Assembly: GCA_028691955.1 (NCBI GenBank)
Contig: JAQUYH010000007.1
Location: 745-64,744, forward strand
Direction: 5' to 3'
DNA: 64,000 nt
Source of the DNA: Bacilli bacterium
GTDB taxonomy: Bacteria > Bacillota_I > Bacilli_A > RF39 > UBA660
Positions within the stretch are counted from its first letter, which is position 1. Every line of letters starts with the position of its first letter. Made by a program: the position numbers and the translations under genes. The notes under the pieces are model-generated. The model had not been told where the DNA came from. It made no database searches and saw only the letters and a list, made by a program, of their open reading frames with translations. This document shows positions 1-64,000 of the stretch, one piece after another.

Positions 1-1
1 A

Positions 2-211
2 CTAGATGATAATAATGTTATTGACTTAACCGCCAATATTATCGTACCTATTAATAATTACTATGAACTAAATTCTATAGAAGAAATAAGTAGAGTTAGC
101 TCAGAAGATAATTTAAGATTAGGACTAGAATATGATAAAAGTAAAACATTATTCCCGTTGCTTAGAATAGCAGCGTTTAAACAAATTTTAAATATAAAAA
201 CTAAAAATTAA
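2..211 (+). CDS. 3' end of an upstream gene (partial; product unknown)
   Basis: Frame 2 is open from the window edge to TAA at ~209-211. No start is visible in the window. Confidence 0.3.
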   Translation, partial: LDDNNVIDLTANIIVPINNYYELNSIEEISRVSSEDNLRLGLEYDKSKTLFPLLRIAAFKQILNIKTKN

Positions 212-225
212 TAAGAGGTGAATAT

Positions 226-1045
226 ATGAAAAAAATTATATTTTTTTCAGGAATCCATGGAGTTGGTAAAGACTACATATTAGAGAAAATACAAAGTCAA
301 TTAAATATAAATTCATATACTGCTTCAGATATCATAAAGAACTCACTAGGAAAATCTGATGAAAATAAGATAACAACAAATATAGACCAAAATCAAATGG
401 CTCTTATTTATGGATTAGAGACTATTAACGAATCCTTAATTGTATCAAATGGACATTTGTGTTAGAGATAAAATTGGCGTTGTACAAAGAATAAGTAAAG
501 AAGTTTTTAAACAACTAAATATGCTATGTATTATATTAATAACTTCTTCTCCTAGTACAATAAGAGAAAGATTAAGGAAAAGAAGTTGTCTTGATTGGAC
601 AGAAGAGTATATAGCTGATTTTCAAAATAAAGAGATAGCATACGCAAAAAAATTATCTAAGGAATTAAATATAAAGTTATTTGTATTTAATGACCCACAA
701 GAATTAGATGAAATAGCTAAAATCATTAATAAAGAAATTTTGCCTAAAATATTGTTTGAAAACTATTTAAAAGAAGACGAAGTAATATCAATTGATAGAG
801 GATACTTTTTTATTAGCAAAGATGGTAGAGAATACTTTACTATTACAAGCATACCTTACATGTATAAAAAGCCACTAAACGCTTTTGAAATACAAGAAAA
901 TTCATATCCTTTAAATCATGTTCTAACGCCTTTAAACAATAATAGAATTTTAGCTAATATGAAAGAAGAAGATACATTTAATTACTATTTGGAATATTCA
1001 ATAAAATATTTAAAAGAAGTAAAAGATTTCTTTGACAATAACTAG
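226..1045 (+). pseudogene. P-loop NTPase/kinase-like gene, split by an apparent frameshift at ~455-470
   Basis: ORF 226-465 carries a Walker A-like motif (FFSGIHGVGKDY) and ends ...SNGHLC*. ORF 440-1045 continues in the +1 frame with a kinase-like 'ILITSSPSTIRERLRKR' segment. A strong RBS (AAGAGGTG) precedes the ATG at 226. Confidence 0.4.
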
Positions 1046-1147
1046 CCTTTACACTTATTTAATAATAACTAATTTTTAATTTAATTATTTCTATAAAACT
1101 ATTGTCATATTTTTCATTTTCTTTTATAATAAAAATAGGTGATTAGA

Positions 1148-1597
1148 ATGGAATATAAGATAACAACACGTAGTGAGATGGAGACAATAGAGTTAGCTCA
1201 AAATATTGAATCAGAGAAATTTCCTAATATGATTATCTGCTTAAACGGTGAATTAGGTAGTGGTAAGACAGTATTTGCAAAAGGCATAGCGAATGGCTTA
1301 GGTATACAAGAGACAATAACATCTCCAACATTTACAATAATAAAAGAATATGTTGGTGAACTACCACTATATCATATGGATGTATATAGATTAGATGGTA
1401 ATGTAAGTGATATTGGTATAGAAGAATACTATACAAAAGGTGGAGTAGTATTAATAGAATGGGCAGATTCTATTAAAGACGTATTACCTGAAGAAAGATT
1501 AGATATAACATTTAAAGTAATAGATGAAAACAAAAGAGTGCTTATTTTAACTCCACATGGGAAACAATATGAAGAACTATGTGAGGCTGTTATATGA
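1148..1597 (+). CDS. tsaE: tRNA threonylcarbamoyladenosine biosynthesis ATPase TsaE
   Basis: Walker A motif GELGSGKT and YjeE-like length. RBS AGGTGA sits 5 nt upstream of the ATG at 1148. The TGA stop overlaps the tsaB ATG. Confidence 0.85.
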   Translation: MEYKITTRSEMETIELAQNIESEKFPNMIICLNGELGSGKTVFAKGIANGLGIQETITSPTFTIIKEYVGELPLYHMDVYRLDGNVSDIGIEEYYTKGGVVLIEWADSIKDVLPEERLDITFKVIDENKRVLILTPHGKQYEELCEAVI

Positions 1598-2172
1598 TAA
1601 GCTTTTTTATTGATACATCAACAAATATTGGCCATGTTGCCTTATTAGAAGATAGTATCCTAATAAAACATATCAAGATAGTATCGAATAACAATTTATC
1701 AACAAACATTTTTAAATATATAGAAACACTTTTTAAAGAAAGCAATATTGAAGTAGAACAAGTAAAAAAGATATTTGTAGCAGTTGGACCCGGATCATTT
1801 ACAGGAGTAAGAATAGGCGTAACCATAGCTAAAACCTTTGCTTGGGCTAAAAACATTGAGATAATTCCTTTATCGTCATTAGAAATCATGGCCTCATCAT
1901 CTAATGAAAATGCTATAATTGCAAATATTGATGCTAGAAGAGGATTTTCCTTTGCTGGTGTTTACAATAAAAATTTAGAAAATATAATGCCAGATACATA
2001 TATAAGCTTGGAAGAATTAAAAAATAAATATATTGGACAATATATATCTGATACTGAAAACATAGATATTGAAAAAATAGTTAAAAAACATAAATTTGAT
2101 GAACCTGTAAATCCACATAAAATAAATCCAATATACTTAAAAAAAACCGAGGCAGAAGAAAATCATGCGTGA
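1594..2172 (+). CDS. tsaB: tRNA t6A biosynthesis protein TsaB (inactive Kae1 paralog)
   Basis: YeaZ-like sequence (VGPGSFTGVRIGV). Translationally coupled to tsaE and rimI. Confidence 0.85.
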   Translation: MISFFIDTSTNIGHVALLEDSILIKHIKIVSNNNLSTNIFKYIETLFKESNIEVEQVKKIFVAVGPGSFTGVRIGVTIAKTFAWAKNIEIIPLSSLEIMASSSNENAIIANIDARRGFSFAGVYNKNLENIMPDTYISLEELKNKYIGQYISDTENIDIEKIVKKHKFDEPVNPHKINPIYLKKTEAEENHA

Positions 2173-2554
2173 ATCTAAAAACTTAAATGAAATAAATTAC
2201 TTTTTAAATTTAATGGGTGAAAAAGAAACAACAGAAGAGCAACTTAATAGCTCGAATACCACATATACTATATTAGATGATATTGGCTTTATAGCTTATT
2301 CGATCTATTATGAACGAGCTGAAATTGATTATATATATGTTAAAGAGGAATACAGGAAAAAAGGATATGGAACAGATTTATTAAAATACGTAATTAATAA
2401 ATCAAAAGATTTAGATAACATAACCTTAGAAGTGAATGTAAATAATAAAAGTGCGATTAACTTATATAAAAATAACAACTTTGAAATTGCAGCCAAAAGA
2501 GAGAAATACTATCAAAATGAAGATGCATACTTAATGATTAGGAAGATGATATAA
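2165..2554 (+). CDS. rimI: Ribosomal-protein-alanine N-acetyltransferase (GNAT)
   Basis: GNAT motifs and its position between tsaB and tsaD. Confidence 0.8.
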   Translation: MRESKNLNEINYFLNLMGEKETTEEQLNSSNTTYTILDDIGFIAYSIYYERAEIDYIYVKEEYRKKGYGTDLLKYVINKSKDLDNITLEVNVNNKSAINLYKNNNFEIAAKREKYYQNEDAYLMIRKMI

Positions 2555-3552
2555 TGGATATATATGCTTTAGCTATAGAGTCTAGTTGTGATGAAACAAG
2601 TGTTTCAATCATAAAAAATGGAATAGAAGAGATAGCTACAATTATTTCAACACAAATAGATATACATAAAGAATATGGTGGAGTAGTACCAGAAATAGCA
2701 AGTAGAAAACATGTGGAAAACATAACTATTGTTATAGAAGAATGTCTAAATAAAGCCAAAATGACTATGGATAGTATTACCTATATAGCAGTTACTTATG
2801 GCCCTGGCCTAATAGGAAGCTTACTAATAGGCGTAGAAGCAGCTAAAACACTAGCTTTTGTATACAAAAAACCCATAGTTCCCGTTCATCATATAGTAGG
2901 CCATATATATGCCAACAATCTAGTAAAAAGATTAAGCTTTCCTTTAGTTGCTCTAGTAGTAAGTGGAGGACACACTGAACTTGTATATATGGAGGATGAT
3001 TACAAATTTAAATACATTGGTGGGACACTAGATGATGCTGTAGGAGAGTGCTATGACAAAGTGGGAAGAGTATTAAATATAGAATATCCAGCTGGTCCAA
3101 AACTAGATAAAATGGCGAGTTTAGGAAAAGATACATACGATCTTCCAACCCCACTAGATGATGATTCATATAATTTTAGTTTTAGTGGGTTAAAAAGTGC
3201 AGTAATTAACCTAAAACACAATGAAGAACAAAGAGGAAAAGAAATAAATAGTGAAGACTTAGCAACCTCTTTTCAAAATAGAGTTGTAAATATACTAGTT
3301 AAAAAAACAATGAAAGCATTAAAAGAATATAACATAAATAACTTAATAGTAGCAGGAGGAGTAAGTGCTAATAAAGGACTAAGAAATAAATTAATAGAAG
3401 AGTGTTCTAAAGAAAATATTAATTTAACCCTACCAGAAATTAGATTATGTACAGATAATGCTGCAATGATAGGAGCAGCATCATACTATGCTTATAAATT
3501 AGGAAAAGTAAGCACATTAGATTTTGAAGCCAAAGCTAACGATAGTTTTTAG
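2554..3552 (+). CDS. tsaD: tRNA N6-adenosine threonylcarbamoyltransferase TsaD
   Basis: Kae1/Gcp family with the conserved PVHHIVGH metal-binding motif. Confidence 0.9.
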   Translation: MDIYALAIESSCDETSVSIIKNGIEEIATIISTQIDIHKEYGGVVPEIASRKHVENITIVIEECLNKAKMTMDSITYIAVTYGPGLIGSLLIGVEAAKTLAFVYKKPIVPVHHIVGHIYANNLVKRLSFPLVALVVSGGHTELVYMEDDYKFKYIGGTLDDAVGECYDKVGRVLNIEYPAGPKLDKMASLGKDTYDLPTPLDDDSYNFSFSGLKSAVINLKHNEEQRGKEINSEDLATSFQNRVVNILVKKTMKALKEYNINNLIVAGGVSANKGLRNKLIEECSKENINLTLPEIRLCTDNAAMIGAASYYAYKLGKVSTLDFEAKANDSF

Positions 3553-3561
3553 GAGGAAAAA

Positions 3562-4230
3562 ATGAAAGAATCTAAAGAGAAAGAGTTGTTGTTTTTAGTT
3601 ATAATTTTTATTATTATTTTTGATGTGTCATTTATATTTAGCAATATAAGAAGTACTATATTTTACTCTGTTCTAATAGGAATTACAATAATATGCTTAG
3701 GGGCTATTTTCCATATAATAGTACAAGAGAGAATAAAGAAAGAAAAAGAAATAGAAACGCTTCTTTATTACGACAAAGTAACAAAATTGCCAAATAAAAA
3801 CAAGTTTTTAAATGATATTCCTAAAACAATAAAAAATAAAGAAAAATATGCTGTTATTGTCTTTGATATGCGTGATTTTAAAGAATTACTAGATGATATT
3901 GGGTTAACAGAAGTTAACAAATTTTTAAAAAATATTGCTAGTATCATCAAAAAAGAAACAAAGTCAAATGAACTATGTTCTAATATATCTGACGACCATT
4001 TCGCATTACTTTATGAGTATAAAAAAGAGTCTGATTTAGAAGATAGAATCAAATCAATAAATAAGCAAATTAAAGAATATGATATCAAACAAAAAATAAC
4101 TTTATCCTTTGGAATATATCCTATTACTGATAAAAGATTTTCATCAACCTTAATGTTTAATAAAGCATCACTTGCTAGAAAAGAAATAGTTGATAAAAAA
4201 AACATATTATTCAATTTTTATAAAAATTAA
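3562..4230 (+). CDS. Membrane-anchored degenerate GGDEF-domain protein (SDDHF in place of GGDEF)
   Basis: Two N-terminal TM helices. GGDEF-fold motifs are present: D-x-LT-x-LPN-x-x-F, ...VIVFDMRDF..., SDDHFALL at the active-site position, SFGIY, LMFNKASLARKE. Confidence 0.6.
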   Translation: MKESKEKELLFLVIIFIIIFDVSFIFSNIRSTIFYSVLIGITIICLGAIFHIIVQERIKKEKEIETLLYYDKVTKLPNKNKFLNDIPKTIKNKEKYAVIVFDMRDFKELLDDIGLTEVNKFLKNIASIIKKETKSNELCSNISDDHFALLYEYKKESDLEDRIKSINKQIKEYDIKQKITLSFGIYPITDKRFSSTLMFNKASLARKEIVDKKNILFNFYKN

Positions 4231-4236
4231 TAATTT

Positions 4237-4262
4237 AAGAATGAATTTCATTCTTTTTTTTG
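4237..4262 (+). terminator. Rho-independent terminator
   Basis: Hairpin AAGAATGAA-TTT-CATTCTT followed by T7. Confidence 0.7.
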
Positions 4263-4348
4263 TAAATATATATGACAAGTAGCCTTATAACATTTGTTAT
4301 ATATACATACTTATGTTATGATAATATAGTAGTAAGGATGGATAAAAG

Positions 4349-4894
4349 ATGAAACTATATGTAGTAAGACACGGTGAGACAAACGAAAATATTCATAAAA
4401 TAATGCAAGGAAATATGGAAACCGATTTAAATAAAGTTGGCGAAGAACAAGCAATATCTTTAAGAAATAAAGTAAAAGAAGCCAACATTAATTTTATTAT
4501 TTCTTCACCCAAAAGAAGGGCTATAGAAACAGCTAAACTAGCAGCTCCTGATATATCAATAATGACAGATAATAGATTATTAAGTCGTGATCATGGTGAA
4601 TTTCAAGGAATGGCAAGAACAGAAATTAATCTAGAAGAATATTGGAACATTAAAAAGAACATTCAATATGAAAGAGCTGAAACAGTTGGCGAGATATTTA
4701 ATAGAGTATCATCATTTTTAAATGATGTTTCAGTTAACTATAGTGATAAACACGTTATGATTGTAACTCATAGCGGAATATGTAGAGTCTTATACTATTA
4801 TTTTAATGGATTTCCGCATAATGGAGATTTGACAGAATACGAGTCAACTAATTGCTCATTTGAGGAGTATGATTTAGACAAAATAGGGGGATAA
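4349..4894 (+). CDS. Histidine phosphatase family protein (phosphoglycerate mutase-like)
   Basis: N-terminal RHGETNEN motif (the RHG catalytic His). Confidence 0.75.
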   Translation: MKLYVVRHGETNENIHKIMQGNMETDLNKVGEEQAISLRNKVKEANINFIISSPKRRAIETAKLAAPDISIMTDNRLLSRDHGEFQGMARTEINLEEYWNIKKNIQYERAETVGEIFNRVSSFLNDVSVNYSDKHVMIVTHSGICRVLYYYFNGFPHNGDLTEYESTNCSFEEYDLDKIGG

Positions 4895-4895
4895 T

Positions 4896-6989
4896 ATGCT
4901 ATTAAACAATTTAAATGAAAAACAAAAAGAAGCAGTAGAACATATAGATGGCCCCTTATTAGTATTAGCAGGGGCTGGAAGTGGTAAAACAAGAGTACTC
5001 ACTATGCGTATTGCTAATCTTATAGAGCACGATATAGATAGTTCTAACATATTAGCCATAACATTTACAAATAAAGCAGCCAAAGAAATGAAAGAGAGAG
5101 TAGTAGAGTTATTAGGACCTATTGCTTATTCCATACAAATATCAACTTTTCATTCATTTGGATTACTCATTTTAAAGAAACACTATGCTGTCTTAGGCTA
5201 TGATAAAAGTTTTACAATACTAGACAGTGACGATTCATTAACTATTGTGAAGAAGATCATGAAAGACCTTAATATAGACCCTAAAGCCTATAATCCCAAG
5301 GCTATTAGAAATAGAATAAGCAGTGCGAAAAATGAATTAGTTGATTCAAAAGAATTTGCCAAATTTATTGGAAATGAATTTGATGATATTACTTATAAAG
5401 TATTTCAAGCTTATGAAACAAAATTAAAACAAAATAGCTCATTAGACTTTGATGACTTATTAATATTACCAATTAAGTTGTTTAGAGATAATCCTGATAT
5501 ATTAAAGTATTATCAAGAGCTATATCAATATATATTAATAGACGAATATCAAGATACCAATGAAGCACAATATATTTTAGTTAAAATGATAAGCGCTAAA
5601 TATAAAAATATTTGCGTTGTTGGAGATGAATCACAATCTATATATTCATTTAGAGGATCAAATTATAGAAATATCTTGAATTTTGAAAAAGATTACAAGA
5701 ATGCAAAAATAATTTTATTAGAAGAAAACTATCGTTCAACGCAAAACATACTAAATGCAGCTAACGATGTTATTAAAAACAACAAAGAAAGAAAAGACAA
5801 GAATCTTTGGACTAAAAATAGTGATGGTAATAAAATTCATTACCATCGATCATTAGATGAAAAAGACGAAGCATTTTATGTGGTAGATGAAATAAAAAAA
5901 GAATTAAAAGGTGGTACATTAAAGCAAAATATAGCTGTTTTATATAGGACCAATGCTCAATCTAGAAATATAGAAGAAGCCTTATTAAGAGAAAACATAC
6001 CATATAAAGTAGTAGGAAGCTTCTATTTCTATAACAGAAAAGAAATCAAAGATTTGATTAGCTATCTAAAGCTAATATATAACTCTAAAGACGATGTAAG
6101 CCTACTTAGAATAATTAATACTCCTAAAAGGGGAATAGGTCTTAAATCAATAGAAAATATAACTTTAAAAGCTAATATGAACAACACTAGTTTATATGAC
6201 TCAATAAATAGCGGCAAAGAATTCGAATTTAAAACTATTATCGAATCATTAAAAGAAGCTGCTAACAATATGTCTTTAACAGAATTAGTAGAAGAGGTTC
6301 TAGTTAAAACAGGAATTAGACAAGAATTAGAAAGTGAAAAATCAATAGAATCAGATATTAGATTAGAAAACTTAGAAGAGTTTAAATCAATTACTAAGAA
6401 TTTCGAAGAAAAAAATGGTATAATATCATTAGATGAATTTTTAATGGAAATTAGTTTAGTAGCAGATATAGAGGAACACCGCAACAACACCGATGTTATT
6501 ACTTTAATGACTGTTCATTCAGCTAAAGGATTAGAGTTTGAGGATGTTTTTTTAGTAGGACTAGAAGAAGGAATATTTCCACATACAAATTCTTTAGATA
6601 GTAAATCAGATATAGAGGAAGAAAGAAGACTATGCTATGTTGCCATAACTAGAGCAAAAGAAAAGTTATGGCTTGTTAATGCAAGAAAAAGAACGCTATA
6701 TGGAATGGATTCCGTAAATCCACCAAGTAGATTCATAAAAGAAATTAGCGAAGAATACTTAGAAAGTGATTCAAAAGCAATAGTACAAGATGTTAATAAA
6801 CAAAAAGCCGTATTTAAAGGTAAAATAGATAAAGATGCAACATATGAAATAGGCGACAATATTATTCATCAAGAATTTGGCAAAGGAATAGTAGTTGGTG
6901 TGGATAAAATGATAGTAACAATTGCTTTTAGTTTTCCACATGGAATAAAAAAAATAATGAAAGGTCATTCTAGTATAAGGAAGGTGTAA
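4896..6989 (+). CDS. pcrA: ATP-dependent DNA helicase PcrA (UvrD family)
   Basis: N-terminal LNEKQKEAV and GAGSGKTRVL Walker A. SF1 helicase motifs throughout. 697 aa. Confidence 0.9.
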   Translation: MLLNNLNEKQKEAVEHIDGPLLVLAGAGSGKTRVLTMRIANLIEHDIDSSNILAITFTNKAAKEMKERVVELLGPIAYSIQISTFHSFGLLILKKHYAVLGYDKSFTILDSDDSLTIVKKIMKDLNIDPKAYNPKAIRNRISSAKNELVDSKEFAKFIGNEFDDITYKVFQAYETKLKQNSSLDFDDLLILPIKLFRDNPDILKYYQELYQYILIDEYQDTNEAQYILVKMISAKYKNICVVGDESQSIYSFRGSNYRNILNFEKDYKNAKIILLEENYRSTQNILNAANDVIKNNKERKDKNLWTKNSDGNKIHYHRSLDEKDEAFYVVDEIKKELKGGTLKQNIAVLYRTNAQSRNIEEALLRENIPYKVVGSFYFYNRKEIKDLISYLKLIYNSKDDVSLLRIINTPKRGIGLKSIENITLKANMNNTSLYDSINSGKEFEFKTIIESLKEAANNMSLTELVEEVLVKTGIRQELESEKSIESDIRLENLEEFKSITKNFEEKNGIISLDEFLMEISLVADIEEHRNNTDVITLMTVHSAKGLEFEDVFLVGLEEGIFPHTNSLDSKSDIEEERRLCYVAITRAKEKLWLVNARKRTLYGMDSVNPPSRFIKEISEEYLESDSKAIVQDVNKQKAVFKGKIDKDATYEIGDNIIHQEFGKGIVVGVDKMIVTIAFSFPHGIKKIMKGHSSIRKV

Positions 6990-6990
6990 A

Positions 6991-7164
6991 ATGGCTGAAA
7001 AAGTTGTAAGTTTTTTCAAATGGTTAGGCGAAGAGCTAAGTCCTATTTCTGATTTTTTCTGGAGTAATAGGCATAATGTCTTTTTATGGATAGGATTACT
7101 TCTATTAGGTTTATTAATATTTAAGCTAACCTATGATGCTCTAACTAGAGGTAGAGAGCAATGA
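6991..7164 (+). CDS. Small hypothetical membrane protein (57 aa)
   Basis: ATG 2 nt after the pcrA stop. A hydrophobic helix (WIGLLLLGLLIF). The TGA stop overlaps the ATG of the next gene (ATGA). Missing from the ORF track because it is under 60 aa. Confidence 0.35.
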   Translation: MAEKVVSFFKWLGEELSPISDFFWSNRHNVFLWIGLLLLGLLIFKLTYDALTRGREQ

Positions 7165-7586
7165 CAACAAATGAAGAAATATTAAAATTAATTAACGATA
7201 AGTTAGTTAAAATTCAAAGTAATGCATGGGGTATAGATAAAGATATAGAATTAAAGAAACAACAGCAAATTATAAAGATTGTTCAAAATTTTATTATAGT
7301 TGTTTCATTAATATTTCTAATATTGTTTTTAATTGATAATTTTAATACCAAATTATTAATAGCAACTATTATTAGCATTGCTATATTTATAATAGTTGCT
7401 GCCTATTTGGCAAGTTTAAAGGCAAAAGTAACACAAATGAGTAAATCAAAAAAAGATTTAGATCAAGAAGCTTTAATACTTCAAAGCGTTAGAAGCTATC
7501 TGCAAGGTAAAATAGCTTTAAATGAAGATATAAAAGAAGAACTAGACAAATTAAACAAAGAGGTGTTAGAATCATTTAATAGTTAA
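7161..7586 (+). CDS. Hypothetical membrane protein with a coiled-coil C-terminus
   Basis: Two TM segments and a RBS. No recognisable family. Confidence 0.5.
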   Translation: MTTNEEILKLINDKLVKIQSNAWGIDKDIELKKQQQIIKIVQNFIIVVSLIFLILFLIDNFNTKLLIATIISIAIFIIVAAYLASLKAKVTQMSKSKKDLDQEALILQSVRSYLQGKIALNEDIKEELDKLNKEVLESFNS

Positions 7587-7596
7587 GAGGTGAAAT

Positions 7597-7953
7597 ATGG
7601 CAAAATATAAGGTAGGCAGCATTATAAAGGGTACAGTTAGTGGTATAGAATCATATGGTATTTTTGTGTCCTTTGAAGAATATTACTCAGGTTTAATACA
7701 TATATCTGAAATATCAGAAAGATACGTAAAAGACCCTCATAACTACGTAAATATAGGGGATATTATTTATACTAAAGTACTAGATGTAGACGAAGAAACA
7801 CTTCATCTAAAGCTAAGTATTAAAAATATAAACTATAAATTAAAAAAGAAATATAAAAAGCATCCAATTGTTGAGACTCCAAAAGGATTTTCAACTCTTG
7901 AAAAAATGTTGCCAATATGGATAAAGGAGAAAATTTCTAAGCAAAAAATATAG
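7597..7953 (+). CDS. S1 RNA-binding domain protein (YugI/general stress protein 13-like)
   Basis: S1 fold sequence (GSIIKGTVSGIESYGIFV...GLIHISEIS). Confidence 0.75.
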   Translation: MAKYKVGSIIKGTVSGIESYGIFVSFEEYYSGLIHISEISERYVKDPHNYVNIGDIIYTKVLDVDEETLHLKLSIKNINYKLKKKYKKHPIVETPKGFSTLEKMLPIWIKEKISKQKI

Positions 7954-7984
7954 CACAAAAAATCACATTTTTTCCTTTTTTTTT

Positions 7985-8013
7985 GTTGACAAACCTAATC
8001 ATAAATGATATAG
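7985..8013 (+). promoter_or_regulatory. Sigma-A-like promoter of the tRNA operon
   Basis: TTGACA, 17-nt spacer, TATAGT, about 20 nt before the first tRNA. Confidence 0.5.
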
Positions 8014-8033
8014 TTGATTATGTCCAATGCATT

Positions 8034-8110
8034 GGGCGATTAGCTCAGTTGGTTAGAGCACCTGCCTTACAAGCAGGGGGTCGTAGGTTCGAGTCCTACA
8101 TCGCCCACCA
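8034..8110 (+). tRNA. tRNA-Val (anticodon TAC)
   Basis: Cloverleaf with GGGCGAT/ATCGCCC acceptor stem, loop CTTACAA, encoded CCA. Confidence 0.9.
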
Positions 8111-8119
8111 TTTATTTTT

Positions 8120-8195
<76 letters not shown>

Positions 8196-8202
8196 TTTTT
8201 AT

Positions 8203-8286
8203 GGAGGGATAGCGAAGTGGCCAAACGCGGCAGACTGTAAATCTGTTCCTTCGGGTTCGATGGTTCAAATCCATCTCCCTCCACCA
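8203..8286 (+). tRNA. tRNA-Tyr (anticodon GTA)
   Basis: Acceptor GGAGGGA/TCCCTCC, anticodon loop with GTA, long variable arm, encoded CCA. Confidence 0.85.
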
Positions 8287-8306
8287 TCTAAGTGTTGTGG
8301 AATAAT

Positions 8307-8381
8307 TGCCTCGTAGCCAAGCGGTAAGGCACCACACTTTGACTGTGGCATGCGCTAGTTCGAATCTAGCCGAGGCAGCCA
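8307..8381 (+). tRNA. tRNA-Gln (anticodon TTG)
   Basis: Acceptor TGCCTCG/CGAGGCA, loop CTTTGAC, encoded CCA. Confidence 0.85.
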
Positions 8382-8393
8382 TCTTATTTATAT

Positions 8394-8469
8394 GTTCCGT
8401 TAGCTCAGTCGGTAGAGCATTTGACTTTTAATCAAAGGGTCTGGAGTTCGAATCTCCAACGGGACACCA
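8394..8469 (+). tRNA. tRNA-Lys (anticodon TTT)
   Basis: Loop CTTTTAA, TΨC arm GGAGTTCGAATCTCC, encoded CCA. Confidence 0.9.
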
Positions 8470-8473
8470 TCGT

Positions 8474-8562
8474 GCCTGAGTGGCGGAATCGGTAGACGCA
8501 CAGGACTTAAAATCCTGCGAGGGTTAAACCTCATACCAGTTCAAGTCTGGTCCCAGGCACCA
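8474..8562 (+). tRNA. tRNA-Leu (anticodon TAA)
   Basis: Loop CTTAAAA, long variable arm, encoded CCA. One A-C mismatch in the acceptor stem. Confidence 0.8.
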
Positions 8563-8623
8563 TCTTTGTTAATTAATATACATAAGTATATTTTTTATAA
8601 TTTTAGCTATTAAATAGCTATGT

Positions 8624-8714
8624 GGAGAAATACCCAAGTCTGGTTGAAGGGACCGGTCTTGAAAACCGGGAGGTCGGCAACGGCGCGGGGGTTCGAATCC
8701 CTCTTTCTCCGCCA
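8624..8714 (+). tRNA. tRNA-Ser (anticodon TGA)
   Basis: Acceptor GGAGAAA/TTTCTCC, loop CTTGAAA, long variable arm, encoded CCA. Confidence 0.85.
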
Positions 8715-8732
8715 TTTAAGTTTTTTTGATAT

Positions 8733-8809
<77 letters not shown>

Positions 8810-8810
8810 T

Positions 8811-8886
8811 GGTCCCGTAGTGTAGCGGTTATCACGTCTGCCTGTCACGCAGAAGATCACCAGTTCGAACCTGGCCGGGACCGCCA
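8811..8886 (+). tRNA. tRNA-Asp (anticodon GTC)
   Basis: Acceptor GGTCCCG/CGGGACC, loop CTGTCAC, encoded CCA. Confidence 0.9.
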
Positions 8887-8894
8887 TTTTAATT

Positions 8895-8970
8895 GGCTCT
8901 GTAGCTCAGTCGGTAGAGCAAAGGACTGAAAATCCTTGTGTCGGTGGTTCGATTCCACTCGGAGCCACCA
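8895..8970 (+). tRNA. tRNA-Phe (anticodon GAA)
   Basis: Loop CTGAAAA, encoded CCA. Confidence 0.9.
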
Positions 8971-8991
8971 TTTAAATTATTAATCCAATTT

Positions 8992-9068
8992 GCGCCCTTA
9001 GCTCAATTGGATAGAGCGTTAGACTACGGATCTAAAGGCTAGGGGTTCGACTCCCTTAGGGCGCACCA
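8992..9068 (+). tRNA. tRNA-Arg (anticodon ACG)
   Basis: Acceptor GCGCCCT/AGGGCGC, loop CTACGGA, encoded CCA. Confidence 0.9.
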
Positions 9069-9089
9069 TTTTGATTATAAAAATTAATT

Positions 9090-9166
9090 CGGAAAATAGC
9101 ACAACTTGGTAGTGCACTTGGTTTGGGACCAAGGGGTTGCAGGTTCAAATCCTGTTTTTCCGACCA
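9090..9166 (+). tRNA. tRNA-Pro (anticodon TGG)
   Basis: Acceptor CGGAAAA/TTTTCCG, loop TTTGGGA, encoded CCA. Last tRNA of the array. Confidence 0.85.
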
Positions 9167-9177
9167 TTCGTTATAGA

Positions 9178-9203
9178 AATCCTTATTTATTAAGGATTTT
9201 TTT
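9178..9203 (+). terminator. Rho-independent terminator of the tRNA operon
   Basis: AAATCCTTA-TTTAT-TAAGGATTT followed by T6. Confidence 0.8.
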
Positions 9204-9319
9204 ATGCTTTCATTTTTTATTTTCTTATAATTATCTTAATAGTTTGAAGAATGAGGCTATTATCAAGTAATGAGCCTGCTACCGATTTAATCGGTGGGGC
9301 AGACTCAGCCTCTATAATT

Positions 9320-9348
9320 TGATACATTTGACACTCCTTTCTATGATA
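9320..9348 (+). promoter_or_regulatory. Promoter with extended -10 (TGATATAAT), preceded by palindrome ACCGATT-T-AATCGGT (9281-9295)
   Basis: TTGACA ... TGATATAAT about 25 nt upstream of the ATG at 9370. A perfect 7-bp inverted repeat lies about 30 nt further upstream. Confidence 0.4.
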
Positions 9349-9369
9349 TAATTTAATTGTGGTGATAGT

Positions 9370-9690
9370 ATGGTTGAATATTTATTTAATTCAAGTGGTG
9401 AATGGATTGCCTTTAAAAAAGGTGACTATCTATATAATAAAGATTGTGAGTGGATTGGATGGTTTCCTTGGGGTGATAATGATGCAGTCAATAATAGTGG
9501 AGAGTATCTTGGAACAATTTGTAAGGAGAATAGATTATATAGAAATCAATTTTCACCTTATAGAGGCTATCCCGGTTATCCTGGTTATCCTGGCTATCCT
9601 GGTTATCCTGGTTATCCTGGATTTGCAGGTCATTCATCATTACCATGGAATATGTATGATATTCCAAAAACATTTTTGAGGAGGCAGTAG
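9370..9690 (+). CDS. Small Trp-rich protein with C-terminal (GYP)n tandem repeat; unknown function
   Basis: A GGTGA RBS precedes the ATG. The protein contains EWIGWFPWGDND and GYPGYPGYPGYPGYPGYPGF. Its stop lies 1 nt before the next gene's ATG. The alternative overlapping frame (9359-9679) looks non-protein-like. Confidence 0.5.
   Translation: MVEYLFNSSGEWIAFKKGDYLYNKDCEWIGWFPWGDNDAVNNSGEYLGTICKENRLYRNQFSPYRGYPGYPGYPGYPGYPGYPGFAGHSSLPWNMYDIPKTFLRRQ
9566..9620 (+). repeat. About six tandem copies of the 9-bp unit GG(T/C)TATCC(T/C), in frame, encoding (GYP)n
   Basis: Direct reading: ggctatccc ggttatcct ggttatcct ggctatcct ggttatcct ggttatcct. Confidence 0.85.
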
Positions 9691-9691
9691 T

Positions 9692-10360
9692 ATGAGTCAA
9701 GATGAGTTAACTAAACACTCTAGGGCAATTTTAGATAGTGCAAAAGATACAATAAATTCTTTTTTTGAAATATACGATAATTCTAAGAAAAAGATTACTG
9801 AGCAAAATCAGGATCTATTGCGTGCGATAATACTTTTTTCTGGTTCAACAATAGATGCTATTATAAAAAAATTAATAAATGATACAATCCAGGAGGTAAT
9901 TGATAGAGATGATGGAGCAAATAGTGAATTTAAGGATTTTGTTAGTAAAACTATACAAGACAGTAAAAACATTATAAATTCAAAGTTATTATCTGAGTTG
10001 TTTGTTTGCAATAGTCCTAAAGAACAATTAATTATTGAATTGAAAAAAAATTTAACCCATAATAGCTTACAAAGTGCAGATGAAATTGCTAAAACTATTG
10101 GATATTTTGGAATTCCAACTAAAGAGTTGCCAATAAAAATTGATGAATTGAAAAGTTTGTTTATTGTTAGAAATAAAATTATGCATGAAATGGATGTGAA
10201 ATTGGACTCATCAACTTTTATAAGAAATGACAGGTCAAAAGTTGAGGCTAAAAAAATTTCAAATGAGCTTTTAAACTTATCAGAATGTTTGATAGATCTT
10301 GTTGAAAAGAAATTAAAACAACCACTCATTGAAGAAAGAGTTACATACCTGGTGATATAA
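9692..10360 (+). CDS. HEPN-like protein (R-x4-H motif RNKIMHE); candidate RNase toxin / Abi component
   Basis: A GGAGG RBS. 222 aa, predicted helical. The C-terminal region carries RNKIMH, matching the HEPN Rx4-6H signature. No other family was recognised by eye. Confidence 0.45.
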   Translation: MSQDELTKHSRAILDSAKDTINSFFEIYDNSKKKITEQNQDLLRAIILFSGSTIDAIIKKLINDTIQEVIDRDDGANSEFKDFVSKTIQDSKNIINSKLLSELFVCNSPKEQLIIELKKNLTHNSLQSADEIAKTIGYFGIPTKELPIKIDELKSLFIVRNKIMHEMDVKLDSSTFIRNDRSKVEAKKISNELLNLSECLIDLVEKKLKQPLIEERVTYLVI

Positions 10361-10420
10361 TTAAAACTATTTAATTAAATAATAGAAAGTTTATTTTAAA
10401 TATAGTTAAAGGAGAATTTT

Positions 10421-11332
10421 ATGAATGTTAATGATATTTTAGGCTTAGGGAAAATGACTGATAAGCTTTTAAATACAATTGGAAAAGGATTGGGATGGTA
10501 TTTAGAACCCAAGCAAATTATTAGAAAGGCAAAAGCCACAAAAAAGGCTTATGAACTATTACATGATGTTAAACAAAATCATAATTTTTTGGTTTCTGTA
10601 AAATCTGAAGATATTGCAGTTGAAGAAATTCTACCAGATATAAATCAAGGCCTAATTGAAAAAGAAATTATTCAAAATTATCAAGCTCTTGAAATAGTTG
10701 AAAAAGCATTAAGTATGATAGATATAAAACAACCTGTTTCAGATAAAGAAATAGATGAACAGTGGATTGATAGATACTTTGATAGTATCAAAAAAATCAC
10801 AAATGAAGAAGTAAAAGTAATTTGGGCAAAAATTTTGGCAGATACAGTCACTGAAAAAAAAGAATATTCAATTAGGACTCTTGATTTTCTTAGAAGCCTG
10901 TCTAATGCAGAAGCCTTGGTTTTCACTAAGTTAGAAGGTCTAGCATTTAAGCAAGGAAGAGAGCTTCTACTACCAAATTTTGAAGAATTTAACAATAAGT
11001 ATAGTATAAGAAAGCAAGATTTATGGCTTTTAGAGGAATTAGGTATATTAAAGGAGGGATTAATCTTGACGATTCCACAAGAAAAAGGAATTTATATATA
11101 TGAAAACAGTGTAGTCATTGTTTCTCCAAAAAATGGAAAAGACGAAAAATTAAATATATACAAGTTTACCAATATGGGTATCGAACTATACAACTTGCTT
11201 GGTGGTAACAGAAAAGTTAATATTAATGAATATTGCACCTTTGTTTTTAAAAGGAAAGGCGATGTTAAAGTAGGAAAAATAACAAGTATTTCTTATGATA
11301 TGGCTCATCATGAACCATTAATAGAAATTTGA
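10421..11332 (+). CDS. Hypothetical 303-aa protein, third gene of the island operon
   Basis: An AAGGAG RBS. Soluble, with no motif I recognise. Co-oriented with the HEPN-like gene. Confidence 0.5.
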   Translation: MNVNDILGLGKMTDKLLNTIGKGLGWYLEPKQIIRKAKATKKAYELLHDVKQNHNFLVSVKSEDIAVEEILPDINQGLIEKEIIQNYQALEIVEKALSMIDIKQPVSDKEIDEQWIDRYFDSIKKITNEEVKVIWAKILADTVTEKKEYSIRTLDFLRSLSNAEALVFTKLEGLAFKQGRELLLPNFEEFNNKYSIRKQDLWLLEELGILKEGLILTIPQEKGIYIYENSVVIVSPKNGKDEKLNIYKFTNMGIELYNLLGGNRKVNINEYCTFVFKRKGDVKVGKITSISYDMAHHEPLIEI

Positions 11333-11454
11333 TATAAGAATATTCTCTTAATATTCTCTTAAAATAAGAAATAAATAAGCAAAAAAGACTCTCTATGAAA
11401 ATAGAAAGCCTTTTAAAATAAAGATTAGAAAATTCTGGAATAAACAAATCTAGT

Positions 11455-11482
11455 CCTGTTTTCTCGACCATTGTTATAAAAT
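11455..11482 (+). repeat. Degenerate copy of the tRNA-Pro 3' end (candidate attR)
   Basis: About 25 of 28 positions match 9151-9180. Confidence 0.45.
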
Positions 11483-11572
11483 TCAACCTTGATATAAATG
11501 TATAAAACTATGAATTTTTTTATAGTTTTATTTTTCATACAAAATAATATATAATATATTTAGGTGATGAAG

Positions 11573-12136
11573 ATGAAAGTTGTAATAGCAACAAAAAATC
11601 CAGGGAAAATTGAAGGCGCTAAAAAAGCACTTGAACATTATTATGATGATATAAACATTATAGGCATCCCTACACCATCTGATGTAAGTGATCAACCAGT
11701 TAATGATGAAATAATGCAAGGAGCAAAAAATAGAGTATCGAATTTAAAAAAATATTGTTTAGAAAATGGAATAGAGGCAGATCAATTTTTAGCTATAGAG
11801 TCTGGTATGACAAACAGTCTAGGCGAATGGATAATTATAAATGTTGCAGTTATTGAAGATAATGACGGATTTATCAGTTGGGGAACAAGCCATGGCTTTC
11901 CAGTACCTAATAAATATGTTGAAGATATCAAAGAAAAAGAATTAGGACCAGTTATGGACAAAGTATTTAATGAGAATGACTTACGTTCTGGTAAAGGCGG
12001 AATTTCTTTATTAACTGATGGTATTATATCTAGATTGGATATGACAGAATCAGCCTTTGTAATGGCTTTGATTCAGCATAGAAAACACAACATTTGGAGT
12101 GACAAACACTATCACACTAATAATAAAAATAATTGA
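11573..12136 (+). CDS. yjjX: Inosine/xanthosine triphosphatase (YjjX family non-canonical purine NTPase)
   Basis: MKVVIATKNPGKI...AIESG... follows the YjjX pattern. Confidence 0.65.
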   Translation: MKVVIATKNPGKIEGAKKALEHYYDDINIIGIPTPSDVSDQPVNDEIMQGAKNRVSNLKKYCLENGIEADQFLAIESGMTNSLGEWIIINVAVIEDNDGFISWGTSHGFPVPNKYVEDIKEKELGPVMDKVFNENDLRSGKGGISLLTDGIISRLDMTESAFVMALIQHRKHNIWSDKHYHTNNKNN

Positions 12137-12214
12137 AGACAAAGAGCATTACTAATATCAATAAAATAAAAATTCACTTTTTAAAAATAATTGATAATAA
12201 ATTAAGGTGATAAA

Positions 12215-12706
12215 ATGAAAAAAGAAATTGGTACATATAAGGATTGTTCAAATTGCAAAAATAAAAATAATAACTGCTGCACAGATTTCGTCAATATTGA
12301 TAATCCTTTAATAACAGAAAAGGAATTAGAAATAATTAAATTAAGAAGCAATAACAAAGAATTTTATAAAAAGATAACACCTCATTTATACAATATAAAA
12401 ACATGCGAAAATGGTGTATGTCCCTTTTATAAGAAAGGATGCTCAATTTATTTGTATCGCCCAGTTGATTGTAGACTATATCCTTTTGATATAATTAGAA
12501 AAAAAGATAAATATTACCTCATTTTATATAAATATCCATGCAATAATGTTGAAGTGACCAAAAAATTTATTGATGATAATATTAATGATGTCGAATTATT
12601 GGCAAATAATTTAGCAGAATTTATCGAAGAATATACTTGTCATATATGTAACCAAAAGTTGCAAAAAAAAGAATACATAGTAATAAAAGAATTAATAACA
12701 AAATAG
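12215..12706 (+). CDS. YkgJ-family zinc/iron-chelating domain protein (CxxCxxCC)
   Basis: CSNCKNKNNNCC and CPFYKKGCSIYLYRPVDCRLYPF motifs. Confidence 0.6.
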   Translation: MKKEIGTYKDCSNCKNKNNNCCTDFVNIDNPLITEKELEIIKLRSNNKEFYKKITPHLYNIKTCENGVCPFYKKGCSIYLYRPVDCRLYPFDIIRKKDKYYLILYKYPCNNVEVTKKFIDDNINDVELLANNLAEFIEEYTCHICNQKLQKKEYIVIKELITK

Positions 12707-13018
12707 TAAAAATATTATTTGGTATATAATCAGAGATAGCGGTTTAATAATAATAGAAGAATTCTATGCTAAAGCTATTTGTCCATTAGATGGTAGACAT
12801 AAAAAAAATAAAAATAGTCATTCAAGAACTAGATTTTTTATCAGAAACAGATAAGAACACTCTTCTAGGAATGACACTATCTAGTTATATTGTTATGTTG
12901 AAATATTAGCTGATGAAAACTATAATAATAAATAAATTTATATGAAATATATTTAGATAAAATTTTTAATAGAGTATTTAATTGACAAAAAAAGCTATTA
13001 GATGTATATTGTTCCTGA

Positions 13019-13054
13019 AGAGTAGTATAATCGATTATACTACTCTTATTTTTT
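13019..13054 (+). terminator. Perfect 13-bp inverted repeat with 2-nt loop plus T-tract in the 5' leader of the 13124 gene (attenuator or operator candidate)
   Basis: AGAGTAGTATAAT-cg-ATTATACTACTCT then TATTTTTT. TTGACA at 12984 lies upstream. Confidence 0.5.
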
Positions 13055-13123
13055 GGGAAGAAAGGATATAAAAAAATAAGACTTGAAATAAACTACAGAA
13101 ATTTTTATTAGCGGGTTATAAAA

Positions 13124-13666
13124 ATGGGAAAGAAATTTTATCAAAAAAAGCCATTCATAATAGGAGCAGTAATATTTACTTTAATGATAATAGGATCAAT
13201 TAATGGTAATAATGAAGCTACTATAGAAAAAGAAGCAACATCAAAAGCAGAAAAACAAGAAGTAGAAATAGATAAGTCACAAGAAGAAACAGAAGAAAAT
13301 GTAATAGTAGATCTTGAAGAAGAAGTTAAAGAGGTAATACCAACCTGTGATGGAACAAATATTACAGAAAATTGTGAATTAGATGGTGAAACGTATTCAA
13401 GCTATAAATATTATCCTGCAGTAACAGAAGTATATCATTATGAAACTCAAACAACCTATACAACAGAAATAGTTGGGTACTGTACTTTATGTAATGACGG
13501 CACAAGAAGCCCTTCTTGTTCAACGGGTAGAGGAACATGCTCTCATCACGGTGGAGTTGCAGAATGGAACGCACCAATATATAAACAGGTTGCACATACC
13601 GAGCAAGTAAAAATAATAGACACGCCTGCTAAAGAAGAGCGATATGAAATAACTTTACAAGAATAA
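13124..13666 (+). CDS. Membrane-anchored secreted protein with a DUF3761-like Cys motif
   Basis: An N-terminal TM helix and an acidic linker. The C-terminus has CTLCNDGTRSPSCSTGRGTCSHHGGVAEW. Confidence 0.5.
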   Translation: MGKKFYQKKPFIIGAVIFTLMIIGSINGNNEATIEKEATSKAEKQEVEIDKSQEETEENVIVDLEEEVKEVIPTCDGTNITENCELDGETYSSYKYYPAVTEVYHYETQTTYTTEIVGYCTLCNDGTRSPSCSTGRGTCSHHGGVAEWNAPIYKQVAHTEQVKIIDTPAKEERYEITLQE

Positions 13667-13714
13667 TACCAACTTTAATAAATTTTAAACGTTTAAATAG
13701 ACTATGCATATAAT

Positions 13715-13756
13715 CATAGTTTTTTTGATTAAAATAATATATAATAAATATAGGTG
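13715..13756 (+). repeat. Terminator+promoter+RBS cassette, copy 1 (41/42 identical to 15176-15217)
   Basis: CATAGTTTTTTTGATTAAAATAATATATAATAAATATAGGTG. Confidence 0.8.
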
Positions 13757-13761
13757 GCCAA

Positions 13762-14712
13762 ATGAAAATAATTACTGAACAATACTGTTTGAAAAGTGAA
13801 AAAGTAAAAAAAAATATAATAATAGCTCTTATAGCAGATTTACATTATATTGGAACTACCGAATACAGCACTAATATAGATATAATGAAAGCTGTTTTAA
13901 ACATGAAACCAAATTATATATGCATATGTGGTGATTTCTTTGGAGGATTTGGAACAAACAATTTTGAAAATAAAAAGGTTATGAATATACTCCTTGATTT
14001 ATTAGAAAAGTTAAAAAAAATTGCTCCAGTAATTTTATCATTAGGTAACCATGACTTAACTATAAGAAAAGATAAAGAATTAAGAAAGCTATTTAAACAA
14101 TTGAAGTCAGAAAACATTTATCCTCTTGATAACGAAAGCGTTGAATTTGAGGATTGTCTTTTCAGTGGATTTTACGCAAGTCGAAAATCTTATGCCATAT
14201 CAAAAATTTCCAAAAGGAAAAGCAAAATGATAGTTAAAGATTGGAACAAAAGCGACTTTAAACCATCAAAAAATAAATACAATATTTTATGTCATCATTT
14301 ACCAGATACATTGTATAATAAAACAATAAAAGATAATATTTCTAATTTATTTGATTATGATATTGTATTATCTGGGCATACACATAACGGCTCTTTATCA
14401 GAAAAATATATAGAAAAAAGAAATCAAAAAATTGACAATAAAATATTGAAAGCTAAAAGTGACAAAATAAGAGTGCAACTAGAAAAGAAGAAATACTATG
14501 GCTTTTGTGAATCAATTATCAATTTTCCACCCTTCTTAAGAAAAGTATCTAGAGGAATGCACTATGTTAATGGTACAAATCTAATAATATCAAAAGGAAT
14601 AACTAGCGGAATAAAATTTATAATAAAAGATAAAATAGTATTTGATATATCAAAAAATTTTCCATCATATATAACACAAATAAAGATAGAGCCAGTTGTT
14701 AAAATGGATTAA
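13762..14712 (+). CDS. Calcineurin-like metallophosphoesterase
   Basis: GDFFGG, GNHD and GHTHNG motifs. Confidence 0.7.
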   Translation: MKIITEQYCLKSEKVKKNIIIALIADLHYIGTTEYSTNIDIMKAVLNMKPNYICICGDFFGGFGTNNFENKKVMNILLDLLEKLKKIAPVILSLGNHDLTIRKDKELRKLFKQLKSENIYPLDNESVEFEDCLFSGFYASRKSYAISKISKRKSKMIVKDWNKSDFKPSKNKYNILCHHLPDTLYNKTIKDNISNLFDYDIVLSGHTHNGSLSEKYIEKRNQKIDNKILKAKSDKIRVQLEKKKYYGFCESIINFPPFLRKVSRGMHYVNGTNLIISKGITSGIKFIIKDKIVFDISKNFPSYITQIKIEPVVKMD

Positions 14713-14803
14713 AATAAATATAATGGCCTAATTTTTATATGGAAGTAAATATGCTATTGAAGGAGTTTCAATAGACTTTGAAAAAGTTATTTCAAATATT
14801 GAT

Positions 14804-15058
14804 TTGAAAAAGTATAATATTATTGGCTTAACATATAATGATATAACCTCCAATGATTTATATCAAAATATTAAAAAACAGGATACAGAAGATGATTGGA
14901 CATATTACTATAGCAACGAAGAATTAAAAAGAAATATGGACTATTTTATAGAGAGCAATAAATATTTTAATAGTAAATTCATTGAATATAAAATCGCTGC
15001 TTATGACGTATCATTTAATAGAGAAAAAATATTAAACGATATAGTAAATAGTTTATAA
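14804..15058 (+). CDS. Hypothetical 84-aa protein
   Basis: An ORF with no recognisable motif. Confidence 0.3.
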   Translation: MKKYNIIGLTYNDITSNDLYQNIKKQDTEDDWTYYYSNEELKRNMDYFIESNKYFNSKFIEYKIAAYDVSFNREKILNDIVNSL

Positions 15059-15175
15059 ATTAATGGAGGTCAAAATGAATTGAAAACAAAAATCAGATGA
15101 ATTTTTAAAAAGCTTCGAGCACTCATTTGACATAAACTTCGAATTTAAAGAAAGAATATAAACTGTGAAATTATT

Positions 15176-15217
15176 CATAGTTTTTTTAATTAAAATAATA
15201 TATAATAAATATAGGTG
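15176..15217 (+). repeat. Terminator+promoter+RBS cassette, copy 2
   Basis: CATAGTTTTTTTAATTAAAATAATATATAATAAATATAGGTG. A related core (AAAATAATATATAAT..TTTAGGTGA) also sits upstream of yjjX at 11541-11566. Confidence 0.8.
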
Positions 15218-15224
15218 ATTAAAC

Positions 15225-15845
15225 ATGAACAACTTTAAATTTAAAATAATAGACTTTAGCAATATAAAAGAAGCAATAAAAACACAGAATGAAATATTTC
15301 CAAATGAAGATGGAACTATAAACTTATTAGCAAGTCTAGATAGAAACCTATTTATGAATGTTACTGGTATATTTTATATAGACGACAATGTTAAATATTA
15401 TTTGGCATATTTAGAAGATAAAATAGTAGGAATTACTGGAATATATTCATACAAAGATAAATGGCCTAATGATGCATGGATTGGCTGGTATGGAATAAAA
15501 GAAGAACATAGAGGACAAGGATATGGGAAAACAATACTAGAATGGACCATAACAAAAGCTAAAGAAGAGGGCTATAAAACAATTAGATTATATACTGATA
15601 TTGATGATAATAAAAAGGCTGTAAAGCTATATGAAAAAGCAGGTTTTACTGGAGAAAAATACACAAAAGAAAAATTAGACTATAATTGTTACATATATTC
15701 CAAATCTTTAAGTGAAGACAAAGTAGAACTTTGGGATAATAAGCTTTTAGGGTTAAGCTATCAATCAGAATTAGATCACTATAATAAAGATGACATTTCT
15801 GCTATTTTAAATAAATACTTAGAAATTTTAAACGATAAAAAATGA
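15225..15845 (+). CDS. GNAT family N-acetyltransferase
   Basis: GNAT motif A region (HRGQGYGKTILEW). Confidence 0.65.
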   Translation: MNNFKFKIIDFSNIKEAIKTQNEIFPNEDGTINLLASLDRNLFMNVTGIFYIDDNVKYYLAYLEDKIVGITGIYSYKDKWPNDAWIGWYGIKEEHRGQGYGKTILEWTITKAKEEGYKTIRLYTDIDDNKKAVKLYEKAGFTGEKYTKEKLDYNCYIYSKSLSEDKVELWDNKLLGLSYQSELDHYNKDDISAILNKYLEILNDKK

Positions 15846-15857
15846 AAAGGTGAAAAG

Positions 15858-16658
15858 ATGGAAAAAATAGCAATAATATCAGATATACATGGTAATTTAG
15901 AAGCATTAAACGCAATATTTGAAGATATAGATAAAAAGAAAATAACCAAAATCTTTTGTTTAGGAGATATTGTAGGAAAAGGATCTCATTCCAAAGAATG
16001 TATTGACTTAGTATTAAAAAAATGTGAAGTAGTATTAAAAGGGAATTTAGAAGAGCTAATAGTAGCACACGAAAATTTAGATAATAAATATAGAATATTT
16101 TATAGGAAACAATTACAAGAAGAATATATTTCTAAAATTACAGGTTTAAGCTTTTGTTATGAGTTATATATTAGTGGCAGCTTAGTAAGATTCTTTCATG
16201 CCGCACCAACCAGCGTATATGATAGAGTACACTTTTTTGAAGACCACAAAAGAAAAATAACGCTTTTTTATCCTAGTGATAAAACTATAAGTGATAAGAT
16301 GGCAGATATTGTAGTTTTTGGTGATCTACACACCCAGCTGATGGAGAAGTTTTACAATAAAACGTTAATTAATTGCGGAAGTGTTGGAAATTCAACAAGT
16401 ATAATTAGAGATGATAATATTGATAGTGATTTTATGGAAGTAACCCAAGCTTTCTATTTGACAATAGAAGGAGAAATAAGTAGTAAAGAATATAACAGTA
16501 GCCTATCATTTGATTTTATTAGAGTTCCATATAATATAACCAAAGAACTAGAAAATAGTAATTTAGCCATGGACAAAGCAGAATACGAATATGAAATAAA
16601 AAATGGAACTTATAGAAATGTTGATAAATTAAAAGAAAAATATGAAATTTTAAGCTGA
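15858..16658 (+). CDS. Metallophosphoesterase (YfcE/ApaH-like)
   Basis: ISDIHGN, GDIVGKG and GDLH motifs. Confidence 0.7.
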   Translation: MEKIAIISDIHGNLEALNAIFEDIDKKKITKIFCLGDIVGKGSHSKECIDLVLKKCEVVLKGNLEELIVAHENLDNKYRIFYRKQLQEEYISKITGLSFCYELYISGSLVRFFHAAPTSVYDRVHFFEDHKRKITLFYPSDKTISDKMADIVVFGDLHTQLMEKFYNKTLINCGSVGNSTSIIRDDNIDSDFMEVTQAFYLTIEGEISSKEYNSSLSFDFIRVPYNITKELENSNLAMDKAEYEYEIKNGTYRNVDKLKEKYEILS

Positions 16659-16709
16659 TCAAAAATAATCAAAAACGTGCTCTAAAAAAGTATTAAAGTA
16701 GATAGATTT

Positions 16710-16735
16710 AAACTGTAAATTTTACAGTTTTTTTG
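16710..16735 (+). terminator. Rho-independent terminator
   Basis: AAACTGTAAA-tt-TTACAGTTT followed by T6. Confidence 0.75.
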
Positions 16736-16799
16736 ATTGTGGAAAAAAGCTGCAATAAATGATATACTTAATATATATAACAAGAAATAAGGAGAAATT

Positions 16800-17315
16800 A
16801 TGAACAAAGCATTAAGCTATATTTTACAATTAAGGAATGCCTTGCGCCCAGAGCTTAGAAATATGCCATTGTTTCAAAATGGAAGTGCGATCATAGTAGT
16901 CAATGAGAAAGGGGATATATTGCTACAACACAGAACTGATAGAGATTTATGGTGTGTTCCAGGCGGTCTTCAAGAACTAGGAGAAACATTTGAAGAAGTT
17001 GCTATCAGAGAACTTAAAGAAGAAACTGGATTAATAGTAAACGAGGAAGACTTAATATTAATAAAAGCAGTTTCAGGAGAGAGTAGAAAAAACTCTTACC
17101 CTAATGGGGACGTTGTATATAATAATACACTTTTATATATGGCAAGAAAATATACAGGCGTTTTAGGAAGTAACTACGAAGAAATAGTTGATAGAGGAAA
17201 TGGATATTTTGAGTCCTCAAAAGAATCAAGAGGATTAAAGTTTTTCTCTTTAGACACTTTACCAGATAATTTAATGGATCAAGATTTAATTAAAGTTTAT
17301 ATTAAAAGAAAATAA
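16800..17315 (+). CDS. NUDIX hydrolase
   Basis: Nudix box GGLQELGETFEEVAIRELKEETGL. Confidence 0.8.
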   Translation: MNKALSYILQLRNALRPELRNMPLFQNGSAIIVVNEKGDILLQHRTDRDLWCVPGGLQELGETFEEVAIRELKEETGLIVNEEDLILIKAVSGESRKNSYPNGDVVYNNTLLYMARKYTGVLGSNYEEIVDRGNGYFESSKESRGLKFFSLDTLPDNLMDQDLIKVYIKRK

Positions 17316-17382
17316 AATATTCATTTATACTATTGACTCTATAGTTAACTATAGTGTTAGTATTAACTTGTGAGGTGAAATA

Positions 17383-18189
17383 ATGTATCAAATAAGTGAT
17401 TTTTCTAAGATAAGTCATACATCTATTCAAACATTAAGGTATTACGATAGTTTAAATTTATTAAAGCCTAGTCATATAAATCAGGAAAATAGCTATAGAT
17501 ATTATACTGATGATCAATTAAACGAATTAAAAGTAATAAGAAAATTAAAGACTATGGGTTTTACACTAATAGAAATATCAGAAATAATTAAAGACTATAA
17601 TGAAAAATATCTTATAAGGCAAATAGAAAATTTAAAGAAACAAAACAATCTAAATAAAGTTCATATAATAGAATTAGATAGTATAGTTAAATGTATGAAA
17701 AATAATAATACAAATGTTAAAAAAGAATTAATAAGCCTCATAAATAGAAAGAAGGAAACAAATATGAAAGAAAATTATGAAATTGCAAGAAAAAAATTAG
17801 TAGAGTGCTACAAAATGTATAAGGAAAATCAAACAAGTGATTGTTTAGTTCTACTAGAAGAAATAAAAAATGATATCTTTAAAGCTGAAGAATCAGTGGA
17901 TCCATTCTGGTCAAACTCAGCAGGAGATTTATTTACAGGAATTACTTTTGAAGTATTTAAAAATAATGATGAAAAAGAAGTTAACTTTTTAAACATCTTT
18001 AATTTTAGAATTAAGGGAAATGACTTCATTAATTCCATTAAAGAGTATACAGATAAACTAGATAAAGATAGTTATAGTTATATTTGTCTTTCTAATGTAA
18101 GTGAAGCTCCAAATGATACTAAATTATCAATAATATCAGTTTATAAACAATATATGAAAAATTATGTAATATTTGAAACAAAGAATTAG
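17383..18189 (+). CDS. MerR family transcriptional regulator with a C-terminal effector domain
   Basis: N-terminal HTH (YQISDFSKISHTSIQTLRYYD). Confidence 0.7.
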   Translation: MYQISDFSKISHTSIQTLRYYDSLNLLKPSHINQENSYRYYTDDQLNELKVIRKLKTMGFTLIEISEIIKDYNEKYLIRQIENLKKQNNLNKVHIIELDSIVKCMKNNNTNVKKELISLINRKKETNMKENYEIARKKLVECYKMYKENQTSDCLVLLEEIKNDIFKAEESVDPFWSNSAGDLFTGITFEVFKNNDEKEVNFLNIFNFRIKGNDFINSIKEYTDKLDKDSYSYICLSNVSEAPNDTKLSIISVYKQYMKNYVIFETKN

Positions 18190-18255
18190 TAATACTTTCA
18201 TCCGTTTGACAATGTAAATTTTTATGATTATAATAACTAATCAAGGAGGAATCAT

Positions 18256-19050
18256 ATGACTGATTTAAAAACAAATAATAACACAGAAGAAGAGTTAGCA
18301 GAATCTACTGTTCTTGATCATTTTATAGAAAAAGCAGTAGACAGCACCAGAAACATTTTTGAAGGAGTAAGTGAAGAACAATTAAAGAGATTTAAAGATG
18401 CTTTTACTCATATAGCTTTAGTTGAGATAGTAAAAGGAGACGTTTCTCCCGTATCGCCCGCAAGCAATTCATATAAAATTTATGGTTTTAGTGGAATAGG
18501 CGGTCGTCCATCATTCAATATACAAAGAGCTTTGAAAATTTCTGGCATAAGTCCTGACGGAAAATGCCCAGAAGATAGAAGCTATAACTCTGAAACTATA
18601 TTTCAAACACCAGAATTACAAGAGCAATCTCGAGCTATTTTGAAACGAGAGCCTAAAGATAAGTTTGGTAATTTTGTAAGTATAGATGCCCTTGTTGAAG
18701 ATGCAGCTAAGCAAACAGAAAGAATTTTTCCTCATATTAAGCCAGAACAAGTTTCAATATTTCGTGAAGTTTTGGAGGAAACAGTAATAAATGAAATAAT
18801 GGCCATTTCAGTAAATGAGGATGACCCAACTCCATACGGATTCGCTGGGAACGGTAAACTTTTAACACCTAATTTAAAACATGCTTTAAAAGTATCAGGC
18901 ATTAGTATAGATGGAGAATTACCAAAAGGACAAGAATACAAAACTGGATTAATAATCGTTAATAGAACAAATCAAATACAAGCACAAGGATTATTAGATA
19001 TGAATAATGCAAAAAAGAAAACAACAGATCCAACTTTAACAAAAAAGTAA
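18256..19050 (+). CDS. Hypothetical protein with two ~45-aa internal repeats (YGF[SA]G-G...ALK[IV]SGIS-DG)
   Basis: The internal duplication is visible in the translation. Local codon usage is more GC-rich (CCC GTA TCG CCC GCA AGC). Confidence 0.45.
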   Translation: MTDLKTNNNTEEELAESTVLDHFIEKAVDSTRNIFEGVSEEQLKRFKDAFTHIALVEIVKGDVSPVSPASNSYKIYGFSGIGGRPSFNIQRALKISGISPDGKCPEDRSYNSETIFQTPELQEQSRAILKREPKDKFGNFVSIDALVEDAAKQTERIFPHIKPEQVSIFREVLEETVINEIMAISVNEDDPTPYGFAGNGKLLTPNLKHALKVSGISIDGELPKGQEYKTGLIIVNRTNQIQAQGLLDMNNAKKKTTDPTLTKK

Positions 19051-19142
19051 TATTAACCTATGACATAAAATCATAGGTCTTTTCTTTACGATAAATTTCA
19101 TAAAAAGCAAAAAATGTTATATAATTAAGCTGAGGGAAATTT

Positions 19143-19748
19143 ATGAGTGTTTTAATTAATAAAAAAAGATGTGATAATGCTAAAGAATGTTCTTGCATCG
19201 AGTCATGCCCAACTAAAGCTTTTTATTGGGATGAAGAAAATCAAACAATTGCTGTAGACAATAATTTATGTATAAACTGTAGACAATGTATGATTGCCTG
19301 TGAAGCAGGAGCAATCAAAGTAGCAAGAACAGAAGAAGAATATAATAAAATAAAGCAAGAATATGATACTTATGCAATGACTATAAAAGAATTATTTCAA
19401 GATAGGTATGGAGCTTCAATTATAGATGAAAAATATTCTTTAGAGTTAGATAAGCTAGATCAGTTATTAACAGATAGTAATAAGCCACTACTAATAGAGT
19501 TTTATAATAATGAAGAATCCATGTGCTTAATTAATTCTATACCAATAAAAGATATCATTAAATCATTAAAATTAAATGTTTCATATAGAAAAATAAATAT
19601 TCCAGATGTAGACGCTATTGCCAAATATGGTGTCACTGAATTACCATCTTTATTAGTTTTTAACAAAGATGAAATAATTTACAAACAATGTGGCTTTGTT
19701 AACATTAAAAACAAAGAACAAATTTTAAAACAGATATCATTGCTATAA
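19143..19748 (+). CDS. 4Fe-4S ferredoxin domain fused to a thioredoxin-like domain
   Basis: CIESCP...CINCRQCMIAC in the N-terminal half. A Trx-fold-like segment in the C-terminal half (no CxxC). Confidence 0.5.
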   Translation: MSVLINKKRCDNAKECSCIESCPTKAFYWDEENQTIAVDNNLCINCRQCMIACEAGAIKVARTEEEYNKIKQEYDTYAMTIKELFQDRYGASIIDEKYSLELDKLDQLLTDSNKPLLIEFYNNEESMCLINSIPIKDIIKSLKLNVSYRKINIPDVDAIAKYGVTELPSLLVFNKDEIIYKQCGFVNIKNKEQILKQISLL

Positions 19749-19760
19749 AAAGGAGTATAT

Positions 19761-20168
19761 ATGAAAGAAACTATAATTTATTCAACCATAACAGGTCATT
19801 CAAAAAGAATTGCCCTTAAAATAAAAGAAGCATTAAATATTGAAATTTTCAATATAAAAGAAAATCCTAACTTAAGTAACATAGAAACACTTTACATAAT
19901 AAGTGGTATATATGGTGGAAAAAGCTCAGAAGAACTTGTGAAATATGTACAAGATTTTAAAAATAAGCAATTTAAAAAAGTAGTTTTAATAACTACTGCT
20001 TGTGGAAAAAATGAAAAACAAAAAGAAATAAGAAAAATATTAGAAGAAAAAGAAATATTCGTTTCAAGTGATGAATATACTTGTCCAGGAAGCTTCTTAA
20101 TATTTGGGTGTCATCCTAATAAAAAAGATATAAACAAATTAATTGAATACTTAAAAGAAAAAAAGTAA
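19761..20168 (+). CDS. Flavodoxin-like protein
   Basis: MKETIIYSTITGHSKRIA start and short-chain flavodoxin length. Confidence 0.5.
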   Translation: MKETIIYSTITGHSKRIALKIKEALNIEIFNIKENPNLSNIETLYIISGIYGGKSSEELVKYVQDFKNKQFKKVVLITTACGKNEKQKEIRKILEEKEIFVSSDEYTCPGSFLIFGCHPNKKDINKLIEYLKEKK

Positions 20169-20186
20169 GTTTAACTTACTTCTTTT
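20160..20186. terminator. Bidirectional terminator between convergent genes
   Basis: AAGTAAG-TTTAA-CTTACTT with A and T runs on both sides. Confidence 0.6.
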
Positions 20187-20583
20187 CATATATTAAAACA
20201 ACTTCTTTATTATTATTCAATAAACTCAAATCACTATCACTTAATTCATAATATCTAACTTCACTTAAAGCTGAAAAATACCCTGATTCAGCATTATTTA
20301 TATCTGGCTCTAGTGAAGCCATCTCAGTGGAAACTAAATTACTGATAATAAATTCCTCACCATTAATTTCATATTCGCCACTATAAGAATTGACTCCACC
20401 ATTCCCGCTAATTTCATTTCCTTCAAAATTTAAGGTAATTGGAGCTACAATAGAACAGTTTAAAGTCCAATCGCTTAATTGCCAAGAACTATCTTCTAGT
20501 TTATCAGAATTTTTATGAAAAGATAAAAACAAATAAACAAATAAAACTAAAGCAAGAGAAACAATAACAAAAGCCTTTTTCAT
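20176..20583 (-). CDS. META-domain lipoprotein (HslJ-like)
   Basis: Signal peptide, then W-x-L...F...ISGNGGVNSYSGEY...TEMA pattern. Confidence 0.55.
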   Translation of the reverse strand: MKKAFVIVSLALVLFVYLFLSFHKNSDKLEDSSWQLSDWTLNCSIVAPITLNFEGNEISGNGGVNSYSGEYEINGEEFIISNLVSTEMASLEPDINNAESGYFSALSEVRYYELSDSDLSLLNNNKEVVLIYEKK

Positions 20584-20699
20584 AATTACCTCCTTCTATC
20601 AATATTATAAAATAATAATCAAAATAAGACAAATTACAAATAAACATTTAAATTATTAAGTAATTGCTATATAATATAGGTATAATAATTGGAGGCAAT

Positions 20700-21491
20700 A
20701 TGAAAACATTTATCATAAATAAAATAGACAATCAAAAGGTAAAAAAGCAAAAAGGATATATTAGATTATGTAATACTAAAGATGTAGACGCTATATATAA
20801 TATACAAGAGGAAATAATAGGCTATTTCAAAGAAGAGGAAAAAGGATATTTCCTGCCCTTTAGAAAAGAAAGCTATTTAAGAATCGTAAATAACCCTAAA
20901 ACAGACGGCAAAATATATGGAGCATTCTTAAATAACGAAATGATTGGTTGGATATTTTTATCAGTGGCCCCTAGATTAGAAGAATTAAAAAAGCACTTAC
21001 CAAACTTAAAAGGAAAAAGCGCTGATATAGATGGTATTATCGTTTTACCTAAATATAGAGGCAATAAACTACAAATTAAACTAATGAAATATATAGAAAA
21101 AATTGCTTTAAAAGAAAAAGTTAAAAATTTAATTGCCGAAATAACAGTAGAGAATAAATATAGCCTAAATAACGCTGAAAAGTTAGGATACAAAATACAA
21201 ACACAATATAAAAAAGATGAAACCATAACAAGATATATTTTACTAAAGAAAATAAAAAGCAAAACAATAGATAGGATAATGACAATTATATTTCTATTTT
21301 GTGTTGCCTTAAACATATATAGCTTATATGGAATGCAACAATTATTTGAAAGCTATTTTTCATTGGATTATTCAAAGACATTAATAAATATGTCTTTCTC
21401 GCCAATATTATTTTCTATAAGTGGAGCAGGAATATCAGCTATTATTACAATTAAAATGATTACAACTATCAAAAACAAGATATTTTCATAA
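20700..21491 (+). CDS. GNAT acetyltransferase fused to a C-terminal membrane segment
   Basis: A GGAGG RBS before the ATG at 20700. GNAT core (DGIIVLPKYRGNKL). Two C-terminal TM helices. Confidence 0.55.
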   Translation: MKTFIINKIDNQKVKKQKGYIRLCNTKDVDAIYNIQEEIIGYFKEEEKGYFLPFRKESYLRIVNNPKTDGKIYGAFLNNEMIGWIFLSVAPRLEELKKHLPNLKGKSADIDGIIVLPKYRGNKLQIKLMKYIEKIALKEKVKNLIAEITVENKYSLNNAEKLGYKIQTQYKKDETITRYILLKKIKSKTIDRIMTIIFLFCVALNIYSLYGMQQLFESYFSLDYSKTLINMSFSPILFSISGAGISAIITIKMITTIKNKIFS

Positions 21492-21527
21492 ATATATAGT
21501 ATAATTAAATGAGTGGAGGTAATTTAT

Positions 21528-21770
21528 ATGAATATAAAAATGGGAGATATACAAAAAATAAATGGCAAAGACTATCAAGTAGCTTCAATAATAACAGAAG
21601 AAGAAAAAGACTATTATTTAATTTCTAACGTAGAAGACATTGAAGACGTAACAATTTGTGAAATAAAAGAAAATACTTTAGAAGAGATAACAAATGAAAA
21701 ACTATTTGAAAAGTTAACATATAAATTTATTAAAAAAATATTAGAAGAGCAGAAGGATAGTAACAATTAG
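21528..21770 (+). CDS. Hypothetical small acidic protein
   Basis: A GGAGG RBS before the ATG at 21528. Confidence 0.35.
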   Translation: MNIKMGDIQKINGKDYQVASIITEEEKDYYLISNVEDIEDVTICEIKENTLEEITNEKLFEKLTYKFIKKILEEQKDSNN

Positions 21771-21804
21771 AAAGAAATTTAAGATAAAACAACGAAAATA
21801 TTTG

Positions 21805-21835
21805 ACATAACAATAAATAGGTGCTAATATTTAAG
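21805..21835 (+). promoter_or_regulatory. Promoter of secE-nusG
   Basis: TTGACA, 17 nt, TAATAT. Confidence 0.45.
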
Positions 21836-21884
21836 TAGAAACACACGTAGGTGTTTTTATTTTAGAAAAAAATAGAGGTGAGCA

Positions 21885-22076
21885 ATGAAAAAACTTGCTA
21901 AAAAAATAGCCAGATTTCTTGTCGAAGTAAAAAAAGAAATGAAGAAAGTAAAATGGCTTACAAAAAAAGAAATGGTAAAATATTCAATAGCTACATTAAC
22001 AATAATGGTAATTCTAGGAATATTTTTTCTAGCATCTGACTTTGTAATTGGAATCGTGAAAGTGTTGGTGGGATAA
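21885..22076 (+). CDS. secE: Preprotein translocase subunit SecE
   Basis: 63 aa with a single TM helix, directly upstream of nusG. Confidence 0.85.
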   Translation: MKKLAKKIARFLVEVKKEMKKVKWLTKKEMVKYSIATLTIMVILGIFFLASDFVIGIVKVLVG

Positions 22077-22609
22077 TGCAAAAAGAATGGTACGTAGTAA
22101 ATACTTATTCAGGACATGAAAATAAAGTAAAAGAAAAACTTGAAATGAGAGCCAACTCAATGGGACTACAAGATTATATCTTTAGAGTAGTTGTTCCAGA
22201 AACAAAAGAAATAGAATTCAAAGATGGTCAAAAAAAAGAAAAAATGAAAAAAATGTTCCCAGGTTATATATTAGTTGAAATGATTATGACTGATGAAGCT
22301 TGGTTTGTAGTAAGAAACACACCAGGTGTTACAGGATTTATCGGTTCATCTGGAAAAGGAGCTAAACCATTCCCTTTAACTCCACAAGAAGTGGATAAAA
22401 TATTAGGAACAATGGGAATAGCTAGAGTAGATGTTGTAAATGAAATCAACGAAAATGATTTAGTTAAAGTTATTAATGGGCCATTTAAAGAAATGTATGG
22501 TAAAGTTAAGACTATTAATTTTGAAAAACAACAATTAGAAGTTGCCCTTGATTTATTTGGACAAGAGACTATTGTCGAACTAGAATTTACAGAAATACAA
22601 AAAGCATAA
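22076..22609 (+). CDS. nusG: Transcription termination/antitermination factor NusG
   Basis: NGN and KOW regions (WYVVNTYSGHENKV...). Confidence 0.9.
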   Translation: MQKEWYVVNTYSGHENKVKEKLEMRANSMGLQDYIFRVVVPETKEIEFKDGQKKEKMKKMFPGYILVEMIMTDEAWFVVRNTPGVTGFIGSSGKGAKPFPLTPQEVDKILGTMGIARVDVVNEINENDLVKVINGPFKEMYGKVKTINFEKQQLEVALDLFGQETIVELEFTEIQKA

Positions 22610-22743
22610 AAAAATGTAGACATTAAATAAATATTGTGCTATTATAATGCTGCTATATTTATTTAATATAGATTTAAGTGGGAGCGCGGACACGCATTAT
22701 AACCACTCGCGAAAAAAGATATAAAAAATAGGAGGTGTTTTTC

Positions 22744-23169
22744 GTGGCAAAGCAAATAACAAAAAAGATCAAATTACAAATTCCAGCCGGCAAAGCAACG
22801 CCAGCTCCACCAGTAGGAACTGTACTTGGACCAGCAGGAGTTAATTTACAAGAATTCTGTACAAAATATAACGATGCAACTAGAGATAAAATGGGAGATA
22901 TATTACCAGTAGAAATTTCTATTTATGAAGATAGAACATTTACATTCGTAATTAAAACTCCACCAGCAGCATTCTTAATAAAGAAGTACGCTAAAATTAA
23001 AAAAGGCGGAACAAAAGGTCAAAACGAAACAGTAGCAACTTTAACAAAAGATCAAGTTAAAGAAATAGCTGAAATTAAGTTACCAGATTTAAATTGCTAT
23101 TCAGTAGAAGAAGCAATGAAAATAATCGAAGGTACTGCTCGTAACATGGGCGTGAAAGTATCTGAATAA
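22744..23169 (+). CDS. rplK: 50S ribosomal protein L11
   Basis: [28 protein letters not shown] start 9 nt after AGGAGG. Confidence 0.9.
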
Positions 23170-23217
23170 AATATCCCGTGGAAGGATTTGTCCGCAATTA
23201 CCACATAGGAGGTTAAA

Positions 23218-23913
23218 ATGAAAAAAGGAAAGAAATACTTAGAAGTAGCAAAAAAAGTTGAAAAAACTAAACTATATTCTAAAGAAGATGCTATTAAATT
23301 AGCAAAAGAAACATCATACTCTAAATTTGATGGCTCTATTGAAGTAGCGATGAGATTAAATCTTGATACTAAAAAAGCTGATCAACAATTAAGAGGAGCT
23401 TTAGTACTTCCAAATGGAACTGGTAAAGCTAAAAAAGTATTAGTAATAGCTAAAGGAGAATTTGCAAAGCAAGCTAAAGAAGCTGGAGCAGACTTCGTAG
23501 GCGATACTGATATGTTGGAAAAAATAGAAAAAGAAAACTGGTTTGATTTCGATACAATGATAGCAACACCAGATATGATGCCAGCCCTTGGTAAATTAGG
23601 AAAAGTTTTAGGACCAAAAGGATTAATGCCAAACCCTAAAACTGGAACAGTTACAACAGATGTTGTAAAAGCTGTAAATGAAGTTAAAAAAGGAAGAGTA
23701 GAGTACCGTACTGATACATTTGGTAACGTACATGCTATTATTGGAAAAGTTTCATTTGCTGATGATAAACTAGTAGAAAACTTAAATGCTTTTGTAGGTT
23801 TAATTATTAAATCAAAACCTACTACAGTAAAAGGAACTTACGTTCAAAACATTAGCGTAGCTTCAACTATGGGTCCTGGAATAAAAATTGACACAAATAG
23901 CTTTGACTTTTAA
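23218..23913 (+). CDS. rplA: 50S ribosomal protein L1
   Basis: Conserved L1 sequence. Confidence 0.9.
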
Positions 23914-24063
23914 TTTAAAGTATGCTATTATAAACTTGTTTTGGAAATAGTACCGTAGACAGTAGGGAGATAAAACTTTAATTATCCTACCGAGGACTTA
24001 ATTATTTAAGAATCTCGGCCTAACTACGCGTTAGGCTTTTCTATGCAATAAAGGAGGTGGATT
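23914..24063 (+). promoter_or_regulatory. rplJ (L10) leader RNA; autoregulatory structure candidate
   Basis: Structured leader with hairpins CCGAGGACTTAATTATTTAAGAATCTCGG and GCCTAACTACGCGTTAGGC, at the position of the Firmicutes L10 leader. Confidence 0.5.
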
Positions 24064-24558
24064 ATGGCAAATCCAAAAATTCTAGAGCAAAAGCAAACTG
24101 TTATTGATGAAATTGCAAATAAAGTAAAAGAATCAACATCTGTAGTATTATTTAATAACGCAGGTCTTACAGTTGCAGAAACAATAGAACTTAGAAGAAA
24201 ACTAAGAGAAAAAGATTCAGATTTAAAAATCTATAAAAATACTTTAGCAAAAAGAGCTCTTGACAGTTTAAAAATCGATTTAGGTGAAGAACTAAATGGC
24301 CCTAAAGCAATAGTATTTGGAAGCGATGCAGTAGAACCAGTAAAAGTATTAAGTGACTTTGCAAAAGCTCATCCTGCATTAGAAATTAGAATAGGTTACA
24401 TTGATGGAACTGTAACAGATAAAGAAACATTAAGTAAATTAGCTGCTACTCCAAGTAGAGATACATTACTTACAATGTTTGCAGCAGGCTTATTAGAACA
24501 TGTTAAAAATGTTGCAATATGCTTAGATTTACACAGTAAAAATATAGAAGAAAAATAA
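24064..24558 (+). CDS. rplJ: 50S ribosomal protein L10
   Basis: Conserved L10 sequence. Confidence 0.9.
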   Translation: MANPKILEQKQTVIDEIANKVKESTSVVLFNNAGLTVAETIELRRKLREKDSDLKIYKNTLAKRALDSLKIDLGEELNGPKAIVFGSDAVEPVKVLSDFAKAHPALEIRIGYIDGTVTDKETLSKLAATPSRDTLLTMFAAGLLEHVKNVAICLDLHSKNIEEK

Positions 24559-24576
24559 AATAAGGAGGAATACAAA

Positions 24577-24942
24577 ATGGCAAAATTAACAGTAAAAGAA
24601 ATTATCGATGCAATTAGCGAAATGAAAATATTAGAAGTAAAGGAATTAGTAGACGCAATGAAAGAAGCATTTGGCGTTGATCCAAGTTCTGTAGCTGTAG
24701 CTGCTCCAGTAGCTGCTGCAACTGAAGAAGGACCAAGTTCATTTGACGTAGTTCTAGCAAGTGCTGGACCTAACAAAATTGCTGTTATTAAATTAGTTAG
24801 AGATATAACTGGTTTAGGATTAAAAGAAGCTAAAGATATTGCTGATAATGGTGGCGTAGTTAAAGAAAAAGCTGCAACAGATGAAGCTAACGAATTAAAA
24901 GCTAAGTTTGAAGAAGCTGGCGCAACAATCGAATTAAAATAA
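24577..24942 (+). CDS. rplL: 50S ribosomal protein L7/L12
   Basis: Conserved L7/L12 sequence with Ala-rich hinge. Confidence 0.9.
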
Positions 24943-25009
24943 TAAAAAAAAGCTTAGAGCCTATACTATAAAAGTAGTATGGGCTTTCGGCGTTATTGAA
25001 AGGACATTT

Positions 25010-25594
25010 ATGAATCACTATTTTACAAATAGTAATTTAAAAAGCAATATTCAAAAAAAGGAAGTTATTATAAAAGAAAAAAAATACATATTTGAAACAG
25101 ACATAGGCGTTTTTTCTAAAAAAGGATTAGATTTTGGAACAAGAACACTTTTAGAAAATCTGGATTTGAATAATATCAAAGGTGATGTTCTAGACTTTGG
25201 TTGTGGGTATGGACCAATAGGAATATTTGTAAAAGACAATACAGAATCAAATGTAGACATGGTTGATATAAATAAAAGAAGTCTACATTTAGCAGAAAAA
25301 AATGCTAAAAATAGTAATGTAACAGTTAATATTTTTGAAAGTAATATCTATTCAAACATTACTAAAAAGTACGATTTTATAATAACCAATCCACCAATTA
25401 GAGTGGGTAAACAAATACTATATGAAATACTTTTTAAAGCTAAAGAATATTTAAATAAAAATGGAGAACTTTGGCTAGTCATATCAAAAGATCAGGGAGC
25501 TAAATCATTAGTTAGTGATTTAGAAAAAGAGTATATAGTTAACGTAGTAGCAAAAAATAAAGGTTTTTATATTATAAGAGCTTTAAATCATTGA
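25010..25594 (+). CDS. ybxB: Class I SAM-dependent methyltransferase (RsmC/YbxB-like)
   Basis: VLDFGCGYGPIG motif I and TNPP motif IV. Sits at the B. subtilis ybxB position between rplL and rpoB. Confidence 0.75.
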   Translation: MNHYFTNSNLKSNIQKKEVIIKEKKYIFETDIGVFSKKGLDFGTRTLLENLDLNNIKGDVLDFGCGYGPIGIFVKDNTESNVDMVDINKRSLHLAEKNAKNSNVTVNIFESNIYSNITKKYDFIITNPPIRVGKQILYEILFKAKEYLNKNGELWLVISKDQGAKSLVSDLEKEYIVNVVAKNKGFYIIRALNH

Positions 25595-25690
25595 CATCTT
25601 GATTTTACTTTGTTAAAATTATATATTGGTGGCTTGTACAAAAGATGTACTAGCTTATTGTTGTTATAATAGTTTATAGGGGTGAATTTA

Positions 25691-28600
25691 GTGGCTTATA
25701 CAATAAAAAAATTTGGTGATCACCGTGAAAGAAGAAATTATGCTAAAACAAAGAATACACTTGAGTTAGGTAATTTACTTGAAATTCAAAAAAAATCTTA
25801 TGAATGGTTTATAACTGAAGGAATTAAAGAAGTATTCGAGGATATATTTCCAGTAGAGGATTTCTCTGGAAAATTAATTCTCGATTTTGGTGACTTTAGT
25901 TTTGAAAAACCAAGATACTCAATCAAAGGTTGCAAAGAAAGATATGCAACATATGCTGCACCTTTAACAGTAGAAGCGAGACTTTTTAATCAGGAAACTG
26001 GAGAAGTAAAAGAGCAGAGTATTTATTTAGGCGATATGCCTATTATGACAGAAACAGGAACATTTATCGTAAATGGGGCAGAACGTGTAATTGTTTCACA
26101 ATTAGTAAGAAGCCCTAGTGCTTATTATGGAAAAGAAATTGACAAAAATGGAAGACTAGTTATAACAAGTCAAATAATTCCAACAAGAGGAACATGGCTT
26201 GAATACGAACTAGATGCAAGAAACATTGTCTATGTAAGAATAGATAGAACAAGAAAAGTTCCAATTACAACTCTACTTAGAGCAATTGGATTAAATAGTG
26301 ATGAAGATATCACATCATTATTTGGAGAAAATGAATATATTATAAGAACTATCGAAAAAGATACAAATAAAAACACCGATGAATCTTTAATAGATATTCA
26401 TTCAAAATTAAGACCAGGAGAACCTTCTACTTTAGATAGTGCTAAAAACCAATTAATATCTAGATTCTTTGACGCATTTAGATATGATTTAGCTAAAGTA
26501 GGAAGATACAAATTTAATAAAAAATTAAATGTAGCTGATAGATTATTAGGTACAGTTTTAGCTGAAGACATTAAAGAAGGCAAAAAAGTATTGTTTGCTA
26601 AAGAAACAGAAATAACAAAAGACGTTTTAGAAGCAATGAAACCGGTTTTAGAGAGTGGCTATGGCGTTAAAGAAGTTCCAGTTAATGAAGAGCTAGATAC
26701 ATTTAATAAAGTACAAGTTATAAAAGTACATACAAAAGAAAATCCAGAAAAAGTTATCAATATAATTGGTAATGATCAAACTATTACCGTAAAAAGATTA
26801 ACTATTTCTGATATTTATGCATCAGTTTCATATTACTTGAATTTATTAGATGGAATTGGATCATTTGATGAAATCGATCACTTATCTAATAGACGTGTAC
26901 GTCAAGTAGGAGAACTACTTCAAAATCAATTTAGAATTGGTATTTCTAGAATTGAAAGAGTAATTAGAGACAGAATGTCAACCCAAGAAATAACAGAAGT
27001 TACTCCAAAATCTTTAATCAATATTAGACCACTTACAGCTAGTATGAAAGAGTTCTTTGGTAGTAGCCAATTATCTCAGTTCATGGATCAAACAAACCCA
27101 GTAGCTGAGCTTACAAATAAAAGACGTTTAACATCTTTAGGACCTGGTGGTCTTGCAAGAGATAGAGCTGGTATGGAAGTGCGTGACGTTAATCCATCAC
27201 ATTATGGAAGACTTTGCCCAATTGAGTCTCCAGAAGGCCAAAACATTGGACTTATTACATCTTTAGCAAGTTATGCAAAAGTAAATGAATATGGATTCAT
27301 AATGACACCATATCGTAAAGTAGTTGACAAAAAAGTTACAGATGAAATTGTATACATGACTGCTGATGAAGAAATAGATTATTACATTTCTCAAGCTACA
27401 ATTAAAATAAGCGATAATAATGAAATATTAGAAGAAAAAGCACCAGTAAGATATCGTGGAGAAAACGTAATTGTAGATGCTAGTCAAATAGACTATGTTG
27501 ACGTTTCACCACAACAAGTTGTATCAATTACAACAGCGGGAATTCCATTCCTAGAACACGATGATGGAAAAAGAGCCTTAATGGGTGCTAACATGCAACG
27601 TCAAGCTATTCCATTATTAAAGCCAGAAGCTCCAAGAGTAGGAACTGGCATTGAAGCAATATCAGCAAGAGACTCAGGTGCAGTTGTACTTTGTAAAGCC
27701 GATGGTGTAGTTACATATGTAGACTCTAAAAAAATAGTTGTTAAAACTGTAGGTGGAGAAGATACATATTACCTAAATGGATTCGAAAGAAGCAATGCAT
27801 CAACTTGTTATCATCAAATACCTATTGTTAAAAAAGGCGATAAAGTTTATAAAGATGAAGTAATAGGAGATGGACCATCAACTGAACAAGGAGAAATGGC
27901 ACTAGGTAAAAATGTTAAAGTAGCCTTCATGAACTATAATGGTTATAACTATGAAGATGCTGTAATATTAAATGAAAGATTAGTAAAAGATGATGCTTAT
28001 ACATCAATTCATATCGAAAGATATCAAATAGAATGTCGCGATACTAAATTAGGACCAGAAGAATTTACTAGAGATATTCCAAATATTGGAGAAGATGCTC
28101 GTAAAAACTTAGACGAATTTGGTATTATTAGAATTGGTACAGAAGTAAAAGATGATGATATTTTAATTGGTAAAGTAACACCAAAAGGAGTAGCAGAACT
28201 TACTTCAGAAGAAAAACTATTACACGCTATATTTGGAGAAAAAGCAAGAGAAGTAAGAGATACATCTCTAAGAGTTCCTCATGGTGGCGAAGGTATCGTA
28301 CATGATGTTAAAATATTCACAAAAGCTGATACTGATGAACTTCCAGCCGGAGTATCTAAAATAGCTCATGTTTATATAGCTCAAAAAAGAAAAATATCAG
28401 TTGGAGATAAAATGGCAGGACGTCATGGTAACAAAGGTGTTATTTCACTAATATTACCAGAAGAAGATATGCCATACTTGCCAAATGGTGAAACAGTAGA
28501 TATTCTACTTAACCCACTTGGAGTTCCATCTCGTATGAATATAGGACAGATTCTAGAAATGCATTTAGGTTATGCTGCAAAAGAATTAGGTATCTACGTA

Positions 28601-29305
28601 GCAACTCCAGTATTTGAAGGAGCTAATAGAACTGAAATAGTAGATGCTCTAAAAGAAGCAGGACTAGATGAAGATGGAAAATCATGGCTATATGATGGTA
28701 GAACTGGTGAAAGATTTGATCACAGAATATCTGTTGGTGTAATGTATATGATTAAGCTGCACCACATGGTTGATGATAAATTACATGCTAGATCTACTGG
28801 CCCATATTCATTAGTAACGCAACAACCTCTTGGAGGAAAAGCCCAATTTGGTGGTCAGAGATTTGGAGAAATGGAAGTTTGGGCATTATATGCCTATGGT
28901 GCTGCCCATGTTCTTCAAGAAATGATGACCGTTAAATCAGATGACGTTGTAGGACGTGTAAAAGTATATGAAGCATTAGTTAAGGGTAATCCAATCCCAG
29001 GATCTGGTATTCCAGAAAGCTTTAAAGTATTAACTAAAGAATTCCAAGCTTTAGGACTTGATATAACAGTTCTAACTGAAGATGGTAGCTACGTTGAACT
29101 TGAAGAACTAGAAGAAACAGATAAAGATGCACCTATATCTACTGATGAAATAGATAAAGAAATAGATGTAACACCAGTTTCAACTGAAGATGATAAAGAA
29201 ATAGATGAAGAACTTCAAAAAGAAGAAGAAATGTATGAAGAAGACTTCAAAGAAAATGATTTAGATAATATTGAATTTGATGATAATGAGGGGGATGAAA
29301 AATAA
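25691..29305 (+). CDS. rpoB: DNA-directed RNA polymerase subunit beta
   Basis: Conserved throughout. Start placed at the GTG at 25691, 8 nt after AGGGGTG; the in-frame GTG at 25682 is the alternative. Confidence 0.95.
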
Positions 29306-32300
29306 TGGATGTAAACAATTTCGAAGGATTAAAAATTGCCATCGCATCACCTGAAAAAATAAGATCTTGGTCTCATGGAGAAGTAAAGAAAGCTGAAACA
29401 ATCAACTATCGTACTTTAAAGCCAGAAAGAGACGGATTATTTTGTGAAAGAATATTCGGACCAACTAAAGATTTTGAATGTTCTTGTGGAAAATATAAAA
29501 GATTAAGATATAAAAATATTGTTTGTGATAAATGTGGAGTAGAAGTAACTAGAGCTAAAGTACGTCGTGAACGTATGGGCCATATTGAACTTGCTACTCC
29601 AGTAAGTCACATTTGGTTCTTTAAAGGAGTTCCTTCTAGAATGGGATTAGTATTAGATATGTCTCCAAGAGATTTGGAAGAAGTTTTATACTTTGTTAGC
29701 TATGTAGTATTAGATCCAGGAGCCGCACCATTAGAAAAAAAGCAAACTATTTCTGATAAAGAATACCGTGCATATTATGAAAAATATGGTAATACTTTTA
29801 GAGTAGGTATGGGTGCTGAAGCCATAAAAGAACTATTAAAACAAGTAGATATTGATAAAGAAGTAAATCAAATCAAAGAAGAAATCGATGAAATAAAAGA
29901 TTCTACCTCACAAAAAAGAATTCGTTTAGTAAAAAGACTAGATGTTTTAAGTGCTTTCCAAGAATCTGGAAACAAGCCAGAGTGGATGATACTAGATGTA
30001 CTTCCAGTAATCCCACCAGAACTTCGCCCAATGATTCAATTAGATGGTGGTAGATTTGCAACATCTGATTTAAATGATTTATATAGAAGAGTAATTAACA
30101 GAAATAATCGTTTGAAAAAACTTATTGAATTAGGAGCTCCATCTATTATCATTCAAAATGAAAAACGTATGTTACAAGAATCAGTCGATGCCTTATTTGA
30201 TAATGGTCGTCGTGGAAGAAATGTAACAGGAGCAGGTAATAGACCACTTAAGTCATTATCCTCAATGCTAAAAGGAAAACAAGGACGTTTCCGTCAAAAT
30301 TTATTAGGAAAACGTGTTGACTATTCAGGACGTTCAGTTATCGTTGTTGGACCAAACTTAAAAATGTATGAGTGCGGTATTCCAAAAGAAATGGCCCTTG
30401 AATTATTCAAACCACATGTAATAAATGGATTAGTTTCAAAAGAAATCGCTCCAAATATTAAAGCAGCAAAGAGAATGATTGAAAATCAAGATCCTAGAGT
30501 TTGGGATATTGTAGAAGAAAAAATAAAAGAGCATCCAGTTATGTTAAACCGTGCTCCTACACTACATAGACTTGGTATTCAAGCATTCGAACCTAAATTA
30601 ATAGATGGTAGAACAATTAGACTTCATCCACTTGTATGTACAGCATTTAATGCTGACTTTGATGGAGACCAGATGGCTGTTCACGTACCAATTAGTACAG
30701 AAGCTCAAGCAGAAGCAAGACTTTTAATGCTAGGTGCTAATAACATTCTAAAGCCATCAGACGGTAAACCAATCGTTACGCCAAGCCAGGATATGGTTTT
30801 AGGTAACTATTATTTAACAATTGAAACAAAAGAATTACCAGGAGAAGGTAGAGTATTTAAAGATGAAAACGAAGCATTAATGGCTTATGAAAGAAGAGAA
30901 GTAACACTTCATACAAGAATTGTATTACCTGTTAAATCATTTAGACATAAAATATTTGCAGATAAATATTTAGATAAATACCTAATCACAACTCCAGGAA
31001 AATTAATTTTCAATCAAATTTTTCCAGATACATTCCAATATATTGCAGATGGATCTAGTGAAAACATAGAATCAATTACTCCAGCAAAATACTTCGCTGA
31101 TAAAGGAACTGATTTAAAAGACTTCATTAATAAACTAGATACTGTTTCTCCATTTAATAAGAGTGTTTTAGGAAAACTGATTGCACAAATTTATAAAAGA
31201 TATCAAACTACTGAAACATCAGTAATGCTTGATAAATTAAAAGATTTAGGATTTAAATATTCTACATTATCAGGTATATCTATTGCTATTAGTGATATCA
31301 AAGAGAGTGAGATTAAACCAGAAGTTATTAAAGAAAGCAACGAAATGGTTGATACAATTAATAAACAATTTAAACGTGGTTTAATCACAGAACAAGAAAG
31401 ATATAATAAAGTAATAGAAGTTTGGTCAAAAGCAAAAAATAGAATTTCTGATGAACTTACAGAAATGGTTAATAAAGATAAAGAAAACTCAATATCAATG
31501 ATGATTGATTCAAAAGCTCGTGGTGATATTAAATCATTAACGCAGCTAGTTGGTATGAGAGGATTATTTACAAAACCAGATGGAAGTCAAGTAGAAATTC
31601 CAGTTACATCATCATTTAGTGAAGGTGTTACTATTAGTGAATTCTTCTTATCAACACATGGTGCTAGAAAAGGAGCTGTTGATACAGCCTTAAAGACAGC
31701 CGATGCTGGATACTTAACAAGAAGACTAGTAGATGTAGTACAAGATATTATTGTTAAAGAAGACGATTGTGGTACAACGCAAGGTGTTACTGTTAAATCT
31801 TTCATAAATGAAAAAGATAATACTGTTATCGAATCATTTAAAGAAAGAATAATTGGTAGATATACAAATACTAAAGTATTAAATCCAACAACAAAAGAAG
31901 TAGTTGCTGAAAGAAATACTTATATTACAGAATCTTTAGCTGATAAAATTTGTAAATTAGGTATAGAAGAATTATCAATAAGAACAGTTCTTACATGTAA
32001 ATCAGAGCATGGTTGCTGTAAGAAATGTTATGGTAGAAACTTAGCAACAGGTTCAGTTGTTGAAATAGGTGAAGCTGTAGGTATAATGGCAGCTCAATCA
32101 ATTGGTGAACCAGGTACACAGTTAACCATGAGAAACTTTAATACAGGTGGAGTTGCAGGTGGCGATGATATCACACAAGGTCTTCCTCGTGTTCAAGAAT
32201 TATTTGAAGCTAGAAATCCAAAAGGAAAAGCAACAATATCTGAAATTAAAGGTAAAGTTACAAAGATTGAAGAAGAAAATGGTAAATTTACAATTACAGT

Positions 32301-32943
32301 ATCTAACGATGCTGAAACAAAACATCATATATCAAACTATGGAGCTAAATTAGCCGTAGCAATAGATGATGAAGTAATAGCAGGACAAAGATTAACTCAT
32401 GGAGCTATCAGTCCAAAAGAATTACTTGTTGTAACTGATCCAATTACTGTTCAACAATATATTTTACTTGAAATTCAAAAAGTTTACCGTAGTCAAGGTG
32501 TTGATATATCTGATAAACACGTTGAAGTAATGGCAAAAAGAATGATTTCTAAAATTAAGATAATTAATAGTGGAGATTCATTATTCTTGCCAGGAACAAT
32601 GATAAATATTAATGAATTTACTGATACAAATAAAAAGTTAATTCTAGAAGGAAAAGCTCCTGCTACAGGTAGACCAGTACTTTTAGGTATAACAAAAGCA
32701 TCACTTGAAACAGATTCATTCCTATCAGCTGCATCATTCCAAGAGACAACAAGAATTTTAACAGATGCTGCAATACATGGAAAAGTAGATCATTTAAATG
32801 GTTTAAAAGAAAATGTTATAATTGGTAAATTAATACCAGCAGGAACTGGAGCAAAGGAATATAAAAAAGCTGAATATAGTATGGAATTTAACATGCTAAA
32901 AGATGAACCACTTGAAGTATTAGAACAAGAATTAATGGATTAA
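29305..32943 (+). CDS. rpoC: DNA-directed RNA polymerase subunit beta'
   Basis: Conserved, including NADFDGD. Its ATG overlaps the rpoB stop. Confidence 0.95.
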
Positions 32944-32945
32944 AG

Positions 32946-32970
32946 AGGAATTTTATTCCTCTTTTAGTTT
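32946..32970 (+). terminator. Rho-independent terminator after rpoC
   Basis: AGAGGAAT-TTTA-TTCCTCT followed by a T run. Confidence 0.8.
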
Positions 32971-33055
32971 GAAATAATAGAAATACTATTAAATAACAGG
33001 ATTATAGATTTAGATTAACTATATGCATATCTTGACAGTGAAAAAAGAGCCTAAA

Positions 33056-33898
33056 TTAAGACCCTTTTTGAATTCTATAAAAATTAAATGATGGCTTATC
33101 AAATAACCTTACTTTATACCAAGTAGTACCTAAACCACTACTAATATATAAATCAGTATTATTTACTTTATAATATGAATCATAATACTTTTTCGCACCA
33201 ATTACCTTAACTAATGCTCCAACAAAAGGAAGCCTAACTTGTCCTCCGTGAGAGTGACCAGATAAAACTAAATTAAAAGTATTACTTTGAATATTATCTA
33301 TAAAATCAGGCTCATGCATTAATAAAATCTTATATTGAATACTATTAGTACTTAAAAATTCATAAGTACTTTTTAATTTTTCATCTATTGAAGCAGTATC
33401 TAATAAATTAGAAGTAACTCCGGCTATTAGTATAGGATTATTATTTTTATTATAAATTAATTCATAAGTATTATTTAAAACTTCAAATCCAGATTGATCC
33501 ATTATATTATCAAAATTACTTATATCATGGTTACCACTTACAGCATATTTACCTAAAGAAGCATTAATGCTTTTTAACAAATTAATTAAAGCACTTTTTT
33601 CGTCATCGGTAATAGAAACTTTTTTATCAACTAAATCGCCTGTAAAAACAACAATGTCAGGTTTAATAAAATTGATTTTATCAACAACTTCTTCTAATTT
33701 ATCAGAATTAATAGTCATACCATAATGTAAATCAGAAAAATGAACAATTTTTAATCCATCAAAATTATCACTAATTTGAACACTAATTCCATATTCTTTA
33801 ACAACAAGTCCTTTTGTTCCAATAAATCTAGCCCACAATAAAACCGACAAAAAAAGGATAAAAGTTACAATAAAACCAATTATGATTTTCTTTTTCAT
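33056..33898 (-). CDS. Membrane-anchored metallophosphoesterase (YkuE-like)
   Basis: N-terminal TM helix, then HFSDLH, GDLVD, GNHD and GHSHGGQ. Confidence 0.7.
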   Translation of the reverse strand: MKKKIIIGFIVTFILFLSVLLWARFIGTKGLVVKEYGISVQISDNFDGLKIVHFSDLHYGMTINSDKLEEVVDKINFIKPDIVVFTGDLVDKKVSITDDEKSALINLLKSINASLGKYAVSGNHDISNFDNIMDQSGFEVLNNTYELIYNKNNNPILIAGVTSNLLDTASIDEKLKSTYEFLSTNSIQYKILLMHEPDFIDNIQSNTFNLVLSGHSHGGQVRLPFVGALVKVIGAKKYYDSYYKVNNTDLYISSGLGTTWYKVRLFDKPSFNFYRIQKGS

Positions 33899-33910
33899 AA
33901 ATTATCCTTT

Positions 33911-34627
33911 CTACATTAAAAATAAAACTAAAAACTGCAATCCTATTAACAACCCATTATGAAACATATGCATAAATACTGAATTAAATAGATTATCACT
34001 GTCTGCGAATATATAAGCAAATACAACACCAGGAACAGCATAAGGTATAAAAAATAAGTAATCTGTTAAAACTTCTACTTGACCAAAAATATGAGCAAAA
34101 CCAAATACAATTCCAGACATTATAATAAATAATATTTTAGTTTTAAATATTTTTCTGATCGAAAGCCTAAACACTATTTCTTCCACAAAAGGAGCAATAA
34201 CAACACTAGCAATATAAACATAGATTGGACTTTTATTAAATAAATCCCTAACCCCTTGCTCATTGTTAGCAATTTGACCATTAGTAATTAAAGTAATAAT
34301 TCCATTAAAGAATATTACTAAAAAGATCATCAAAAACCACAATTTAAAATATTTTTTAAAATAAGCAGTTTTATTCTTCTTAAAATCAATAAAATCTTTA
34401 GTTAACTTTTTTCTATATATGAAAAATAATATTGACGCAAATATAAATTGATAGGTAATAATATATATAATTCTATATACTAAACTTAAATCAGTTATTG
34501 AACTTCCAAATACATTAAAAGGTATATCAATAAAAAAATTTGATAAATAAAATAATATTAAAACTCCAAAACCAATTCCCGCACTTCTTAAATCTCTTTT
34601 AAACTCATCATAACTTAGCATCTCCAC
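33911..34627 (-). CDS. CPBP family intramembrane metalloprotease (CAAX protease-like)
   Basis: EEIVFR, FGFAH and HMFHN motifs in a polytopic membrane protein. Confidence 0.7.
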   Translation of the reverse strand: MEMLSYDEFKRDLRSAGIGFGVLILFYLSNFFIDIPFNVFGSSITDLSLVYRIIYIITYQFIFASILFFIYRKKLTKDFIDFKKNKTAYFKKYFKLWFLMIFLVIFFNGIITLITNGQIANNEQGVRDLFNKSPIYVYIASVVIAPFVEEIVFRLSIRKIFKTKILFIIMSGIVFGFAHIFGQVEVLTDYLFFIPYAVPGVVFAYIFADSDNLFNSVFMHMFHNGLLIGLQFLVLFLM

Positions 34628-34734
34628 TATATCATCTCCATTATAATTATAACAAATAAATCAAAAAAAAAATAATAAAGTTGATAAAAACTTAAAATAA
34701 TGATAAAATATTGTATATATAAGTAGGTGAGATT

Positions 34735-34977
34735 ATGGACAAAACCAAGGTATATGATAACAATGAATTTGAAGAAGCTTTAGTTGAGCAGACGGTAAAA
34801 GAAGTTTATGAAATTCTAGAGGATTGTGGATATAACCCTGTTAATCAAATTGTTGGGTACATAATAAGTGGAGATCCTGGCTATATATCAAGTCATAAAG
34901 AAGCAAGAAAGAAAATACAAGCATTTGATAGAAATCAATTACTAGCCGTTATTTTAAAAAGGTTTATGAAGAAATGA
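34735..34977 (+). CDS. IreB family regulatory phosphoprotein (UPF0297)
   Basis: 80 aa. Sits at the conserved position upstream of ruvX. Confidence 0.7.
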   Translation: MDKTKVYDNNEFEEALVEQTVKEVYEILEDCGYNPVNQIVGYIISGDPGYISSHKEARKKIQAFDRNQLLAVILKRFMKK

Positions 34978-35393
34978 GATATATTGGATTAGATTTAGGA
35001 ACTAAAACACTTGGAATATCAATAAGTGATATTACTAAAATGATAGCTTCAACATATACTACTATTAGGTATGATGGAGACACGACTAATTTAATAGAAC
35101 ACTTAGATAAAATAATTCAAGAAGAAAAAATAGAAAAAATAATTCTAGGTTTTCCAAAAAACATGAATAATTCTGTAGGTGATAGAGGAAATGCTTCATT
35201 AGAATTTAAATCATTATTGGAAAATAAATTCAATATACCTGTTATAATGCAAGATGAAAGGCTATCAACCAAAGAGGCGACTAACTACTTGGTACAAGCT
35301 GATATGTCGAGAAAGAAAAGAAAAAAAGTAATTGACAGTGTTGCTGCTAATATAATACTTCAAACATATTTAGATAAAGAAAGAGGAAATTAA
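34974..35393 (+). CDS. ruvX: Putative pre-16S rRNA nuclease / Holliday junction resolvase YqgF
   Basis: MRYIGLDLGTKTLGISISD. Confidence 0.85.
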   Translation: MRYIGLDLGTKTLGISISDITKMIASTYTTIRYDGDTTNLIEHLDKIIQEEKIEKIILGFPKNMNNSVGDRGNASLEFKSLLENKFNIPVIMQDERLSTKEATNYLVQADMSRKKRKKVIDSVAANIILQTYLDKERGN

Positions 35394-35394
35394 T

Positions 35395-35694
35395 ATGGAA
35401 CAAAAAAGAATGACATTTAAGGTTACAAACGAAGAGGGAAAAGAAGTAGAATGTGAAGTATTATTTACATTTGAAAGTGACGAAACAAAGAAAAATTATA
35501 TGGTTTATACAGATAATACACTAGACCAAGATGGTAATACAAAAGTATATGCTTCTACTTACAATCCAGATGAAGAAGAAACAACATTATTACCAATTGA
35601 AACAGAAAAAGAATGGAAAATAATTGAGACAATATTAAATGAAATTCAAACTGAAGTAAAGAATAGTGCTAATGCTGATGGAGAAGGCGAGTAG
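35395..35694 (+). CDS. DUF1292 (UPF0473) family protein
   Basis: Small acidic protein at the conserved position between yqgF and mltG. Confidence 0.6.
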   Translation: MEQKRMTFKVTNEEGKEVECEVLFTFESDETKKNYMVYTDNTLDQDGNTKVYASTYNPDEEETTLLPIETEKEWKIIETILNEIQTEVKNSANADGEGE

Positions 35695-35713
35695 AAATAC
35701 TCCTTTTTGATAT

Positions 35714-36781
35714 ATGAAAAAATTAGTAATAGCTCTATTATCCTTCTTATTAATCATTATAGGTATATTTTTAATTATCTTTTTTGTTGAAACTAGCCCT
35801 GTGAGCAGAAATGAAGAAGTTTTAGATTTTGAAGTAACATCTGGAAGTACATATCTAACTATAGCTGACGAATTAAAACAAGATAACTTAATTAGATCAG
35901 TATTCTTTTACAAGTTATATATAAAATTAATGAATCCAAAACCAATCCAAGCAGGCAAATATGGCTTATCAGAATCTATGTCTGTGACAAATATTATAAA
36001 CACTTTATCTTTAGGTAGCAATTATAACCCAGATGCAGTAAAATTTACAATTCCAGAAGGAAAAACATTAACTGAAATTGCTTCAATAATAAGTGATGCA
36101 ACTAATTATACAAGTGATGAACTTTTAGAAGTTTGGAATAGTTCTTCTTTTGTAAACGAAGTAATAGAAAATTATTGGTTTGTAACAGATGCTGTCAAAG
36201 AAGAAGGAATAGCATATTCTTTAGAAGGATATCTATTTCCAGATACTTATGAAATACTAAATAAAGACGTTGATATAAAATCCATTGCCTATAAAATGTT
36301 AGATAGAATGGATGAAGTCCTTTTAGGATATAAAGATGAAATAGAATCATCCGATTATACTATTCATGAGTTGCTAACACTAGCTAGTATGGCAGAAGAA
36401 GAAGGAATTACAGCTTCAGATAGAGCTTTAATAACAGGAGTATTCTATAATAGATTAAATCTAGGAATGGCTTTAGGAAGTGATGTTACATCTTATTATG
36501 GATATCAAGTTAAACTAGGCCATGAATTAAGCAAAGAAGAAAAGACTGATGCATTATATGATGAAAATTTATACAATACAAGAAACTACGTAACCGCACT
36601 ACCAGTTGGACCAATATGTAGCCCAAGCGCATCTTCTATAGAGGCTGCAATAAACCCAACAGAGAATGATTATTTATATTTTATCGCTAACACTTGCGAT
36701 GATAATGACAGTAAAACGTATTTTGCAGAAACATACGAAGAACACTTAGCTCTTGTAGCTGAATATTTGACATGTGAATAA
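35714..36781 (+). CDS. mltG: Endolytic murein transglycosylase MltG (YceG family)
   Basis: N-terminal TM helix followed by a YceG-like domain. Confidence 0.8.
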   Translation: MKKLVIALLSFLLIIIGIFLIIFFVETSPVSRNEEVLDFEVTSGSTYLTIADELKQDNLIRSVFFYKLYIKLMNPKPIQAGKYGLSESMSVTNIINTLSLGSNYNPDAVKFTIPEGKTLTEIASIISDATNYTSDELLEVWNSSSFVNEVIENYWFVTDAVKEEGIAYSLEGYLFPDTYEILNKDVDIKSIAYKMLDRMDEVLLGYKDEIESSDYTIHELLTLASMAEEEGITASDRALITGVFYNRLNLGMALGSDVTSYYGYQVKLGHELSKEEKTDALYDENLYNTRNYVTALPVGPICSPSASSIEAAINPTENDYLYFIANTCDDNDSKTYFAETYEEHLALVAEYLTCE

Positions 36782-36809
36782 AAAAAGACTAGAATTTCTA
36801 GTCTTTTTT
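36781..36809. terminator. Bidirectional terminator (mltG / uppP convergent)
   Basis: AAGACTAGAA-ATT-TCTAGTCTT flanked by A6 and T6. Confidence 0.8.
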
Positions 36810-37617
36810 ACATGAATAATATTACTAAAGTACCAATCACTAGGCAATAATAAACAAAATATATTAATTTACCATCTCTAACAAGATTTCTAAACCATTT
36901 TGTACTGAAATAAGTAACAACCATAGAAACTAAAGTAGCGACGACATAAAAGAAAATCAAACTGCCACTTAAACTTGTTTCTATCAAATCTTTAATTCCT
37001 ACTATCATACTAGCTAAAGTAATTGGAATATATAACATAAAAGAAAACTTAAATGCCACATCTCTTTTTAGGTGTTCTTTCATTCCGCCTACAATAGTAG
37101 CGCCGCTTCTGCTAATTCCAGGAAGTAGCGCTACCACTTGAAATAAACCAATAACTAATGCATTTTTATAAGTTATCTCTTCATCACTTCGTCTACCTTT
37201 TAAATCTTTAATTAAGTACAAAAATAAAGCTGTAATTAAAAGAGTAACTCCAACAAATTTCATATTGTTTTCCAAAAAATCAAACACTTTAAGCTTAACA
37301 ACAACCACGCCCATTATGGCAGCTGGAATTGTTCCAATAACAATTGATAAACAATATTTATAACTATTATAATAATTTTTATCTTTATTTTTAAAATATT
37401 TAAAGAAGTCTTTAATTAACTCTATTATATCTTTTCGAAATAAAAATACAATAGCAATAAAGCTTCCAAAATTGGTTAAAATAGAAAGTGTTTCAAAATC
37501 AACATTCATCTCACCCAATAGTTTTTGAATAATAAGTAAGTGTCCACTAGAACTTACTGGTATTGGTTCGGTAAATCCTTGAATAAATCCTAAAAAAATA
37601 TATTTAATTAAATCCAT
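36808..37617 (-). CDS. uppP: Undecaprenyl-diphosphate phosphatase
   Basis: BacA family (FIQGFTEPIPVSSSGHL). Confidence 0.85.
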   Translation of the reverse strand: MDLIKYIFLGFIQGFTEPIPVSSSGHLLIIQKLLGEMNVDFETLSILTNFGSFIAIVFLFRKDIIELIKDFFKYFKNKDKNYYNSYKYCLSIVIGTIPAAIMGVVVVKLKVFDFLENNMKFVGVTLLITALFLYLIKDLKGRRSDEEITYKNALVIGLFQVVALLPGISRSGATIVGGMKEHLKRDVAFKFSFMLYIPITLASMIVGIKDLIETSLSGSLIFFYVVATLVSMVVTYFSTKWFRNLVRDGKLIYFVYYCLVIGTLVILFM

Positions 37618-37714
37618 ATAATCACCTTAATACATTATACGCTATTACATTAAATTAGTAAATATTAATGTGTTTACTACAAAAAACAGAGCAAAAATGA
37701 TAAAATAAATATAG

Positions 37715-38938
37715 GTGAATATTATGAAAGATATTAATATAACTTCCTTAGATCATTTTGGAAGAGGAGTAGGAAAAATAGACGATAAAATAATTTTTGT
37801 AGAAAATGCTTTACCAGGTGAAATAGTAGATATAAATGTTACTAAAGAAAAAAAGAACTATATTGAAGCCGAAGTATCAAACTATAAAACGTTAAGTAAA
37901 GATAGAGAAGAAGCAAAATGCCCATACTATAAAGAATGTGGTGGGTGCAATATAATGCATATGCCATATTCTAAACAGTTAGAATTTAAAGAGAATAAAA
38001 TAAAAGAAATAATTAATAAGTTTTTAAATTTTCCCATAAGCATTAATCCCATTATAAATAGTGAAGAATATTACTATCGGAATAAGATAACTTTGCAAAT
38101 TAAAAATAAAATTGGTTTGTACAAAAAGAAAAGCTATGATTTAGTAAATATAGATAACTGCATTATTACAGATAATAGGGTAAAAGAGGTAATAAATAGA
38201 TTAAATGATTTAGATCTATCAAATATAGAACAAATAGTAATAAGATTTTCTGATAATGAGACCATGATAGTTATTTCATCTTTAAAAGAAATTAATTTTA
38301 AAAATTTTATTTCCCAATTAAAAGATGTTTGTACATCTATAATAGTAAAACATAAAAATAATTACACAACTATTTATGGAAATGATTATATAATTCTAAA
38401 ATTAAATAATTATAATTTTAAAGTATCAGCAGAGTCTTTCTTTCAAGTTAATACCAACCAAGCTATAAAAATGTATGACCTAATTAAAAAGTATGCAAAA
38501 GGTTCTAAGAATGTATTAGATTTATACTGTGGAACAGGTTCAATTGGAATTTATGCCAGTGATGTTGTAGAAAATATAACGGGAATAGAAATTAATAAAT
38601 ATGCTATAGAGGATGCCATAGAAAATGCAAAATTTAATAATATAAACAATATTAAATTTATTTGTGGAGATGTAAAAAATAATCTTAAAGAGTTTAAAAA
38701 TATTGATGTCATTATAGTAGATCCACCAAGAAGTGGGCTAGATAAAGAAGCAATTGATAATATTTTAAAGCTTTCTCCTAATAAAATTGTATATGTTTCA
38801 TGTGACCCGATAACTTTATCAAGAGATCTAAAAATACTGTCTGAATTTTACAACATAGAGGAAATAACACCAATTGATATGTTTCCAAATACTTATCATG
38901 TGGAAAGTGTAACGATATTAAATAGAAAAAGGAGATGA
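37715..38938 (+). CDS. rlmD: 23S rRNA (uracil-5-)-methyltransferase, RumA/RlmD family
   Basis: TRAM domain, Cys cluster (CPYYKECGGCN) and SAM-MTase motifs (LDLYCGTGSIG, DPPRSG). Confidence 0.8.
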   Translation: MNIMKDINITSLDHFGRGVGKIDDKIIFVENALPGEIVDINVTKEKKNYIEAEVSNYKTLSKDREEAKCPYYKECGGCNIMHMPYSKQLEFKENKIKEIINKFLNFPISINPIINSEEYYYRNKITLQIKNKIGLYKKKSYDLVNIDNCIITDNRVKEVINRLNDLDLSNIEQIVIRFSDNETMIVISSLKEINFKNFISQLKDVCTSIIVKHKNNYTTIYGNDYIILKLNNYNFKVSAESFFQVNTNQAIKMYDLIKKYAKGSKNVLDLYCGTGSIGIYASDVVENITGIEINKYAIEDAIENAKFNNINNIKFICGDVKNNLKEFKNIDVIIVDPPRSGLDKEAIDNILKLSPNKIVYVSCDPITLSRDLKILSEFYNIEEITPIDMFPNTYHVESVTILNRKRR

Positions 38939-38942
38939 TTTT

Positions 38943-39806
38943 ATGATATACGTAAAACAATTTAAACTACTAAAAGAAGAGCAAGAGTCATATGTCTCTG
39001 GATCAGACCCTAGAAAAATATACGTTAGTTATTATCCATTAGGGATTTTTTCCTTCAAGAGATTTTATAAAATTGAATTTGAAAATATTACTATTTTTTA
39101 TGGTGGAAATGGTTCTGGCAAAACAACATTACTAAATATAATAAGCCAGAAACTTAATGCAACAAGAAAATCCTCTATTGATAAAGGAAACTATTTTGAC
39201 ATATATGTAGGTTATTGCCAATATGAAATGACAAGGGAAAAGCCAAATGAAATAAAAAGAATTACAAGTGATGACATTTTTGATTATCTATTAGACATAC
39301 GTTCTATCAATAAACACGTTAATAGAAGAAAAGAAGAAATTGGAAAAGACTATGTTGATTACAAATATTCATTAAACTCTAATGCAATTTCCATAGAAGA
39401 CTATGAACAAATAAAGAATGCCAATGAAGCTAGAAAAAAAACAATGTCATCTTTTATAAGAAATAGGTTAACGAATAACAATATTATTGAACAATCCAAT
39501 GGAGAATCGGCTTTAATGTTTTGGGAAAAAGAAATAACAGAAAATAGCGTTTATATATTAGATGAACCTGAAAACAGTTTATCAGCCGAAAATCAAATAA
39601 AATTAAAACAGTTTATAGAAGAATCATCACGATTTTATAATTGTCAATTTATAATATCGACTCATTCACCATTCTTATTGGGATTAAAAGATGCCAAAAT
39701 ATATGATTTAGATGAAATACCAGTTAAAGATAAAAAATGGTCAGAGCTAAAAAATGTAAAAATTTATTATGACTTCTTTAAAGAAAACGAAAAAGATTTT
39801 GAATAA
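38943..39806 (+). CDS. AAA_21/ABC-like ATPase
   Basis: Walker A GGNGSGKTT, Walker B ILDEPE and STHSP. Confidence 0.6.
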   Translation: MIYVKQFKLLKEEQESYVSGSDPRKIYVSYYPLGIFSFKRFYKIEFENITIFYGGNGSGKTTLLNIISQKLNATRKSSIDKGNYFDIYVGYCQYEMTREKPNEIKRITSDDIFDYLLDIRSINKHVNRRKEEIGKDYVDYKYSLNSNAISIEDYEQIKNANEARKKTMSSFIRNRLTNNNIIEQSNGESALMFWEKEITENSVYILDEPENSLSAENQIKLKQFIEESSRFYNCQFIISTHSPFLLGLKDAKIYDLDEIPVKDKKWSELKNVKIYYDFFKENEKDFE

Positions 39807-39894
39807 TAAAAAATAAATAATTTTTTATTAGAATTGTATAAAACAATACAATATGTTATATTATTTAAGATAAGAAGATATTGAGGTATGCGAT

Positions 39895-49499: not shown

Positions 49500-49702
49500 T
49501 ATATTTAACGAAGAAAAATATTTAGTAATTATTTAAGCAGGTAATTAGAAAACTAGTGGCAGATGAAAACTAGTCAAGGCTAAATAAAGAAATACATATT
49601 TGGAGTTAAACCGCAGAGACGCGTTAAAATTATAAGTGCATAGCTTCTATGAAATAAGGTGGTACCGCTAATTTTAGTCCTTATATTTATAGAAGCTTTT
49701 TT
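49500..49702 (+). promoter_or_regulatory. T-box riboswitch leader (Tyr specifier UAC candidate) with terminator
   Basis: T-box AAATAAGGTGGTACCGC at 49653-49669. GAAATACA context at 49589-49597. Terminator TAGCTTCTAT...ATAGAAGCTTTTTT. Confidence 0.7.
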
Positions 49703-49712
49703 AAGGAGAAAC

Positions 49713-50345
49713 ATGATAAAAAAAATAATATTTGATTTAGACAATACGTTAATATTATGGAAAAATGAATATATAAACTTTTTAAAAGAAGTTACCATAA
49801 AATACGGCATAGAAAAATATTACAAAGATATTGATGCAATACTAGAAACAGAAGAAAAACTTCACGATACACTAACAAAAGAACAATTGCTAGAAGATAT
49901 TAACGTTAGCTGTCATCTAAGCCTAAATATAGACTTTGTAGATGATATTTTAGAATCTCAAAAAAAAGCTTCTGATCCAACTGACAAAGACTTACAAGAA
50001 ACCATCAAATATTTAAGCAACAAATATGAATTAGTCGTATTAACTAACTGGTTTACAGATACTCAAAAAGGAAGATTAAAACACGCCAAAATACTTAAAT
50101 ATTTTACTGATGTGTATGGTGGAGATCAAGGTAATATCAAACCTCATAAAGAAGCATTTAAAAGAGCTATAGGAAATAATAAAATAGAAGAATGTATTAT
50201 GATAGGAGACGATAACTATCACGATATAGATGGCGCTTTAAATGTAGGGCTTAAAGTAATACAAGTAGATTTGAAAAATAAAATAAAGTATGAAAAAGAA
50301 TACCCAGTTATTAAAAACATAAAAGAATTAATGGATATTTTATAG
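49713..50345 (+). CDS. HAD-superfamily hydrolase
   Basis: MIKKIIFDLDNTL (DxD motif I), TNW (motif II), GDDNYHDIDGA (motif IV). An AAGGAG RBS. Confidence 0.7.
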   Translation: MIKKIIFDLDNTLILWKNEYINFLKEVTIKYGIEKYYKDIDAILETEEKLHDTLTKEQLLEDINVSCHLSLNIDFVDDILESQKKASDPTDKDLQETIKYLSNKYELVVLTNWFTDTQKGRLKHAKILKYFTDVYGGDQGNIKPHKEAFKRAIGNNKIEECIMIGDDNYHDIDGALNVGLKVIQVDLKNKIKYEKEYPVIKNIKELMDIL

Positions 50346-50353
50346 GAGGAAAT

Positions 50354-51007
50354 ATGGACTTAAATAGATATATTGATTATACAAATTTGAAACCAACGGC
50401 TACAATGAAAGATATAGGAAACCTTTGTAATGAAGCTATAAAAAACAACTTATTTGCCGTTTGTGTTAGCCCATATTATGTAGCACTAGCAAAAGAAATA
50501 CTAAAAGAAAGTAGCGTATTAGTATGCACAGTAATAGGTTTTCCACTAGGCTTCAGTACTACTAGAACAAAGGCTTTTGAAGCCATAGAAGCTATAGAAA
50601 ATGGCGCAGATGAAATAGATATGGTCATAAACATAGAGGCTTTAAAAAATAAAGAATATGATTATATCAAAGAAGAAATAGAAGAAATAAGAGACTCAAT
50701 TGATGGAAAAACATTAAAAGTAATTATTGAAACCTGTTATTTAAGTTCTGAAGAAATTAAAAAAATGGTAGAAATTTGTAACGAAACATTTGTTAATTTC
50801 ATTAAAACATCAACTGGGTTTGGAACTAGAGGAGTATCACTTGAAGATATTGATACTATAAATAAATATAAAAATGAAGTTTTAGAAATTAAAGCAAGCG
50901 GTGGTATAAAAGAATTAGACTTTGCCCTAGCTTTAATAGATAAAGGTGTTACTAGAATAGGAACTAGTGATATAAGTAAATTAGGAGGAAAAAATGAAAC
51001 TATATGA
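50354..51007 (+). CDS. deoC: Deoxyribose-phosphate aldolase
   Basis: CVSPYYV, VIGFPLG, KVIIET, K-TSTGF and IKASGGI motifs. Confidence 0.8.
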   Translation: MDLNRYIDYTNLKPTATMKDIGNLCNEAIKNNLFAVCVSPYYVALAKEILKESSVLVCTVIGFPLGFSTTRTKAFEAIEAIENGADEIDMVINIEALKNKEYDYIKEEIEEIRDSIDGKTLKVIIETCYLSSEEIKKMVEICNETFVNFIKTSTGFGTRGVSLEDIDTINKYKNEVLEIKASGGIKELDFALALIDKGVTRIGTSDISKLGGKNETI

Positions 51008-52223
51008 AGAATTAAATTGGCGTGGTTTAATAAAAGACGTTGCCGGAGCTGATTTAGAGGATAAACTAAATAATGAGAGTATGGCTTTTTACTGGGGAAC
51101 AGATCCAACAGCAGATAGTCTACACTTAGGACATTATTCATCATTAGTTATGGCGAAAAGACTTGCCAAAGCCGGACACCATCCAATCTTATTAGTAGGT
51201 GGAGCTACAGGGTTAATTGGTGACCCTAGACCTACATCAGAAAGAGAAATAATTAGTAAGGAAACTCTTAATAAATATTTTGTTGGAATTAAAAGTCAAG
51301 TAAGTAAAATAGTACCAGAAGCAGAAATAGTAAATAACTATGACTGGATGAAAGAATATAATTACTTAGAATTTTTAAGAGATATTGGTAAGTATATTAA
51401 TGTTAATTACATGCTTAATAAAGATATAATAAATAGAAGATTAGAAACAGGAATAACTTATGCAGAATTTTCTTATACATTAATCCAAGGCTATGATTTT
51501 CTACATTTGTTTAGAGAAAAAAACTGTTTATTACAAGTAGCCGGATCTGATCAATGGGGAAACATTACAACAGGTATCGAACTAATTAAAAAAATAGAAA
51601 GCAAAGAAGCATATGGATTTACTATGCCTTTAGTAGTAGATCAATATGGCAATAAATTTGGAAAAAGTGAAGGAAACGCCTTATGGATAGACATAAATAA
51701 AACTTCATCATACGAAATGTATCAATACCTAATTAATGTAGATGATTCCGTTATTGTAGACTACCTAAAGATATTTACATTCTTAAGTAAAGAAGAAATA
51801 GATGAATTAGAAAAATCAAATAAAGAAAATCCACATTTAAGAGAAGCACATAAAGCATTAGCTAGAGAAATAATTACAGATCTTCATGGTAAAGAAGAAT
51901 ATGAAAAAGCACTAGACATAAGCAATAAACTATTTAGTGGCAATATTAGTGATTTAAGCTTAAGAGATATTAAAGCTGGGTTGAAAGATGTTCCAAGTTT
52001 TAATTTTGAAGAAAATATCACTTTACTTGATTTATTAGTGAATAATAATATTACAACAAGTAGAAGAGAAGCTAGAGAATTTTTACAAGCTAATTCCATT
52101 TCAATTAATGGTGAAATAGTAACAGATGAAAATATGTTAATTACAGAGTCTTTACTAATTGAAGATAGTATGATAATCATAAGACGTGGTAAAAAGAAAT
52201 ACTATATGGGTATTAAAAAATAA
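50994..52223 (+). CDS. tyrS: Tyrosine--tRNA ligase
   Basis: HLGH (HIGH motif), KFGKS (KMSKS motif) and a C-terminal S4 domain. Start overlaps the deoC end. Confidence 0.9.
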   Translation: MKLYEELNWRGLIKDVAGADLEDKLNNESMAFYWGTDPTADSLHLGHYSSLVMAKRLAKAGHHPILLVGGATGLIGDPRPTSEREIISKETLNKYFVGIKSQVSKIVPEAEIVNNYDWMKEYNYLEFLRDIGKYINVNYMLNKDIINRRLETGITYAEFSYTLIQGYDFLHLFREKNCLLQVAGSDQWGNITTGIELIKKIESKEAYGFTMPLVVDQYGNKFGKSEGNALWIDINKTSSYEMYQYLINVDDSVIVDYLKIFTFLSKEEIDELEKSNKENPHLREAHKALAREIITDLHGKEEYEKALDISNKLFSGNISDLSLRDIKAGLKDVPSFNFEENITLLDLLVNNNITTSRREAREFLQANSISINGEIVTDENMLITESLLIEDSMIIIRRGKKKYYMGIKK

Positions 52224-52243
52224 ATTTTAAAATTAGAGGTTAT

Positions 52244-53953
52244 ATGAAGAAGATAAAAGAAAAAATATTTAATGAAAAAACATTTCCTTATTTAATGATT
52301 TTAGTAGTAACTATTTTAATTGGTCATCCATTACTTTGTGACAGAATTCCTTATGGCCATGATTTGATTTTTCATTTCTTCCGTGTAAGAGGGACAACAG
52401 AAGCTCTAATGAGTGGACAAATAATACCAATGATTGATTCAAGTATGGCTAGTGGGTTTGGTTATGCATATAATATGTTTTATGGTATTTTACCAACATA
52501 TATAACAGGCTTAATTAATATAGTAATAAGTGATTGGGCACTGTCATATAATATACTGATTTTATTATGTATCTTTTTTTCTGGAGTATTTATGTACCGT
52601 TTTGTAAGAGATATATCGAACAATAAAATAGGAATAATTGCCTCTATTATTTATATATCATTTCCTTATTTTCTAACAGATATATATATTAGGTCAGCAC
52701 TAGGAGAGATATTATCTTTTGTTTTTATGCCAATCTTATTTCAAGGTATATATAATTTAGTAAATCAAGATCAAAGTAAATTTTATTATATATCCATAGG
52801 TATGGCAGGACTGTTTTTGTCACATAATTTAAGCACATTTATGTCAGCTATCTTTGCTACTATTTATCTTCTTTTAAATATAAAATCAGTATTAAAAAAG
52901 AAAATATTAAAAAATTTGATTATAAGTTTGGCAATAGGTGTTTTAATATCTTTGATAACACTAGGGCCAATGCTTGAAGCATATTTTTCAACTCAATATG
53001 ATGTTTTTCATAATCCCTGGATGGTTGGTTCTGCAAACAGTATGAATTCAGAAAGGTTAGGATTGTATAGACTTTTTTCTAGCAACTTATTTAGGCAATA
53101 TAATGATAGTAATGAACTATTGTCGGGAAGTATGCCGTTTGATTTAGGCTTTATTTGCATTATATCTCTTATTGCTTTGACATTTACATATAAAAAATAT
53201 AAAGAAAAAGAGCAAAAAATTATAAGAGATTTTCTTTTCTTAGGAATTATTGCTTTAATTTTTACAACTGTAATAATTAATTGGAATTTCATGCCTAGTA
53301 TTTTATATAGAATACAGTTTCCTTGGCGTTTTATGATTATATCAACTTTTTTCTTAAGTATTATTTGTGGCTTTTCCTTATATAAATTATTTGATAAATT
53401 CAGTTATAAATCTTTATTATTGATAATCCTTATTATATATATATCATCATCATCAATCACAGGATTTGCCAATTATGATACAAAAGTAGGTAATGAGATA
53501 TTTGAAATCAATAGCAAGCTCAGCAAAAGTTATAAATATTCATCTCCAACAGGATCAAATGAATATTTCGCAAAAAGAATGACAGATAATTTGGATAAAA
53601 TAATTGATATGAAAAGTTACAATATAATAGCTGGAGATCCATATATATCAGGTTATAGCAAAAAAGGATTAAAAATAAACTTTAAAATAAATTCATCGAC
53701 AGAAACAACTATTGAATTACAACTAGCTTATTATAAAGGCTACAAAGAAAAAAATGGATTTGAAGTTTTTGAAACAAATAACGGATTGGTTGGAATTAAA
53801 ATACCTCCAGGAGTCTATCAAATTAAAATCAGTTATTGTAATACTACAATTCAGTTCATATCCTATATAATAAGTATTATGACAACAATATCTTTAACTG
53901 TTTATATAGCAAAAAACAGGAAAAAAGAAAAAATTAAAGATTTAAAATGGTAA
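52244..53953 (+). CDS. Polytopic membrane protein, YfhO/GT-C-like putative glycosyltransferase
   Basis: More than 10 TM helices and an extracytoplasmic C-terminal domain. Family assignment is tentative. Confidence 0.35.
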   Translation: MKKIKEKIFNEKTFPYLMILVVTILIGHPLLCDRIPYGHDLIFHFFRVRGTTEALMSGQIIPMIDSSMASGFGYAYNMFYGILPTYITGLINIVISDWALSYNILILLCIFFSGVFMYRFVRDISNNKIGIIASIIYISFPYFLTDIYIRSALGEILSFVFMPILFQGIYNLVNQDQSKFYYISIGMAGLFLSHNLSTFMSAIFATIYLLLNIKSVLKKKILKNLIISLAIGVLISLITLGPMLEAYFSTQYDVFHNPWMVGSANSMNSERLGLYRLFSSNLFRQYNDSNELLSGSMPFDLGFICIISLIALTFTYKKYKEKEQKIIRDFLFLGIIALIFTTVIINWNFMPSILYRIQFPWRFMIISTFFLSIICGFSLYKLFDKFSYKSLLLIILIIYISSSSITGFANYDTKVGNEIFEINSKLSKSYKYSSPTGSNEYFAKRMTDNLDKIIDMKSYNIIAGDPYISGYSKKGLKINFKINSSTETTIELQLAYYKGYKEKNGFEVFETNNGLVGIKIPPGVYQIKISYCNTTIQFISYIISIMTTISLTVYIAKNRKKEKIKDLKW

Positions 53954-54025
53954 ATAATATTTAAAAAGTCCATTATTATTAATATAAAGTTAAGTTGTTT
54001 GACAACACGATTAAGAGGTGATTGT

Positions 54026-56173
54026 ATGAAAAAACCAGAATTACTTGCTCCTGCTGGAAGCTTAGAAATATTAAAAGCAGTAATAAATGCAGGATGCGAT
54101 GCGGCATATTTATCAGGGTATAGATTTGGGGCGAGAGGCTTCGCGCCAAATTTTTCTGATGAAGAACTAGTTGAAGCCATAAATTATGCTCATATCAGAG
54201 GAGTAAAAATATACGTTACTGTAAACACTTTAATATACGAAGATGAAATAGATTCATGCATGAATTATATTGAATTTCTATATAAAAATGATGTGGATGC
54301 TGTTATATTGCAAGATTTAGGCCTACTTGATTTAGTTAGAAAAACATATCCTAATTTAGAAATACATGCTTCAACACAAATGCATATTCATAATATTGAA
54401 GGCGTTAAATTTTTAGAAAAATTAGGAGTTAAAAGGGTAGTACTAGCTAGAGAAACAAGTATTGATTTAATAAAAGAAATAAAAAAACAAACACAAACTA
54501 GTTTAGAAGTATTCGTTCATGGAGCTCTTTGCTTTAGCTATTCAGGTCAATGCTTGATGAGTAGTTTAATTGGAAATAGAAGTGGTAATAGAGGAACATG
54601 TGCAGGGTGCTGTAGAATGCCTTACAAATTAGAAAGCAACAATAAAATATTAAATAAAAATGAATATTTAATAAGTATGAAAGACTTATGCACTATATCT
54701 GATATGGGAAACCTTATAGAATCTAATGTTGATAGCTTTAAAATAGAGGGTAGAACCAAAAGAATAGAATACGCTTATTTAGTAACTAAACTATATAGAA
54801 AAGCAATTGATAATTACTTAAAATATAAAGAAACTAGAATTACCAAAGAAGACATGGAAAATTTATATGAAATTTTTAATCGAGATTTTACAAAAGGATA
54901 CTTATTTAATGAAAATGATGTTGTAAATGATTTTAGACCTAACCATATGGGAATAGAAATTGGTAAGGTAGTTGATTATAAAAATAATATTGCTAAAGTA
55001 CTTTTAAGTAAAGAAGTTAATAGATTAGATGGAATAAGGTTTGTTTCAAACGACATTGGTTTAACTTTGGATAATATTTTTGTTAATAATAAAAAAGTTC
55101 CAAAAGGCAACATAAATGATATTATTGAAGTTAAAGTTAAAGATAAAGTAGATATAGGTAGCTTAGTTGTAAGAACAACTAATTATGAACAATTAGAAAA
55201 CATAAAAAAAGAATTACTAATTGAAAAGAAAATAAAAGTAATATGTACCGGTATGCTAAAAGAAAACAAAAAAGTAGTTTTAAACTTCAATGATGGAATA
55301 AACAATGTAACATCAGAAAATGACTTTATTTTAGAAAAGGCTTTAACTAATAATACATCACTAGAAAGAGTCAAAGAGCAAATAAATAAAATTGGATTTT
55401 CTGCTTATGAAATATCTTCTTTTGATATCGAAATAGATAGCAACATATTCATTCCAATAAAGGTATTAAATGACATAAAAAGAGAATTAGTTGATAAACT
55501 AAATAGTATAAGATGCTATAAAAAAGAATTTATAAAAAAAGACTATACTATTGAGTTACAAGATTATCAAAAAGAAAATAATATAAACTATAGAATAAAT
55601 AGTATTGAAGCATATGAAAAAATAAAAAACAACAATATTAACTTAATATATTTAACTAAAGACTTATACAATTTAATTAATGATGATAGAAAAATATTAA
55701 AATTAAATAATGTCATTGAAGGATATAGTAAAATTGCTAAAGATGTTTTAGTAGGAGAAGTAGGAAGTCTAAATTTCTATGATAACTTTCTAACTGATTA
55801 TAGCCTGAATGTTACTAACTCGTATGCATTAGCCTTTCTGCACTCAGTAGGATCTAAAATGGTAACTCTATCTTTAGAACTAAACGAAGAGCAAATAAAA
55901 TCAATTATTAATAACTATACTAAAAGATATCAAAAACATCCTAATGTTGAAGTTGTAATTTACGGAAGAGAACTTGTCATGACTTCAAAATATGACTTGT
56001 TAGGTAAATATAAAATTGAAAAAGGATTTTTAATTGATAAATTTAATAACAAATATATATTAAATAAAGAAGACAATTTATTAAAGATATATAACTATAA
56101 AGCAAGAGATGTTAAAACTAACTTCTTTGATATTAGTGTTAATAATGTAAGGTACGAAATTACCGAAAAATAA
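54026..56173 (+). CDS. Peptidase U32 family protein
   Basis: KPELLAPAGSLE...AGCDAAY... U32 N-terminal signature. ATG at 54026 after GAGGTGA. Confidence 0.75.
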   Translation: MKKPELLAPAGSLEILKAVINAGCDAAYLSGYRFGARGFAPNFSDEELVEAINYAHIRGVKIYVTVNTLIYEDEIDSCMNYIEFLYKNDVDAVILQDLGLLDLVRKTYPNLEIHASTQMHIHNIEGVKFLEKLGVKRVVLARETSIDLIKEIKKQTQTSLEVFVHGALCFSYSGQCLMSSLIGNRSGNRGTCAGCCRMPYKLESNNKILNKNEYLISMKDLCTISDMGNLIESNVDSFKIEGRTKRIEYAYLVTKLYRKAIDNYLKYKETRITKEDMENLYEIFNRDFTKGYLFNENDVVNDFRPNHMGIEIGKVVDYKNNIAKVLLSKEVNRLDGIRFVSNDIGLTLDNIFVNNKKVPKGNINDIIEVKVKDKVDIGSLVVRTTNYEQLENIKKELLIEKKIKVICTGMLKENKKVVLNFNDGINNVTSENDFILEKALTNNTSLERVKEQINKIGFSAYEISSFDIEIDSNIFIPIKVLNDIKRELVDKLNSIRCYKKEFIKKDYTIELQDYQKENNINYRINSIEAYEKIKNNNINLIYLTKDLYNLINDDRKILKLNNVIEGYSKIAKDVLVGEVGSLNFYDNFLTDYSLNVTNSYALAFLHSVGSKMVTLSLELNEEQIKSIINNYTKRYQKHPNVEVVIYGRELVMTSKYDLLGKYKIEKGFLIDKFNNKYILNKEDNLLKIYNYKARDVKTNFFDISVNNVRYEITEK

Positions 56174-56203
56174 AAAAAATCTTAGATTTTCTAAGATTTT
56201 TTT
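56172..56203. terminator. Bidirectional terminator (U32 gene / rpsD convergent)
   Basis: AATCTTAGA-TTT-TCTAAGATT flanked by A7 and T7. Confidence 0.8.
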
Positions 56204-56804
56204 ATCTATTATAGAATTCAACAATTAAAGCTTCATTAATATCAGCATTAAGTTCACTTCTCTCTGGATATCTTACAAAAGTTCCAGCCATTTTGTTTTC
56301 ATCATAAGTAACAAACTCAACTCTTTTACCAACAGACTCTAAACTTGCTCTAATAGCAGGATGTTCTTTAGAGTTTTCTTTGATTGCAATTACATCTCCT
56401 GGAATACATCTGTATGATGGAATATCAACTTTTTTCCCATTTACAGTAACGTGTCCATGATTTACTAATTGTCTAGCACCATTTCTAGTTCTAGCAAATC
56501 CAATACGATAAACTACATTATCAATTCTGCTTTCAAGTAATTTTAAGAAATCTTCACCAAGAACATTCTTAAGCTTTCTAGCTTCTTCAAAAGTTTTACG
56601 AAATTGTTTTTCATTAATTCCATACATAAATCTAACTTTTTGCTTTTCTTGTAGTTGAATACCATAGTTAGATAACTTTTTGCCTCTTCTATTTCCATGT
56701 TGTCCTGGAGCATAAGGCTTTTTAGCTAATTCTTTTCCAGTTTCTAGTGTAGAAAAACCAAATCTTCTTGACTTCTTATAAATTGGTCCAGTATATTTTG
56801 CCAT
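56202..56804 (-). CDS. rpsD: 30S ribosomal protein S4
   Basis: MAKYTGPIYKKSRRFG... The ORF-track N-terminal extension is rejected in favour of the conserved MAKYTGP start. Confidence 0.9.
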   Translation of the reverse strand: MAKYTGPIYKKSRRFGFSTLETGKELAKKPYAPGQHGNRRGKKLSNYGIQLQEKQKVRFMYGINEKQFRKTFEEARKLKNVLGEDFLKLLESRIDNVVYRIGFARTRNGARQLVNHGHVTVNGKKVDIPSYRCIPGDVIAIKENSKEHPAIRASLESVGKRVEFVTYDENKMAGTFVRYPERSELNADINEALIVEFYNR

Positions 56805-57099
56805 AAATTTTCCTCCTTCTTTATATTTAAAACGAAGAAGACTATATTGCCAATACATAGGGAGTTTATTTTAATATCTTCACTTTAATAGCCAAAGTTA
56901 CTAATAAAACTATAAGTAATAAACACATTACGTATTTCAAAATAGAGCTACCTCTTTGTTTCTTTAGTATTATATTATGTTTAACGATTTAAGTCAAGAC
57001 AATAAAGCAATTTACTTTATTAAATTTATGTGCTAAAATTATCTTAATAATATCAAAAAATAACTTTATGTGATATTATATAATAAGAGGTGATAATTA

Positions 57100-58809
57100 A
57101 TGAGTAGTGTAATAATGCTTGGCTTGATGTTATTTTTTATTCCTGCAACCTTAATAGTTATAACACTAAACATTATCCAAAACTTTAAAAACAAGAAGTT
57201 TAAAAAAGAATTAAATAATTTAGAATATGAAAAAAATGTTATTGACAGTACGCCTATAGGCCTAGAACTTTCCAAAATAGAAGCATTTTTGAAAAATGAA
57301 AAAATGGAAAAATTATATACCGATTGGAAAAAGAGACTAGAAGAAATTAAAACAAAACAAATACCTAAAATAACAGATATGATATTAGAGGCAGAGTATT
57401 CTTTATCACAATTAGATTACAAAAATACTAATTATAAAATAGCCAAACTTGAGATGGAAGTATATTACGTTAGAACCAATTCTGAAGTATTATTAAATGA
57501 AATAAAAGAAATAACAACTTCTGATGAAAAGAACAGAACCATAATTACTTCTTTAAAAACAAAATATAGAGAGTTATACGAAAATTATGCATCTAGACCA
57601 ACTGATTTTGGTGAGATAAAAGATTCAGTTAGTTTACAATTTGAAAGCATAGCTCATAGATTTGAAGACTTTGAATCAGCAATGGAAAAAAACGAATACA
57701 CAGAAGTTACACAAATAATAAAAGCTATAGATGAAATGTTAAAACATATGGATTTAGTTATAGAAGAAATTCCAGGTATTGTTTTAATGACAGGAACGGT
57801 TTTGCCCAAAAAAGTTGAAAACATTCAAAATGAATACCATGAAATGCTAAAAAGAGGATATCAACTAGACTACTTAAATGTTGAATATAATGTAGAAGAA
57901 TCTAATAAAAAAATAGAAGATGTTTTAGGTAGAAGTAAAGTATTAAATCTAGAAGATAGTACGTTTGAATTAAAAATATTAAACGATTACTTAGATTCAT
58001 TATTTAATGATTTTGATAAGGAAAAAGAAAGCAAAGAAAAATATGAAGAGATTAGAGATGCTTTCAATAAAAGATTAGATAGACAAAACAAAATTATCAA
58101 CGAAATATTTTCTAGAATGGCCGAAGTAAAATCAGTTTATGATCTAACTGATGACCACCTACAATTACTTGAAAAATCTAAAAGTGATATAGAGGAATTA
58201 AATAGTGACTATAAGACCCTTTTAATTCATACAAGTAATAACGCCTTTGCCTTTTCAAAATTAATTTCGGAAGTAGAAATATTATCAAATAGATTATCAA
58301 ACATAAAAGAAACATTAGATAACACATTAGAAAAAATTGGGAATGTTAAAGAAGATGAAGCAAGAGCTAAAGAACAATTAGAAGAAATTAAAGTAATTAT
58401 GAATAACGCTAAGAAAGCTATTACTAAATACAATATTCCAACCATACCACAAAATTACTACACAGAATTTAATGAAGCAACACTTGCTATAAAAGAGATA
58501 GTAAGAGAATTAGACAACAAACCAATAGACACAGACACATTAAATATGCGGGTTGATACAGGAAGAGATTTAGCTTTAAAGCTACTAGCTAGAGCTAATG
58601 ACACAATTAAACAAGCCAAAATGGCAGAAATGGCTATTGTATATGGTAACAGATATAGATCAAGCTATGAAGAAGTTGACAAAGTACTATCTTATTCTGA
58701 AACTTTATTTTATAGTGGTGAGTATCAAAAATCTTTAGACTTAACAGTAGGGATATTAAGTAAAATAGACTCTAATATTACAGAAAGAATAAAAGCATAT
58801 TTAAATTAA
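57100..58809 (+). CDS. ezrA: Septation ring formation regulator EzrA
   Basis: N-terminal TM helix plus ~540 aa of coiled coil. Conserved position upstream of thiI. Confidence 0.8.
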   Translation: MSSVIMLGLMLFFIPATLIVITLNIIQNFKNKKFKKELNNLEYEKNVIDSTPIGLELSKIEAFLKNEKMEKLYTDWKKRLEEIKTKQIPKITDMILEAEYSLSQLDYKNTNYKIAKLEMEVYYVRTNSEVLLNEIKEITTSDEKNRTIITSLKTKYRELYENYASRPTDFGEIKDSVSLQFESIAHRFEDFESAMEKNEYTEVTQIIKAIDEMLKHMDLVIEEIPGIVLMTGTVLPKKVENIQNEYHEMLKRGYQLDYLNVEYNVEESNKKIEDVLGRSKVLNLEDSTFELKILNDYLDSLFNDFDKEKESKEKYEEIRDAFNKRLDRQNKIINEIFSRMAEVKSVYDLTDDHLQLLEKSKSDIEELNSDYKTLLIHTSNNAFAFSKLISEVEILSNRLSNIKETLDNTLEKIGNVKEDEARAKEQLEEIKVIMNNAKKAITKYNIPTIPQNYYTEFNEATLAIKEIVRELDNKPIDTDTLNMRVDTGRDLALKLLARANDTIKQAKMAEMAIVYGNRYRSSYEEVDKVLSYSETLFYSGEYQKSLDLTVGILSKIDSNITERIKAYLN

Positions 58810-58837
58810 ATGTAAGTGATATCATTTACATTTTTTT
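58808..58837 (+). terminator. Rho-independent terminator after ezrA
   Basis: AAATGTAA-GTGATATC-ATTTACATTT followed by T5. Confidence 0.6.
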
Positions 58838-58872
58838 ATTATTTTTATATAATGTTCAAAGGACGTGATAAT

Positions 58873-60054
58873 ATGAAACTAATATTAGTAAAATATGGAG
58901 AATTAACAACTAAAAAAGATAATAGAAAACAATTTATAAAAATACTTAATAAAAATATAATTGATAAATTGAGAGACTATAATATAGATATAAAATATGA
59001 TCTATCTAGAATGTTTATTATTCCAAAAGATGACAATATAGAAGAAATAATCAATAAAGTAAAAGATGTATTTGGACTACATGAGTTAGTAATAGCTTAC
59101 CAAGTAAATAACGATGTAGAAAATATTAAAGAAGAAGTACTATCAATTCTTAAAGATAAACAATTTAATACATTTAAAATCAATACAAAAAGATCTAATA
59201 AAAAATATCCAATTCACTCATTAGAGTTTAACAATATTATAGGGAGCTTAGTATTAAAAAACTTTACATGTAAAGTGGACGTTCATAATCCAGAACTATT
59301 AATTAATATTGAAATTAGAGATGATTTTGCATATATTTATACTAATCAAGATAGAGTAAAAGCCGTAGGTGGATATCCGGTTGGTATTCAAGGTAAAGGA
59401 TTACTTTTATTAAGTGGTGGGATTGATAGTCCAGTAGCGGGATACCTTGCTTTAAAAAGAGGTGTTGATTTAGAGTGCCTTTATTTTGAGTCTCCTCCTC
59501 ATACAAGTGTAGAAGCTAAAAATAAAGTATTAGAACTAGCAAAAATATTAAACACATATAGTGGCAATATAAAAGTTCATGTAATACCTTTTACAAAACT
59601 ACAAGAAGCTATTTATAAAAATATTCCAGAAACTTATATGATAACAATATTAAGACGTATGATGTATAGAATAGCAGAAAGAGTAGCTAAAAAAAGAAAC
59701 TGTAAAATATTAATAAATGGAGAGAGTATTGGGCAAGTAGCAAGTCAAACACTTACTAGTATGTCTGTTATAAATAATGTTACAAATATGCCTGTTATAA
59801 GACCAGTTGCTTGTTTTGATAAATTAGAAATAATTGAACTTTCTAAGAAAATAGGAACATATAAAACTAGCATTTTACCTTATGAAGATTGCTGTACTAT
59901 ATTTGTTCCTAAACATCCTGTTATTAATCCAGAGCTTTCTAGATGTATAGAATATGAAAAATTAATAGATTACAATTTGTTAATTGATGAAGCAGTAAAA
60001 AATATGGAAACTATAAAAAAGTTAGAAAAAAATGAGTTTAAGGATTTATTATGA
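58873..60054 (+). CDS. thiI: tRNA 4-thiouridine synthase ThiI
   Basis: MKLILVKYGELTTK, THUMP region and PP-loop SGGIDSPVA. Confidence 0.85.
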   Translation: MKLILVKYGELTTKKDNRKQFIKILNKNIIDKLRDYNIDIKYDLSRMFIIPKDDNIEEIINKVKDVFGLHELVIAYQVNNDVENIKEEVLSILKDKQFNTFKINTKRSNKKYPIHSLEFNNIIGSLVLKNFTCKVDVHNPELLINIEIRDDFAYIYTNQDRVKAVGGYPVGIQGKGLLLLSGGIDSPVAGYLALKRGVDLECLYFESPPHTSVEAKNKVLELAKILNTYSGNIKVHVIPFTKLQEAIYKNIPETYMITILRRMMYRIAERVAKKRNCKILINGESIGQVASQTLTSMSVINNVTNMPVIRPVACFDKLEIIELSKKIGTYKTSILPYEDCCTIFVPKHPVINPELSRCIEYEKLIDYNLLIDEAVKNMETIKKLEKNEFKDLL

Positions 60055-60075
60055 AAGCACATTGTGCTTTTTTAT
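60054..60075 (+). terminator. Rho-independent terminator after thiI
   Basis: AAAGCAC-att-GTGCTTT followed by T6. Confidence 0.75.
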
Positions 60076-60119
60076 TGCTTAAAAACAAGAACTAATGTAT
60101 AATGACTGTGGTGATTTAT

Positions 60120-64000: not shown

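Follow-up and report, generated by a model that had tools for sequence, protein, structure and literature searches.

Results

The window, by which we mean the whole 64-kb stretch of DNA that was analysed, contains an array of 12 tRNA genes called by ARAGORN (8034-9166), the final gene of which is tRNA-Pro(UGG) (9090-9166, + strand), recognised by ARAGORN, by the Rfam tRNA model and by its cloverleaf fold. This gene, the putative integration target, ends with its T-loop (9144-9150), the 3' strand of the T-stem (9151-9155), the 3' strand of the acceptor stem (9156-9162) and ACCA (9163-9166), and it is trailed by an intrinsic terminator hairpin (9176-9203, + strand; AAATCCTTA-TTTAT-TAAGGATTT, then a T-run) with a fold z-score of -5.1. 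We compared the locus with those of related uncultured gut Bacilli, which are relatives at the family level and whose loci are labelled with L-numbers. The array and the S1 gene upstream of it are syntenic in L016, L023, L024, L032, and L034, the order of the tRNA genes in L008 is the same as in the window, and the tRNA-Pro of the MAG L029 is identical to that of the window.

Downstream of tRNA-Pro, the DNA is variable among these family-level relatives, and no downstream gene is shared with the five loci that are syntenic for S1 and the array. The blastn matches to L016, L024, L025, L029, and L034 end at 9195-9206, just past the left terminator, so that tRNA-Pro (end at 9166) directly precedes the candidate insertion, with the match to relatives running to about 9206. 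Because the similarity to relatives continues through the left terminator, the variable DNA begins at about 9206 and not at 9181, right after the first repeat copy; the distal boundary is marked by the second repeat copy. The GC content lies between 0.25 and 0.33 both inside and outside the segment, so its composition is not atypical.

The 3' end of tRNA-Pro is present as a direct repeat at the two ends of this DNA. Copy 1 (attL-like; 9150-9180, + strand; TCCTGTTTTTCCGACCATTCGTTATAGAAAT) consists of the final 17 nt of tRNA-Pro and 14 nt of its 3' flank, while copy 2 (attR-like; 11454-11482, + strand; TCCTGTTTTCTCGACCATT-GTTATA-AAAT) is a tRNA-Pro 3' fragment, made up of the T-stem 3' strand, the acceptor 3' strand, and ACCA, with 12 nt of flank. 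Aligned over 31 columns, the copies share 27 identities and differ by two substitutions, both in the acceptor strand, and by two one-base gaps; the perfectly identical blocks are TCCTGTTTT (9 nt) and CGACCATT (8 nt). The repeat had been predicted at 9151-9180 and 11455-11482 with about 25 of 28 positions matching, and it is real: its true start is one base further to the left (9150/11454), and the same way of counting gives 26 of 28. The similarity has a sharp onset between T-loop and T-stem, with ungapped similarity extending back to 9145/11449 within the T-loop (repeat family D8), and ends 12-14 nt past the CCA. Upstream of 11449 there is no tRNA-like sequence and no 5' part of a tRNA before copy 2, ARAGORN called no tRNA at copy 2 when run on the window, and the acceptor strand of this copy, TTTCTCG, would not pair correctly against CGGAAAA, the 5' strand of the tRNA, as read from the sequence.

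With a 19-mer and up to two mismatches, exactly two occurrences were found in the 64-kb window against 0.00 expected from 100 shuffles, and the local alignment score of the repeat was 42 as compared to a maximum of 31 among 1933 random windows of the same sequence. No further convincing copy was found in the 64 kb at up to four mismatches, and for the other 11 tRNAs of the array a search with up to three mismatches gave no 3'-end copy. The T-rich terminators (D11, 9191-9220 against 11509-11538) were rejected as a continuation of the repeat, since they add only about 4 score units and are non-significant alone.

The inserted segment opens with a leader of 163 nt (9207-9369, + strand) that has no match in relatives and that holds a palindrome, ACCGAT-TTA-ATCGGT (9281-9295), and a sigma-70-like promoter, TTGATA-17-TATGAT (9319-9347); no arm-type tandem repeats are visible in the sequence after the left terminator. 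Near the other end, folding revealed a 14-bp hairpin (11383-11414, + strand), about 40 nt upstream of copy 2, which probably terminates the cargo transcript. It also revealed a second terminator, a 13-bp A/U hairpin with a T-run (11502-11531, + strand), just upstream of the promoter of the right-flanking NTPase gene (11573-12136; Pfam NTPase_I-T, E = 4e-41). Rfam at a permissive threshold gave no match over 9160-11580, and the non-coding ends of the island matched none of the phages or islands compared.

Three ORFs on the same strand form the cargo (9370-9690, 9692-10360, and 10421-11332). ORF1 (9370-9690, + strand) encodes a small beta-flower-like protein of 106 aa with an invariant (GYP)x6 repeat and is the first gene of a pair. 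It scores 21.9 bits against the Pfam 4-fold beta-flower family PF21784, under the cut-off of 25 bits; since 53 of the 54 members of the ORF1 family match PF21784 (E <= 0.01; best 1.8e-8), a relationship at the family level is likely as judged from these profile matches. A single-sequence structure model had a pLDDT of 46, with four N-terminal strands at low confidence, and was unusable. ORF2 (9692-10360, + strand), which starts 1 nt past the ORF1 stop, encodes a RiboL-PSP-type HEPN protein of 222 aa, a predicted RNase, that scores 40.5 bits against PF18735 (RiboL-PSP HEPN; cut-off 28.4 bits), has the helical fold of HEPN proteins, and carries the R-x4-6-H motif as R160-N-K-I-M-H165, invariant in 16 homologs.

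The ORF1 family was found at 80 metagenome loci, 35 of which keep the coupled ORF1-ORF2 pair, with no match in viral contigs for ORF1 and none in phages for the ORF2 HEPN. Related modules occur in L035, where the ORF1 homolog is 75% identical and the ORF1-ORF2 DNA is 72.6% identical over 956 nt to a module adjoining a large serine recombinase, and in L037 (ORF1 62% identical), where the pair lies directly 3' of tRNA-Met and adjoins a type I R-M system and an OLD nuclease. The neighbourhoods of the pair in nine long loci are rich in restriction-modification and Abi-like genes. Adjacency to a tRNA was dismissed as a general trait of the ORF1 module (a tRNA is nearby in only 2 of 78 loci), and in high-GC loci many apparent partners downstream of ORF1 homologs were set aside, as they look like spurious antisense ORFs.

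ORF3 (10421-11332, + strand) encodes a DUF2806 protein of 303 aa and has its own ribosome-binding site. It scores 83.1 bits against Pfam PF10987 (DUF2806; cut-off 24.5 bits) and belongs to a large family with 3735 representatives at E <= 1e-3, full-length and at best 36% identical. One DUF2806 homolog lies within an integrase-bearing element at tRNA-Arg (L006), and phages gave one weak match, near the record end of a Sinorhizobium phage. ORF3 is present at none of the 80 ORF1 loci and has no linkage to ORF1 or ORF2 elsewhere; a 282-aa gene after the L037 module was considered as a DUF2806 relative and rejected. The bounded segment contains three ORFs only, as had been claimed, but they are better read as a conserved pair plus an independent gene than as a three-gene operon. 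PHROGs and NCBIfam added nothing on the cargo, and PADLOC 2.0 gave no convincing model match for the three proteins, with marginal matches to partial regions (E = 0.0018 and 0.00056).

In relatives, tyrosine integrases lie directly after tRNA-Pro and its terminator in L007, in L008/L013, and in L009. They are of three types (Pfam Phage_integrase) with 27-34% mutual identity, and they are followed by phage repressor-type genes, which shows that tRNA-Pro(UGG) is a real integration site for three different tyrosine integrases in the lineage. Other DNA found at the same spot includes a MvaI/BcnI restriction enzyme or IS110. In the window itself, tblastn with four tRNA-Pro integrases of the lineage found nothing over the whole 64 kb (E > 2), including no pseudogene remnant, and the segment holds no recognisable phage structural or replication gene. 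This agrees with the earlier statement that there is no integrase, as none of the three ORFs is a recombinase either.

We also examined phages of a viral collection (L236, L239/L251, L240, L242, L247, and L252), chosen as sharing a terminator and arm-repeat module with the tRNA-Pro prophages. Their attP sites have the order P-arm containing a terminator some 45 nt upstream, tRNA 3' fragment of about 18-20 nt, spacer, terminator hairpin, arm repeats, and int. Both repeat copies of the window fit this layout, with the 3' fragment of the tRNA followed by a spacer and then a terminator. The extent of the tRNA fragment in the attP sites is the same as in the window repeat, hairpins of the type at 9176-9203 also trail the tRNA 3' fragments in phage attP, and the P-arm terminator is at a distance from the tRNA fragment similar to that of the hairpin at 11383-11414. 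A scan of viral contigs with 15-mers for attL/attR pairs gave chance matches among the matches listed.

The species is present in a single sample, as look-ups of the exact DUF2806 and S1 proteins returned only contigs of SRR22315505, identical to the window. The flanking NTPase (in its 190-aa and 187-aa forms) and orf163 were not on record in the same kind of look-up, and a scan of genome contigs with the NTPase protein gave no confirmed relative. The nearest NTPase homologs (L002-L005, 72-68% identity) lack both synteny and an upstream tRNA-Pro and hence do not reveal an empty site, and no empty-site allele was found in the collections, where the species is one sample. In L004, where the NTPase is 68% identical and no orf163 homolog lies beside its gene, a decayed tRNA-Pro-like sequence is located 1.4 kb upstream of that gene, which hints that the linkage between tRNA-Pro and the NTPase gene is ancestral. 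In L019, L022, L023, L028, and L033, tRNA-Pro is present twice, at a spacing of 0.2-0.7 kb, and the flanks of these paired genes differ.

Discussion

The segment is probably what is left, in decayed and integrase-less (CIME-like) form, of an element inserted at the 3' end of tRNA-Pro, and its cargo comprises two candidate anti-phage systems. We infer the integration event, the deletion history, and the defence function from the features described above. An att-type integration into this tRNA had been proposed in the original prediction; it gains from the integrases of relatives, from the tRNA fragments in phage attP sites, from the variable locus, and from cargo families that are linked to mobile elements and defence, while the closest relatives, being non-syntenic, do not contribute.

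In this history, about 9207-11453 would be the remainder of an element, with a temperate phage or a small island as the most likely sources, whose tyrosine integrase recombined it with tRNA-Pro(UGG) at the 3' end of the gene. Upon insertion, a complete tRNA gene would have been restored on the left side (attL, with tRNA, spacer, and terminator), and only the 3' part of the tRNA would have been duplicated on the right side (attR, 11454-11482). Deletion of the integrase and of the other element genes would have come later, as the repeats diverged, and the remnant has probably become fixed. The surviving DNA would be an expression unit complete in itself, having both a promoter and a terminator of its own, and carrying a translationally coupled ORF1-ORF2 pair and a stand-alone DUF2806 protein of the Belisama kind. 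The corresponding empty site would read ...GGTTCAAATCCTGTTTT[TC/CT]CGACCA joined directly to TTGTTATAAAATTCAACCTTG.

Other origins of the repeat have to be weighed against this history. AT-rich DNA has frequent short two-copy repeats (families D10-D20), which is the ground for suspecting a chance similarity or a common intergenic motif; with only two copies in the 64-kb window, no match in 100 shuffles, an alignment score above the random maximum, and specificity to the last tRNA of the array, this explanation was tested and rejected as extremely improbable. It is also unlikely that no integration took place, with copy 2 being the last piece of a decayed second tRNA-Pro or a local duplication, and the genes having arrived by homologous recombination with a relative or by illegitimate recombination. 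The paired tRNA-Pro genes of several relatives, the decayed tRNA-Pro-like sequence upstream of the NTPase gene in L004, the unremarkable GC content, and the absence of integrase remnants would all fit such a course. However, the repeat has a sharp start where the T-loop meets the T-stem and no tRNA-like sequence before 11449, its extent equals that of the tRNA fragments in attP sites of phages sharing the terminator and arm-repeat module, and its similarity continues 12-14 nt past the CCA, as is expected of an att identity block and not of paralogous tRNA genes.

A further question is whether the remnant is still mobilisable, as a CIME- or satellite-like unit whose att copies serve a tRNA-Pro-specific integrase of an incoming phage or island, in trans or, following accretion, in cis, so that the defence cassette hitch-hikes. 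The crossover region of tyrosine recombinases is 6-8 bp, and the identical blocks of 9 nt and 8 nt are each long enough for it; moreover, several tRNA-Pro-specific integrases circulate in the lineage. The retention of both att-like copies without integration genes corresponds to the definition of a CIME (PMC5704250). Against this, mobilisation in trans is made less likely by the divergence of the repeat (two substitutions and two indels), an integrase is absent from the 64-kb window, and the cassette was never found elsewhere flanked by this repeat, the other contexts of ORF1-ORF2 being different (2 of 78 near a tRNA). We regard continued mobility as very unlikely and retain the decayed remnant as our reading.

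A remnant of this kind is a common, well-understood genome feature, and tRNA-linked remnants with a partial tRNA repeat are textbook and routine. As in other prophage or island remnants at tRNA 3' ends, in which attL is the rebuilt tRNA and attR a partial 3' copy, the window segment agrees in the place of insertion and in its accessory cargo, its repeat likewise starts at the T-loop/T-stem junction and passes the CCA, and in its relatives prophages with an integrase occupy the same tRNA. Williams (2002, Nucleic Acids Res) reportedly distinguished the anticodon loop, the T-loop, and the 3' end as classes of integration sublocation in tRNA genes. The window segment departs from such remnants in that an integrase, further element genes, and a compositional signature are all missing, the repeat is degenerate, and the size is only 2.3 kb. 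CIMEs keep attL and attR and have lost the genes for integration and transfer (PMC5704250); the segment is likewise flanked by att-like repeats at a tRNA end and has no recombination or transfer module, although its repeats are degenerate. In addition, the streptococcal elements for which the term CIME was introduced derive from ICEs and have att sites of demonstrated function, whereas the window has diverged repeats that are putative att sites only, and a phage parent is at least as likely for it as the ICE parent of a CIME.

Because PADLOC gave no convincing match, a defence role of the three cargo proteins is proposed by analogy only. DUF2806 (Belisama), PF21784 beta-flower (Cernunnos), and HEPN-like (Esos) proteins have been described in a preprint as single-gene anti-phage systems, and Belisama is reported there as an abortive infection system in which the Vibrio DUF2806 protein lyses cultures at high MOI (bioRxiv 10.1101/2024.07.02.601686). 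At the domain level, at which they were compared, these systems have the same three Pfam-level domains as the three window genes, and both sets are small, promoter-proximal, and located on mobile platforms. The platforms are different, namely chromosomal integrons of Pseudomonadota (Vibrio) for Belisama, Cernunnos, and Esos and a tRNA-linked remnant in a gut Bacilli MAG for the window; while the integron systems are stand-alone cassettes, the beta-flower-like and HEPN genes of the window form a coupled pair. As compared to HEPN-MNT toxin-antitoxin systems and abortive infection of the AbiJ/AbiV type, the partner of ORF2 is neither an MNT nucleotidyltransferase nor a known antitoxin but a beta-flower-like (GYP)6 protein, and ORF2 itself belongs to the RiboL-PSP HEPN family (PF18735) and has no PADLOC match.

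ORF1 and ORF2 would act together in abortive infection or as a toxin and its regulator, with ORF1 either holding the RNase in check or setting it off. More specifically, and tentatively, they may represent an uncharacterised two-gene anti-phage or toxin-antitoxin system, widespread across phyla, in which the (GYP)6 beta-flower protein controls the RiboL-PSP HEPN RNase and whose two genes travel together, both at integrative-element termini and within defence islands. The pair is the more interesting part of the segment, being adjacent to R-M genes in many metagenomes, absent from defence catalogues, and different from the single-gene Cernunnos and Esos, and it is a candidate defence or toxin module that can be tested cheaply. 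Apart from marking the tRNA-Pro(UGG) at the end of the array as a hotspot of integration and defence in a poorly known, uncultured lineage of gut Bacilli, the segment as a genome feature adds little.

It is worth mentioning that the phage attP sites are modular, as different tRNA 3' fragments precede one and the same terminator and arm-repeat module, which suggests a route by which integration specificity is swapped.

The tRNA-Pro repeat and the segment between its copies

The uncultured 'Bacilli bacterium' MAG (GC ~27%) carries an array of 12 tRNA genes (8034-9166) that ends with tRNA-Pro(UGG) on the forward strand (9090-9166). We found that the 3' end of this gene is directly repeated on the same strand, as copy 1 (9150-9180, TCCTGTTTTTCCGACCATTCGTTATAGAAAT) and copy 2 (11454-11482, TCCTGTTTTCTCGACCATTGTTATAAAAT). 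The copies share 27 identities, with 2 substitutions and 2 one-base gaps, and their ungapped similarity extends leftward to 9145/11449. On the tRNA-Pro cloverleaf, the repeat starts at the last T-loop base and covers the T-stem 3' strand, the acceptor 3' strand, ACCA, and 14 nt of flank. The repeat core occurs only twice in the window at ≤2 mismatches, compared with 0 occurrences in 100 shuffles, and its local alignment score is 42 versus a maximum of 31 among 1933 random windows; a chance origin of the repeat was rejected on these values. No further copy was found in the 64 kb at up to 4 mismatches, and the other 11 tRNAs have no copies of their 3' fragments, which indicates that the repeat is not a common motif. 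The repeat of the original prediction was thus confirmed; its apparent continuation into the T-rich terminators carries no significance by itself. Copy 2 was not called as part of any tRNA. Set against the tRNA 5' strand, its acceptor strand, TTTCTCG, would form one G-U pair and one A-C mismatch; the TTTCCCG form in the tRNA-Pro of relatives differs from copy 2 by a single change.

All features of the segment and its right flank lie on the forward strand. A terminator hairpin (9176-9203, fold z = -5.1) is followed by a 163-nt leader with a promoter-like site (9319-9347), ORF1 (9370-9690), ORF2 (9692-10360), which starts 1 nt past the ORF1 stop, ORF3 (10421-11332), and a 14-bp hairpin (11383-11414). 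A 13-bp A/U hairpin (11502-11531, by folding) lies 3' of copy 2, ahead of an inosine/xanthosine triphosphatase (NTPase) gene (11573-12136), which is preceded by its own promoter. The GC content of the segment is unremarkable. As originally reported, there is no integrase: the genes of the segment include no recombinase, and tblastn over the whole window found no trace of one. The NTPase and cargo proteins are 100% identical to NCBI MAG proteins on a 65.7-kb contig, and 9139-17332 is identical in a Logan contig from SRR22315505.

The leader also contains a perfect palindrome, ACCGAT-TTA-ATCGGT (9281-9295), upstream of the promoter-like site and within a relatively GC-rich stretch (9240-9312, GAGGCT...AGCCTC). 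Candidate roles are those of an operator, a leftover recombinase-binding site, and an RNA element; the palindrome region has no Rfam match. Two 31-nt segments with 84% similarity (11541-11571 and 12184-12214, AAAATAAT..TATAAT..TTAGGTGAT.AA) precede the NTPase gene and the gene that follows it, respectively, probably reflecting a shared promoter and ribosome-binding-site architecture.

The tRNA-Pro locus in related genomes

Exact-protein look-ups returned the same sample only, a protein scan of species-representative genomes found no confirmed relative, and the nearest NTPase homologs (72-68% identity) showed no synteny with the window. As none of these yielded a strain-level empty site, we searched by the tRNA itself. 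Scanning genomes with the tRNA-Pro 3' 25-mer gave 20 loci (L015-L034), 16 of them carrying titles of uncultured Bacilli or of allied low-GC Bacillota (CAG:884 and CAG:878 among them), together with three binned as Muribaculaceae and one Clostridium sp. The tRNA-Pro of L029 is identical to that of the window, and L016, L023, L024, L032, and L034 retain both the tRNA array and the S1-domain gene upstream of it. DNA similarity between the window and its relatives spans the array and the terminator and ends at 9195-9206; downstream of this point, neither genes nor DNA are shared with the relatives compared. Directly after tRNA-Pro, L020, L021, and L032 have an MvaI/BcnI-family restriction endonuclease gene on the opposite strand, and L028 has an IS110 transposase at this spot, which is uninterrupted in its near-identical relative L022. 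Other relatives have unrelated genes at this position.

In a further relative with a 68% identical NTPase (L004/L005), the NTPase gene is preceded at 1.4 kb by a decayed tRNA-Pro-like sequence that lacks a D-arm, and two GNAT genes lie between them. This 66-nt sequence (L004:4555-4620, identical in L005) directly follows tRNA-Arg(CCG). The sequence keeps an intact acceptor and T-arm, and the 25 nt at its 3' end match the window tRNA-Pro exactly, but its 'anticodon' arm is AU-rich and it was not called by ARAGORN; a pseudogene, an att relic, and an odd tRNA-like element are the candidate readings. Its place upstream of the NTPase gene suggests that tRNA-Pro and the NTPase gene have long been linked, with variable insertions between them.

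Integrases and attP sites in viral contigs

Our scan of viral contigs revealed full tRNA-Pro genes at the edge of prophage contigs. A tyrosine integrase gene directly follows tRNA-Pro and its terminator in L007, L008/L013, and L009, and these integrases represent three families with 27-34% mutual identity. The tRNA order of L008 is the same as that of the window, and L007 and L013, which come from one metagenome, show no difference up to the end of the terminator and then diverge at once into different arm-type tandem repeats. Phage attP sites were located by a terminator-motif scan; that of L239/L251 is on a contig with repeated ends, read as a circular genome. Their layout consists of a P-arm with its own terminator ~45 nt upstream of the tRNA 3' fragment, the fragment itself (~18-20 nt, varying among phages), a ~8-nt spacer, a terminator hairpin, arm repeats, and int. 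In the window, copy 1 shows the tRNA end, a spacer, and a CCTTAT...TAAGG terminator, and copy 2 holds a tRNA fragment of the same extent as in the phages, with a hairpin ~40 nt upstream. Judged by layout, copies 1 and 2 fit the attL and attR expected from an element with such an attP.

The attP sites in L236, L239/L251, L240, L242, L245-L247, and L252 look modular when compared with the attL junctions of L007, L008, L013, L241, and L243. Varying tRNA 3' fragments (e.g., ttcccttattctccacca, or fragments ending in ctgctcca or ctccgcca) precede one common terminator, TTARCCCTTATTTTATAAGGGTTTT, with similar arm repeats and an integrase downstream. Because different tRNA fragments are joined to the same terminator and similar arm repeats, the sequences suggest that integration specificity may be retargeted by swapping ~20 nt. 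The array of L008 is itself split by a 2-kb segment (L008:304-2289) encoding a 340-aa lipoprotein-like protein and a 266-aa membrane protein, which separates tRNA-Met and tRNA-Asp, 1 nt apart in the window.

Origin of the segment

The most likely history, which we consider probable, has three steps. A tyrosine-integrase element whose attP carried a tRNA-Pro 3' fragment would have integrated into tRNA-Pro; a later deletion would have taken the integrase and the element body, leaving a promoter-bearing cassette beside attR; and the repeats would then have diverged. Such a remnant, with attL and attR kept and integration genes lost, matches the definition of a CIME (PMC5704250), or equally a prophage stump, and the proposed tRNA-Pro island remnant would be a fresh instance of a well-known feature class.

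Copy 2 might instead be what is left of a second tRNA-Pro gene or of a duplication, as some relatives have two nearby tRNA-Pro genes; however, copy 2 begins abruptly on its left, at the T-loop/T-stem junction, and has its post-CCA flank in common with copy 1. Both points favour an att block, and we regard a relic origin as unlikely. A remnant still open to recombination in trans is a rather poor prospect: two perfect 8-9-nt blocks are kept, but the repeat contains indels. Chance similarity, rejected statistically, is barely credible.

Cargo genes and defence parallels

ORF2 is a RiboL-PSP-type HEPN protein (Pfam, 40.5 bits; AF2 model pLDDT 89), and its motif R160-N-x-I-x-H165-E-x-D168 is invariant across 16 homologs. 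ORF1 scored 21.9 bits against the 4-fold beta-flower Pfam family, just under the 25-bit threshold, while 53 of the 54 members of its own family match this model; the beta-flower fold has been described (PMC10584680). The (GYP)6 tract of ORF1 is near-invariant. ORF1 is conserved better than ORF2, as the homologs in L035 and L037 are 75% and 62% identical for ORF1 versus 60% and 48% for ORF2. At the DNA level, ORF1-ORF2 is 72.6% identical to L035/L036 over 956 nt. There the pair comes after a large serine recombinase, and in L037-L040 it directly follows tRNA-Met, ahead of a type I R-M system and an OLD-family nuclease. Its neighbours in nine long loci include ResIII, DNA methylases, HsdR/HsdS, AlwI, GmrSD, and AAA_21.

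ORF3 is a full-length member of the large DUF2806 family (3735 representatives, the best 36% identical), and one homolog is carried by an element at tRNA-Arg that also encodes ParE, Rep_trans, and an integrase. Among 80 metagenome loci with ORF1 relatives, a RiboL-PSP HEPN gene lies directly downstream in 35 and a DUF2806 gene alongside in none (0/80). The three-gene operon first proposed is better divided: from these comparisons, we conclude that the cargo comprises a coupled two-gene module, ORF1-ORF2, and an independent gene, ORF3.

The domains of the three window genes are those of single-gene anti-phage cassettes reported from Vibrio integrons, namely, Belisama (DUF2806), Cernunnos (PF21784), and Esos (HEPN-like), a likeness at the domain level (bioRxiv 10.1101/2024.07.02.601686). 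Belisama is reported to be related to Abi-alpha, to lead to culture lysis at high MOI, and to be toxic on overexpression (bioRxiv 10.1101/2024.07.02.601686). The three cargo proteins gave no convincing PADLOC match. By analogy, the module and ORF3 are both plausible abortive-infection-type defence systems. The pair of beta-flower/(GYP)6 and RiboL-PSP HEPN genes is the more novel part, and may be an uncatalogued defence or toxin module, a tentative reading that we hold at slightly under even confidence.

Small beta-flower-like proteins of the ORF1 family, with their GYPGYP... tract, are widespread; the 80 metagenome loci (L155-L234) include high-GC Actinobacteria-like contigs. Some members appear to stand alone, and others appear fused to long N-terminal extensions of 230-406 aa (L168-L170, L173, L190, L203, and L210), part of which may be ORF-calling artefacts. 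The downstream partner in L155 is a 412-aa protein with the motif R-N-N-H-S-A-A-H and a HEPN-like look.

Other features of the window

Two leaders in the window are ordinary: a T-box leader (43800-43983), which precedes the ORF at 43968-45755, and an L10 leader (23935-24052), which precedes rplJ. One ORF, which a 7-TM profile would place at 47029-47808 on the forward strand, gave a match to Pfam Heliorhodopsin (E = 1.5e-93); such a protein is mildly unexpected in a small-genome gut Bacilli MAG.

Follow-up and report, generated by a model that had tools for sequence, protein, structure and literature searches.

A beta-flower–HEPN gene pair and a DUF2806 gene in a probable anti-phage mini-island at a tRNA-Pro site

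The families to which two of the three genes analyzed here are assigned include experimentally validated single-gene anti-phage cassettes. Cernunnos, a cassette of the Vibrio cholerae chromosomal integron, carries a PF21784 domain (Darracq et al., 10.1101/2024.07.02.601686) and was recovered again by an independent screen (10.64898/2026.03.17.712381), and Belisama is a DUF2806 cassette that is toxic and leads to unrecoverable lysis at high MOI (10.1101/2024.07.02.601686). PF21784 is, together with PF21785 and PF21786, one of the beta-flower families, whose structures had no match in the PDB (Durairaj et al. 2023, Nature; PMC10584680); the fold received its name in 2023, as a new structure with no known function, and Cernunnos was reported in 2024 to block phages without a known mechanism. 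Abi-alpha of Enterococcus faecalis prophage 6 (PF14337), which causes premature lysis, resembles PF10987, the family of DUF2806 (PMC6356687). HEPN domains of the PF18735 family occur in the defense systems PD-T4-2, PD-T4-5, PD-T7-3, and ApeA (PMC10952713).

In the window, i.e. the whole 64,000-nucleotide stretch of Bacilli DNA that was analyzed, a gene encoding a beta-flower protein (gene A) is followed by a gene encoding a HEPN protein (gene B) and by a DUF2806 gene (gene C). Whereas Cernunnos is a single gene, the beta-flower gene is coupled to a HEPN gene both here and in >75 other loci, a pairing that appears not to have been described before. The 2.3-kb insertion holding the three genes is most likely a mini anti-phage island with two modules, and we read it, with a probability of roughly 0.6, as an integrase-less island at tRNA-Pro in which A and B form a toxin-antitoxin-like abortive-infection module and C stands on its own. 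What had looked like a mystery three-gene operon would then become a two-module mini defense island.

The tRNA-Pro site and its three genes

The features of the segment, all on the + strand, are as follows.
9145 to 9225, +: left att-like repeat, consisting of the tRNA-Pro 3' part (T-arm and acceptor end) with the terminator hairpin and T-run (direct-repeat families D6 and D7)
9271 to 9307, +: G+C-rich hairpin located after the tRNA terminator and before the candidate promoter of gene A
9344 to 9352, +: extended -10-like motif TGATATAAT 5' of gene A, candidate promoter
9370 to 9690, +: gene A, 106 aa, predicted 4-fold beta-flower protein whose C-terminal part carries a conserved triplet tract, (GYP)6-GFAG
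9558 to 9629, +: six tandem 9-nt units inside gene A encoding the GYP triplets (direct-repeat family D3)
9692 to 10360, +: gene B, 222 aa, RiboL-PSP-type HEPN protein, predicted RNase effector
10353 to 10361, +: second, identical TGATATAAT, candidate separate promoter for gene C
10421 to 11332, +: gene C, 303 aa, DUF2806 protein of the Belisama/Abi-alpha-related family (PF10987, 83 bits)
11449 to 11545, +: right att-like repeat, a degenerate tRNA-Pro 3' end with terminator region, ~80% identical to the left copy

The original prediction placed this trio directly 3' of an array of 12 tRNA genes, which is what we found (8034 to 9166, + strand), and regarded it as cargo of a tRNA hotspot, which the att-like direct repeats now bear out. 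The two repeats align with a local score of 42, against 21.6 +/- 3.2 in shuffles, none of 1000 of which reached 42 (z ~6), and this score also exceeds those of all 540 other windows compared; no tRNA gene was called at the right repeat. Because both repeats derive from the tRNA-Pro 3' end, the trio can be taken as cargo of a tRNA integration site. Of the hallmarks of a tRNA-targeted island, flanking direct repeats of a tRNA 3' end are thus present and an internal integrase gene is absent: genes A, B, and C alone lie between the repeats, and the surroundings contain neither integrase nor restriction-modification or CRISPR genes, in line with the initial reading. The genes flanking the insertion are housekeeping genes, and exact look-ups of the flanking proteins returned no empty site or closely related strain. 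The stretch from ~9226 to 11448 would be a mini-island without an integrase, inserted at the tRNA-Pro 3' end and carrying two independent conflict modules.

The three co-oriented ORFs are separated by 1 nt (A to B) and 60 nt (B to C), and each is preceded, 4-8 nt 5' of its ATG, by a Shine-Dalgarno-like sequence (GGTGAT, GGAGG, and AGGAG for genes A, B, and C, respectively), so that orientation, spacers, and ribosome-binding sites agree with the original prediction. A single promoter had also been assigned to all three genes; the motif TGATATAAT is indeed present before gene A, but one shared promoter is not established, because the second copy, which overlaps the stop codon of gene B, precedes the ATG of gene C by 59 nt. 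The motif occurs seven times in the window against 4.3 copies expected by chance and is not statistically enriched, and promoter-like matches in the region show no excess over shuffles. The gap between B and C contains no G+C-rich terminator, and read-through transcription from B into C may occur. The hairpin upstream of gene A has a folding energy of -18.3 kcal/mol (z = -2.9 against shuffles); an Rfam scan of the region returned tRNAs only and gave no match for it. An alternative code with TGA read as Trp was ruled out, as TGA terminates 15 of 59 long ORFs and the long housekeeping ORFs are unbroken.

The beta-flower and HEPN proteins

Profile matches and structure prediction indicate that gene A probably encodes a 4-fold beta-flower protein (PF21784) of the GYP-repeat type. 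Its own PF21784 score (21.9 bits) is below the Pfam cut-off of 25; among its homologues at 55-69% identity, many have precomputed matches to PF21784 or are named "4-fold beta flower protein" by NCBI. With a family and 389 homologues at 50-70% identity, gene A does not bear out the earlier impression that it was unlike anything that could be placed, an impression that also fails for gene C, a standard DUF2806 protein. In the structure prediction, 8 short antiparallel strands make up a shallow barrel of four hairpin "petals" with [DNEQ]xxG tips, and a search of the PDB with this model returned no match; hairpin petals in a barrel, [DN]xxG tips, and lack of a PDB match are likewise features of the beta-flowers in PMC10584680. 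That paper gives the fold no function or gene context, and the portions of it drawn on here mention neither a conserved C-terminal period-3 Pro-rich tract nor a HEPN partnership. The GYP-type beta-flowers are related to those with PIP repeats by a weak profile match (hhalign E = 0.012). Gene A and Cernunnos share a Pfam family and a fold, and both are small cytoplasmic proteins, a likeness that rests on the common domain. When a Vibrio GYP-type beta-flower gene was used as a blastn query, E. coli genomes returned no match, and this search gave no link between the GYP type and the homologues of Cernunnos reported from E. coli prophages.

Gene B encodes, by profile and predicted structure, a protein of the RiboL-PSP-HEPN family (PF18735, 40.5 bits against a cut-off of 28.4), with residues 18-205 covering model positions 7-190 of 191; precomputed PF18735 matches are present in 28 of the 35 listed B homologues, including the window's own protein. 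The HEPN-type R-x4-H motif noticed from the first reading is RNKIMH at residues 160-165 (encoded at 10169-10186). It belongs to a conserved RNxxxHExD motif, in which R160, N161, H165, E166, and D168 are invariant among 23 full-length homologues; in the 35-sequence set that includes fragments their conservation is 90% or more, and the Rx4H motif is kept in four divergent B loci (L126, L135, L138, and L142). The predicted structure is an all-alpha HEPN fold whose best matches include HepT toxins and the HEPN domain of AbiA. These features point toward an RNase effector.

The fold and the Rx4H motif are shared with a range of HEPN systems (HepT-MntA, RnlA-RnlB, AbiD/AbiF, AbiV, AbiJ, HepS, ApeA, and PD-T4-2/PD-T4-5/PD-T7-3), and the arrangement of a small HEPN protein beside a small partner gene is that of HepT-MntA and RnlAB. 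The partner, on the other hand, is a beta-flower rather than an MNT nucleotidyltransferase or RnlB: a domain search found no MNT domain in A or C, which sets the locus apart from HepT-MntA (type VII toxin-antitoxin). As in type II systems, A and B are adjacent and coupled, but the domain search found no HTH, RHH, or AbrB domain in A, unlike in classical type II antitoxins. Protein B also lacks the fusions to L-PSP/RidA or ParB that are associated with this HEPN clade (Anantharaman et al. 2013, PMC3710099). PADLOC models gave no match of B to ApeA or the PD-T systems, and neither these models nor PHROGs gave a significant match to A, B, or C; a partial-region match of B to PDC-M01B (15.7 bits) and a match of C to E1-E2 (16.9 bits) were judged to be noise. 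The A-B unit would be a compact candidate defense or toxin-antitoxin module of ~1 kb that current defense-finding HMM sets miss. The suggestion of a module of a new type holds for the pairing of A with B and not for the components, which all belong to known families.

Pairing of A and B across genomes

Among 80 beta-flower loci in representative genomes, 44 have a B gene directly downstream of A, and the pair spans >10 phyla, with loci in Cyanobacteria, Acidobacteriota, Chloroflexota, Latescibacterota, Omnitrophota, and Nitrospira as well as in Alphaproteobacteria, Bacteroidota, candidate-phyla-radiation lineages, Planctomycetes, and Spirochaetes. The association is also apparent from the side of B. 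An A-like gene lies immediately upstream of close B homologues in all nine neighborhoods, and of 43 metagenome loci retrieved with B, 35 have a beta-flower gene next to it; once the 5 loci at contig edges are set aside, this is 35 of 38. In these 43 loci, A is upstream in 31 and downstream in 1, and in 3 a PIP-repeat PF21784 protein (105-119 bits) lies immediately downstream, these three being partnered with divergent B genes in the reverse gene order. The junctions are tight, with a spacing of -4 nt in 15 loci, of -1 nt in nine others, and of 0 nt in four more. Over 64 distinct pairs, the pairwise distances of A are correlated with those of B (Mantel r = 0.62, reached in 0 of 999 permutations). 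A and B therefore form a conserved, translationally coupled, and widespread two-gene cassette. The nearest relative of the A-B pair in the window is the pair at L001 (75% and 60% identity).

This cassette would be self-contained and horizontally mobile. Protein B would act as the effector or toxin, a HEPN endoribonuclease that would use its composite Rx4H active site to cleave tRNA, rRNA, or mRNA and so halt translation. A would be a small cytoplasmic protein with a conserved Pro-rich tail of period 3, (GYP)n or, in other lineages, (PIP)n, and this tail probably adopts a polyproline-II-like form. Translational coupling would provide A in a fixed ratio with B, and we infer that A binds B and suppresses its activity, and that phage infection would release B by removing, titrating, or re-shaping A. 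A further proposal, to which we give somewhat less than even odds, is that beta-flowers with (GYP)n or (PIP)n tails are dedicated partners of one HEPN clade, forming an unrecognized and horizontally spread two-gene family of abortive-infection or toxin-antitoxin type in which the polyproline-II-like tail would plug or gate the HEPN active site or be the part that a phage trigger recognizes. If true, the "dark" beta-flower fold and Cernunnos would gain their first mechanistic context, and the coupling of beta-flower and HEPN genes, seen in either gene order and for two tail types, offers a testable handle on whether the fold serves as inhibitor, sensor, or adaptor.

The genomic neighborhoods are mixed. 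Type I restriction-modification, OLD/UvrD (Gabija-like), AbiA, or Fic genes lie near some A-B loci, and others are beside serine recombinases, with one on a viral contig; in environmental genomes, many neighbors of A-B are housekeeping genes, and defense-island enrichment around the pair is weak and unconvincing there. The phage and plasmid collections searched contain essentially none of the three genes, and two plasmid "beta-flower" genes encode longer proteins without an adjacent HEPN gene. Alternatively, the pair could be simply a selfish addiction cassette, with B as toxin and A as labile antitoxin, that serves mainly its own maintenance on mobile elements and has no dedicated anti-phage role, C being unrelated cargo. 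A compact unit with the small gene first and overlapping or 1-nt junctions, its patchy occurrence across phyla at scattered insertion sites, the adjoining recombinases, the presence of a solo beta-flower among toxin-antitoxin cassettes in Vibrio integrons, and the covariation of A and B distances would all suit such a cassette. We nevertheless consider this unlikely, since A does not carry a DNA-binding domain as type II antitoxins typically do, A is both the more conserved partner and often solo, which antitoxins rarely are, phage protection is conferred by a cassette with a beta-flower domain on its own, and several of the loci are located within restriction-modification, Gabija-like, or AbiA islands; addiction and defense are in any case mutually compatible roles. 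A defense or abortive-infection role, as originally suggested, is the most plausible reading of these genes.

The two partners differ in conservation and in independence. Mean identity across pairs is 57% for A versus 41% for B, and B almost never occurs without a beta-flower partner in the sample, whereas A often occurs without B: GYP-type beta-flowers are solo in 36 of the 80 loci, in Vibrio integron cassettes, and in many Leifsonia genomes. For example, GYP-type relatives that share 61% identity with A stand alone as integron cassettes in V. metschnikovii, and in Vibrio integron arrays a solo GYP-type gene sits among toxin-antitoxin cassettes. Because solo GYP-type genes occur and Cernunnos works as a single gene, A is more than just an antitoxin and may itself be an active or sensing component. 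Taken further, A could be the primary, Cernunnos-like anti-phage component, sensing or sequestering a phage product and activating B, which would then be an accessory output in some lineages. The frequency of solo beta-flowers and their formation of integron cassettes, the single-gene nature of Cernunnos, the near absence from the sample of B without a beta-flower partner, the stronger conservation of A, and the existence of both gene orders are in agreement with this role, but a free, constitutive HEPN RNase normally requires an inhibitor, tight coupling with A first is the pattern of a neutralizing partner, A bears no sign of binding phage components, and Cernunnos may share only the fold and not the GYP type, so that we find it quite improbable. 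Inhibition of B by A remains our preferred reading. The idea that A is a partner of swappable effectors (Piwi, deaminase, or HNH) was rejected as unsupported: in the syntenic Flavobacteriaceae loci L053, L078, and L084, HTH and beta-flower genes lie beside variable cargo in which the order of Piwi and deaminase genes changes, and these loci fit defense-hotspot neighbors better than operon partners.

The DUF2806 gene as a separate module

Gene C matches PF10987 with 83.1 bits (cut-off 24.5) and has relatives in 3735 cluster representatives at E<=1e-3, with full-length alignment to members of ~300-340 aa; it is <=36% identical to any representative. All 64 relatives of C that were scanned match DUF2806, and 10 of them also match Abi_alpha, weakly (best E = 5e-5). 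Because gene C itself has no PF14337 match at E<=1 and the matches of its relatives are weak, its kinship with Abi-alpha is remote and does not amount to membership.

The original prediction treated the three genes as one operon module. That B accompanies homologues of A widely holds across genomes, but C never accompanies the pair elsewhere: a C-like ORF or DUF2806 gene is absent from every other locus in the set examined (L001 to L147, with L092 and L095 left out of the set), >75 of these loci carrying A-B, and the nearest relative of the pair, L001, lacks C. Nor do the nearest neighbors of A-B reveal a conserved third gene, the 85 proteins falling into 81 families. The closest relative of C (P0037) is solitary on an integrative element. 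With a conserved pair, a third gene missing elsewhere, heterogeneous neighbors, and a solitary relative, the single-module view gives way, and we judge gene C to be an independent module, separate from A-B. A three-component system would account for co-orientation, close spacing, joint position between the att-like repeats, and the lack of a strong terminator between B and C; against this distribution, and with Belisama (DUF2806) and Abi-alpha functioning as single genes and a second TGATATAAT preceding C, we regard it as highly improbable. With a widespread A-B pair next to a separate gene of abortive-infection type, the locus is most likely a very small anti-phage island rather than a three-gene system of a new kind.

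The phenotypes described in the Belisama/Abi-alpha family, toxicity and premature or unrecoverable lysis, suggest what C might do, and it would act alone, bringing about premature lysis or death of infected cells. Like Belisama, gene C is a full-length DUF2806 protein with a stand-alone relative on mobile DNA, a likeness at the level of the family. Its host is a low-GC member of the Bacilli, known from a metagenome-assembled genome, and does not belong to the Pseudomonadota.

Gene layout at the tRNA-Pro site

The original prediction described one three-gene operon of a new type beside a tRNA array, and its account of the layout agrees with the ORF and tRNA calls: 12 tRNA genes lie directly upstream of gene A (a GYP-repeat 4-fold beta-flower protein), which is followed by the co-oriented genes B (a RiboL-PSP-type HEPN protein, PF18735, with an RNKIMH motif) and C (DUF2806, PF10987), with spacers of 1 nt (A/B) and 60 nt (B/C) and a Shine-Dalgarno-like sequence before each ATG.

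Features of the tRNA-Pro site
8034-9166, + strand, 12 tRNA genes
9145-9225, left repeat: last ~22 nt of tRNA-Pro plus terminator region
9172-9204, tRNA operon terminator, hairpin and T-run
9271-9307, G+C-rich hairpin GCCUGCUACCGAUUUAAUCGGUGGGGCAG, -18.3 kcal/mol, z = -2.9
9344-9352, + strand, first copy of the TGATATAAT motif, ahead of gene A
9370-9690, + strand, gene A, 106-aa ORF
9692-10360, + strand, gene B, 222-aa ORF
10353-10361, + strand, second exact copy of TGATATAAT, overlapping the B stop codon, 59 nt before C
10421-11332, + strand, gene C, 303-aa ORF
11449-11545, right repeat: degenerate copy, about 80% identity to the left one, just after C

The repeat pair brackets exactly A, B, and C, and its local alignment score (42) was reached in none of 1000 dinucleotide shuffles (21.6 +/- 3.2) and by none of the other 540 windows across the 64-kb sequence. 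One flank carries PcrA/UvrD, an S1-domain protein, and the tRNA array, the other an NTPase_I-T protein, all of them housekeeping; A, B, and C are therefore placed, as tRNA-site cargo, on a ~2.3 kb insertion at the 3' end of tRNA-Pro. Judged by their sequence, the repeats resemble attL and attR flanking a 2.3-kb insertion that lacks an integrase and would be either a decayed or a hitch-hiking island. No tRNA was called at the right repeat, the GC content of the insertion is indistinguishable from that of the host (the contig is low-GC, 27.9%), and TGA is a normal stop codon in the window. The GCCUGCUACCGAUUUAAUCGGUGGGGCAG hairpin, which gave no Rfam match, lies in AT-rich sequence separating the tRNA terminator from the gene A promoter; it may mark an element end, act as a regulatory site, or be a remnant.

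The single common promoter that had been proposed is present as a motif ahead of A, but because an identical 9-mer precedes C, the TGATATAAT copies in the window (7 observed versus 4.3 expected) are not statistically enriched, and promoter-like matches around A-C do not exceed shuffles, its sharing is unproven; the second copy suggests that C may have its own transcription. B and C, but not A, have 100% matches in the protein collection (NCBI metagenome-assembled-genome annotation). Gene A may be missing from the annotation of the deposited record; a 106-aa ORF in another frame (9359-9679) overlaps it and could have misled gene callers.

Protein families and their relatives

The middle protein is a HEPN protein, as predicted, whereas the view that its neighbors lack relatives did not survive database searches. 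Gene A has 389 detectable homologs, typically 50-70% identical over >90% of length, in Vibrio, Actinomycetota, Cyanobacteria, Acidobacteriota, and many other groups; Pfam PF21784 ("4-fold beta flower protein") has already been assigned to many of these homologs, and A itself matches it at 21.9 bits, just under the 25-bit cut-off. Gene C matches DUF2806 over its full length (83 bits) in a family of 3735 cluster representatives (E<=1e-3), and all 64 relatives scanned match DUF2806, 10 with a weak Abi_alpha match as well. No solved structure related to C was detectable by sequence, and no PADLOC model recognizes A, B, or C.

Such families have been reported in anti-phage defense. Darracq et al. 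tested cassettes of the V. cholerae chromosomal integron and named 16 new anti-phage systems, among them the single-gene systems Cernunnos, Belisama, and Esos; Cernunnos carries a PF21784 domain, Belisama (DUF2806, with homology to Abi-alpha) is toxic when expressed and at high MOI leads to strong lysis from which cultures do not recover, and Esos has a HEPN-like domain only (bioRxiv 10.1101/2024.07.02.601686). An independent cassette screen again yielded Cernunnos (10.64898/2026.03.17.712381). Enterococcus faecalis Abi-alpha causes premature lysis, and its authors remarked on the resemblance to PF10987 (PMC6356687). PF18735 HEPN domains are listed for PD-T4-2, PD-T4-5, PD-T7-3, and ApeA (PMC10952713), and the clade of B has been described as a distant relative of AbiD/AbiF (PMC3710099).

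Pairing of A and B across genomes

A and B form one unit, and C is outside it. In all neighborhoods examined for close B homologs, a GYP-tract A-like gene lies immediately upstream, beside serine recombinases or in type I restriction-modification/OLD-UvrD/AbiA/Fic islands. When the A alignment was scanned against one genome per species (80 loci), a B-family gene directly followed A in 44, and the junction measured -4 nt at 15 loci, -1 nt at 9, and 0 nt at 4, a signature of translational coupling. Hosts include Cyanobacteria, Acidobacteriota, Chloroflexota, Latescibacterota, Omnitrophota, Nitrospira, Alphaproteobacteria, Bacteroidota, Saccharibacteria, Nomurabacteria, Planctomycetes, Spirochaetes, and Bdellovibrionales. 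A metagenome search with B (43 loci) found A upstream in 31 and downstream in 1; 5 were cut by contig ends, and 4 were partnerless, one of them IS-truncated. Pairwise distances of A and B correlate (Mantel r = 0.62, 0/999 permutations, 64 distinct pairs), A being the more conserved partner (mean identity 57% versus 41%). Each of the three most divergent B genes is followed immediately by a gene for a 117-120-aa protein that matches PF21784 strongly (105-119 bits) and has a (PIP)n-type triplet tail (PIPPIPP-type) rather than (GYP)n; the partnership thus persists when the tail chemistry changes and when the gene order is reversed.

PIP-tail beta-flower genes 3' of divergent B
L135:2018-2377
L138:4651-5013
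L142:4549-4902

At L138, a second, classical HEPN-domain gene (PF05168; 3266-3778) lies just 5' of the pair. At four other loci (L011, L043, L052, and L069), A is intact and the B gene behind it is either broken into two ORFs or shifted by 150-430 nt, which suggests decay of B with retention of A.

The proposed three-gene unit, on the other hand, was not recovered: A co-occurs with HEPN genes elsewhere, but no other locus examined has a DUF2806-like ORF, and in 43 genomes no third gene recurs beside A-B, the 85 nearest-neighbor proteins representing 81 different Pfam families. C is missing from the closest A-B relative (L001; 75% and 60% identity), and the closest C relative by word-based search (P0037; 28% identity) is alone on an integrative element carrying Rep_trans, integrase, and ParE.

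We found no paper tying beta-flower proteins to HEPN genes, and the conserved pairing of a beta-flower bearing a triplet-repeat tail with a RiboL-PSP HEPN protein appears undescribed, although its components are of known kinds; it is the part worth following up. In Fusobacterium nucleatum ATCC 25586, a RiboL-PSP-HEPN gene is reported beside a YwqK-type (MORN-variant repeat) "antitoxin" gene (FN0845/FN0846; 10.1101/2025.08.21.671586), and MORN-variant proteins are among the structural neighbors of beta-flowers named in PMC10584680; this HEPN clade may therefore pair more broadly with small beta-hairpin-repeat proteins.

Possible mechanisms and solo beta-flowers

A defense role of the island genes is likely. 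Of the original prediction, the HEPN assignment, the tRNA-site cargo, and the probable function stand, but not the three-gene unit or the absence of relatives. We infer that in Module 1 (A and B), A restrains the HEPN RNase B until infection. B is a predicted endoribonuclease whose dimer would form a composite Rx4H site, as in other HEPN toxins, and would cut tRNA, rRNA, or mRNA, leading to translation arrest. A, probably co-translated with B, would bind it, the period-3 Pro-rich tail being a candidate polyproline-II element for occluding or gating the B active site, and infection would free B when A is lost or engages a phage product. By family analogy with Belisama and Abi-alpha, Module 2 (C) would act alone in abortive infection, lysing cells prematurely or killing them.

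The role of A is the main uncertainty of Module 1. Since beta-flowers often occur solo and Cernunnos gives protection by itself, A could be the sensor, or even the main actor, and B an output added to it. The main rival to restraint of B until infection, that A-B is a purely selfish toxin-antitoxin pair, is compatible with a defense role.

Two V. metschnikovii strains carry GYP-type beta-flowers 61% identical to A as solo integron cassettes.

106-aa GYP beta-flower genes of V. metschnikovii
L093:4001-4321
L094:4001-4321

Both are surrounded by toxin-antitoxin pairs and short ORFs resembling cassettes; the neighbors differ between strains, a setting consistent with a mobile integron cassette. 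In three Flavobacteriaceae loci (L053, L078, and L084; about 5680-11300), a syntenic block ends with a GYP beta-flower gene and, upstream of it, a small ORF (an XRE-type HTH in L053, the one of the three that was scanned). Variable cargo comes next: L053 encodes a Piwi-domain protein of 703 aa, L078 a deaminase-domain protein of 678 aa, and L084 a differently ordered set of ORFs whose sizes match (680, 243, and 703 aa). The arrangement looks like a defense hotspot on a conserved element.

Follow-up and report, generated by a model that had tools for sequence, protein, structure and literature searches.

The HEPN gene and its surroundings

The window, meaning the whole stretch of DNA that was analyzed, comprises 64,000 nucleotides of contig JAQUYH010000007.1 from a Bacilli bacterium. 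On its plus strand, an ATG-to-stop open reading frame at 9692-10360 encodes a 222-aa HEPN-domain protein of the RiboL-PSP-HEPN family (PF18735), a predicted metal-independent RNase. A gene at 9370-9690, on the same strand, encodes its conserved upstream partner, a 106-aa protein of the 4-fold beta-flower family (PF21784) with a C-terminal (GYP)6 repeat. The TAG stop codon of the partner gene (9688-9690) and the ATG of the HEPN gene (9692) are separated by a gap of 1 nt, and a GGAGG Shine-Dalgarno sequence of the HEPN gene was read directly at 9680-9684 on the plus strand, 7 nt before the ATG and inside the 3′ end of the partner gene. The GYP residues are encoded by a 9-bp tandem DNA repeat of 5.9 copies (9565-9620, plus strand), which gives GYPGYPGYPGYPGYPGYP at partner residues 66-83. 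Besides this repeat, the only tandem repeat near the genes was a short 11-bp one (2.2 copies) at 11339-11362.

Upstream of the pair, we observed a sigma-70-like promoter candidate (TTGATA-17-TATGAT, 9319-9347, plus strand) that matches the consensus at 10 of 12 positions, such sites being no more frequent in the region than expected from shuffled sequence. This candidate lies 22 nt before the partner gene and downstream of a weak hairpin at 9296-9312. An array of 12 tRNA genes occupies 8034-9166, so that the pair starts about 200 nt and the HEPN gene 526 nt after it. The flanking genes are ordinary and encode a PcrA/UvrD helicase, an S1-domain protein, a DUF84 NTPase and a metallophosphoesterase. 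A compositional island test gave no GC break around 9.3-11.4 kb, where the composition matches that of the surroundings, and the Rfam search for an RNA antitoxin or another non-coding RNA near the genes returned tRNAs only.

Downstream, at 10421-11332 on the plus strand and 60 nt after the pair, lies a gene for a 303-aa DUF2806 protein (PF10987; E = 3.4e-23, 83.1 bits for a cut-off of 24.5), and the 11-bp repeat follows just after it. No terminator-like site was found between the HEPN and DUF2806 genes, and the first such structure after the three genes is a hairpin with a 14-bp stem at 11383-11414, reported on the minus strand. We considered the DUF2806 gene as a third member of the module and rejected it, the downstream gene being different in every related locus examined and showing no alignment with the neighbor in locus L001. 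It is probably a separate defense gene outside the conserved pair. DUF2806 is also the domain of Belisama, a V. cholerae integron cassette that confers phage resistance, is toxic and leads to unrecoverable lysis at high MOI (bioRxiv 10.1101/2024.07.02.601686), and the two were likened at the level of the Pfam family. As a side observation, the window carries a small islet beside the tRNA array with two or three defense-type genes (beta-flower, HEPN and DUF2806).

Assignment of the 222-aa protein to the HEPN superfamily

An earlier sequence-only reading had noted the motif RNKIMHE in a 222-aa frame at 9692-10360, and its coordinates, length and motif were all correct. The motif covers residues 160-166, and the codons of R160-N-K-I-M-H165, a catalytic Rx4H motif in which a polar N follows the R, lie at 10169-10186 on the plus strand (R160 at 10169-10171 and H165 at 10184-10186). 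By itself, a bare Rx4-6H motif is at chance level and is no evidence, since we counted 32 occurrences in 22 of the 71 window open reading frames of at least 100 aa, or approximately 0.37 per 222 aa. The narrower pattern RNxxxH was present in this frame alone among the same 71. The motif exceeds chance because it is conserved among homologs.

The protein matched PF18735 (HEPN_RiboL-PSP) with E = 3.5e-10 and 40.5 bits, above the curated gathering cut-off of 28.4 bits, the alignment covering residues 18-205 and profile positions 7-190 of 191. Its second-best Pfam match, HEPN_Cthe2314, is likewise an HEPN family and was aligned across the region of the motif. Scanned singly, 21 of 23 aligned homologs also matched PF18735, and the recurrent secondary matches among the 23 were solely HEPN_Cthe2314 (5 members) and HEPN_MAE_28990 (2 members). 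The identical protein in NCBI nr is named "MAG: HEPN domain-containing protein [Bacilli bacterium]". Automated annotation thus already makes the HEPN call, which on its own is routine.

Among the 23 homologs (31-61% identity), R160, N161, I163, H165, E166 and D168 were invariant. An exhaustive profile search of 1.84 billion cluster representatives gave 894 relatives with E ≤ 1e-3, of which 707 reached E ≤ 1e-10, nearly all of those listed being 220-250 aa long. We aligned 151 relatives, all representatives of 50%-identity clusters (148 newly retrieved from the profile-search list, together with P0001, P0003 and P0008). R160 and N161 were each conserved in 149 of them, and H165 and D168 in all 151; outside the motif, D55 was found in 150, R44 in 148, and K59, S125 and Q127 in every one. 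Loss of the motif in homologs had been named beforehand as an observation that would speak against the assignment, and the opposite was seen.

The published description of the HEPN active site specifies Rx4-6H with a polar N, D or H after the R (Anantharaman et al., 2013, PMC3710099). It also places a second acidic residue in helix 2, in most cases within Ex3[K/R], and describes helices 2 and 3 as separated by an insert (PMC3710099). In the window protein, the second acidic residue is D55, a D and not an E, carried within helix H36-72 as the Dx3K version of this second motif (D55-A-I-I-K59, codons at 9854-9868, plus strand). The AlphaFold2 model was all-helical, as the sequence-only reading had expected of the rest of the protein, with a pLDDT of 89.5 and a pTM of 0.86. 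It consists of H8-30, H36-72 with D55x3K59, insert helices over 74-137, H150-164, a loop and H183-208, and R160 to H165 lie at the end of H150-164 and the start of the loop to H183-208. The motif had been described as close to the C-terminus, in a C-terminal helix; this was loosely right, as 57 residues lie between it and the C-terminus and it sits where the penultimate long helix ends, not in the last one. By the order of its secondary-structure elements, the model has the motif in the HEPN position, with an insert separating helices 2 and 3, and in both helix order and motif placement it agrees with the published HEPN description (PMC3710099).

Comparisons with solved structures added no HEPN match. 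Foldseek of the model against the PDB, the check proposed with the sequence-only reading, gave nothing significant (best E = 0.45, with AbiV chains at a TM of about 0.2), and against BFVD it gave no significant HEPN protein and one borderline uncharacterized phage protein. Sequence and profile searches of the PDB with the HEPN protein were equally without HEPN match. Overall, the PF18735 match, the conserved residues and the modeled helix order support the HEPN family membership of the 222-aa protein, and the first assignment, made on the motif, has thus been borne out on broader grounds. From its sequence, the protein is predicted to be a catalytically intact HEPN RNase of the RiboL-PSP-HEPN family.

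The beta-flower partner and the conservation of the pair

The partner itself scored 21.9 bits against PF21784, just under the cut-off of 25, and the family was matched by 31 of its 32 close aligned relatives. In its AlphaFold2 model (pLDDT 92.7), residues 2-59 form seven to eight short strands, and the GYP region is non-regular yet confident. On the matches of the relatives and on this model, the partner belongs to the 4-fold beta-flower family, the window protein alone falling below the cut-off. We found 389 partner homologs at 50-70% identity across phyla, many of them with precomputed PF21784 assignments, and the copy number of the repeat varied from about 2 to 8 among beta-flower homologs. 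The description of this fold, published in 2023, relied entirely on AlphaFold models and assigned it no function (PMC10584680). No similar solved structure was reported in that study (PMC10584680), and our own search for solved structures similar to the partner model found none.

We analyzed the pairing of the two genes from both sides. In 13 of 16 genome loci seeded with the HEPN alignment, a beta-flower gene was present immediately upstream on the same strand. The 16 loci came from Clostridia, Bacilli, Pseudomonadales, Pirellulales, Rhodospirillaceae, Arenicellales, Patescibacteria, Cyanobacteria, Actinomycetota, Hyphomonadaceae, Omnitrophota and others, and the 13 paired ones from Clostridia, Bacilli, Gamma- and Alphaproteobacteria, Planctomycetota, Patescibacteria, Cyanobacteria and Omnitrophota. 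The three unpaired loci were two with upstream stubs of 845 nt and 175 nt at contig ends and a distant Mycobacterium relative. As an example of the pairing, the genes directly upstream of the HEPN homologs P0006 and P0013 encode proteins 62-67% identical to the window partner.

From the other side, we retrieved 80 metagenome loci seeded with the beta-flower alignment and set 14 aside (13 with short downstream DNA and 1 without a beta-flower match), a locus being called solo when at least 650 nt downstream held no HEPN gene. Among the 66 assessable loci, 38 had the HEPN gene directly downstream and 28 (approximately 40%) had none. Pairing followed lineage when the beta-flower sequences were clustered: the clade of the window contained 11 paired and 0 solo loci, the main clade had 39 paired loci against 5 solo ones, an actinobacterial-type clade marked by a 3-residue insertion had 1 paired locus against 11 solo ones, and the divergent forms without GYP repeats were all solo. 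By inspection of the open reading frames, no alternative conserved effector was evident downstream of the solo beta-flower genes.

In 43 of 53 distinct pairs from other organisms, the stop-to-start distance ranged from -8 to +11 nt, and overlaps of 1 or 4 nt, as typical of translational coupling, were frequent. The pair was found across at least 10 phyla; the HEPN side alone comprises hundreds of 50%-identity clusters, also from at least 10 phyla. A full-text literature search, which leaves most subscription journals outside its coverage, found no paper on the beta-flower/HEPN pairing, and as far as this search shows we could not find the systematic coupling described.

The neighborhoods of the pair differed between organisms. 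Among Firmicutes relatives, the pair of L001 was placed between or next to genes for type I R-M and for an OLD-family ATPase-TOPRIM protein. In L007, a type I R-M system preceded the pair, and HTH-Fic and Gabija-like ATPase-TOPRIM and UvrD genes followed it. In L009 it was followed by HTH-Fic and an AbiA reverse transcriptase, in L115 it came immediately behind a large serine recombinase, and in L117 its neighbors were a tyrosine integrase and type I R-M genes. When the open reading frames within about 2 kb of 50 distinct pairs were tallied (148 in total), the recurring neighbors were DNA methylases, nucleases, components of type I, IIG and III R-M systems, integrases, Fic and AAA_21 proteins, and the majority were ordinary, diverse genes. 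The defense and mobile-element signal around the pair is real yet modest outside the Firmicutes. Neither protein was found in 50,697 phage genomes, and plasmid carriage of both was rare, with a handful of distant matches. In four loci (L016, L029, L031 and L087), the HEPN frame was split, or truncated beside an IS1595 transposase, while the partner was intact. Such broken HEPN genes beside intact partners fit a costly or toxic gene, the alternative being sequencing errors in the metagenomes. Solo beta-flower homologs were also observed in integron-like cassette arrays of Vibrio metschnikovii.

Comparison with known systems and candidate function

Neither protein of the pair had a convincing match in PADLOC or NCBIfam, and a match to PDC-M01B in this search (E = 0.0018) was rejected as partial. 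The sequence-only reading had likened the HEPN protein to AbiV, AbiU2 and AbiD/F; this likeness did not hold up, as no such Pfam, NCBIfam or PADLOC model was matched at E ≤ 1. AbiV of Lactococcus is an HEPN RNase with an RNA antitoxin (bioRxiv 10.1101/2024.05.05.592566, PDB 9bj6/9bj7). Like the window protein, it is a small stand-alone HEPN protein and the proposed toxic RNase of an Abi system whose two components are encoded side by side. In contrast, the window protein matched no AbiV model in Pfam or PADLOC, its Foldseek TM to the AbiV chains was low as given above, and its partner is a conserved protein and not an RNA. Furthermore, AbiV typically lacks the canonical motif H (PMC3710099), whereas this H is invariant in the subfamily of the window.

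The RiboL-PSP-HEPN family was defined by endoRNase L-PSP fusions and ParB operons and has been described as a distant relative of AbiD/AbiF (Anantharaman et al., 2013, PMC3710099). The window protein shares with it the full-profile match, the Rx4H motif with a polar residue after the R and the acidic-x3-basic motif of helix 2. It differs in being a stand-alone, single-domain protein of about 220 aa with a constant beta-flower neighbor, without L-PSP fusion or ParB operon, its neighbors in the window being the beta-flower and DUF2806 proteins.

In the HEPN-MNT type II/VII toxin-antitoxin pairs, an HEPN RNase toxin is encoded beside a small protein partner in an overlapping operon. The pair described here has the same arrangement, but neither the upstream nor the downstream gene encodes an NTase domain, and the partner has an unrelated all-beta fold.

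The closest functional lead for the partner is Cernunnos, a single-gene V. cholerae integron cassette with a PF21784 domain that gave phage resistance (Darracq et al., bioRxiv 10.1101/2024.07.02.601686), protects both Vibrio and E. coli from phage (bioRxiv 10.1101/2024.07.02.601686) and was recovered again in an independent screen (2026 preprint). The partner is in the same Pfam family, and the solo homologs in V. metschnikovii place this family in integron-like arrays of another Vibrio. Unlike Cernunnos, which is a single-gene system, the beta-flower gene is here coupled to an HEPN gene. A search seeded with the V. metschnikovii homolog listed V. metschnikovii and V. parahaemolyticus proteins, and no V. 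cholerae protein was among the best 120 of its 307 matches; at the DNA level, the window partner had no match in E. coli genomes. As judged from sequence, the link between the partner and Cernunnos is at the level of the Pfam family only.

Taking the conservation of the pair and its contexts together, we consider it probable that the two genes form a mobile module of the abortive-infection or toxin-antitoxin-like type, in which the HEPN RNase would act as effector and the beta-flower protein as the partner that controls it or senses a trigger; the activity, the toxicity, the defense role and the role of the partner are what we infer here. The HEPN gene and the upstream beta-flower/(GYP)n gene form a translationally coupled two-gene operon, which would be horizontally mobile. 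The HEPN protein, which presumably dimerizes as other HEPN RNases do, would be the effector and would cut cellular or phage RNA by a metal-independent R/H mechanism involving R160, N161 and H165, with D55 and K59 nearby, leading to growth arrest. The phage resistance conferred by the Cernunnos and Belisama cassettes and the broken HEPN genes beside intact partners speak for this reading; the searches of solved structures that gave no HEPN match, the PADLOC search that gave no convincing one, the 50,697 phage genomes with neither protein, the rarity on plasmids and the ordinary genes that make up most neighbors speak against it. The beta-flower protein may restrain the HEPN protein, sense the trigger, or both. 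It is not simply an antitoxin, because approximately 40% of the beta-flower loci have no HEPN gene and Cernunnos works as a single gene. The role of an Abi or toxin-antitoxin toxin, suggested for the HEPN protein by the sequence-only reading, is plausible from this context and remains putative. A further-reaching and distinctly more tentative proposal is that the pair is an undescribed, widely transferred two-gene anti-phage system, in which the beta-flower fold would be a new kind of sensor or inhibitor of an HEPN RNase.

The order of importance of the two proteins could also be the reverse, the beta-flower protein being a primary, self-sufficient defense protein, as Cernunnos is, and the HEPN protein an added effector or amplifier and not a neutralized toxin. 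The partner is indeed more conserved than the HEPN protein (50-70% compared with 31-61% identity), a PF21784 cassette alone protects against phage, 28 of the 66 assessable loci are solo, including the cassette arrays of V. metschnikovii, and intact partners persist beside broken HEPN genes. We nevertheless regard this reversal as unlikely, given that 50 of the 55 assessable loci in the window and main clades are paired and that genes overlapping so closely suggest co-expression in stoichiometric amounts, as seen with toxin-antitoxin pairs; moreover, the solo forms fall mostly in separate sequence clades and may work differently.

Less probable still is a selfish type II toxin-antitoxin addiction pair that stabilizes mobile elements and has no role in phage defense. 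Its upstream protein would be expected to carry the DNA-binding fold typical of type II antitoxins, and the partner has instead a beta-barrel-like flower with a GYP tail; in addition, the pair is rare on plasmids, and R-M and Abi genes are its frequent neighbors in the Firmicutes. These observations outweigh, in our view, the overlapping two-gene architecture with a small upstream protein, the patchy cross-phylum distribution, the adjoining recombinases and integrases, and the tRNA gene array adjacent to the pair in the window, all of which such an addiction pair would share. Finally, we hold it very improbable that the protein is a housekeeping RNA-processing enzyme, with, for example, the products of the neighboring 12-tRNA cluster as substrates, or that it binds a ligand as a non-catalytic HEPN protein: the HEPN gene does follow the array by 526 nt, with a base composition like its surroundings and ordinary flanks (PcrA helicase, S1-domain protein, DUF84 NTPase), but tRNA adjacency was seen in none of the related loci examined, the family is sporadic with flanks that differ between all loci examined, as expected of transferred genes, and a non-catalytic role is unlikely because the catalytic R, N and H are near-invariant in relatives.

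For the module with an HEPN effector and a beta-flower partner, the novelty lies in the partner and not in the HEPN call, as the sole functional datum for the beta-flower fold is the phage-protective cassette. The pair adds a candidate two-gene system to the HEPN-based Abi and toxin-antitoxin repertoire, and its pairing with a predicted catalytically intact HEPN RNase gives the beta-flower fold a concrete biochemical partner. Should the further-reaching proposal of a two-gene anti-phage system hold true, it would open a first mechanistic approach to a fold so far known solely from predicted structures and a single one-gene defense cassette.

The GYP-repeat tail of the beta-flower protein

Within the beta-flower gene, a 9-bp tandem repeat of 5.9 copies (93% matches) at positions 9565-9620 of the forward strand codes for (GYP)6. 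This tail is a Gly-X-Pro triplet repeat with a weak match to the Pfam Collagen model, and it was placed confidently in the AlphaFold2 model, without regular secondary structure. Homologues carry between about 2 and 8 GYP copies, so the length of the tail may be adjusted by slippage.

Solo, tandem and split genes in related loci

In two Vibrio metschnikovii loci (L011 and L012), we observed a solo beta-flower/(GYP)n gene around 4001-4321, with no HEPN gene after it in either locus. Its neighbours are numerous very short ORFs together with a Y1 transposase and two gene pairs, ParE/Phd and TacA/acetyltransferase, a setting that resembles the cassette array of a chromosomal integron. On the Streptomyces anulatus plasmid pYINM00001 (L113, 2674-3300), a 208-aa protein annotated as '4-fold beta flower protein' appears to contain two tandem beta-flower units with PGL/GRP repeats in place of GYP; its gene is flanked by MobF relaxase genes.

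The HEPN gene was found in two frames, followed by an IS1595 transposase, in a Pyrinomonadaceae MAG (L016, 4001-4879), and was likewise split into two frames in L029, L031 and L087. In all these loci the upstream beta-flower gene was intact, and the split HEPN genes are possibly decayed toxin genes or assembly errors.

Surroundings of the beta-flower/HEPN pair

Directly upstream of the pair, an array of twelve tRNA genes (Val, Thr, Tyr, Gln, Lys, Leu, Ser, Met, Asp, Phe, Arg and Pro) occupies positions 8034-9166 of the forward strand. tRNA arrays commonly serve as integration sites; neither an integrase nor direct repeats were found at this array beside the pair. Between the genes for a PcrA-like helicase and an S1-domain protein lie two short ORFs (57 and 141 aa; 6991-7586, forward strand) that overlap each other and have hydrophobic stretches; the Pfam scan of the 141-aa ORF gave no match.

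In one Clostridia lineage (L007, 6827-10243; L009, 1473-4272), an HTH-Fic protein is encoded directly 3' of the pair. Past it lies either a Gabija-like combination of an AAA_15/TOPRIM protein and a UvrD-like helicase, or a reverse transcriptase with a C-terminal HEPN_AbiA domain; the same pair is therefore embedded in swapping defence cargo.

In the window, the HEPN gene is followed after 60 nt, with no terminator found in between, by a gene for a 303-aa DUF2806 protein (10421-11332, forward strand; PF10987, E = 3.4e-23). DUF2806 is the domain of Belisama, an anti-phage integron cassette described as toxic and lysis-inducing (bioRxiv 10.1101/2024.07.02.601686). The 9.3-11.4 kb region may therefore represent a small defence islet with two independent systems.
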